From Candidatus Aerophobota bacterium (GTDB lineage: Bacteria > Aerophobota > Aerophobia > Aerophobales > B3-G15), in contig JAGGZA010000044.1 of the NCBI GenBank assembly GCA_021162265.1, positions 1-34,024 of the forward strand: DNA of 34,024 nt, written 5' to 3'. Made by a program: the position numbers and the translations under genes. Of the stretch, positions 1-34,024 are shown piece after piece. Position 1 is the stretch's first letter; the number at the start of each line of letters is the position of its first letter. Below the pieces are notes generated by a model, which ran no database searches, was not told where the DNA came from, and was given only the letters and a program-made list of their open reading frames with translations.

Positions 1-229
1 CATTTAACCTGCCTGCTTGATATAACCTGTCAGCTCTTTCAAGACAAACTTCCCATTCCGGCTTGCTGGATGGACGGACAGAAAAGTGAAGAAAAATAAA
101 AGTACCTATACCCACGCTTATGCCCACTATCAAAGCTAATCTTAAAAAAATTTTATTTTTAAATGATAAAACCTTAAAGATAAGGGGAAATATATTAAAG
201 CGAATTTTATTGAGGAGTCTCATTTTCAT
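1..229 (-). CDS. 5' part of a membrane-anchored, possibly TPR-containing protein (runs off the window; not in the ORF track)
   Basis: Manual translation from ATG 229 (or 223) is open to the edge: MKMRLLNKIRFNIFPLIFKVLSFKNKIFLRLALIVGISVGIGTFIFLHFSVRPSSKPEWEVCLERADRLYQAGRLN. It has a basic N-terminus, a TM helix, then a TPR-like helix. The start overlaps the end of the 207..428 ORF. Confidence 0.65.
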   Translation of the reverse strand, partial: MKMRLLNKIRFNIFPLIFKVLSFKNKIFLRLALIVGISVGIGTFIFLHFSVRPSSKPEWEVCLERADRLYQAGRLN

Positions 230-428
230 ATTCGCAAAAAAGTTCTATTTTATTTCCGCAAGAACAGATGACCTCAATTATCCTGACTATATTTCCCTCT
301 TTCTTTAAGTTTATCTTCACTCCATTTTCCTCTTTCTTTTTCCCGGTATTTACCAGTAAAGGTCTGGTAGAAAAATTTAACTTTTCGCTTTTAATCACAG
401 TACAAATATCCTTTCTATCTTGCAGCAT
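207..428 (-). CDS. small hypothetical protein with C-terminal IEVICSCG...LFCEY motif
   Basis: 73-aa ORF overlapping both neighbours, suggesting translational coupling; CxC plus a third Cys. Confidence 0.6.
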   Translation of the reverse strand: MLQDRKDICTVIKSEKLNFSTRPLLVNTGKKKEENGVKINLKKEGNIVRIIEVICSCGNKIELFCEYENETPQ

Positions 429-795
429 GCTTTAACTCCGACCTTGAAGGAACAATTCTCAACATATTCTTCACTTCCAGTAAATTGAGAGGTTTTACAA
501 GATAACCAAACACACCAAGATTTTGAACCTTGTTTTTTATCTGGAGAGATGAATCTCCTGTTATAACAACAATGGGAAGCTGGGGATCCATCTCTTTAAT
601 AAGGGGAATTGCTTCGATACCATCCATTCCTCCCATATATATATCAAGAAAAAGAAGGTCAAACTTCTGTCTTAAAATTCTCCTTATAACCTCGCTCCCG
701 CTTTCCACAATCTCAACCTCACAACTCTCTTCTTCCAGCACCTTTCTTAAAAAACTCCTCATGAACATATCATCATCACCAATTAACACACGCAT
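415..795 (-). CDS. single-domain response regulator (REC)
   Basis: VLIGDDD, LLFLDIYM (phosphoacceptor Asp), VITG, LVKP. ATG at 795 follows an AGGAG RBS, so the track start at 819 is probably too long. Confidence 0.9.
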   Translation of the reverse strand: MRVLIGDDDMFMRSFLRKVLEEESCEVEIVESGSEVIRRILRQKFDLLFLDIYMGGMDGIEAIPLIKEMDPQLPIVVITGDSSLQIKNKVQNLGVFGYLVKPLNLLEVKNMLRIVPSRSELKHAAR

Positions 796-820
796 ACTTG
801 CTCCTTTTTTAGTTTTCAAA

Positions 821-838
821 TGGCAAAAAAAATGCCAA
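821..838 (-). promoter_or_regulatory. sigma54 (-24/-12) promoter
   Basis: Minus strand TTGGCATTTTTTTTGCCA = GG-N10-GC, about 25 nt upstream of ATG 795. Confidence 0.75.
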
Positions 839-922
839 AAATTATGGACAGTCCAAATCTCGCCAAACCAGGATTATACCTTATTAAGCTTAAAATTAAC
901 TTTTTATACAGGAAGGAGTTAA

Positions 923-940
923 TGTATTATTAAATATACA
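923..940. promoter_or_regulatory. palindromic candidate upstream activator sequence TGTAT-N8-ATACA (copy 1)
   Basis: TGTATTATTAAATATACA, about 85-100 bp upstream of the sigma54 promoter. Confidence 0.6.
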
Positions 941-1004
941 CAAAATTTACAATAAACTATATAAATTACTCTCATATAAAATAAATTTAAGGATTTATAC
1001 TATG

Positions 1005-1022
1005 TGTATTAAAAAGCATACA
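1005..1022. promoter_or_regulatory. palindromic candidate upstream activator sequence TGTAT-N8-ATACA (copy 2)
   Basis: TGTATTAAAAAGCATACA; same arms and spacing as copy 1. Confidence 0.6.
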
Positions 1023-1026
1023 TATG

Positions 1027-2439
1027 TTAGAAGTCAGGAGAGAGAACTTCTCTACTGTTTTTTCTATAAAGGGATAGGTCTATTTTGTACTGTCTTGTCT
1101 TCTGATAAATAAAAGACCTGGTAACTTTAGCCATCCTGGCTGCAGCTGTAACATTTCCTCTACATCTTATGAGCAGATCCTCTATGTATTTTTTTTCAAA
1201 TGAGTTTAAAAAGACTCTTTTTGCCTCCTCAAATGAAGAAAAAGAATCTTTCGCAAAACAGCCCCTGGAAGGCAATATCTTCCTGACCTCTCCCAGGGTA
1301 ATCAAGGATTTCCTGGACACAATTATCATCTTTATTACAGTAGACTCCAGCTCTCTTATATTGCCGGGCCAGGGATAATTAATAAGAAAATCATAAACCT
1401 CCTGCGATACCCCTTTGATGCTTTTGTTAAAATATCGACTGTGTTTTTTTAAGAAATGATTTACAAAAAGAGGAATATCTTCTTTGCGTTCTCTTAAAGG
1501 AGGAAGACTGATAAAAAAGGTATTTATCCTGTAATAAAGGTCTGCAAGGAATCTTCCCTCTCTTACCTCTTTCTCCAGATTTTTATTAGTTGCCACTATA
1601 AGCCTTACATTGCATTTGACGGGAGCAATTCCTCCTACGGGGATAAATTCTTTATTTTCAATTATCCGTAAGAGTTTAGCCTGAGTATTGGTACTGGTCT
1701 GTGCTATTTCATCCAGAAGCAAAGTTCCACCCTCAGCTGCGGAGAAAAGACCTATCTTCTTGGTATCAGCTCCAGTAAAAGCTCCCCTTTCGTAACCAAA
1801 AAGTTCGCTTTCCATTATAGATTCGCATAGAGCAGCACAGTTTAACCTCAGAAATGGCTCTTTCTGGCGCCTGCTTAATCCATGAATAATAGAAGCAATC
1901 ATTTCCTTTCCTGTACCGCTTTCACCTTTAATGAGTACAGTAAGATCTGTAGGAGCAATCTCTTTAAGAAGATTAAATATCTCTCTCATCCTGGGATTTT
2001 CCCCGAGTATAAAATCAGAGGGTAAAGTAAAACCCGAAGAATAATCCTTTTCAAAGCTTTCTCTCCTGTTATCCCTTAAGGCTTTTCTGATAAGAATCTT
2101 CAGCTCATCAATAACAAAAGGTTTTTTAATATAATCATAAGCCCCTTCTTTTATAAACATCAAGTTTTTCTCAACCTCGCCAGGGTCCTTTGAGGAAAAG
2201 ACTATAACAGGTACAGAAGGATATATCTTCTTGATTTTTCTAAAAAGATCACGACTTCCCATATCAACTTTTTCAAGATTGAAAAGAATAAGAGAAGGAA
2301 AGAGCTTTTTTCTTAAAGTCTCAATTATCACGGGTACTTTTTTAACTTTGAGCCCTTCCTCCTCTAAGGAATGATTTAACTTTGAGGAATCATCTTCGGG
2401 AAAGTTAACTAACAAAACTATCCGGCTTTCCTGCATCAA
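1027..2439 (-). CDS. sigma54-dependent enhancer-binding protein (degenerate REC - AAA+ - Fis HTH), NtrC/FleQ family
   Basis: Walker A GESGTGKE, ESELFGYERGAFTGA, Walker B LLLDEI, WPGNIREL, C-terminal GNVTAAARMAKVTRSFIY. Confidence 0.93.
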   Translation of the reverse strand: MMQESRIVLLVNFPEDDSSKLNHSLEEEGLKVKKVPVIIETLRKKLFPSLILFNLEKVDMGSRDLFRKIKKIYPSVPVIVFSSKDPGEVEKNLMFIKEGAYDYIKKPFVIDELKILIRKALRDNRRESFEKDYSSGFTLPSDFILGENPRMREIFNLLKEIAPTDLTVLIKGESGTGKEMIASIIHGLSRRQKEPFLRLNCAALCESIMESELFGYERGAFTGADTKKIGLFSAAEGGTLLLDEIAQTSTNTQAKLLRIIENKEFIPVGGIAPVKCNVRLIVATNKNLEKEVREGRFLADLYYRINTFFISLPPLRERKEDIPLFVNHFLKKHSRYFNKSIKGVSQEVYDFLINYPWPGNIRELESTVIKMIIVSRKSLITLGEVRKILPSRGCFAKDSFSSFEEAKRVFLNSFEKKYIEDLLIRCRGNVTAAARMAKVTRSFIYQKTRQYKIDLSLYRKNSREVLSPDF

Positions 2440-2547
2440 TACTACTCCTCAAGCCGTACTCCTCGAGCCCTTACCACCTAACCTGTTAACTCATCGCTAT
2501 ACCCATTATCTTTGACCTGTTATCCCAACCTGATTAATTTTAATGAG

Positions 2548-4182
2548 TTACTTTTGCACTCTCTTGCGAAATTTCTCTTTTAATTTACCAAAAAGTTTTT
2601 CTCTGTCAAACTTAGCCGAGAATTTCTTGCTCTGAAACTTTCTTTTCAAAATCAGACAGAAAATTCTCGTTATAAGGGGATCAAATTGAGTCCCTGAGCC
2701 ATTTATCAATTCTTTTATTGCCTCTTGAACAGTTAAAGCTCGACGATAAGGACGCTCTGAAACCATAGCATCAAAAGCGTCAGCAACACTTAATATCCTT
2801 GCTAAAAGAGGAATCTCCTCTCCTTTAAGCCCATCAGGATAACCTTTCCCATCGTATCTTTCATGATGATGGTAGATAAGAGCCAAACCTTCCTTTAAAA
2901 ATTTCACCTTTTCAACTATCCTCTTCCCGATTACAGGATGCTTTTTTATTATCTCATATTCTCTTTTGCTCAATCCGGAGGGTTTGTTAAGTAAATTATC
3001 ACTTATTCCTATTTTTCCTATATCATGTAAAAGCCCACAAAATCTAATCATCTCCATCTCTTTGCTGGAAAGCCCAAGGTACCTTCCTATTTCAAGAGAG
3101 TATTTTGTTACCCTTCGGGAGTGTCCTGAAGTGTATGAGTCCTTTGCCTCTATTGCCTGAACAAGTGCCTCTATAGTACTGAGAAAGGATTTTCTAAGGT
3201 CATTGTACAAAAGTTTGTTCTTAATTATCACAGTTGTATAGCTTGCCATTACAAGCAGAAAATTAAGGTCATCTCTGGTATAAAATGGCTTTTTTTCAAC
3301 CGTATCGCATAAAGTTAGCACCCCCAGTTTATCTTTTCTAATCTTTAAGGGAACGCTTATGAGATTTTTTGGTTTAAACCCATTAAACTCACCACAATTC
3401 TTAAAACGAATGTCTTTATCGTAATCATCAACTATAAGAGGCTTCCCGGTAGAAATTACATAACTCATAGCCCCTTTATTTAAAGAAAAGTGACATCCTT
3501 TAATTTTAGATAGAGGGATATTTAAACTCACCCATGGAGAAAGTTTTTCTCTTCTCTGGTCAACTTTAAGCAAAAAACCAAATTGGCTTTGAGTTGCCAT
3601 AAGAGCCAGCTTAAGAATGGGTTCTAAGATATCTTTCAGCTCCTTATTAGATTCAACTCCCTCATATACCTTTGAAAAAATATACTGCTCCTCTCTCTGA
3701 CGGGAAAGCCTCCTGCTGAGTAAATAATTATCTATAATAAGAGCTGTCTGACCTGCAAGGAAGGTAAGTAGCTTTAAAATAGATTCTTCAAAAAAACTCT
3801 GATTCTCTGAGCAAAGAACAAAAACTATCCCCACCTTCCTGTTCTTCCCTACCTTAAAAGGAACAGCAAGAAGCCTTTTCTGCAAGACATCAATACTTTC
3901 TTGAGAGGGAAGAAAAGTGGGAACACCCTTATCAAGTATCCAGTCCACAACTCCCTCTTCCATCAACCCTTCAATCTCCTCAATATACTTATGGTGAAAG
4001 TTATGTGCCTTGACTAATTCAAACTGCTCTAAATTATCGTTAAAAATAAAAATAACCCATCCTTCGTAATCAATGACCTTCCTGAATAAGTGAAGCAACT
4101 TCTCACATGTTTTTCCCGGTTCGCCACCTAAAAAATTTATCTCCTGCAGATATTGCAGGATTTCATCTTTTTTTATCATCAT
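2548..4182 (-). CDS. GAF-GAF-HD-GYP protein, probable cyclic dinucleotide phosphodiesterase
   Basis: GHSRRV, LLHDIGK, HHHERYDGKGYPDGL, ADAFDAM..RPYR; two GAF-like segments (LLAVPFKV, LISVPLKI...LGVLTL). Confidence 0.9.
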   Translation of the reverse strand: MMIKKDEILQYLQEINFLGGEPGKTCEKLLHLFRKVIDYEGWVIFIFNDNLEQFELVKAHNFHHKYIEEIEGLMEEGVVDWILDKGVPTFLPSQESIDVLQKRLLAVPFKVGKNRKVGIVFVLCSENQSFFEESILKLLTFLAGQTALIIDNYLLSRRLSRQREEQYIFSKVYEGVESNKELKDILEPILKLALMATQSQFGFLLKVDQRREKLSPWVSLNIPLSKIKGCHFSLNKGAMSYVISTGKPLIVDDYDKDIRFKNCGEFNGFKPKNLISVPLKIRKDKLGVLTLCDTVEKKPFYTRDDLNFLLVMASYTTVIIKNKLLYNDLRKSFLSTIEALVQAIEAKDSYTSGHSRRVTKYSLEIGRYLGLSSKEMEMIRFCGLLHDIGKIGISDNLLNKPSGLSKREYEIIKKHPVIGKRIVEKVKFLKEGLALIYHHHERYDGKGYPDGLKGEEIPLLARILSVADAFDAMVSERPYRRALTVQEAIKELINGSGTQFDPLITRIFCLILKRKFQSKKFSAKFDREKLFGKLKEKFRKRVQK

Positions 4183-4193
4183 CTTCTTCTTTT

Positions 4194-5078
4194 TTACCCA
4201 ATAATATTAAACAGGGGTTTTGCTCTCTCTATTTCTTCTTCTAAGAGAGCATTAAAATAGTCAAGATGAGAACTATCAAGATCTGGACGAAGGGATTGCA
4301 GGATTCTCCATACCCCGGGGTGAGGATAAAAGACCTCTCCATCGCCACTCCACCCTACCGCTCTCATCCGGACAAGCACATCTGATAAATGAACCACAGC
4401 ACATAAGGGAGGATTTATCCTTGCCTCAGAGGGAAAATGGTGAAATTTAATAACTTCCTCAATTTCCTGAGGAAAATTCCATTGATGGGCAAGCCATCCC
4501 CCTATCTCAGCGTGAGTAACACCCAGGACATTTTTCTCTGCCTGATAAAAAGAAATATTTCGAGAGGAGACCTCCTGCATAACTTTCTCAAAAAGGTCTC
4601 TTGCGTATTGGCTTAAGAGTATTTTACCAATATCATGGACAAGAGCTGCCACAAATACCTTCCCTGATACCCGATATCTAAAGAACTTAGCCAGCATTCT
4701 TGCCGCTACAGCACAACCAAGGGAATGCTTCCAAAAATCACGATAGTTAAAGGAAGGAGAATTCTTAGTTGGAGGGAAGCTACGCAAAACAGAAATAGTA
4801 AAGGTAATATTTCTTATCTCGTTAAAACCAAGAATAACAAGGGCATGCTTAACTGTGCTTATCTGGCGAGGAAAGCCATAATAAGAGGAGTTAACCAGTT
4901 TAAGTACAGCCGTAGTCAAAGACTGGTCACTACATATCACATCAGCAATTTTCTGTACGGGAGTTTGAGGATTATGTAAAAGCTCCATTACACGTGAGGC
5001 AACAACTGGCAATGTAGGAAGAGCAGAAATATGACTTATCACGCTCCTCAATCTTTGAGAAAATTTTTTATCTTGCAT
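4194..5078 (-). CDS. HDOD domain protein
   Basis: LPTLP...DQSLTTAVLKLVNSSYYG...ALVILG, FWKHS, LVHDIGK, HAEIGGWLAHQWNFP. Confidence 0.9.
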   Translation of the reverse strand: MQDKKFSQRLRSVISHISALPTLPVVASRVMELLHNPQTPVQKIADVICSDQSLTTAVLKLVNSSYYGFPRQISTVKHALVILGFNEIRNITFTISVLRSFPPTKNSPSFNYRDFWKHSLGCAVAARMLAKFFRYRVSGKVFVAALVHDIGKILLSQYARDLFEKVMQEVSSRNISFYQAEKNVLGVTHAEIGGWLAHQWNFPQEIEEVIKFHHFPSEARINPPLCAVVHLSDVLVRMRAVGWSGDGEVFYPHPGVWRILQSLRPDLDSSHLDYFNALLEEEIERAKPLFNIIG

Positions 5079-5194
5079 ATAATTGTGAGCTTTTCATATT
5101 TTGTTTAATTATATCCGAAGCAGCTTTTTCATCAAGGTCCACTATCCATAATAATAACCATCTTTACCCCTCAATTTATTTTTTATTTCTTAAT

Positions 5195-5222
5195 TTATCG
5201 GCAAGGAAGTGAAAAAGCTTTA
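5195..5222 (-). promoter_or_regulatory. sigma28 (FliA/SigD) promoter upstream of the HDOD gene
   Basis: Minus strand TAAA-N16-GCCGATAA. Confidence 0.8.
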
Positions 5223-5237
5223 ATTTTAGGATGGAAC

Positions 5238-5513
5238 CTACTCATGTAAAATAACTTCTGCAGTTTTCCCCTCAGCTAAATTTCCTTTTAAATACCACTG
5301 AAGCTTTACCTTATTGCGGGAATAGCAAAAGGGACAGGGAACAACTGGATTATCAACGCCCACCTGGACCTGTCTTTTAAAAAAAGAGCCGCAAACACTG
5401 CATCTTAAAGGAAGAATTATTGTAAACGTAAAATTTCCATTTTTTAACCTATGAGAGTGAATTTTAGCTTTTAATCTGTAAACTCTTTGTCTTAACTTTC
5501 CTTTGTTTTGCAT
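5238..5513 (-). CDS. small basic putative zinc-ribbon protein
   Basis: CSVC ... CPFC pair; starts 15 nt after the previous gene's stop. Confidence 0.55.
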   Translation of the reverse strand: MQNKGKLRQRVYRLKAKIHSHRLKNGNFTFTIILPLRCSVCGSFFKRQVQVGVDNPVVPCPFCYSRNKVKLQWYLKGNLAEGKTAEVILHE

Positions 5514-5528
5514 AATTTTTTACCTTTA

Positions 5529-6545
5529 TCAAAGGATTCTTTCTCTTCTTAAAAGCTCTTTTAACTTTTCCTCCTCAAGAGGTTTTGCCTTCTTAGAAAA
5601 TAACCCTTCAAAATTAAATTTTGACAAATTGTCAACAAATTGCTTCCTTTCTTTAAATCCAGAGAAAATCTGTGGTAAAATAACCACCATGTCTTCCATT
5701 TCATAGGCACATTCTACCTCGCTCTCTGTTAAAAGATCCTCGTATAATTTTTCTCCGGCTCTTTTTCCGACTATTCTTATCTTCACTTCCCCGCTGTTAT
5801 AACCATCCTCCTTAACTTTCTCAATTATCGCCTTTGCTAAATTACCAAGGCGTATAAGAGGGGCCTTGAATACAAATATCTCTCCTCCCTGAGCCATACT
5901 ACCAGCCTTAAGGATAAGATTTGCTACCTTAGATTTACCTATCATAAATCTCATCATGTCAGGGTCTGTAACTTTTACCACACCAGTTGACCTTATCTGC
6001 TCTTTAAAAAGGGGAACAACTGACCCTCTTGAATTTAACACATTACCAAACCTAACACAGGAAAATGCTGTTTTTTTGTGAAGATTAGCAACTAAGGTAA
6101 GTCTTTCGGATATCAATTTTGTAGCTCCCATAACACTTTCAGGATTTGCTGCCTTGTTGGTACTCACAGTAATAAACTTTTCTATTTTCTCATTTATCGC
6201 ACTTTCTATTAGATTTTGCGTACCAATAATGTTTGTTTTTACCGCTTCAAAGGGGCTTAATTCGCACAAAGGAACATGTTTTAAAGCAGCAGTGTGAAAC
6301 ACGAAATCAACACCCCTTACTGCTTTATTAATTCTTTCTCCATCCCTTATATCCCCGAAGAATATCTGAATCCTGGATGATGCCATTTTTTCCTTTAATT
6401 CAAAAAGGGCCGTCTCGTTGTTATCAAGAGCTCTAACAAAATGCACTCCGCACCGTAGAAGTTCTCTTACAATTTCACTACCAATCGACCCTGCAGCACC
6501 TGTCACCAGAACATTCCTTCCTGCATAGTATTCCTTCAAGTCCAT
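5529..6545 (-). CDS. NDP-sugar 4,6-dehydratase-like SDR (CapD/Polysacc_synt_2 family), atypical active site
   Basis: VTGAAGSIG, HTAALKHVP, STNKA, MGATK, VRFGNVLNSRGSV, RAGEKLYE. Confidence 0.88.
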   Translation of the reverse strand: MDLKEYYAGRNVLVTGAAGSIGSEIVRELLRCGVHFVRALDNNETALFELKEKMASSRIQIFFGDIRDGERINKAVRGVDFVFHTAALKHVPLCELSPFEAVKTNIIGTQNLIESAINEKIEKFITVSTNKAANPESVMGATKLISERLTLVANLHKKTAFSCVRFGNVLNSRGSVVPLFKEQIRSTGVVKVTDPDMMRFMIGKSKVANLILKAGSMAQGGEIFVFKAPLIRLGNLAKAIIEKVKEDGYNSGEVKIRIVGKRAGEKLYEDLLTESEVECAYEMEDMVVILPQIFSGFKERKQFVDNLSKFNFEGLFSKKAKPLEEEKLKELLRRERIL

Positions 6546-6548
6546 TCT

Positions 6549-7691
6549 TTATCCCCTTACAAAAAACCTTTTAATTCCCTCAACTATCCTGATCACTTCT
6601 TCCCGAGCAATCTGAGGATAAAAAGGAAGTGTTAAAATCTCATTTGAAACCGTCTCTGTAACAGGAAGACTGCATCTGTACCCAAGTTTTTCTCTATAAA
6701 AGTATGTTAGGTGGACAGGTTTAAAGTAAATCTTTGTCATAATCTTTTCTTTTGAAAGATACTCCATTAATTTGTCTCTTTTTCCTTCCTTGACTCTCAC
6801 AGAAAAAAGTTGATAGACACAAAAGTAATCCTCCGGTGGCAGGATGGTCTCCACTCTGTCTACCTCTTTTAATTTTTTTAAGAAAAATTCTGCCATCTTT
6901 CTTCTCTTATTTATAATATCTCCAACCTTTTTAATCTGAGAGATACCCAGAGAGGCAACTATTTCTGACATTCTAAAGTTATACCCAAGGTCAATATACT
7001 CAGGGGACTTATTAGAAGAAAAATAATTTTCATCTTCACGCCTTCCATGTGATCTTAACAGGAGAAATTTGTTATAAATTTCCCTTGAGTTAGTTACCGC
7101 ACACCCTCCTTCTCCTGTTGTTATAATCTTATTCTGACAGAAGCTAAATACTCCTGCATCTCCAAAAGTCCCTACTTTTCTCCCTCTGATTTCTGCGCCA
7201 AAAGCTTCTGCTGCATCCTCAACCATCAAAAGTCCATATTCTTTAGCAATCTCTCTTAGCTCTTCCACCTTGCAGGGAATACCCCCATAGTGAACCGCGA
7301 TAATTGCTTTTGTTCTTTTGCTTATATTTCTCTCTACATCTTCTGGATCAAGCCCCAGAGTGTCCTCCTCTATATCTGCAAAAACAGGCTTTGCACCAAC
7401 AAAAAGAGGAGCATTACAGGTTGAAACAAATGTAAATGAAGGTACTATCACCTCATCTCCCCTTCCTATATCATAAGCCAGTAGTACTGCATGCAGAGCT
7501 GATGTTCCTGAATTAAAGCAAACACAGTACTTTGTTCCCACATAATCAGCAATCATAGCCTCAAATTTTTTAACTGCAGGACCAGCTGTCCACATCATAC
7601 CCTTCCTTATAACATCACTTACTGCTTCAATATCTTCCTTATCCCAGTAAATTTTAAAAAGGGGAATATCCCAATTCATCGCTTTTCTCAT
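6549..7691 (-). CDS. DegT/DnrJ/EryC1/StrS PLP sugar aminotransferase (LegC/PseC-like)
   Basis: NSGTSALH, EDAAEAFG, SFCQNKIITTGEGG (PLP Lys), GYNFRMSE. Confidence 0.92.
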   Translation of the reverse strand: MRKAMNWDIPLFKIYWDKEDIEAVSDVIRKGMMWTAGPAVKKFEAMIADYVGTKYCVCFNSGTSALHAVLLAYDIGRGDEVIVPSFTFVSTCNAPLFVGAKPVFADIEEDTLGLDPEDVERNISKRTKAIIAVHYGGIPCKVEELREIAKEYGLLMVEDAAEAFGAEIRGRKVGTFGDAGVFSFCQNKIITTGEGGCAVTNSREIYNKFLLLRSHGRREDENYFSSNKSPEYIDLGYNFRMSEIVASLGISQIKKVGDIINKRRKMAEFFLKKLKEVDRVETILPPEDYFCVYQLFSVRVKEGKRDKLMEYLSKEKIMTKIYFKPVHLTYFYREKLGYRCSLPVTETVSNEILTLPFYPQIAREEVIRIVEGIKRFFVRG

Positions 7692-8674
7692 GAACTAATA
7701 CCTCTCAAAAAATTTTTTATGTCCTCTCCTCTAACATAAATATCCTCAAAATATCGGGTTACATATAGTTCTTCGTCTTTTTCCTGTTTAAAGGAAACAT
7801 TAATTTTTTCTCCTGCGAGCATTCTCACAGCGAGACTGTGAAAGTTAGGTCCAGTTGAACTCGAAAAAGACATCGTCCCTGATATCCGGGGATTCACCTC
7901 TGTTAGCTTGGGAACGCCATTCTTGTCCTCTTTTGCCTGAAAGAAAAAAGGACCACAGAATTTAATACTTTCAGAAACTTTCAGGGCAATACACTCCAGA
8001 GCTTCACTTTTGACAATCTTCCCTTTTACCGATATCCCTGCCCTGGTCTCCATACGTTCTCTTGAGATATGAAAGAGGAGACTACCCTTTCTGTCAGCAA
8101 AGCAATCAACTGTATATTCTCTTCCCTCAAGGTACTCCTGAATTATAGGGTTAGAAACCCTCCTGTAGAAAAAATCAAGCTCCTCCTTGTTTGAAACTTT
8201 ATAAACATCTCTTGAGCCTGAGCCATCTCTTGGCTTTATTATAAGGGGAAAACCTATGTCAATATCCTCTTTTTTGAGAAAGGAGAGGGGCAGGGAAACA
8301 ACTTCTCTCAATTTCAAATAGGTCTTCCACTTATCTCTTGTGATGCTTATCGTTTCAGGAGAGGAAACAAGAACCCTCACGCCTATTTTCTCGAACTCTT
8401 CTTTTTTAATGGAAAAATCATATAGAATAGTGTCAAGTGCAGGCAAAATCACATTTATTTTTTCCTTGCGGCAGATTTCTTTTAATGTGGGGAAAAATAA
8501 ATCATCACTAAAAGGTGGTACAAGATATCCCTGATGAGAAAGATAAAGTCCTGGAGCAAGCCTGTCCCTATCTGCAGAAATTATCTTTATCTTTTTGTCC
8601 TTTTTCAAGCTTTTTATAGCTGCAACTGCCATACCAGAGCCTGCAGGAACAATCAATACCTTATATTTTTTCAT
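7688..8674 (-). CDS. ATP-grasp ligase (carbamoyl-phosphate-synthase-like)
   Basis: DKWKTY, LIIKPRDGSGSRDV, IIQEYLEGREYTVD, EVNPRISG. Confidence 0.88.
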   Translation of the reverse strand: MKKYKVLIVPAGSGMAVAAIKSLKKDKKIKIISADRDRLAPGLYLSHQGYLVPPFSDDLFFPTLKEICRKEKINVILPALDTILYDFSIKKEEFEKIGVRVLVSSPETISITRDKWKTYLKLREVVSLPLSFLKKEDIDIGFPLIIKPRDGSGSRDVYKVSNKEELDFFYRRVSNPIIQEYLEGREYTVDCFADRKGSLLFHISRERMETRAGISVKGKIVKSEALECIALKVSESIKFCGPFFFQAKEDKNGVPKLTEVNPRISGTMSFSSSTGPNFHSLAVRMLAGEKINVSFKQEKDEELYVTRYFEDIYVRGEDIKNFLRGISS

Positions 8675-9357
8675 TAATTTCCCTGTCCTAAAATTTTTAT
8701 AATCTCCTCAAGTTCCAGAAGGGAAAAGATTGTATAATTTGCCTCATAAGGAGGAGAGACTCTCAAATTCTTATACTCGCCCTTTTTCCTTTTTATTCTA
8801 ACTGTAATTACACCCAGCTTTTTTGCAGCGAAGAAATCCTTCAGGGGATTATCTCCCACGTAAATGGTATTTTCTGTTTTCACCCTTAGTAGAGAAAGAG
8901 TCCTCTTAAAGGAATCCTCATTTTTCTTAGATAAACCTTTCTCAATATCATTTATGGTGATAACTTCAAAAAAGTCTCTTATGCCCAGCGCAGAAATTTT
9001 ATTCCTCTGCGTAGCAGGATAACCATCTGTTATAAGACCGAGTTTTAACCCACAGGATCTCAAGTTTTTCAGAATCACCTTTGCATCAGGATAAAGTGAA
9101 ATTAAAGGTAAATGCTCTCTGTAGATTTTTATAAGATTTTCCACAGGTTCTTTTATACTTAACTTTTTGAGCAAGACATCAAAGTTTTTTCTTCTTAATC
9201 CTCCATCAAAGTCATCTCTTAAAATTTTAAATACTCTATCAGAATTTATCTTGTATTTTCTGGAAAGATACTCTGCGGTTTTTCTAAAACCACTTACTAT
9301 AAACTTTTTTTCCTCGTATAAGGTATCGTCCAGATCAAAAAGAACCGCTTTTATCAT
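8674..9357 (-). CDS. HAD-superfamily hydrolase (phosphatase)
   Basis: FDLDDTLY, LITDG, YVGDNPLKDF. Confidence 0.9.
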   Translation of the reverse strand: MIKAVLFDLDDTLYEEKKFIVSGFRKTAEYLSRKYKINSDRVFKILRDDFDGGLRRKNFDVLLKKLSIKEPVENLIKIYREHLPLISLYPDAKVILKNLRSCGLKLGLITDGYPATQRNKISALGIRDFFEVITINDIEKGLSKKNEDSFKRTLSLLRVKTENTIYVGDNPLKDFFAAKKLGVITVRIKRKKGEYKNLRVSPPYEANYTIFSLLELEEIIKILGQGN

Positions 9358-10508
9358 TTTATTAAAAAATTATCCTCCAGCATTCTCATAATACGCCCTG
9401 AAGTATCCCCGTCTCCGTAAGGATTCACACAGGAGTTTGCTCTTTCAATAAACTCCTCGTCAAACACCGCTCTTTTAATAGCTTCAATAATCTCTTCTTT
9501 TTTGCACCTGACATCAATCACATTCATAGCTCTCTCTCTACCCTTCTGCCTTTCGCCAATATTAACTACAGGCAAACCAAACGAAGCAGCTTCAATTAAT
9601 CCAGCACTGGAATTACCAACCATAACACTGGCTAAATTCATCAGTCCCAGATATAATTTATAAGGAATGTGACGGTGAATTTGAACAAAAGGAAATTTCG
9701 CATACTTTCTGATAACCTTTATAATTCTTCTTCCTCCCGCATCTGCATTAGGATAGGTAATTATAACCTGAGCTCTTTCAGGACCAATTACTTCCTCACA
9801 AAAGCCAACTACACTTTCACAGATAGTTTCCATATTATCTTCCGATTCCTCAATTTTCTCTGTCACGGGATGGTACGAAACCAAAATTAAAGGACTGGAA
9901 ATTCTAATACCAAGTTTTTGAGCAACATCCCCGGGTTCTGAAAAGTCTTTCTTCCTGATGGCCTCAAGATCAGGTGCTCCCACAATATAGGTCTTTAAAG
10001 GATCAGCACCTATGGAAATTACTCGCTCAAAACATCTTTTGCTGGCAACAAAATGAAAATCAGAAAAAACGGTAATAGCATCACGTATATAGTCATCTAT
10101 AGAACCTGATAAATACCCCCCACCAATATGAGCTATGGGAATATTCAGATGCCTGCAAGCTATAGCACCTGCCAGCATTTCACCTCTATCTCCAAGAAGA
10201 AGTGTTAAATCTGGAGCAATTTTTTCTATAGATTGTGTAATCCCAACAATCCCAATTCCAAACGACTTTGCCATTGCGCTCCCTTCATCACCACACAGAA
10301 GCATGTCCACTCTTTCATCCACGTGGAATTTTTCTTCTACTTCCTTAATTGTATATCCGAACTCAGGAGTTAAATGCATAGAAGTTGCTATAATGTGCAG
10401 TTTAAAATAGGGATGGTCCTTGATGGCTTTAAGTATATAATATGCTCTACCAAAATCAGCTCTGGAACCAGTAATATATAATATCTTCTTTATCGCAGAT
10501 TTCCTCAT
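9354..10508 (-). CDS. neuC: hydrolysing UDP-GlcNAc/NDP-bacillosamine 2-epimerase (NeuC/LegG-like)
   Basis: ITGSRADFG, MHL, LGDRGEMLA, YHPVT, YPNADAG, GNSSAGLIEA, NIGERQKGRE, NPYGDG. Confidence 0.88.
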   Translation of the reverse strand: MRKSAIKKILYITGSRADFGRAYYILKAIKDHPYFKLHIIATSMHLTPEFGYTIKEVEEKFHVDERVDMLLCGDEGSAMAKSFGIGIVGITQSIEKIAPDLTLLLGDRGEMLAGAIACRHLNIPIAHIGGGYLSGSIDDYIRDAITVFSDFHFVASKRCFERVISIGADPLKTYIVGAPDLEAIRKKDFSEPGDVAQKLGIRISSPLILVSYHPVTEKIEESEDNMETICESVVGFCEEVIGPERAQVIITYPNADAGGRRIIKVIRKYAKFPFVQIHRHIPYKLYLGLMNLASVMVGNSSAGLIEAASFGLPVVNIGERQKGRERAMNVIDVRCKKEEIIEAIKRAVFDEEFIERANSCVNPYGDGDTSGRIMRMLEDNFLIK

Positions 10509-11554
10509 TCTATTTTTTCAGTCAAAACCAGCTCATCTTTCTCTATATCCTGCTTAGCCTTTCTGCCAACGATAAAACCAATGTACCTGGGCTCAATTCC
10601 TGTTCCCGGTCTTTTAATAGCTAACATATCTCCTCTAATAACAGCCCCTCGAGGAATATAACTTTTTGCCACTATACTTTTTCTTACAAGTTTTTTAATC
10701 TCCTCTTCTTTTATTGTTGGTCTTTTTATCCCATCTCCCAGAGCTTTTTCCGTTTCTCTTATAAAATCTATCATCCTTTTAAGTTCCCCGGGTTCAAGAG
10801 AAGCCCTGTGGTCAGGTCCTGGTAGATTTCTGTCTAAGGTAAAGTGCTTTTCAACAACGCATGCTCCAAGGGAAAAGGCAACAGCAGGAATAACAAGACT
10901 TAGCGTATGGTCCGAAAAACCAACGGGAAAACCAAATGCATATCTTAAAGTTCGCAATACATTTAAATTAGCCTCTTCTGGGTATGCCGGGTAATCTGTT
11001 ACGCAGTGAAGAATAACAATATCCTCAACTCCCTCATTTTTGATGATATTAACAGCCTCCTCCACTTCTCCAAGCTTTGCCATTCCTGTGGATAAAATGA
11101 TTGGCTTTTTCTTCTTCGCTATGTGTCTTAAGAAAGGAAGATTTGTTATCTCGCCGGATGGAATTTTAAAAGCTGGAACATCCAGCTCATAGAGCATGTC
11201 AACACTTTCCATATCAAAAGGGGAGGATAAGAATACAATATTCTTCTCTCCTGCATAATCCGAAAGTTCCTTAAAGTCTTCTTTTTTTAGTTCCAGTTTT
11301 TTTATCATTTCATATTGAGATTCCTCGTAATCTCCATCACTTTTCTGATAACCTGCCTTTTTAGCATTCTTTGTTAAAACATTTTCAGCTTTAAAAGTCT
11401 GGAATTTAACTGCATCTGCACCTGCATCTTTAGCAACATCGATCATTTTTTTAGCCAGATCAAGACTTCCATTATGATTTACACCTGCTTCTGCTATAAT
11501 AAAGCAGGATTTTGTCTCTCCAATTAACCTGGTACCTATTTTAACTTCTCTCAT
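10505..11554 (-). CDS. neuB: nonulosonic acid synthase with C-terminal SAF domain (NeuB/LegI-like)
   Basis: FIIAEAGVNHNG, AVKFQTF, KIPSGEITN, GFSDHT, EKHFTLDRNLPGPDH, KRPGTGI. Confidence 0.93.
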   Translation of the reverse strand: MREVKIGTRLIGETKSCFIIAEAGVNHNGSLDLAKKMIDVAKDAGADAVKFQTFKAENVLTKNAKKAGYQKSDGDYEESQYEMIKKLELKKEDFKELSDYAGEKNIVFLSSPFDMESVDMLYELDVPAFKIPSGEITNLPFLRHIAKKKKPIILSTGMAKLGEVEEAVNIIKNEGVEDIVILHCVTDYPAYPEEANLNVLRTLRYAFGFPVGFSDHTLSLVIPAVAFSLGACVVEKHFTLDRNLPGPDHRASLEPGELKRMIDFIRETEKALGDGIKRPTIKEEEIKKLVRKSIVAKSYIPRGAVIRGDMLAIKRPGTGIEPRYIGFIVGRKAKQDIEKDELVLTEKIE

Positions 11555-12248
11555 CTTTACTACTCCTTACCAAAGCCTCTGCAAAGATAAAGTCAAGTTT
11601 ATCATCTATATCAATACTCTCTTCTAACCTCATAAGATAGGGTAATGTTATGCTATTGTAATAATTTAAGCCATCTTTCAACTTATCTGGAGTATAAATA
11701 AATATTGCTCCATTTAAAAGATACGTTTTTGGCAAATCCTGTCTTCTCTTTTCTGGATAATAATGTTCCAAAACGGGTTTTAGATGATCCTCCTCAATAG
11801 TAAAACACCAATAAGGAGGCTTCTTGGTCTCGCAAACACTTACAACAAAATCGCATCTTCTTGTGAGAAACAGTCTTATCGCCTCATCTATATGATGAGC
11901 TTTACGAAAAGGAGAGGTAGGTTGCAGAAGAACTATTATATCTGGCTCATAATTTTCTTTTTCAAGCTTGCTTAAAGCGTCCAAAACAACATAAGATGTA
12001 GGAATGTCATCACCTGCAAGTTCTCTTGACCTTTCTATTACCTTCGCACCGTACCTCTTCGCAAGCCTGCCTATTACTGCGCTATCTGTAGAAACCACAA
12101 CCTTGTTTAAAAAACGCGACTTTAGAGCTTCACTAATGGTATAGAATATCAAAGGTTTACCATTTAAAAATCTTACATTTTTTCTCGGAACACCCTTTGA
12201 ACCACCTCGAGCAGGAATAATACCTAAAATATTCTTGACCATTCTCAT
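11541..12248 (-). CDS. neuA: CMP-nonulosonic acid synthetase (NeuA/LegF/PseF-like)
   Basis: IIPARGGSKGVPRKN, LLQPTSPFR, RRQDLP, NGAIFI, SIDIDD. Confidence 0.93.
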   Translation of the reverse strand: MRMVKNILGIIPARGGSKGVPRKNVRFLNGKPLIFYTISEALKSRFLNKVVVSTDSAVIGRLAKRYGAKVIERSRELAGDDIPTSYVVLDALSKLEKENYEPDIIVLLQPTSPFRKAHHIDEAIRLFLTRRCDFVVSVCETKKPPYWCFTIEEDHLKPVLEHYYPEKRRQDLPKTYLLNGAIFIYTPDKLKDGLNYYNSITLPYLMRLEESIDIDDKLDFIFAEALVRSSKDERS

Positions 12249-13513
12249 AAAAGGTTCTCCTTTCTTAAAAGATCTTTTATCTGCTTCTTGCTTAAAAAAC
12301 TTCCCTTCTCGGAAGTATAGTGGTTGTTTCCGGTTGAAATATAAGTATCAGGATATGAGTATTTCCCGTTCCCGGATCTGAAAGGAGGAAGAATAATGTA
12401 CATATCCTTCCCTTCAAGCGATCTTCTCTCTTCATCCCCTGTCATCAACTCCTCGTAAAATTTCTCACCAGGTTTTGTTCCAATTTCCTTAATTCCATTA
12501 TTGAAACCCAGGATATCCTCTATTGTCTCCACAAGATCAACAATTCTGACAGCAGGCATCTTGGGAACAAAAACTTCACCTCCCTTAGCCAGAAAACTTG
12601 CTTTAAAGATAAAATCCACAGCTTCATTTAAAGACATCACAAACCTCGTCATCTTCTTACTTGTGAGAGTAACCTGCTTTCCTTCTAAAAGCTGATTCTT
12701 AAACAGAGGAATAACAGATCCTCTTGAACCTAAAACATTGCCAAATCTTACAGTGGCAAATACTGTTCTTCTTTTCCCCTTGTAATAATTTGCTGCAGTA
12801 AAAAGTTTTTCAGCCATAAGTTTTGTGGCTCCCATAGTACTTGTAGGATTTACTGCTTTATCAGTTGATGTAAAGATAACCTTTTCTGCATCTACCTTTA
12901 AAGCAGCATTTATTACATTCTGAGAACCATAAACATTGGTATTAATTGCCTCAAAGGGATTATACTCGCATGAGGTAACATGTTTTAAGGCTGCAAGATG
13001 GAAGACAATATCAACTTCCTCCATAGCCATTTCCAGTCTCTTTGCATCCCTTACATCTCCAATAAAAAATCTTAAATTACCTGCATTATCAAATTCTTCA
13101 GCCATTTCAAATTGCTTTGTCTCATCTCTACTGTAAATCCGAACTACCAGGGGATTCAAACAAAGAAGTCTTCTCGTAAGTTCTCTTCCCACTGTTCCTG
13201 TCCCACCTGTAATTAATATCCTTTTCCCCTGGAAATAATTTCCCTCCCCGGGAAAACTTTTATCCTTTTTTAATTTATTACCATTACCTCCAAGAATTTT
13301 TTTTGCTCCCTTTATAGTATAACCTTTCTCCTTCACAAGTTCCTTTATCTTTAAAAGTATCTTTAAGTCATCCTCTCTGTATCTTCTGTGCATGCCTTTG
13401 CTTCTATAGGGATTGAGAAAATCACCAAACTCCTTTTCCCAGTATCTAAGGGTATAGGGCTTCACTCCTATTCTTCGACATAGTTCTCCTATGCTGATAA
13501 AACCACTATTCAT
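12245..13513 (-). CDS. MerR-type HTH fused to UDP-GlcNAc 4,6-dehydratase (Polysacc_synt_2)
   Basis: N-terminal ISIGELCRRIGVKPYTLRYWEKEF...RRYREDDL...GYTIKGAK, then ITGGTGTVG, HLAALKHV, STDKAVNP, MGATK, RFGNVLGSRGSV. Start moved to ATG 13513 (GGGAG RBS) because the track's 13582 start lies upstream of the sigma28 promoter; ATG 13534 is an alternative. Confidence 0.88.
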   Translation of the reverse strand: MNSGFISIGELCRRIGVKPYTLRYWEKEFGDFLNPYRSKGMHRRYREDDLKILLKIKELVKEKGYTIKGAKKILGGNGNKLKKDKSFPGEGNYFQGKRILITGGTGTVGRELTRRLLCLNPLVVRIYSRDETKQFEMAEEFDNAGNLRFFIGDVRDAKRLEMAMEEVDIVFHLAALKHVTSCEYNPFEAINTNVYGSQNVINAALKVDAEKVIFTSTDKAVNPTSTMGATKLMAEKLFTAANYYKGKRRTVFATVRFGNVLGSRGSVIPLFKNQLLEGKQVTLTSKKMTRFVMSLNEAVDFIFKASFLAKGGEVFVPKMPAVRIVDLVETIEDILGFNNGIKEIGTKPGEKFYEELMTGDEERRSLEGKDMYIILPPFRSGNGKYSYPDTYISTGNNHYTSEKGSFLSKKQIKDLLRKENLL

Positions 13514-13541
13514 TGAATTCTCCCGAGAGCTCATTATTTTT

Positions 13542-13568
13542 TTATCGGCAAAACAATAAATTACTTTA
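13542..13568 (-). promoter_or_regulatory. sigma28 promoter of the glycosylation operon
   Basis: Minus strand TAAA-N15-GCCGATAA. Confidence 0.85.
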
Positions 13569-13626
13569 ACTTTATAATGCAAAATTTATACCGGATTATT
13601 CTATCCTGATTTTCTTCAGGAAATAC

Positions 13627-13655
13627 TTGATAACCTGACATGCTTTTGGTATAAT
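13627..13655 (+). promoter_or_regulatory. sigma70-type promoter
   Basis: TTGATA-N17-TATAAT with extended -10 TG; GGAG RBS before ATG 13683. Confidence 0.75.
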
Positions 13656-13682
13656 ACAGAAAAGAAAAATACGGAGAAAGAT

Positions 13683-14045
13683 ATGGGAGTTTATGAAAAT
13701 GTAAAAAAAGCCTTACAGGACATTGTGGCACCAGAATTACAATCCTTACGGGGAGAGATTAAAAGGCTTGATGAGAAGATAGATTCGTTGAGAGAGATTG
13801 AGATTAAAAGGCTTGATGAGAAGATAGATTCGTTGAGAGAGATTGAGATTAAAAGGCTTGATGAGAAGATAGATTCTCAGTCAAGGGGAATTAATGACAG
13901 GATAAATTCTCTGCGAAATGAAATTTTATCAGAGATAAAAAGATTGGATGGAAAGATAGACTCACTTGATTCTCATTTACGGATAGCAATTGATATTCGT
14001 GAAAGACTGGCTAAAGTTGAGGCAAAATTTGCCGGCAGTTCTTAA
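13683..14045 (+). CDS. coiled-coil repeat protein of unknown function
   Basis: Repeated EIKRLDEKIDS units; own promoter and RBS. Confidence 0.8.
   Translation: MGVYENVKKALQDIVAPELQSLRGEIKRLDEKIDSLREIEIKRLDEKIDSLREIEIKRLDEKIDSQSRGINDRINSLRNEILSEIKRLDGKIDSLDSHLRIAIDIRERLAKVEAKFAGSS
13755..13876 (+). repeat. perfect 45-bp tandem repeat, about 2.7 copies
   Basis: Unit GAGATTAAAAGGCTTGATGAGAAGATAGATTCGTTGAGAGAGATT starts at 13755, 13800 and 13845 (partial). Confidence 0.95.
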
Positions 14046-14080
14046 TAAATCTTAATGAATTCTTTGGTGTCTCAGGTAAA

Positions 14081-14110
14081 AAGAGTTTTGCTTTAAAATA
14101 GCAAACTCTT
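14081..14110. terminator. hairpin between convergent genes, likely terminator
   Basis: AAGAGTTTTGCT-TTAAAAT-AGCAAACTCTT (one bulge); A-run on the left gives a U-tail on the minus strand. Confidence 0.6.
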
Positions 14111-14163
14111 AGAAAACTCCCTGATTATGTAAGAAAAATAACACTCTAAAAAATAAGTCTTTG

Positions 14164-16104
14164 TTATGAATAAAGTTTACACAGGGCTGCAAAGGAAAGT
14201 TCGAAGTTATTAATTAATTTTTCGGTCCCCTTTTTTACTCCATCGTAAAATATTCCAACCTTCTCTACCTGATTAAACAATTTCTTTCTTTTGGAAAGTT
14301 TATCCAGCCTCAGGTTTGCTTTTCTCTGTGCAAGGTAAAGATGAGAATACATTTCATCCTCGAGAAAGGAGCGGATATAAGATTCTACCTTCATAATTTT
14401 TTCTTCCAGTTGATTAGACTCTCTTGCCAGATTTTTCAATTCTTGATGATTTGAATATCTTTGTCTGAGCTCTCTTTGCAGTCTTCTTATTACCTTTTGC
14501 CCTTCACCTGCATAAAAATTAATTTCTTTCAATCTCCTTATAACCTTTTCCATCTCTTCCTTTAATTCCTCTAAATTAACTTTTTCTCTAATTCTGGACG
14601 CCTCTTCCAGAATTTCTCTCACTTCAAATTCTTCCTGGCAGTACTTATCAATTACCTCCCTCAAAGTCATTATCTCAGTTCCTTCTATTTTAGCTCCTCC
14701 TTCTGTAGCATCTATACATTTTGCCTTTGTCAGACTAATTATTCTCTCAAAATAAACAAGATAAGAGTACATATCCATAGTTGTTGGGATGTCTCTCCCA
14801 TAAATATCCTTGACCATCACTAAATCCCTGCCAATCCACTTTCCATCGTTACTTCTTATAAGAAGGTACTTTCTACCTGTTCTTTTATCTATACCAATGG
14901 CTATCCTTTTCCGGGGAAGAGCTCCTTCTGCATGAGTAAACCCACCCGGATAACAGAGATCCTGTCCTGTAAGAATAATAGGGTCTGCTCCTAAAGCTCT
15001 TGCAAGAGAAAAAGCAGTATGAGCTACACTTGCTCCTTTCTCTAAAAAACCTTTATCTTCTACGAAGTTATTTAACCATCTGGCAATGGGTTTATGAATG
15101 TTAATAATAAATTTCTTACCTTTAAAATCAGACAGAACATCTGGATAGACCTCAGGATCTGCAGCAAGAAAAAGGTTTTCTGTTCTCTCCATAACCCCAT
15201 CAAAAAGATTTCTAACTCCTACTCCATAATCAATACTAACCACTATATGAGGTTCTATCTGATGCTCAAGTAGCGTTCTTAAAGCAGCATCAACACAGAT
15301 AATTAAGGCTTTATTCTCTACTTCTTTGAGAAGATGAACATTTTTATTTAAAGAGGGACCGGCGGCAACGCAGATAGCAGGTTTATTTTTAAACTTTCCA
15401 AAAAGATTCTTTATTCCCGGATTACTTATAACCTGAGGGATATTGGTAAGTATATTTCTCTGGAAAGTTCCACCTTTTGCAATGTTTGTTGTTAAATTTG
15501 TCCTTGACCAAAATATAGTATCATGAATTGATTTTTTTACCTCATCACCTCTTTTATCCAGGAGATTAAAAGAAGGATTATGAAAAACTATAGAGGTCTT
15601 CCCGGTTAAAAAAGTTTCTCCCACAGGAAGCAATTTTCCCTTTATATTTAAAGGGCTATCTTCCACTATTAACTTCACCCTGGGAGAAGAAAACAGAGGA
15701 GAAAGGTCCAGAAGGCTAAGAGCAAGTTTAAAGAAAGATGGTTGTGGTTCTATCACTATTACTAATTTAATCCAGGGATAGTTATCGATAATTTCTTTCA
15801 CATGATACCCCAGACCAAATCCCACAACTATCAGAAAAAGAGTATCTTCCAGGTCATAACCTCTAATAAAGTTCTTAGCCTCTCTAAAAGGATCGTAGGC
15901 ACTGTGCAAAAGAACCTGCTGACCGCTACCCTTTTTTACTCTGAGAGTGGGAACACCTGCCTTTGTCTTAATAATCTCTACATTTTTGGGGAAAGGAATC
16001 CCATCCAGCTTCTTAACAAGCTCCAGATTACCTTTTTCTTTTAGCAGGGAAATATTTTTAAAATAAAACCCATTTTTTTCTGATGGTAAAAAACTTTTAT
16101 CCAT
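14164..16104 (-). CDS. maf: motility-associated factor (Maf) flagellin glycosyltransferase, MAF_flag10/DUF115
   Basis: LHSAYDPFREA, GFGLGYH, AAGPSLNKN, SVAH...LGADPIILTGQDL, IDATEGGAKIEG; lies between fliS and the neu genes. Confidence 0.88.
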   Translation of the reverse strand: MDKSFLPSEKNGFYFKNISLLKEKGNLELVKKLDGIPFPKNVEIIKTKAGVPTLRVKKGSGQQVLLHSAYDPFREAKNFIRGYDLEDTLFLIVVGFGLGYHVKEIIDNYPWIKLVIVIEPQPSFFKLALSLLDLSPLFSSPRVKLIVEDSPLNIKGKLLPVGETFLTGKTSIVFHNPSFNLLDKRGDEVKKSIHDTIFWSRTNLTTNIAKGGTFQRNILTNIPQVISNPGIKNLFGKFKNKPAICVAAGPSLNKNVHLLKEVENKALIICVDAALRTLLEHQIEPHIVVSIDYGVGVRNLFDGVMERTENLFLAADPEVYPDVLSDFKGKKFIINIHKPIARWLNNFVEDKGFLEKGASVAHTAFSLARALGADPIILTGQDLCYPGGFTHAEGALPRKRIAIGIDKRTGRKYLLIRSNDGKWIGRDLVMVKDIYGRDIPTTMDMYSYLVYFERIISLTKAKCIDATEGGAKIEGTEIMTLREVIDKYCQEEFEVREILEEASRIREKVNLEELKEEMEKVIRRLKEINFYAGEGQKVIRRLQRELRQRYSNHQELKNLARESNQLEEKIMKVESYIRSFLEDEMYSHLYLAQRKANLRLDKLSKRKKLFNQVEKVGIFYDGVKKGTEKLINNFELSFAALCKLYS

Positions 16105-16105
16105 C

Positions 16106-16726
16106 TTAGTTCATTTGATACTTTAACATATTAATAATTTCTCCTACCAGTTTTCTCTCCTCCCTTATACGAGGAGCAAGTTCATATTCCAGGACATCCG
16201 CTAAAGTTAAAAGATCATTATCCTTAATAGCTCTTTTTGCCTCTTTTAAAAATTGTACAATTTTCTCTACTTTCCAAAGGACATTCCTTTCAAGAAAAAT
16301 CTTTGTATAATCCAGAGCAAAAATTTTCTCTATTTTCTCCAGAACTTCATTTGCCTCATCCCATAAACCAATACATCTTTCTAACAATGAAAAGGCACTT
16401 TTGTGATTTCCCTTTTGAATCAGGAGGCTTACCTTTTCCACCTCCTTTGCTATCTCAGGAAGGTAACTTTTTATCTCTTCCAGGGAATTAATAGCCCATT
16501 GCCACAAATTGGCAGTATAAAGTTCCAGAGTTTTAAATTCGCTTACCTTCTTGTTAAAGAGAATTTTTTTGTCCTCTTCTGAAAGAGATTTGCCTTCAAG
16601 TCTCACCTGAATCACCACTCTCTTATTTTCATTTATCCAGCTTTCCAATTGCACAAGAAGCTCCCCCAATGTTTCATCTTCTTCAGGTATAACAAGGTCC
16701 TCGTACCCGTCAATTATTATCTTCAT
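16106..16726 (-). CDS. hypothetical helical protein between fliS and maf
   Basis: 206-aa ORF coupled to both neighbours; C-terminal DLLTLADVLEYEL motif recalled from Maf-adjacent proteins. Confidence 0.75.
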   Translation of the reverse strand: MKIIIDGYEDLVIPEEDETLGELLVQLESWINENKRVVIQVRLEGKSLSEEDKKILFNKKVSEFKTLELYTANLWQWAINSLEEIKSYLPEIAKEVEKVSLLIQKGNHKSAFSLLERCIGLWDEANEVLEKIEKIFALDYTKIFLERNVLWKVEKIVQFLKEAKRAIKDNDLLTLADVLEYELAPRIREERKLVGEIINMLKYQMN

Positions 16727-17096
16727 TTACTACCTCCGCAGCCTTAATCCAGGCTTCTCTTAACGGTTTAATAAGCGAAAGAACCTCTTCTACAATCTGA
16801 GCATTTTTTTCAATATTAGCCTGGACTAACCTCTCGTAGATATACTCATACAGATTGTATAAACCCATGGCTACTTCCCCTACATCGACATTTAACGAAC
16901 ACATTAATTCTCTGATAATCTTCTGTGTTTTTAACAACAGTCTGTTACTTTGTTCTATGTCCTTGATTTTTATCTTTGTGATTGCCATTTTCAAACACTT
17001 TACTGCCTCATCATAAAGAAGAATAATCAATTTCTCCGGAGGACTTGTTTGAATCTCTACCTCGCGATACTTCCTTAAAATCTCAACTTGCTTCAT
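16710..17096 (-). CDS. fliS: flagellin export chaperone FliS
   Basis: QTSPPEKLIILLYD, ELMCSLN, LYNLYEY, LREAW. Confidence 0.93.
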   Translation of the reverse strand: MKQVEILRKYREVEIQTSPPEKLIILLYDEAVKCLKMAITKIKIKDIEQSNRLLLKTQKIIRELMCSLNVDVGEVAMGLYNLYEYIYERLVQANIEKNAQIVEEVLSLIKPLREAWIKAAEVVNEDNN

Positions 17097-17127
17097 ATCT
17101 TCACCCCTTTTGATTTATCTTCTGGTC

Positions 17128-20100
17128 TCATCGTCTCTGCTGCCCCGCAGCAAGACCGGTAAGGACGGATATCTGTTGAGATAGCCATCCACCCTGAGCC
17201 TGCATCATTCCAAGATACTGTTCCATCTGGGTGAACTCTCTCCAGAGTGCCTCCCTTTTCATATCAAGAAGGTTCTGTTGAGCATCAATTCTGTCCTGAT
17301 AGTCTTCATTTTGAGAAAGAAGACCATCCTCTATACTTGCAATAAGACCTGTGGTAGCATCTGTAATATAATCCAGGTAGTTCCTTAATCTACCACCTAT
17401 ACCTGATGCCTGGTATGCTTCAAACTCAACAACTCTGGACCACTTACCGTCATTTGAATCATTTATCTTGAGCCTTATTGCCTGAGTTGAAATTGATGGA
17501 AGATAGTGAGTTATGGTACCATCTGTATTTCCTGTAACGGTGGTATAGGTTTGCCAGTCATTGTCATCATCTGGATCACCACCCTGTGTAAGATATTGAA
17601 GCTCATAGTCCTTTATACCATAAGAAGAAGCAGGATAGGTAGTAGAATTAAGGGTATATATTATAACCTTCTTAATTGTCCTGATACTATCAAAGGTAAG
17701 AGTAAGATAATCAGGAAAATCAGATTGAGTTCCATCATTCCATCCCCCACCAGGACTTCCCCAGTTATCAGAGGATGTGTCTCCGTTGTTAACACTTTCC
17801 ACATTGTAATTAGTTGAATAAGTTGAGGATGCGCTTGCAGTTGTCCCAAAGGAAGATAAAGCTACATTTTGCGAGAGAGAGAAAAGGTCCTTCACTCCAT
17901 CAAGATTATTATTTAAAATGTCAGTCAATTCAGACTCATTAACATTGAGATGACCGGTAGTATCAGCTGTTATTCCAATCTCAAATATAGAATTCAAAGA
18001 AGCTGCACCTTCTACCGGATCAGTAAACTGTTTTACAAGCTCGTTGCGGATAGAGGTTAAATTTATATTCCCAAAAAGTGGCCCTCCTTCCTGTTTGGTA
18101 TCAGCATCATAACTTTGTTGAGTATTTATAGCATCCATAAGATCATTGTAAGCATCTATCAGGTTAATAATTGACTGTTTGATTCCTTCTACATCAGCCT
18201 CTACTCTGATATAAACATCCTGGTCAGGACAGGTGCTTAGAAGGTTAAGAGTTACTCCTGGAATAGCCTGATCCAGCTGGTTGGAATTATCTGTAATAAG
18301 AACAGAATTACCTCCTCCTTCTCCCAAAACCACCACCGCGTCTTGGGGGGTTACAGTGGTTGTAAACTCAAGGGTATCTCCACCAGAAAAATCAGGGTCA
18401 ATAATCACTCTCCCTTTTTCTCCGCCCAATTTACTGGTAATAACAAGCCTGTAAGGATTAACTCCAGTACCATCATTGATTATACTCGCATAAACTTCTG
18501 CATCGGAGTTATTTATAGCATCTCTTATACCTTCAAGCGTGGTATCTTCTGAATTAAGACTTACAGTAATCTCAAAACTACCGTCAATAACATTACTGGT
18601 CGTGCTTTGAAGAATATTAAGGTCCCTTGCTGTAGTTCCTCCAACTTCTTCTACTTTTAAAGGACTCTGGCTCTGACCCGTATTGTCGGTAATTAATATT
18701 CCGTTTCCCTGAGAGTTAATACTTGCTGTTACATCAATCCCGGATGCTGAGTTAATAGCATCTATCACATCTCCTATTGTCTCAGCATCTGAAAGATCAA
18801 CTTCAGCACTCTCTCCCGAACGATCGGTGATTCTAATTCTACCAGAATCTACTCCTTCACCTCCATTTAAAGTTTCAAGCCTTGTGCATCTGGCGATATA
18901 CTGGGGGTTAAGATCGTCGCCCTCAAGGGTATCTGAAGCAACGCTCTTTAATATTCCCAAATCTGAGGCAGCCAGGCTTCCATTAAGAGAGGTTACAACA
19001 AGATTACCCGTCCCACCAGATGTATCTGTTAGGAGTATCCCGTTGCCTTCCCTGTCATAAGAAGCATTAATAGCTGTATTTCCTGTTGCATCATTTATAA
19101 GATTTATAACCTCCTGGAGAGTTTGAGCACTGCTTATATCCACATTAAAACTTACGCCATCTCTCTGGGTTATCTGAAAATCATCCCCTGATACACAGCT
19201 GACTCCACTACCTCCGTTTAGGGTCCTGAGAAGAACAGTATTAAGATAGGGTATCACCCTATCACCCACCTTATCTCCTGCAACACCACCTGACCCTGTA
19301 TAGATGCCAAGGTCCTGGGCTGTTGTTCCTCCATTTACCTCATCAACTATAAGGTTTTGGGTTGGAGTAGCATTTAAATCATGTATAGTGATACCCCCTC
19401 CATCAGAGTTAATTTGGACTTCAACATTTGTATTGGGTCCTGCCTCAATCAAATCTTTCACATCCTGTAAGGTAGTAGCAGATGAAAGGTCTATAACATC
19501 CGTATTCCCTGCACGATCTGTTATTTGAATGGAACCCTCATCCACACCTGTTCCATCATTTAAAAGGTCAAGTCGAGTACTCCAGGTAATATAGTTTATA
19601 TCACTGCCATGAATTACACTGCTTGCAACACCACCTGACCCTGTATAGATGCCAAGGTCCTGGGCTGTTGTTCCTCCATTTACCTCATCAACTATGAAGT
19701 TTCCTGTTCCGCCTGATGTATCGGTAAGTTTTATTGCATCACCCACATTATAACCTGAATCATAGTCAATCTCTGCACTCACAGAGATAGTGGAATTATT
19801 ATTTATAGCATCAATAACATCCTGAATGGTTAAAGCACCAGTTAAATCAATTGTTGCAGAATTTCCACTTCTATCAGTTATCTTTATAGAACCTCCCTTG
19901 ATCCCGTTTTGTCCATTTATGAAAGCAAGAGGAGTCTTTTTATCAACCCACCCTCCGCCTATCTCTATTTTTATACTATCACCTGCTGATGCTACGGTGC
20001 TCTGGCTATCATGGAAGCCACGAGAGACAAGCTGATGAGTCTGACTTAAACTGTAAACTCTCAGAGGATAAACTCCTACCTGGGCAGCTCCTGTGACATT

Positions 20101-20361
20101 TGTACTGATAACATCCTCATCGCTGGAAGAAGCGCTTTTTGCCTGAAAGGTAGAAGGCTGAGATAAAATGGTAGCATAGTTTTGCATTGTTAAAAGTCTT
20201 GCATTAATGGAACCCCAGGCTGTCAATTCGGTGTTATTCTCATCTATCTTTTGCTGAAGAGAATCAATGTAAGCTCTATCTCTGGAAAGGAGAGCATCTA
20301 TAACCTGGTCCCAGCTTATGCTGGAAACAAGTCCTGTAACATATTGAGTAGGTTCGGCCAT
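17128..20361 (-). CDS. fliD: flagellar filament cap FliD, 1077 aa, with four internal repeats and an inserted discoidin-like domain
   Basis: FliD_N (VTGLVSSISWDQVIDALL), SNQLDQAIPGVTLNL, LIDAYNDL, C-terminal LWREFTQMEQYL; located between fliC and fliS. Confidence 0.9.
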   Translation of the reverse strand: MAEPTQYVTGLVSSISWDQVIDALLSRDRAYIDSLQQKIDENNTELTAWGSINARLLTMQNYATILSQPSTFQAKSASSSDEDVISTNVTGAAQVGVYPLRVYSLSQTHQLVSRGFHDSQSTVASAGDSIKIEIGGGWVDKKTPLAFINGQNGIKGGSIKITDRSGNSATIDLTGALTIQDVIDAINNNSTISVSAEIDYDSGYNVGDAIKLTDTSGGTGNFIVDEVNGGTTAQDLGIYTGSGGVASSVIHGSDINYITWSTRLDLLNDGTGVDEGSIQITDRAGNTDVIDLSSATTLQDVKDLIEAGPNTNVEVQINSDGGGITIHDLNATPTQNLIVDEVNGGTTAQDLGIYTGSGGVAGDKVGDRVIPYLNTVLLRTLNGGSGVSCVSGDDFQITQRDGVSFNVDISSAQTLQEVINLINDATGNTAINASYDREGNGILLTDTSGGTGNLVVTSLNGSLAASDLGILKSVASDTLEGDDLNPQYIARCTRLETLNGGEGVDSGRIRITDRSGESAEVDLSDAETIGDVIDAINSASGIDVTASINSQGNGILITDNTGQSQSPLKVEEVGGTTARDLNILQSTTSNVIDGSFEITVSLNSEDTTLEGIRDAINNSDAEVYASIINDGTGVNPYRLVITSKLGGEKGRVIIDPDFSGGDTLEFTTTVTPQDAVVVLGEGGGNSVLITDNSNQLDQAIPGVTLNLLSTCPDQDVYIRVEADVEGIKQSIINLIDAYNDLMDAINTQQSYDADTKQEGGPLFGNINLTSIRNELVKQFTDPVEGAASLNSIFEIGITADTTGHLNVNESELTDILNNNLDGVKDLFSLSQNVALSSFGTTASASSTYSTNYNVESVNNGDTSSDNWGSPGGGWNDGTQSDFPDYLTLTFDSIRTIKKVIIYTLNSTTYPASSYGIKDYELQYLTQGGDPDDDNDWQTYTTVTGNTDGTITHYLPSISTQAIRLKINDSNDGKWSRVVEFEAYQASGIGGRLRNYLDYITDATTGLIASIEDGLLSQNEDYQDRIDAQQNLLDMKREALWREFTQMEQYLGMMQAQGGWLSQQISVLTGLAAGQQRR
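19279..19695. repeat. 72-bp perfect direct repeat within fliD (19279-19350 and 19624-19695)
   Basis: Both copies encode IVDEVNGGTTAQDLGIYTGSGGVA with identical DNA; offset 345 bp. Confidence 0.93.
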
Positions 20362-20395
20362 AATCTACCTTCGTTGTTTCATTAAAAGGTTATAT

Positions 20396-20427
20396 AAAAA
20401 GGCCAGCTGGTCTGCACCAGCTGGCCT
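20396..20427 (-). terminator. intrinsic terminator after fliC
   Basis: Minus strand AGGCCAGCTGGT-GCAG-ACCAGCTGGCCT-TTTT, 12-bp perfect stem. Confidence 0.88.
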
Positions 20428-20436
20428 CAATCCACC

Positions 20437-21921
20437 TTACCTTAGCAGTGTCAGGACTGTCTGAGGTAAAGTGTTAGCCTGAGCCAGCATCGCTGTAGCA
20501 GCCTGTGTTAGTATTTGATTCTTGGTGAAATTCATCATCTCTCTTGCCATATCTACATCGCGGATTCGAGACTCAGATGCTTGCAGATTTTCCCTGGCAA
20601 TCCCTAAGTTGCGATAATTACTCTCAAGGACATTTGCCTGGATAGCTCCAAGTTTTGCCCTTTCGGTGGAGACATCAGAAATTGCCTGGTCTATTACCTC
20701 AATAGCTGTTTGTGGGTCGGTAGACAGATCATAAGAACCACCAGATTTAAGATCATTCAGACCATTTGTAGCTACACTTGAACCAAGCTTTGATGGTCTC
20801 ATATCGCCAAGGGACGCCTGATAAGTCTCCCCAGCGTTTCCTCCAATCTGGAAGGTAAGAGGAGCATTGTAAAGCCTAACCGCTGCAGTTAGAGTAGCAC
20901 TGTCACTATTTTGACCACTCTGGACAGTAATACTCAACCCCGCAAGAACGGAATCCTCAACACCTACGAGTGTGAGCCCATTCCCTGTAGCAGAGACAGT
21001 ACTTGTGTAAGCTGAACCTCCGCTAAGGTCAATCCTCTCATAGGTGAAAGTTCCCACGATATTTGTTCCTCTTGCATGCTGGGTTATATCTCCACTTACT
21101 ATCCAGTTCTTCTCATCATAAAGGTCTATAAGATATCCACTTCCATAATTTTGCTGGCGAAGGACAATATAACCACCTGTCCCTCCAGCATCAACCCATT
21201 CTGCTCTTATAGCAACATCATTCTCAATCAAAGCTTCGTTAATCTTGTCAATTGCGGAGTTAACTGTTACTCCACCACTTAAAGCAATACCCACTCCATT
21301 TATGTTTATAGTACTTGTAACTCCCGCTGTGCCTAAATTAGCACCACCACTTACATAAGTCACCTCACCACTTCCAAGCTCAGCTTTTGTAGCTGCTGAG
21401 GTTATGTTTACCGTAACATAAACAATCCCTTCAGCTGTCGTATCACCTATATCCACATCTGAAACATAACTCGCATTCTTTATCTCAGCTTGTTTTCCTG
21501 CTGACCCATTTAAAAGTTTCTTCCCGGCATAAGCAGTGGTTGTTGCAATTCTGTTAATAGAGTTAATGGCAGAGTCAAGTTGCTCCTGGTCAGCAGCAAT
21601 AGCTTCCGGGGTAGCAGCAGCTGTATTTGCAGCATGCAAGGCTAAACTTCTCATTGAATCAAGCAAACTGTGAATCTCAGTTAAAGCTCCCTCTGCTGTC
21701 TGAATCATTGAAATACCGTCCTGTGTATTACTCAACGCCTGGTCCATCCCCACAACCTGAGCTCTGAGATTTTCGGAAAGGACAAGACCAGCAGGGTCAT
21801 CAGCAGCACGGTTAATCCTGTAACCGCTTGAAATCTTTTCTACACTTTTACTTAACTCATTACTTACAAGGTTAAGCTGTCTCCAGGCATTTAAAGCGGT
21901 GATGTTGTGAGCAATTCTCAT
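20437..21921 (-). CDS. fliC: flagellin
   Basis: MRIAHNITALNAWRQL...ISSGYRINRAADDPAGL, QTAEGAL, ESRIRDVDMAREM, AMLAQAN..PQTVLTLLR. Confidence 0.97.
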   Translation of the reverse strand: MRIAHNITALNAWRQLNLVSNELSKSVEKISSGYRINRAADDPAGLVLSENLRAQVVGMDQALSNTQDGISMIQTAEGALTEIHSLLDSMRSLALHAANTAAATPEAIAADQEQLDSAINSINRIATTTAYAGKKLLNGSAGKQAEIKNASYVSDVDIGDTTAEGIVYVTVNITSAATKAELGSGEVTYVSGGANLGTAGVTSTININGVGIALSGGVTVNSAIDKINEALIENDVAIRAEWVDAGGTGGYIVLRQQNYGSGYLIDLYDEKNWIVSGDITQHARGTNIVGTFTYERIDLSGGSAYTSTVSATGNGLTLVGVEDSVLAGLSITVQSGQNSDSATLTAAVRLYNAPLTFQIGGNAGETYQASLGDMRPSKLGSSVATNGLNDLKSGGSYDLSTDPQTAIEVIDQAISDVSTERAKLGAIQANVLESNYRNLGIARENLQASESRIRDVDMAREMMNFTKNQILTQAATAMLAQANTLPQTVLTLLR

Positions 21922-22050
21922 ATCCTTTACCTCCTTTCTTCTTCCCCGTCCCTCGACGGGTTACTTGCTTTTCTTCACAGACACAAAGTCTGCAAATTTT
22001 TTACCCGGATAAGTCTTTGTTTTCCTCACCTCCCTCTTTTTTTGTATATA

Positions 22051-22077
22051 TTATCGGCAGGTGAGAGAAAGACTTTA
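22051..22077 (-). promoter_or_regulatory. sigma28 promoter of fliC
   Basis: Minus strand TAAAGTCT...GCCGATAA (TAAA-N15-GCCGATAA). Confidence 0.9.
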
Positions 22078-22106
22078 ACCGGTAAGGAGGTAAAGTTTAA
22101 TTTTGC

Positions 22107-22982
22107 CTATTTCCAGAAATCAATTAAAGTATACTGCATTATGCCTCTTCCAGCATAAAGCGCTGCTTCATATGCAGCCCCTGCATGCTGGAGTTCTATT
22201 ACAACCTTAATCATATCAGCATCTTCTATTGTTGATAAGAGTTTAGTAAGACCCACCATCTGATCGTTAAGCCGGGACTTAAAAATCTCCACTCTCTTCC
22301 CTCTTCCTCCAAATTCTCCTTCCCATCTGTGAATCTGACCAAGACAACGGTCAATTTTTTCTATCTGCGAAGATATTCTCTGAGTATCATTACTTGTTAG
22401 AGCTGATTCAAGATCAGACAAAACCGAGAAAACATCTTCCTCTCCTTGAAAAATATTATTTCCTGGCGTATTTATGGGTATTGTTTGTCTATCTTCAATT
22501 TGTACCCTGATTTCTCCACTATCTCCATTATAATTTCCCTCATCATCAAAGGGTCTTGTAAGTGTTTTTGTCCCGGAAAATATATACTTGCCAGCAAAAG
22601 AGGCATTGGCAAGGTTCAAAAGTTGTGTCTTTAAATTTCTCACCTCCTGAGCTGAAGCTCTGTTAGATTCAGGAGTAGCAGTTGCATTGGATTCCCTTAA
22701 AGCAATAGTTCGAGCTGAATTTAATACCTCAGAAACCTGAGTAAGTGTCTGAGTAGCAACATCAATCCATGAGGAAGCAGTTTCTGCATTTCTCAGATAC
22801 TGATCAATCTCCTGTAACTCTTTTTTAAAATTAAATATGGATGAAATACGTAAGGGGTCATCTGAAGGCTTGTTAACTTTCTTACCTGTGGAAAGTATCT
22901 TTTGCAGTTCTCCCAGGCGAGCCTTGCTATCATTTATGCTGTTTATCACCCTCTGTGCAAGCATGGCATCTGTGATACGCAT
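22107..22982 (-). CDS. flgL: hook-associated protein 3 FlgL
   Basis: MRIT..., LSTGKKVNKPSDDP, GKYIFSGTKT..PF, IEDADM...YEAAL; ATG 22982 follows GGAGG. Confidence 0.93.
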   Translation of the reverse strand: MRITDAMLAQRVINSINDSKARLGELQKILSTGKKVNKPSDDPLRISSIFNFKKELQEIDQYLRNAETASSWIDVATQTLTQVSEVLNSARTIALRESNATATPESNRASAQEVRNLKTQLLNLANASFAGKYIFSGTKTLTRPFDDEGNYNGDSGEIRVQIEDRQTIPINTPGNNIFQGEEDVFSVLSDLESALTSNDTQRISSQIEKIDRCLGQIHRWEGEFGGRGKRVEIFKSRLNDQMVGLTKLLSTIEDADMIKVVIELQHAGAAYEAALYAGRGIMQYTLIDFWK

Positions 22983-23013
22983 TTTAGCCTCCACTCTTGC
23001 TATATCTATCAGT

Positions 23014-24639
23014 TTATAATTGCGAACCTATCATCGCTTTGCCAAGAATATCTAAAAGGCTGTTTACAATCTGCAAAAAGTAAACTGCAGCTCTGTAGGC
23101 TTGCTGGAAGAGAATGATGTTAGTTGCTTCCTCATCAAGGGATACTCCGCATATACTCTGGCGACGGTTCTCAAGCTGGTCAAGGAGAGTTTTTTGATTA
23201 TCTTTCAGCCCTGAAGTTTGCTTTGTTTCTACTCCAAGGTCCGCTATTATCTTACCATAATAATCAGAAAAAGTAGAAGTCCCGTCATCCATAACAAGCC
23301 TGTCCTTAAGCGCAAAGATAGAGAGAGCATTGCTGTTATCTCCAGGTGCCCCGTTACTGGAAGCAGCAATTTTACTTAAATCTTCCTTTATGGCATCATC
23401 AACAGCAATATCTTCTGCTCCTTCTCCTTTAAAAAAATTAGATAGGATACCCAGACTCCCAAGCATAATATTATCAGGATCAGCAGTAATTCTAACTGTC
23501 TGAGGATTTGAGGAATAAGGTCTAAGTATCAGTTTATTTCCATCTTTTGTTGCTTCAACCCCGGTATTAGCTACCTCGGCATTTATCTTCGCAATAATGG
23601 CATCAAGATCATCCCCTGCAGCTACCTGAATGTTAACCCCGTTAATTCCAAAACTACCATTGGTATCCAGGGTACCGGTAAAATCCTTCCACCCTCTTAT
23701 CTGGTTTGTTCCATCAAGTCCCATTCCCTGGCTATGAATAGCGTTAACCTCATCTATCAAAGTAGAAGCAAGGGCATCAAGTTGCTCGAGAAAAGCCGGG
23801 ATAATATTATCTCTTATTTCAATAAGTCCTTTTAATTTTCCATTAGTTATAACCACTTTCTCCCCGCTATCCCTCCATTTAACATCCAGAAAACCATTTT
23901 CTCCTGCCTCGGCTAAAAAAGGGGAAACTGTTCCCTTGCTAACTAAAAGCTGCCCATAAACACTCACTCTTAAAGTATTGTCTCTCATTTCCTGATATTT
24001 GAAATTAATAAGCTGCGAAAGCTCATCTAAAAGCAGGTCGCGTTTGTCTCTTAAATCATTAGCCTGAGCTCTTCCTCCAAGCTCTACTTTTTCTATCTCC
24101 TCGTTAAGATGAGCTATCTGTCCAATTATACTATTTAAATGGTCAACTTCTGTCTTTATCTCTTCATCGATTTTAGTCTGAAGGTTTCTGAGATTTTGAT
24201 AAAGACTTCTAAAAGCCTCACATAGAGCCTCACCCTGCTCTTTTACATTGGCCCTTGCTGCTCCGCTCTCAGGATTATTAGCAAGGTCTGACCAGCTATC
24301 CCAGAAATCGTTCATTATTTTTCCAATGCTATTGTCTGATGGTTCATTAAAAAGAATTTCCAGCTCTTCAAGGATTTCAAGTTTAGCTTTCCACCTGCTT
24401 AGCGTGGGATTTTCCTCGCGGATATAAAAATCAACCACCTCATCCCTCAATCTTTCAACTTTCTCTACCTTAACACCTGTTCCCATAGAGCCCTGGGGTA
24501 AGGTAGTGGCGAGGATAGCTCTCTGGCGAGAAAAACCGGGTGTATTTACATTAGCAATGTTATGACCTATTACATGAAGAGCCTGACGTTGGGTTCTTAC
24601 CGCTCTTATTCCAATCTCGAGAGATCTGAGCGCTTCCAT
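23014..24639 (-). CDS. flgK: hook-associated protein 1 FlgK
   Basis: GHNIANVNTPGFSRQ, ANDLRDKRD, GDNSNAL, GVSLDEEA. Confidence 0.95.
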   Translation of the reverse strand: MEALRSLEIGIRAVRTQRQALHVIGHNIANVNTPGFSRQRAILATTLPQGSMGTGVKVEKVERLRDEVVDFYIREENPTLSRWKAKLEILEELEILFNEPSDNSIGKIMNDFWDSWSDLANNPESGAARANVKEQGEALCEAFRSLYQNLRNLQTKIDEEIKTEVDHLNSIIGQIAHLNEEIEKVELGGRAQANDLRDKRDLLLDELSQLINFKYQEMRDNTLRVSVYGQLLVSKGTVSPFLAEAGENGFLDVKWRDSGEKVVITNGKLKGLIEIRDNIIPAFLEQLDALASTLIDEVNAIHSQGMGLDGTNQIRGWKDFTGTLDTNGSFGINGVNIQVAAGDDLDAIIAKINAEVANTGVEATKDGNKLILRPYSSNPQTVRITADPDNIMLGSLGILSNFFKGEGAEDIAVDDAIKEDLSKIAASSNGAPGDNSNALSIFALKDRLVMDDGTSTFSDYYGKIIADLGVETKQTSGLKDNQKTLLDQLENRRQSICGVSLDEEATNIILFQQAYRAAVYFLQIVNSLLDILGKAMIGSQL

Positions 24640-24657
24640 TGTTATTCCTTAATTCTC

Positions 24658-25155
24658 TTAGCTTATCTTATTTAAAAGTTTCCTTGTCTGTTCCTGGATG
24701 TGAGCTTTACCTTTTAGATTATAAGTGGGAGTGGATTTTGTCCCCGTTAACCTGTGGAAATACTCATTAATTATCTTTATAGAATACTCAAGAAGAGAGA
24801 TATTTCTGCGGTTAATCCGATTAATCTCAGCAATTTTTGATATTATCTTTTTACGAAGACTCTCCACGTGAAAATAAGGCAAATTCTTCTCCTTCATCTC
24901 CACTATGAGACTTGAAAAAGTGACATTCTGAGGAAGAGATAGTTTATCTTTCATAATCTTGACAATATTCATCCTCAGTTTTTCCCATATTTTCATCTGA
25001 GTGAATATCTTTTCCTCTTCTTCCACAACCTCTTCAAGCTTTTTTAAATCACCTTCTATTATGGCTTTTTCCTCTCTTTTGCAGAGCTTGCTTAAAACCT
25101 CATAGAGATAAAGTTGTTTCTTTAAAACTTTAACTAATTTATTTATTTCCTCCAT
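24658..25155 (-). CDS. flgN: FlgN chaperone
   Basis: Helical, about 165 aa, with INRINRRNISLL and TYNLKG; directly before flgK. Confidence 0.8.
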   Translation of the reverse strand: MEEINKLVKVLKKQLYLYEVLSKLCKREEKAIIEGDLKKLEEVVEEEEKIFTQMKIWEKLRMNIVKIMKDKLSLPQNVTFSSLIVEMKEKNLPYFHVESLRKKIISKIAEINRINRRNISLLEYSIKIINEYFHRLTGTKSTPTYNLKGKAHIQEQTRKLLNKIS

Positions 25156-25510
25156 TTTCTCCTCCACTTTTTCCTTTAATTCTATTCTTTAGCTGATTGA
25201 AAAGTATCTTTGCAAGACCTAAACCTCCTGCCTCAGCTACTTTCTCTGCGATGGTATCGTAAAACTCCTCCTCGTAAATTTTACTACTAAACTCCTCCTT
25301 TAAGAAACCAGATTCAGGTATAGTCTTCTTCATCTGACGAAAAAGATAGCTTAAAAAGATAGCCTCAAACTGTGAGCAAACCTTTTTAAGATTCTCTTCA
25401 CCGTCCAGATTTTTTTCTCTCTCTATTAACCTCAAGGAGTAAACATTCTCCGCAATCCTGTAGTGGTTAATCTTTTCATTTAAAGCTGGTAAAAAATGAG
25501 AGTGAAGCAC
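25139..25510 (-). CDS. flgJ: short FlgJ (rod-binding domain only)
   Basis: LKKVCSQFEAIFL..LFRQMKKT, GLGLAKILFNQL; no muramidase domain. Confidence 0.85.
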   Translation of the reverse strand: MLHSHFLPALNEKINHYRIAENVYSLRLIEREKNLDGEENLKKVCSQFEAIFLSYLFRQMKKTIPESGFLKEEFSSKIYEEEFYDTIAEKVAEAGGLGLAKILFNQLKNRIKGKSGGENGGNK

Positions 25511-25524
25511 AATTACCTCCTTTT

Positions 25525-26631
25525 CTACATTATTACAAGTTCTGCCTGTAAAGCTCCTGCCTCTTTCAATGCCTGGAATATGGCAATCATGTCTCTGGGA
25601 GTTACTCCCAGAGCATTAAGAGACTTCACAAGCTCCTCAACAGTTGTACCTTCTAAGACCGCAATCCTACCCTTTTGCTCCTCAGCCTTCACCTTCTTTT
25701 GCTCCTCAACTTTTGTTTCTCCCTGGGAAAAAGGAGGAGGTTGAGAAATAATGGGAGTAGTCTCAATAGTTACAAGCAAACCACCATGAGCAACAGCTAC
25801 AGGGGAGATTCTAACATCACTACCCACAACTATAGTTCCCGTTCTTTCATTAATCACAACCCTTGCTACACTCTCTGGAATAATGGTAAGGTCCTGAACA
25901 GTGGAAATAAATCCTGCTAATTTCTCACCCTGTGAATCCTCAGGAATTTTAACTTTAACCAAACTGGCATCAACAGCAGTAGCAAGCTTCTTAGAAAAAT
26001 TCTTGTTTATTGCCTCACAAATGCGAGTAGCAGTAGTAAAATCAGGATGGGAAAGAACAAAGTTAATTTCCTCCTCGGGAATGTCAGCCACAGGAGATCT
26101 CTGTACTATTCCACCTGCAGGTATTCTCCCAACTGTGGGGTGATTTTTACGGGAGCTTGTTCCCCCCGCCTCTACATTAAACCCACCTATTGAAACAGGA
26201 CCCTGAGCCACAGCATAAACTTTCCCATCCATACTCTGAAGGGGTGTAAGAAGCAAAGTCCCTCCCTCAAGACTTGTAGCATTACCCAGGGAAGACACCA
26301 TCACATCTATCCTGCTCCCCGGTCTATTAAACACGGAAACCTTTGATGTAACGATAACAGCTGCACAGTTTTTCACACTGAGCTTTTCAGGATCTACAGC
26401 AATGCCCATGTTTTGAAGCATATTGCTTATAGACTGGACGGTAAAAACAGCACCCCTTTTATCACCTGTTCCATTTAAACCTACAACAAGCCCATAACCA
26501 AAGAGTTGAATTTCCTTTACATCCTGAAGTCGGGTGAGATCCTTTATCCTCACCTCAATCTCGGTTGCAAAGCTAACAGATGAAACGATAAATAAAACTA
26601 TACAGAGAAAAATCCCGGTGAATTTCTTCAT
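25525..26631 (-). CDS. flgI: flagellar P-ring protein
   Basis: RIKDL, GYGLVVGLNGTGD, SLEGGTLL.TPL, INERTGTIV, LKEAGALQAEL. Confidence 0.96.
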   Translation of the reverse strand: MKKFTGIFLCIVLFIVSSVSFATEIEVRIKDLTRLQDVKEIQLFGYGLVVGLNGTGDKRGAVFTVQSISNMLQNMGIAVDPEKLSVKNCAAVIVTSKVSVFNRPGSRIDVMVSSLGNATSLEGGTLLLTPLQSMDGKVYAVAQGPVSIGGFNVEAGGTSSRKNHPTVGRIPAGGIVQRSPVADIPEEEINFVLSHPDFTTATRICEAINKNFSKKLATAVDASLVKVKIPEDSQGEKLAGFISTVQDLTIIPESVARVVINERTGTIVVGSDVRISPVAVAHGGLLVTIETTPIISQPPPFSQGETKVEEQKKVKAEEQKGRIAVLEGTTVEELVKSLNALGVTPRDMIAIFQALKEAGALQAELVIM

Positions 26632-26643
26632 CTTTTTACCTCT

Positions 26644-27243
26644 CTAAAATATCCTCAGCCAGCTAAAAAGTCTCGTAATGAGACCGGGTCTTCTGGCTTC
26701 AGTTATAGGTCCTCTTCCTTCGTATCTTATATTAACCTGGGCTATATTCACTGAAGAAATAGTGTTATTTTCCCCTATATCCTGAGGACGAACAATCCCC
26801 TCAAGATATATAATCTGCTCTTCTTGATTTACTTTAACCTTTTTCTCTCCTCTTACTTTAAGATTGCCATTGGGAAGGACCTCAATAACTTCAACGGTAA
26901 GTTTAGCTAAAATACTTGCCTTGCGCTGAGTTGAGCCAGAACCCCCGTATCCTGAAGAATAATCCCACCCCAAAGAGGGAAGACTCGTAGAAAAGGAGGG
27001 AAGACTCGTAGAAGGAAGACTTACCTCACTATCAGTTTTACTTTTCCTGTCAAAGTCAGTTTTAGCAGTTTGAGAAGCTGTTGAAAATTCAGATATAATC
27101 ACAGTTAAAGTATCGCCCACCTTAGAGGCCCGGGGAGTAGTGAAGAGAGAAGTTACTGCTTCTACCTGTAAAGAGTTAGAGTTAACGATAAAAATCAGGA
27201 CAAAAAGTACAGATAAAACCTTTGCAAAGAGATATATTTTCAT
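26644..27243 (-). CDS. flgH: flagellar L-ring protein
   Basis: RASKVGDTLTV, VLPNGNL.VRGEK, GIVRPQDI...NTISS; ATG 27243 follows GAGGAG. Confidence 0.92.
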   Translation of the reverse strand: MKIYLFAKVLSVLFVLIFIVNSNSLQVEAVTSLFTTPRASKVGDTLTVIISEFSTASQTAKTDFDRKSKTDSEVSLPSTSLPSFSTSLPSLGWDYSSGYGGSGSTQRKASILAKLTVEVIEVLPNGNLKVRGEKKVKVNQEEQIIYLEGIVRPQDIGENNTISSVNIAQVNIRYEGRGPITEARRPGLITRLFSWLRIF

Positions 27244-27244
27244 T

Positions 27245-27874
27245 TTACCACTCCTCAACACCTATAGGATTTACTTTTACGGTAAAAGGGGCTATTATCT
27301 TTCCTTTTATTTTCTTAAAAGAAGAAACATTTATAACCTCTATTGTTTCTCCCTTTTTCCCTGACTCAAGGGCTCTTGCCTGGGTAACAACCCTCAAATT
27401 ACCCTCCTCTACCACAAGGCTGACAATATCTCCTCTCCTGACAAGATAACTTTCCTTTTCTCTTAAAGAGCTATCTTTTCCAGATAAATCTCTCTTACCT
27501 TGCTTGTCAGAAAGGGATAAATTCTCTCTGCTTACAAGAATCTCTTCATTCCCATATATACTGACCTGCTGTGGAGATATTCCATTTTGATAGAGACGTA
27601 CCAGAACATATGCCTTATTTAAAAATCGAGTTTTCCCGGGAAGAGGGGAAGAGCCAACCTTTATCTTCAGAAGTTTTCGCTTTAAATTCTCATCTGCTTT
27701 AACTTCTCTGGCTATCTCTCCAAGATAGATAAAATCACCTTTAACTTCAGCTTTATCCTTCAGAATTACCACTACCTTTTCCCTGCCCATAGCAGATAAA
27801 GGCAGATAGCTAAAAGCCAGTAAAACAAGGCACATAAGCGGCAAAAACTTAATTTTTATCATCTTTCGCCTCAT
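27245..27874 (-). CDS. flgA: P-ring assembly chaperone FlgA (compact form)
   Basis: Signal peptide; C-terminal LVRRGDIV...ARALESGKKGETIEVIN; between flgG and flgH. Confidence 0.85.
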   Translation of the reverse strand: MRRKMIKIKFLPLMCLVLLAFSYLPLSAMGREKVVVILKDKAEVKGDFIYLGEIAREVKADENLKRKLLKIKVGSSPLPGKTRFLNKAYVLVRLYQNGISPQQVSIYGNEEILVSRENLSLSDKQGKRDLSGKDSSLREKESYLVRRGDIVSLVVEEGNLRVVTQARALESGKKGETIEVINVSSFKKIKGKIIAPFTVKVNPIGVEEW

Positions 27875-27890
27875 CTACCTTTATCTACCT

Positions 27891-28679
27891 TTACCTTCGC
27901 AAATTGTTAGCTATTCTGAGCATTTCATCTGTGGTCTGGATAGCTTTAGAGTTAATTTCGTATGCTCTTTGAGCTATAATCATATTAGCCATCTCTTCTA
28001 CTACCTGAACGTTGGACATCTCCAGAAATCCCTGAGAAACAATGCCAAATCCATCAAGACCTGGAGTCCCTGTAATTGCCTCACCCGAAGCATCTGTTGG
28101 CTTGTAAAGATTGTATCCTATACTATCAAGACCTGCTGGATTTATGAACTTAGCAAGGACTATATTCCCCACTTCCTGAGGAGCGGTATTTCCCGGAAGC
28201 AAAACAGATACTGTTCCATCGTGGGAGATGGAAATATTGGTTGCTTCTGGAGGAATAACTATTTCTGGCTCAAGGGTAAGACCATTAGCAGTTACTATCC
28301 TGCCATCCTTATCCAGTTTAAAGGAGCCATCTCTTGTATAAGCTATACTCCCATCTGGCTGAAGCACCTGAAAGAAACCATCTCCTTCAATAACAAGATC
28401 AAGTGGATTCTGAGTCTCCGTCACCTCTCCCTGGGTAAATATTTTTCCAATAGCTACAGGCTGAACACCATGGCCAATCTGAATACCAATAGGAAGCTGT
28501 CCACCACCAGGAGCTTTACCTCCAGCCATAGTTATTGTCTGATAAAGAAGGTCCTGGAAATCAACCCGACTTTTCTTAAATCCTATTGTATTTACATTGG
28601 CAAGATTATTTGCTATCGTATCCACAAATAGCTGCTGCGCCTTCATACCTGCTGCTGCAGTCCATAGAGCTCTTAACAT
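27891..28679 (-). CDS. flgG: distal rod protein FlgG
   Basis: [52 protein letters not shown]. Confidence 0.96.
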
Positions 28680-28691
28680 TTCCTTACCTCC

Positions 28692-29423
28692 TTAAATTCT
28701 TATTTGTAACTCGTTACAAACCTTTTCTAAGGTTGCATCCTGAAGTTTAGCTGCTCTTTGAGCAGCCTCATAAAGACGAAGGTTTGCTATAAGGCTTACC
28801 ATTTCCTTAACTATATCTACATTGGAAAGTTCAAGATATCCTTGCTTAATTAGATAACTACCCTGTATTGTTCCTTTAGAGCCTCTGGGTTCAAAAAGAT
28901 TTTCCCCCTTTTTATAAAGATAAAGAGAGGTATTCGGGAAAAACTCCACTCTTATTTTGTCTATTTTCTTTCCGTTAACTATCACCTCCCCTTGAGGATT
29001 AATATCCAGGTTAGAGACCTTCGGGGAGGGAATGGTTAAAATTCCTCTTTGCCCGAGTAAAAAATAACCATCTGGAGTTATCACCCTTCTCTTATTATCC
29101 AGACTAAAATTACCAGCTCTTGTATAAGCTATACCTTGAGGAGTAAGAAGTACGAAAAATCCCTTTCCCTTAATAGCTATATCCAGTACCCTCCCCGTAG
29201 ATTCAACCTCTCCCTGGCTAAAGTCGATAAAAGTATCTTCAACTTCTGATTGTCTTTGATCTCCCTGAAGTTCCCTTTGTAAAATAGTGGAAAAACTTCT
29301 ATAAACAGGAATATCCCTTTTGTACCCGGGTGTAGATACATTTGCAATATTATTGGTGATTACCCTTTGCGCCTGCATTACTGCAAGCATTCCTGAAGCT
29401 GCACTGAATAATCCTCTAACCAT
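28692..29423 (-). CDS. flgF: proximal rod protein FlgF
   Basis: MVRGLFSAASGM, NNIANVSTPGYK, YTRAGNF, LELSNVDIVKEM; ATG 29423 follows AAGGTG, downstream of the sigma54 promoter. Confidence 0.9.
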   Translation of the reverse strand: MVRGLFSAASGMLAVMQAQRVITNNIANVSTPGYKRDIPVYRSFSTILQRELQGDQRQSEVEDTFIDFSQGEVESTGRVLDIAIKGKGFFVLLTPQGIAYTRAGNFSLDNKRRVITPDGYFLLGQRGILTIPSPKVSNLDINPQGEVIVNGKKIDKIRVEFFPNTSLYLYKKGENLFEPRGSKGTIQGSYLIKQGYLELSNVDIVKEMVSLIANLRLYEAAQRAAKLQDATLEKVCNELQIRI

Positions 29424-29462
29424 CTTTCTCACCTTAAAATATTTTCTCACCACCTCTATTCT

Positions 29463-29478
29463 TGCAAAACATGTGCCA
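29463..29478 (-). promoter_or_regulatory. sigma54 promoter of the flgF operon
   Basis: Minus strand TGGCACATGTTTTGCA, near-perfect TGGCAC-N5-TTGCA. Confidence 0.9.
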
Positions 29479-29546
29479 AAAAATGAGAGATAAATAAAAT
29501 ATTAAATTTTATTAAAGGAAAGGGTTAAAAAGCACAATTTTTAACC

Positions 29547-29584
29547 TGAAGGTAGGAAAAATCTTCTTTGAAGGTAGGTAAAAT
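29547..29584. promoter_or_regulatory. tandem 16-bp direct repeat, candidate enhancer
   Basis: TGAAGGTAGGAAAAAT (29547) and TGAAGGTAGGTAAAAT (29569), period 22 bp, 70-105 bp upstream of the -24 box. Confidence 0.55.
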
Positions 29585-29588
29585 TTAA

Positions 29589-29885
29589 TTAGAGAATCTC
29601 ATTTATTAATTTTTTTAAAGTTTTTTCCAGAACCTCCTTGGAATCATATTCCCCAGCAGATAATTTCCTCTCTACTTCTTTTATTCTATCCTCCCTCACC
29701 TCGGGCATCTTTTTAATTATTTGAATATATTCGGAAATTTTCTTAGCTTCAACAGAAAGGTCCACTATATCTTTTCCCTGTTTCCCCGATAATTTCAAAA
29801 GATGTTTTCTTATCTTTTCCTTTGTTATCTGCTTAATATGAGTATTGGCAGAAGGAAAAGAGCCATCTATTTTTCTTGATTCCAT
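29589..29885 (-). CDS. flgM: anti-sigma28 factor FlgM
   Basis: DIVDLS.EAK...MPEVREDRIKEV...GEY. Confidence 0.85.
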   Translation of the reverse strand: MESRKIDGSFPSANTHIKQITKEKIRKHLLKLSGKQGKDIVDLSVEAKKISEYIQIIKKMPEVREDRIKEVERKLSAGEYDSKEVLEKTLKKLINEIL

Positions 29886-29902
29886 CTTATTACCCCCCTA
29901 TT

Positions 29903-30271
29903 TTAGTCTATCACTTCTTCAATTTTATCTTTTAAATCATTTAAAGAAAAAGGTTTGGTAACATAGCTTGTAGCTCCTGCCTCAAGCGCAGCCATAACCT
30001 CTTCCTGAGTATTTATAGTTGTCAGCATTATAACAGGAATTTTCTTATTTTTTTCTCTTAAAGCATGGAGAAACTGCAAACCATTCATCTCGGGCATATT
30101 CCAATCACATATAATAAGGTCTATCTTACCTTCATCGAGTTTTTTTAACCCCTCCATGCCATTTGTTGCCTCTATTATTTTATCATATCCCAGTTTGGTC
30201 AAGTGGTGTCTGGCTATTTTACGCATGGTTGTTGAATCGTCTACAATCATTATAGTAATTTCGCTATTCAT
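29903..30271 (-). CDS. cheY: CheY-like response regulator
   Basis: IMIVDDSTTMRKI, CDWNMPEMNGL, MLTT, YVTKPF; ATG 30271 follows AGGAGG. Confidence 0.85.
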   Translation of the reverse strand: MNSEITIMIVDDSTTMRKIARHHLTKLGYDKIIEATNGMEGLKKLDEGKIDLIICDWNMPEMNGLQFLHALREKNKKIPVIMLTTINTQEEVMAALEAGATSYVTKPFSLNDLKDKIEEVID

Positions 30272-31064
30272 CAGAAACAACCTCCTTTTGATTTAAAATC
30301 TCTCCTATGCTTTCTCTAAGCTCATCCAGTTGAAAGGGTTTGCTCAGATATTTTTTTATCCCCAGATCCTTAACTTTTTCGCTACCTTCTTTTTCACTTA
30401 CACTGCTCACAACTATTACAGGTATATTTTGACCGGACTCTTTTAAGGTTTGAAGAAACTCCACTCCATCCATCTGAGGCAAATTTAGCTCTGTAATAAT
30501 AAGATCTGGATTTTTAAATTCCACTGCTTCAAGGGCTTCGATTCCATTAGAGGAGGTTATTACATCCCAGTTCTTTCCTCCCAGGACCCCTTTATAAAAT
30601 TTCTGCACCCTTGGTTCACTATCAACACATAAAATCAATTTTCTCTTTTTGATTCCCTGATAACTTCCGGATAAAACATCCTCCACTAATTTTTTAAGCT
30701 CTTTCTTATCCACAGGCTTTCCCAGAAAACGGACTATACCCAGCAACTCTGCCTCTTTTCTTATCTCCTCCCGAGGATAGGCGGTAACCATTATCACTGG
30801 AAGCTCTTTTAGCTGGACAACGGATTGCATATCTTTTGTGAGCTTTCTTATATTTCTCAAAACTTCAAGTCCGCTCATATCAGGAAGCTCCACATCCAGA
30901 ATTAAAAGGTCAACATCTTTTTTCATTACTGTATCAAGAACCTCTCTTCCCTTCTCGACAAATATCAACTCATAATTCTTAGAGGTCAAAGTTTGTTTCA
31001 CAAATATCTGAAATAATTTAACATCATCGGCAACCAGTATAAATTTTTTCTCTTTTTTATCCAT
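30264..31064 (-). CDS. tandem dual-receiver protein
   Basis: REC1 ILVADD/LILDVELP/MVTA/GKP; REC2 LCVDSE/IITELNLP/VVSS/SKP. Confidence 0.9.
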   Translation of the reverse strand: MDKKEKKFILVADDVKLFQIFVKQTLTSKNYELIFVEKGREVLDTVMKKDVDLLILDVELPDMSGLEVLRNIRKLTKDMQSVVQLKELPVIMVTAYPREEIRKEAELLGIVRFLGKPVDKKELKKLVEDVLSGSYQGIKKRKLILCVDSEPRVQKFYKGVLGGKNWDVITSSNGIEALEAVEFKNPDLIITELNLPQMDGVEFLQTLKESGQNIPVIVVSSVSEKEGSEKVKDLGIKKYLSKPFQLDELRESIGEILNQKEVVSDE

Positions 31065-31126
31065 TGAAAAATAAATTGCAGGTTCTAAATTTAAGAATGC
31101 ATCTTAAAGAATGCCACTTGTTTTTA

Positions 31127-31154
31127 TTATCGGCAGATAGTTAATTTCCCTTTA
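31127..31154 (-). promoter_or_regulatory. sigma28 promoter of the REC-REC/cheY/flgM unit
   Basis: Minus strand TAAA-N16-GCCGATAA. Confidence 0.8.
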
Positions 31155-31202
31155 ATTTGAGGATAATCCGGCCCAAAGGTCTTTTAGAAAGAGATTAACA
31201 TA

Positions 31203-32453
31203 TCATTTTTTTATAAAAAAGTAAAGCTTTCCTGTGTTTTTAATTGAAGCTCTGGCTGAAGCGTCTTTCCCTTCTCCAAAGTAAATATCTACTTTCTCAG
31301 GACCTTTGATAATCCCTCCTGTATCCTGACAAAATACAAAACGAGCTATCTGTCCTGCCTGCTTAACCTTACCTTTGACATTAACCCGGGGATTTTGATA
31401 TTTAATGTAAGCTAAAGCTCCCAGGGGAAAAATTTTCTTATCTATGGCTATTGATATATAAGGGGTAAGCTCTCCTCCTGTAGCTCCTACAGCTTTTCTC
31501 CCTTGCTTATTTTTAACAAAAAAAGTAAACCTCTCATTTTGATTAAGGTATTTATCCATTTCTTCAGGATGACGTTGAAAGTATTTCTTGATGGACTCAA
31601 GAGAAAGCTTATCCCGGGATATTTTCCCATCTTTAACAAGCAATTTACCAACACTTGTGTAAGGTCTACCATTGGTCGCCGAATACCTCACCCAGAATTC
31701 CTCTCCATTATTTAAGATTATCTTTCCTGAACCTTCAATCATCAGATAGAATCTATCTATTTTGCTCTTTAAATATAAAAGCTCAAGGCCTTTTCCTTCC
31801 AAAACCTTTTTTTCCACAATATCCTTTGTGCTCCAGTAGGGAACTATTTCCTTCTTTAAGGGGTCTATTCTATAAACTATCTTTTCCCCTTTAAGCACAG
31901 GATTAAACCTGCCTAAATCAACTACCTTTAAATCTTCTGGCTTTAAGTAAATAGGATATTTGAAAGAGCCCTGCTTTTTAAAACTCCCCTCATATACAGG
32001 ACTGTAATATCCAGTAAAAATAATCCTCCCCTTTCCCTCTTTTCCAGCAGCCTGATAGACAACAAAGCGCTCTCTTACAAGTCTGTTAAACTCATCCTCG
32101 TCTTTTGCCTCTTTAATAGTTTTAAGTAAAAGTTCAGCAGAATCTTTCACCAGAGAAACTGCAAGCTTTTCTTTTCCGAAGGAAATTTTTTCTCCGGAGA
32201 CTATTTTTTCCTGTAAAAATTCTTTCTCTCTATGGAATGCCTTTTCAAGTTCTTTCAAATCGTTTTTTGGCAAAATAAACCTCGGAATTTTATCCTCCGG
32301 AATTTTCACCAGATACTCTTCAGGAAGCTTGACCGCAGTCTTTCTCCCAGGAATCATTACTAAAAAGTAATAAAGTATAAAAAACTCTGCCACAAGAACA
32401 AAAACCACAACTGAGAGAAGAAAAAATCTCCTTGAATTCATAACTTCCCTCAT
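31203..32453 (-). CDS. mltA: MltA-family lytic transglycosylase (MltA + 3D domain) with N-terminal TM anchor
   Basis: FTGYYSP, IEGSG, NGRPYTSVG, SIAID, QDTGG.IKG..KVDIYFG. Confidence 0.9.
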   Translation of the reverse strand: MREVMNSRRFFLLSVVVFVLVAEFFILYYFLVMIPGRKTAVKLPEEYLVKIPEDKIPRFILPKNDLKELEKAFHREKEFLQEKIVSGEKISFGKEKLAVSLVKDSAELLLKTIKEAKDEDEFNRLVRERFVVYQAAGKEGKGRIIFTGYYSPVYEGSFKKQGSFKYPIYLKPEDLKVVDLGRFNPVLKGEKIVYRIDPLKKEIVPYWSTKDIVEKKVLEGKGLELLYLKSKIDRFYLMIEGSGKIILNNGEEFWVRYSATNGRPYTSVGKLLVKDGKISRDKLSLESIKKYFQRHPEEMDKYLNQNERFTFFVKNKQGRKAVGATGGELTPYISIAIDKKIFPLGALAYIKYQNPRVNVKGKVKQAGQIARFVFCQDTGGIIKGPEKVDIYFGEGKDASARASIKNTGKLYFFIKK

Positions 32454-32580
32454 TAAAACTTTTCTCCTATGTGCATATTTTTATTTTAAAATAAACCTTT
32501 TAACCCTGCATTTTCTTTTTAATATAATAATAAAAATAGGAATGTTGTTAATTTTTGCTGCATTTTACAGGCAAGTAATT

Positions 32581-32609
32581 TTGACATTGCTTAATAACTC
32601 TGGTATTAT
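32581..32609 (+). promoter_or_regulatory. sigma70-type promoter
   Basis: TTGACA-N17-TATTAT with extended TG. Confidence 0.7.
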
Positions 32610-32694
32610 GTTACAGGTTGTGGGTTAATATTATTGGGAACCTTTTTAAACTATTGCCGGTAAATTAAAAAATAAATAGGGGAGAAAGTAAGAT

Positions 32695-33690
32695 ATGGAG
32701 TACCAAAATTTAGGAAAGACCGATATAAAAGTTTCACGAATCTGTCTTGGATGCTGGGCCTTTGGAGGAGATAGATTCTGGGGTCCACAGGAGGACTCTG
32801 AATCAATAAGGACAGTTCATGCTGCTCTTGATGCAGGTATTAATTTTTTTGATACAGCAGAGGTTTACAGTGAAGGACGATCAGAGGAAATCCTTGGCAA
32901 GGCACTCTCTGGTTTGCGAGATAAAGTTATAATAGGAACAAAGGTAAGCCCTCAACACCTTTCCCGAAAGGAACTTATTAAATCCTGCGAGCAAAGTCTT
33001 CGCCGGCTTAAGACCGATTGCATTGATGTGTACCATATACACTTTGCCAATCCTCATATTCCTGTAGATGAAACTCTTTCCTGTATGGAAGATTTAAAAA
33101 AGCAGGGGAAAATAAGAGTTATTGGAGTGTCAAATTTTGGAAGAAGAGATCTCCAGGAAGTCTTAAAATACGGTAGAGTGGAGGTCAACCAGCTCCCCTA
33201 TAATTTACTCTGGAGAGCAATTGAATATGAGATTATTCCTGTCTGTATTGAAAACAATATCTCCATTACCTGCTATAGCCCCTTAGCTCAGGGTCTTCTC
33301 ACAGGGAAATTTCACTCTCCTGATGAGGTACCGGATGGAAGAGCTCGAACAAGACATTTCTCAGGGAAAAGACCTCTCGCTCGCCATGGGGAGAAAGGTG
33401 CAGAAGACGAAACCTTCTCCACCATAGAAGAGATAAGAAAAATATCAGAGCAAACCAATATTCCAATGATTTACCTTGCTCTTGGCTGGCTATTAAGTAA
33501 AAAAGAGGTAAGCTGTGTTATAGTTGGAGCAAGGAATCCTGACCAACTTCACCAAAACATTAAGGCTATAGATGTTAAACTCTCCCCGGATATTGTTGAC
33601 AGGCTAACAAACATAACAGAAAAATTAAAACAGAAACTGGGTCCCAATGCGGATATGTGGGAGTCTCAACTGAAATCTCGTATACATTAA
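32695..33690 (+). CDS. aldo/keto reductase
   Basis: LGKTDIKVSRICLG, FFDTAEVY, IGTK, SLRRLKTDCID, IGVSNF, YSPLAQGLLTGK. Confidence 0.93.
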   Translation: MEYQNLGKTDIKVSRICLGCWAFGGDRFWGPQEDSESIRTVHAALDAGINFFDTAEVYSEGRSEEILGKALSGLRDKVIIGTKVSPQHLSRKELIKSCEQSLRRLKTDCIDVYHIHFANPHIPVDETLSCMEDLKKQGKIRVIGVSNFGRRDLQEVLKYGRVEVNQLPYNLLWRAIEYEIIPVCIENNISITCYSPLAQGLLTGKFHSPDEVPDGRARTRHFSGKRPLARHGEKGAEDETFSTIEEIRKISEQTNIPMIYLALGWLLSKKEVSCVIVGARNPDQLHQNIKAIDVKLSPDIVDRLTNITEKLKQKLGPNADMWESQLKSRIH

Positions 33691-34024
33691 AAAGAAGTTA
33701 CAACATTCATAATTTTTCAATTTTTAACTGACTTTCTTCTGGCGAGTGGATGCAGGACAAAGTTCTCAAGATAATCTAAGATTTATCCTCGCAGGATAAA
33801 AAATTATGGCTTTATCAGCGTCACAATGTGGTAGTTAAAAAAGGATAAGCTCTGGTATGAGAGATGCAAGACTTTATGCCAAGAAGATAATGCTTGGACC
33901 TTCTCCATGAAATTTTTACCACAGGTTCTGACTTAGAGCCTTTTATGTTGGCAAGACTGTTATTATTGAGTATCCATCTACAATCCATGCTCATAGACCT
34001 GCCATATCTCAGGTAAAGATTGCG

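Follow-up and report, generated by a model that had tools for sequence, protein, structure and literature searches.

In the stretch of 34,024 nt from a Candidatus Aerophobota bacterium analysed here (the window), the gene heading a nonulosonate operon encodes a MerR-type DNA-binding domain and a UDP-GlcNAc dehydratase domain in one polypeptide; the predicted first enzyme of the pathway is joined to a DNA-binding domain, and its gene lies behind promoter elements for both flagellar sigma factors (Table 1). The full-length fusion occurs in 8 of the 31 species genomes of the phylum (Candidatus Aerophobetes), in five families of one order. The best reading, which we hold with moderate confidence from the comparisons below, is that of an active UDP-GlcNAc dehydratase fused to a regulator of its own operon; one protein would probably both produce the flagellar sugar and control the genes. 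Nonulosonate glycosylation of flagellin is required for filament assembly in several well-studied bacteria, and to our knowledge the matching of sugar supply to flagellar gene expression is poorly understood.

Table 1 Features of the fusion gene, its promoter region and its neighbours in the window
Feature	Position	Strand	Description and basis
Whole fusion gene	12245..13513	(-)	422 aa + stop: MerR-type domain, linker, UDP-GlcNAc dehydratase domain; ORF list, Pfam, NCBIfam
MerR-type winged helix-turn-helix	13292..13495	(-)	aa 7-74; Pfam MerR_1
Inter-domain linker GGNGNKLKKDKSFPGEGN	13238..13291	(-)	aa 75-92, 18 aa; Gly/Asn/Lys-rich; sequence and length variable
Extended-SDR UDP-GlcNAc dehydratase domain	12248..13237	(-)	aa 93-422; Polysacc_synt_2
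Dehydratase motifs	GxxGxxG 13187-13210; T-D-K 12857-12865; M-x3-K 12821-12835	(-)	
sigma28 (FliA)-type promoter, TAAAG-N14-GCCGATAA	13542..13568	(-)	Perfect match; genome pattern scan
sigma54-type -24/-12 element CGGTATAAATTTTGCA	13578..13593	(-)	Directly upstream of the sigma28 element; invariant block, 8 upstream regions aligned
11-mer AAAGTTAAAGT	13563..13573	(-)	Candidate binding site only; 9/10 specified positions of the sister-clade half-site; overlaps the sigma28 -35
Rest of operon	5529..12248	(-)	Tightly packed or overlapping genes; ORFs, Pfam, NCBIfam
Second, unfused Polysacc_synt_2 gene	5529-6545	(-)	TNK...Mx3K; paralogue aligned to Pen
Maf-type flagellin nonulosonate transferase	14164..16104	(-)	Upstream; Pfam MptE-like + Maf_flag10_N; NCBIfam PseD domain

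The presence of a MerR-type domain and a dehydratase in a single frame, as read in an earlier note on this DNA, was confirmed by the ORF list, by Pfam and by the intact frame in orthologues and independent contigs. The minus-strand frame counted from the first TTG covers 12245..13582. The ATG at 13513 is the most likely start, because a GGGAG ribosome-binding site lies 6 nt upstream of it, all eight fused orthologues begin at this position with M-[NDGK]-x-[GEN]-F, and the longer TTG-started frame contains the sigma28 -10 box. In the Pfam layout of the protein, MerR_1 and the linker are followed by Polysacc_synt_2 at aa 99-374, and the AF2 model built with a 144-row alignment has two confident domains with a low-confidence linker between them (pLDDT <50 at aa 78-90); modelling from the 19 fused sequences alone gave a poor result (pLDDT 56), and the larger alignment was used instead. 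Enzyme and DNA-binding domain thus stand in one chain, which is the arrangement that marks a trigger enzyme or one-component regulator. The NCBI name of the protein is only "SDR family NAD(P)-dependent oxidoreductase", and one public gene call starts at residue 41, inside the helix-turn-helix; public annotation conceals the MerR-dehydratase fusion.

Both profile and modelled fold assign the N-terminal part to the MerR-family winged helix-turn-helix proteins. It matches Pfam MerR_1 with an E of 2.1e-19 (69.8 bits, cut-off 21.6) and a Pfam MerR profile with 37.2 bits (cut-off 28.2), and AF2 gives the topology a1-a2-wing-a3-a4 at pLDDT 93-97 (a1, aa 8-15; a2, 19-28; wing, 35-45; a3, 47-62; a4, 67-81). 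The stretches T21-L-R-Y-W-E26 and R37-S-x-G-x-H-R-R44 are invariant in 19/19 fused proteins, and the solved chains closest by sequence are the CarA N-terminal domain (2jml), GlnR (7tea/7tec), LitR (3whp) and CarH (5c8d). The long C-terminal antiparallel coiled-coil helix is absent, the domain ending at about aa 74-81 and passing into the unconserved linker, and no classical MerR effector region (metal, drug or redox) was matched by Pfam or NCBIfam, the remainder being the SDR enzyme. Mean pairwise identity is 72% in the MerR part (77% in the helix-turn-helix, 79% in the wing), 79% in the enzyme part and 26% in the linker, the MerR and enzyme parts both being under purifying selection. Because the MerR coiled coil is missing, pairing of the DNA-binding domains would have to come from an oligomeric enzyme domain acting through the flexible linker.

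A possible but tentative alternative is that of a ligand-coupled trigger enzyme, in which UDP-GlcNAc, NAD(P)(H) or CMP-nonulosonate in the active site would alter the conformation or oligomer of the enzyme and hence DNA binding, the protein being a one-component nucleotide-sugar sensor. By analogy, the layout resembles that of known enzyme-regulators and of CarH/LitR-type MerR proteins, in which the C-terminal ligand-binding domain controls oligomerisation, and the MerR domain as modelled lacks a dimerisation helix. Feedback inhibition of PseB by CMP-pseudaminic acid would speak for such a sensor, but no confirmation of it was found in the literature searched. What speaks against coupling is the linker, which shows no conservation and comes out disordered in the model, giving no indication of a fixed contact surface between the two domains.

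The promoter region places the gene under flagellar control. The claim that the fusion gene lies behind a sigma28 promoter was borne out by the sequence TAAA-N15-GCCGATAA, and tandem sigma54 and sigma28 elements are conserved before 8/8 fusion genes. The pattern TAAA-N14-17-GCCGATA has eight sites in the 1.42-Mb genome, four of which lie in the window upstream of flagellar or chemotaxis genes, and TAAA-N13-17-[GC]CCGA[TA]A is found upstream of 7/8 fused orthologues, with GTCGATAA in place of GCCGATAA in genome G025. The sigma54-type element reads TGGTATA[AG]ATTTTGC in the seven relatives, and elements like it also occur upstream of flgF (29478) and elsewhere. The genome encodes FliA and an RpoN DNA-binding domain, and a sigma54 activator is located at 1027-2439 in the window. 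The conserved elements, together with the gene content of the operon described below, uphold the proposal that the fusion gene heads a nonulosonate operon within the flagellar regulon. A full dyad in an over-long sigma70 spacer (19-20 bp), as is typical of MerR regulation, was not found in this promoter, which combines sigma54 and sigma28 elements and whose sigma28 spacer has the normal length of 15-16 nt. The entire conserved upstream block was considered as an operator and rejected, the sigma54 and sigma28 elements explaining nearly all of its invariant positions.

A candidate for the operator came from the stand-alone relatives of the MerR domain. As had been supposed, its nearest relatives are short proteins without an effector domain (representative search, best 150 matches). 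A phylogeny of 83 MerR domains groups the fused domains with seven stand-alone proteins from Calditrichota (UFBoot 99 / SH-aLRT 100), and this clade is separate from the HU/IHF-linked MerR paralogue encoded in the genome of the window. A GTDB-wide scan found at least 74 stand-alone MerR loci; among the 57 of these that were examined, 33 are followed by a glycosyltransferase gene, 4 by a gene for an NDP-sugar enzyme and 1 by a flagellin gene, the glycosyltransferase-adjacent relatives not being mutually independent because they are mostly from Armatimonadota. The gene order flagellin-fliW-csrA-MerR occurs at two stand-alone loci, and CCGATA[AT] lies within 250 nt upstream in 21 of the 74 loci listed, against an expectation of 0.038 per upstream window. 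As a new observation, the closest stand-alone relatives lead glycosyltransferase or sugar-modifying operons, often with sigma28-like promoters or after flagellin-fliW-csrA, and no description of a short MerR-like clade heading glycosylation operons was found in the literature searched. These data point to a wider clade of short MerR-like proteins at the front of operons for flagellin or surface glycosylation in at least three further phyla, one sub-clade providing a clear candidate operator. This is the 25-bp palindrome AAAGTTnGAGT-N3-ACTCnAACTTT; in 7/7 sister-clade loci its top-scoring site across the locus is situated upstream of the MerR gene, in six of the seven at -45 to -51 from the ATG, and scores 17-20 of 20, a level reached in 0/50 shuffles, the pattern having been derived from five of the seven loci on which it was then scored. 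Fused and sister-clade proteins share one and the same recognition helix, TLRYWEKEF. From the operon positions of the relatives and the operator-like palindrome of the sister clade, a regulatory role of the MerR part gains comparative support.

In the fused promoters the correspondence is partial. None of the eight holds the full sister-clade palindrome, the best scores of 14-15/20 being no better than elsewhere in the same loci, and the 1.42-Mb genome (82% complete) contains no site at ≥17/20. A half-site scan of the 34-kb window gave only two sites at ≥9/10, one of them AAAGTTAAAGT; half-site-like 11-mers score 9/10 in 3/8 fused promoters and 7-8/10 in the other 5/8, and the extra AAAGTT is absent from the other sigma28 promoters of the genome. 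Because the 11-mer overlaps the sigma28 -35, its conservation may stem from the promoter alone.

It is also conceivable, but unlikely, that the MerR domain no longer binds DNA and has been kept for contact with a flagellar or sigma-factor partner, for folding or for solubility. A convincing operator was found neither in the fused promoters nor in the genome, which agrees with this idea, as does the close relative G018 (92% complete), in which flagellin and Maf are present, an unfused, unrelated SDR follows Maf and the fusion is absent; flagellin glycosylation in that organism therefore does not require the DNA-binding module. However, conservation within the domain is highest in the recognition helix and wing (77-79%), which are identical or near-identical to those of the stand-alone relatives with operator-like palindromes, and a domain without function would not remain so conserved over five families.

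The C-terminal part is an extended SDR of the Polysacc_synt_2 family (PF02719), matched with an E of 1.4e-100 over 291/293 profile positions, and the Rossmann GxxGxxG motif (aa 102-109), the acid/base pair in T217-D218-K219 and M227-G-A-T-K231 are invariant in 19/19 fused proteins. Sequence scores are highest for Pen (6bwc, 318 bits), followed by FlaA1 (2gn4, 275), CapE (241), WbjB (233) and PglF (142), and the Foldseek TM, normalised by target length, is 0.93 for Pen and 0.91 and 0.85-0.89 for the other dehydratases. The NCBIfam PseB score of 346.9 bits is below the curated equivalog cut-off of 407.75. Of the [ST]DK...Yx3K signature, given in a review (PMC8987622, Table 1), TDK is present and the Tyr is replaced by Met227, which yields the TDK...Mx3K signature of the PglF/WbpM type as described in the same source. 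Kinship with PglF/WbpM does not follow the motif, the PglF score being the lowest of the five and the N-terminus being a MerR domain instead of a membrane region; CapE and WbjB align with the same TDK...Mx3K motif, and Met at the Tyr position is common to the unfused nearest relatives. The notion that Pen lacks the Asp-Lys pair was ruled out, PDB 6BWC being the D128N/K129A variant.

It is very improbable that the enzyme domain has no catalytic activity and acts purely as the sensor or oligomerisation scaffold of a MerR-type regulator. The replacement of the catalytic Tyr by Met, the PseB score under the cut-off and the second paralogue in the window, which could do the chemistry, would all favour an inactive domain, but the three motifs are invariant, the Met is shared with unfused enzymes, and TDK...Mx3K dehydratases (PglF, WbpM) are catalytically active according to the review (PMC8987622). 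Moreover, in 6/7 relatives the full-length fusion protein, and hence its dehydratase domain, matched nothing but the fusion itself at E ≤ 1e-20, leaving no second homologue at that threshold. The enzyme domain looks active and needed.

The operon that follows the fusion gene comprises genes for a CMP-sugar cytidylyltransferase, a NeuB-type synthase, a NeuC-type hydrolysing 2-epimerase, HAD, ATP-grasp and DegT aminotransferase proteins and the second Polysacc_synt_2 protein, and the Maf-type transferase encoded upstream is likely the user of its product. A Maf-type neighbour is also found in G021 and G027, and in G022 as an unscanned contig-end fragment upstream. The designation of the fused protein as the first enzyme of flagellin glycan synthesis is reasonable for the seven relatives, where Pal- and PseC-like genes come next: in 7/7 the fusion gene is succeeded by one of about 310-325 aa, of which the single copy searched, that of G021, matches Pal (6bwl) with 364 bits, and by a gene whose translated ORF was judged to be a PseC-like aminotransferase. 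In the window this designation is less certain, because the operon there has a further dehydratase paralogue and genes of the NeuC/NeuB type instead. No Pal partner lies beside the fusion in this genome, its best Pal-like match (41% identical) being located elsewhere, and the missing partner together with the second paralogue makes the pathway role of the fused enzyme less clear.

The occurrence of the fusion follows flagellin genes, the fusion being present in 7/9 genomes with a true flagellin match against 1/22 of the others. Its carriers are a group of uncultured sediment bacteria. The fused architecture is uncommon among relatives, as anticipated: among the best 120 of 7,997 matches, MerR Pfam domains are present in 22 protein clusters (68-100% identity) and lacking in 98, and the MerR family is absent from all nearest clusters of the ESM Atlas. 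A word-indexed search with aa 1-92 against proteins of 232-739 aa returned 16 matches, all of the same family, and an exhaustive representative search with the MerR part gave no fused representative among the best 150 matches; with clustering at 50%, unfused enzymes probably stand as representatives of the fused clusters. The GTDB-wide scan detected at least six fused loci, all in the Aerophobota lineage. Six loci with a tblastn match beyond aa 95 were considered as further fusions and turned out to encode stand-alone proteins. No description of a MerR-dehydratase fusion was found in the literature searched. The fusion is genuine and old: contigs of four runs from four independent studies are without insertion or deletion in 12245-13513 (one 949-nt contig covers 12836-13784 with 2 mismatches). 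The chance that two genes were read as one by an assembly or gene-calling artefact is negligible. In favour of an artefact stand two or three very short calls with the MerR part alone (P0121, from a 753-nt contig and apparently frameshifted; P0271, from a 693-nt contig; P0122, 78 aa) and the public call that starts at residue 41; against it, the short forms are singletons on contigs <1 kb, and the frame is intact in 8 species genomes, the 22 clusters among the best 120 matches and the contigs of four studies.

According to the preferred reading, the C-terminal domain would be an active UDP-GlcNAc 4,6-dehydratase of the PseB/Pen/CapE group, with Met for the usual Tyr, that starts the synthesis of the nonulosonate attached to flagellin by Maf, and the N-terminal domain would be a DNA-binding module from the clade of short effector-less MerR-like proteins. 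In other phyla such proteins are encoded by separate genes that lead flagellin or surface glycosylation operons, and in the Aerophobota lineage the regulator would have been fused to the first gene of the operon that it headed. The likeliest target would be the tandem sigma54/sigma28 promoter of the gene itself, with the AAAGTTAAAGT element over the sigma28 -35; binding there would make the output of the operon depend on how much of the enzyme is present and possibly on its state.

Rather doubtful, in our estimate, is the wider proposal of a nucleotide-sugar-sensing transcription factor with a working enzyme as its sensor, and of the stand-alone relatives as an unrecognised FliA-dependent MerR-like family. 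The dehydratase oligomer would place flexible MerR heads on an AAAGTT-type element that covers the sigma28 -35 and closely follows the sigma54 -12, and binding of UDP-GlcNAc or of the end product CMP-nonulosonate would rearrange the oligomer. If this is true, flagellin-sugar supply would feed back on the choice of the flagellar sigma factor that fires the operon, and a family of FliA-dependent MerR-like regulators of flagellin glycosylation would exist in Armatimonadota, Calditrichota, Fibrobacterota and Aerophobota.

Comparison with known systems shows which parts of this arrangement have precedents. PseB/FlaA1, Pen, CapE/WbjB and PglF share the fold and motifs of the enzyme domain, the Tyr of PseB and Pen being Met in the fusion as it is in CapE, WbjB and PglF; in line with the statement that enzymes of this type normally lack DNA-binding domains, none of these has one, and alignments of solved chains to the 422-aa model extend over at most about 340 columns, which make up its enzyme part. 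In Bacillus thuringiensis the dehydratase Pen works with Pal on the route to CMP-pseudaminic acid (PMC8987622); a Pal homologue likewise follows the fusion in the relatives (G021 copy searched), though not in the genome of the window. GmaR of Listeria monocytogenes combines flagellin glycosylation with control over the transcription of flagellar genes (PMC9638930). Many stand-alone MerR relatives are followed by genes that resemble it in their glycosyltransferase + TPR layout; unlike the fusion, GmaR is a transferase without MerR or dehydratase domain, an anti-repressor that binds the MogR protein and not DNA. GlnR and TnrA of Bacillus (7tea, 7tec, 4r4e; sequence match E 9e-6 to 7e-3) are short MerR-type proteins without a classical effector domain, whose DNA binding is governed by an enzyme, glutamine synthetase; that enzyme is a separate protein acting in trans, whereas in the fusion enzyme and DNA-binding domain share one chain. 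CarH, LitR and CarA (5c8d, 3whp, 2jml), among the best PDB sequence matches of the MerR domain (E 2e-6 to 2e-5), are MerR-family photoreceptor repressors with ligand- and light-controlled tetramers, and like the fusion they have an N-terminal MerR-type winged helix, no long coiled coil and a C-terminal domain that would supply oligomerisation; this domain binds B12 in CarH/LitR/CarA and is a sugar-nucleotide dehydratase in the fusion, for which Pfam detected no B12-binding family. PutA, BirA and NadR, trigger enzymes with their own DNA-binding domain and both activities proven, differ from the fusion in their DNA-binding folds and enzymes, and they likewise combine, in one polypeptide, metabolic catalysis with DNA-binding control of the pathway concerned, the two activities that are predicted for the fused protein.

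The fusion of a MerR-type DNA-binding domain to a UDP-GlcNAc dehydratase is real. The reading frame (12245..13582, minus strand) was confirmed in the ORF list, with ATG 13513 as the best start, because GGGAG lies 6 nt upstream of it and the same start is found in 8/8 orthologues; the longer TTG-started frame is disfavored, since the sigma28 -10 box falls inside it. The earlier note's proposal that a MerR helix-turn-helix, a linker and a complete dehydratase share one frame was borne out by the Pfam matches (see the table), and neither a frame break nor split genes, the check suggested there, came to light in the eight orthologues or in the contigs lying on the gene. Full-length orthologues free of internal stops were present in 8 of the 31 species genomes of the phylum, these eight belonging to five families and all 31 to one order. 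Contigs from four runs of four studies, the best-matching of which may be the source sample of the window, cover 12100-14100 with zero insertions or deletions within the gene, one of them spanning 12836-13784 with two mismatches; the sole indel seen in that interval was a T after 13536, within the leader. MerR-only short forms were limited to singletons on 693-nt and 753-nt contigs and one 78-aa call. The stretch that codes for the linker contains a small, GC-rich hairpin, TTTCCC-GGGGA-GGGAAA with a T-rich run behind it; this is probably due to chance, because terminator-like sites in the region are no commoner than in shuffles (6 observed vs 6.2) and the linker lacks conservation.

Among the best 120 of 7,997 scored matches, the top 22 clusters (68-100% identity) carried MerR Pfam domains, after which bit scores fell to about 400 and the proteins were unfused and of about 340 aa. 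The architecture is easy to miss in databases, because fused orthologues bear no more specific name at NCBI than "SDR family NAD(P)-dependent oxidoreductase" and the ESM Atlas entry for this protein begins at residue 41, its gene call cutting through the helix-turn-helix. A literature search found no paper on the architecture or on its MerR clade.

Features of the fusion, its surroundings and related loci
Feature	Position	Strand	Remarks
MerR_1 domain	aa 7-74 of 422-aa product	-	Pfam E 2.1e-19
Linker	GGNGNKLKKDKSFPGEGN	-	between MerR_1 and Polysacc_synt_2
Polysacc_synt_2 domain	aa 99-374	-	Pfam E 1.4e-100
Hairpin in linker-coding stretch	13239-13255		
Coiled-coil ORF, 120 aa	13683-14045	+	divergent from fusion
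Tandem repeat within 120-aa ORF	13755-13876		perfect, 45 nt, 2.7 copies, 100% match
Extended sigma70-like promoter of 120-aa ORF	13627-13655		TTGATA-17-TATAAT
FliD cap protein, 1077 aa	17128-20361	-	F5/8 type C (discoidin) domain inserted at aa 842-980
Window genes after fusion			cytidylyltransferase, NeuB-type synthase, NeuC-type 2-epimerase, HAD, ATP-grasp, DegT aminotransferase, second dehydratase paralogue
Second Polysacc_synt_2 paralogue	5529-6545	-	TNK...Mx3K, closes operon
Stand-alone MerR paralogue of the genome and directly preceding HU/IHF-type gene	G000:C103 (L002) 449-808 and 873-1145	both -	MerR 48% identical to fused domain
Loci with sigma28-type -10 before MerR	L044-L046, L054, L055, L059, L060, L087, L094, L096, L106 and others		
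Palindrome loci	L041, L042, L049, L052, L053, L071		about -50 from MerR ATG
Palindrome locus	L051		-169 from MerR ATG
MerR type at C-terminal aa 693-760 of 769-aa open frame	L092 3928-6237	+	record labelled Methyloversatilis

The DNA-binding part is under constraint: among 19 fused proteins, mean pairwise identity was 72% in the MerR domain (77% in the helix-turn-helix, 79% in the wing), 79% in the enzyme and 26% in the linker. AlphaFold2, run with a 144-row alignment, gave the MerR part a pLDDT of 93-97 and an a1-a2-wing-a3-a4 topology, with values above 90 for the enzyme part and below 50 for linker residues 78-90; the long coiled-coil helix is absent from the MerR part of the model. The solved chains nearest to this part by sequence were the CarA N-terminal domain, GlnR, LitR and CarH.

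In an exhaustive search, the nearest relatives of the MerR part were short stand-alone proteins, the best 150 matches listed being mostly of 76-230 aa and about 45-55% identical. A GTDB-wide scan yielded at least 80 loci, six fused and 74 stand-alone. The downstream gene was examined at 57 of the 74 listed stand-alone loci (no ORF qualified in the other 17) and encoded a glycosyltransferase in 33, of GT2 or GT4 type, mostly with TPR repeats and some with a methyltransferase, an NDP-sugar enzyme in 4, a flagellin in 1 and other or unassigned products in 19. The glycosyltransferase cases were mostly from Armatimonadota, with Fibrobacterota and Calditrichota also represented; at two listed loci the order was flagellin-fliW-csrA-MerR, one running on into GT2/TPR. 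A sense-strand CCGATA[AT] was found in the 250 nt preceding the MerR gene at 21/74 listed stand-alone loci (0.038 expected per window), and two Fibrobacterota promoters resemble that of the fusion. Before Armatimonadota stand-alone MerR genes, sigma28-type -10 boxes ([GCT]CCGATAA) were observed, often with a TAAAG -35, with GT2/GT4-TPR genes following, which suggests a FliA-dependent module of MerR and flagellin glycosyltransferase in that phylum. In one further record, L092, the same MerR type ends a long open frame; this could be a further fusion or an ORF called too long.

A tree of 83 MerR domains (74 columns) placed the fused domains in one clade with seven Calditrichota proteins (99/100, UFBoot/SH-aLRT), and the genome's own stand-alone paralogue grouped with other HU/IHF-linked MerR proteins (99/100). 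Adjacent HU/IHF and MerR genes are also found in records of Coatesbacteria, Myxococcota and others (L066, L076, L091, L101, L103). The MerR genes of this sister clade head glycosyltransferase or aminosugar operons, composed of GT4 and methyltransferase, of FdtA-DegT-GT2, or of acyltransferase-sulfotransferase-DegT. On the most economical account, a stand-alone regulator gene from a clade linked to glycosylation operons would have sat at the operon head and fused with the operon's first gene; both parts would have been retained throughout the divergence of the five families, and the enzyme oligomer may stand in for the missing coiled coil.

Upstream of 8/8 genes lies a conserved block, TGGTATA[AG]ATTTTGC followed 9 nt on by TTAAAG-N15/16-G[CT]CGATAA (CGG replaces TGG in the window), which reads as a predicted sigma54 -24/-12 element and sigma28 -35/-10 pair. 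Genes for FliA (262 bits, exceeding the cut-off) and for an RpoN DNA-binding domain are present in the genome. TAAA-N14-17-GCCGATA occurs at eight sites in the genome, four of them in the window, preceding a CheY-like gene, flagellin, the fusion and an HDOD gene; a sigma54-like site lies upstream of flgF. Flagellin-family matches were found in 10/31 genomes, one of them being just FlgL-like. The fusion was present in 7/9 genomes with true flagellin, not being found in flagellin-bearing G020 (57% complete) or G018 (92% complete), and in 1/22 others (G030, 72% complete); because the genomes are related, this co-occurrence counts as a pattern and not as a statistical test. As G018 shows, loss of the module can accompany a change of pathway.

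A repeat-bearing 120-aa coiled-coil ORF, with no family assignment, diverges from the fusion in the window, and similar repeat-bearing ORFs lie upstream of the fusion in G022 and G030. A 407-nt contig of sequencing run X1, of very high depth (about 1133), aligns solely with 13556-13599 and 13683-13708, two stretches that are separated in it by 138 non-matching letters; an abundant relative in that sample probably has the promoter region in common with the window and differs in intergenic arrangement. The window's FliD is unusually long, and orthologues in G021 and G027 are of similar length.

A 25-bp imperfect palindrome, AAAGTTnGAGT-N3-ACTCnAACTTT, had its best whole-locus match upstream of the MerR gene in 7/7 Calditrichota sister loci (in six of them at -45 to -51 relative to the ATG), with scores of 17-20 of 20 that were reached by 0/50 shuffles, a test that is partly circular because the pattern was derived from five of the seven loci. 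A protein site fits better than an RNA hairpin, since mismatches between the arms are not compensated. The palindrome is a candidate operator of the stand-alone family, of which the literature search found no description; the recognition helix, TLRYWEKEF, is identical in fused and sister proteins. The full palindrome is absent from the eight fused promoters (best 14-15 of 20, which does not exceed the scores elsewhere in these loci), and no site of at least 17 of 20 was found in the genome. The fused promoters hold one half-site-like 11-mer, AAAGTTAAAGT (9/10 in three genomes, 7-8/10 in the other five), overlapping the sigma28 -35 and perhaps no more than a promoter element; the extra AAAGTT is absent from the genome's other sigma28 promoters.

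In 7/7 relatives with the fusion, the next gene encodes an SDR, about 310-325 aa long and sharing one N-terminal sequence, the one copy searched (G021) being a strong Pal homologue (364 bits), and a PseC-like aminotransferase, recognized from ORF translations, then follows. At E <= 1e-20, 6/7 relatives yielded no further homologue of the fusion protein, which is the predicted dehydratase of the pathway there. The window operon, with NeuC, NeuB, ATP-grasp, HAD and DegT, differs in content from these Pal/PseC-type operons, although the fusion and promoter are the same. Its genome has no close Pal (best match 41% identical), and in the paralogue closing the operon Asn replaces the catalytic Asp. 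The assignment of the fusion as first enzyme of a glycan pathway is reasonable for the relatives and less certain in the window, given the second paralogue and the lack of a close Pal.

The top NCBIfam match of the enzyme was PseB (346.9 bits, below the 407.75 cut-off), followed by FnlA. The nearest solved relatives were the Bacillus thuringiensis enzyme Pen (318 bits, with a Foldseek TM of 0.93 normalized by the target's length), FlaA1/PseB, CapE and WbjB, with PglF more distant. GxxGxxG, T217-D218-K219 and M227-x3-K231 are invariant in the alignment of fused proteins. According to the review PMC8987622, TDK...Mx3K is the signature of active PglF/WbpM, and PDB 6BWC carries the substitutions D128N/K129A. 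At the position of the fusion's Met, Tyr is found in PseB and Pen, whereas CapE and WbjB share this Met in alignments, as do the nearest unfused relatives.
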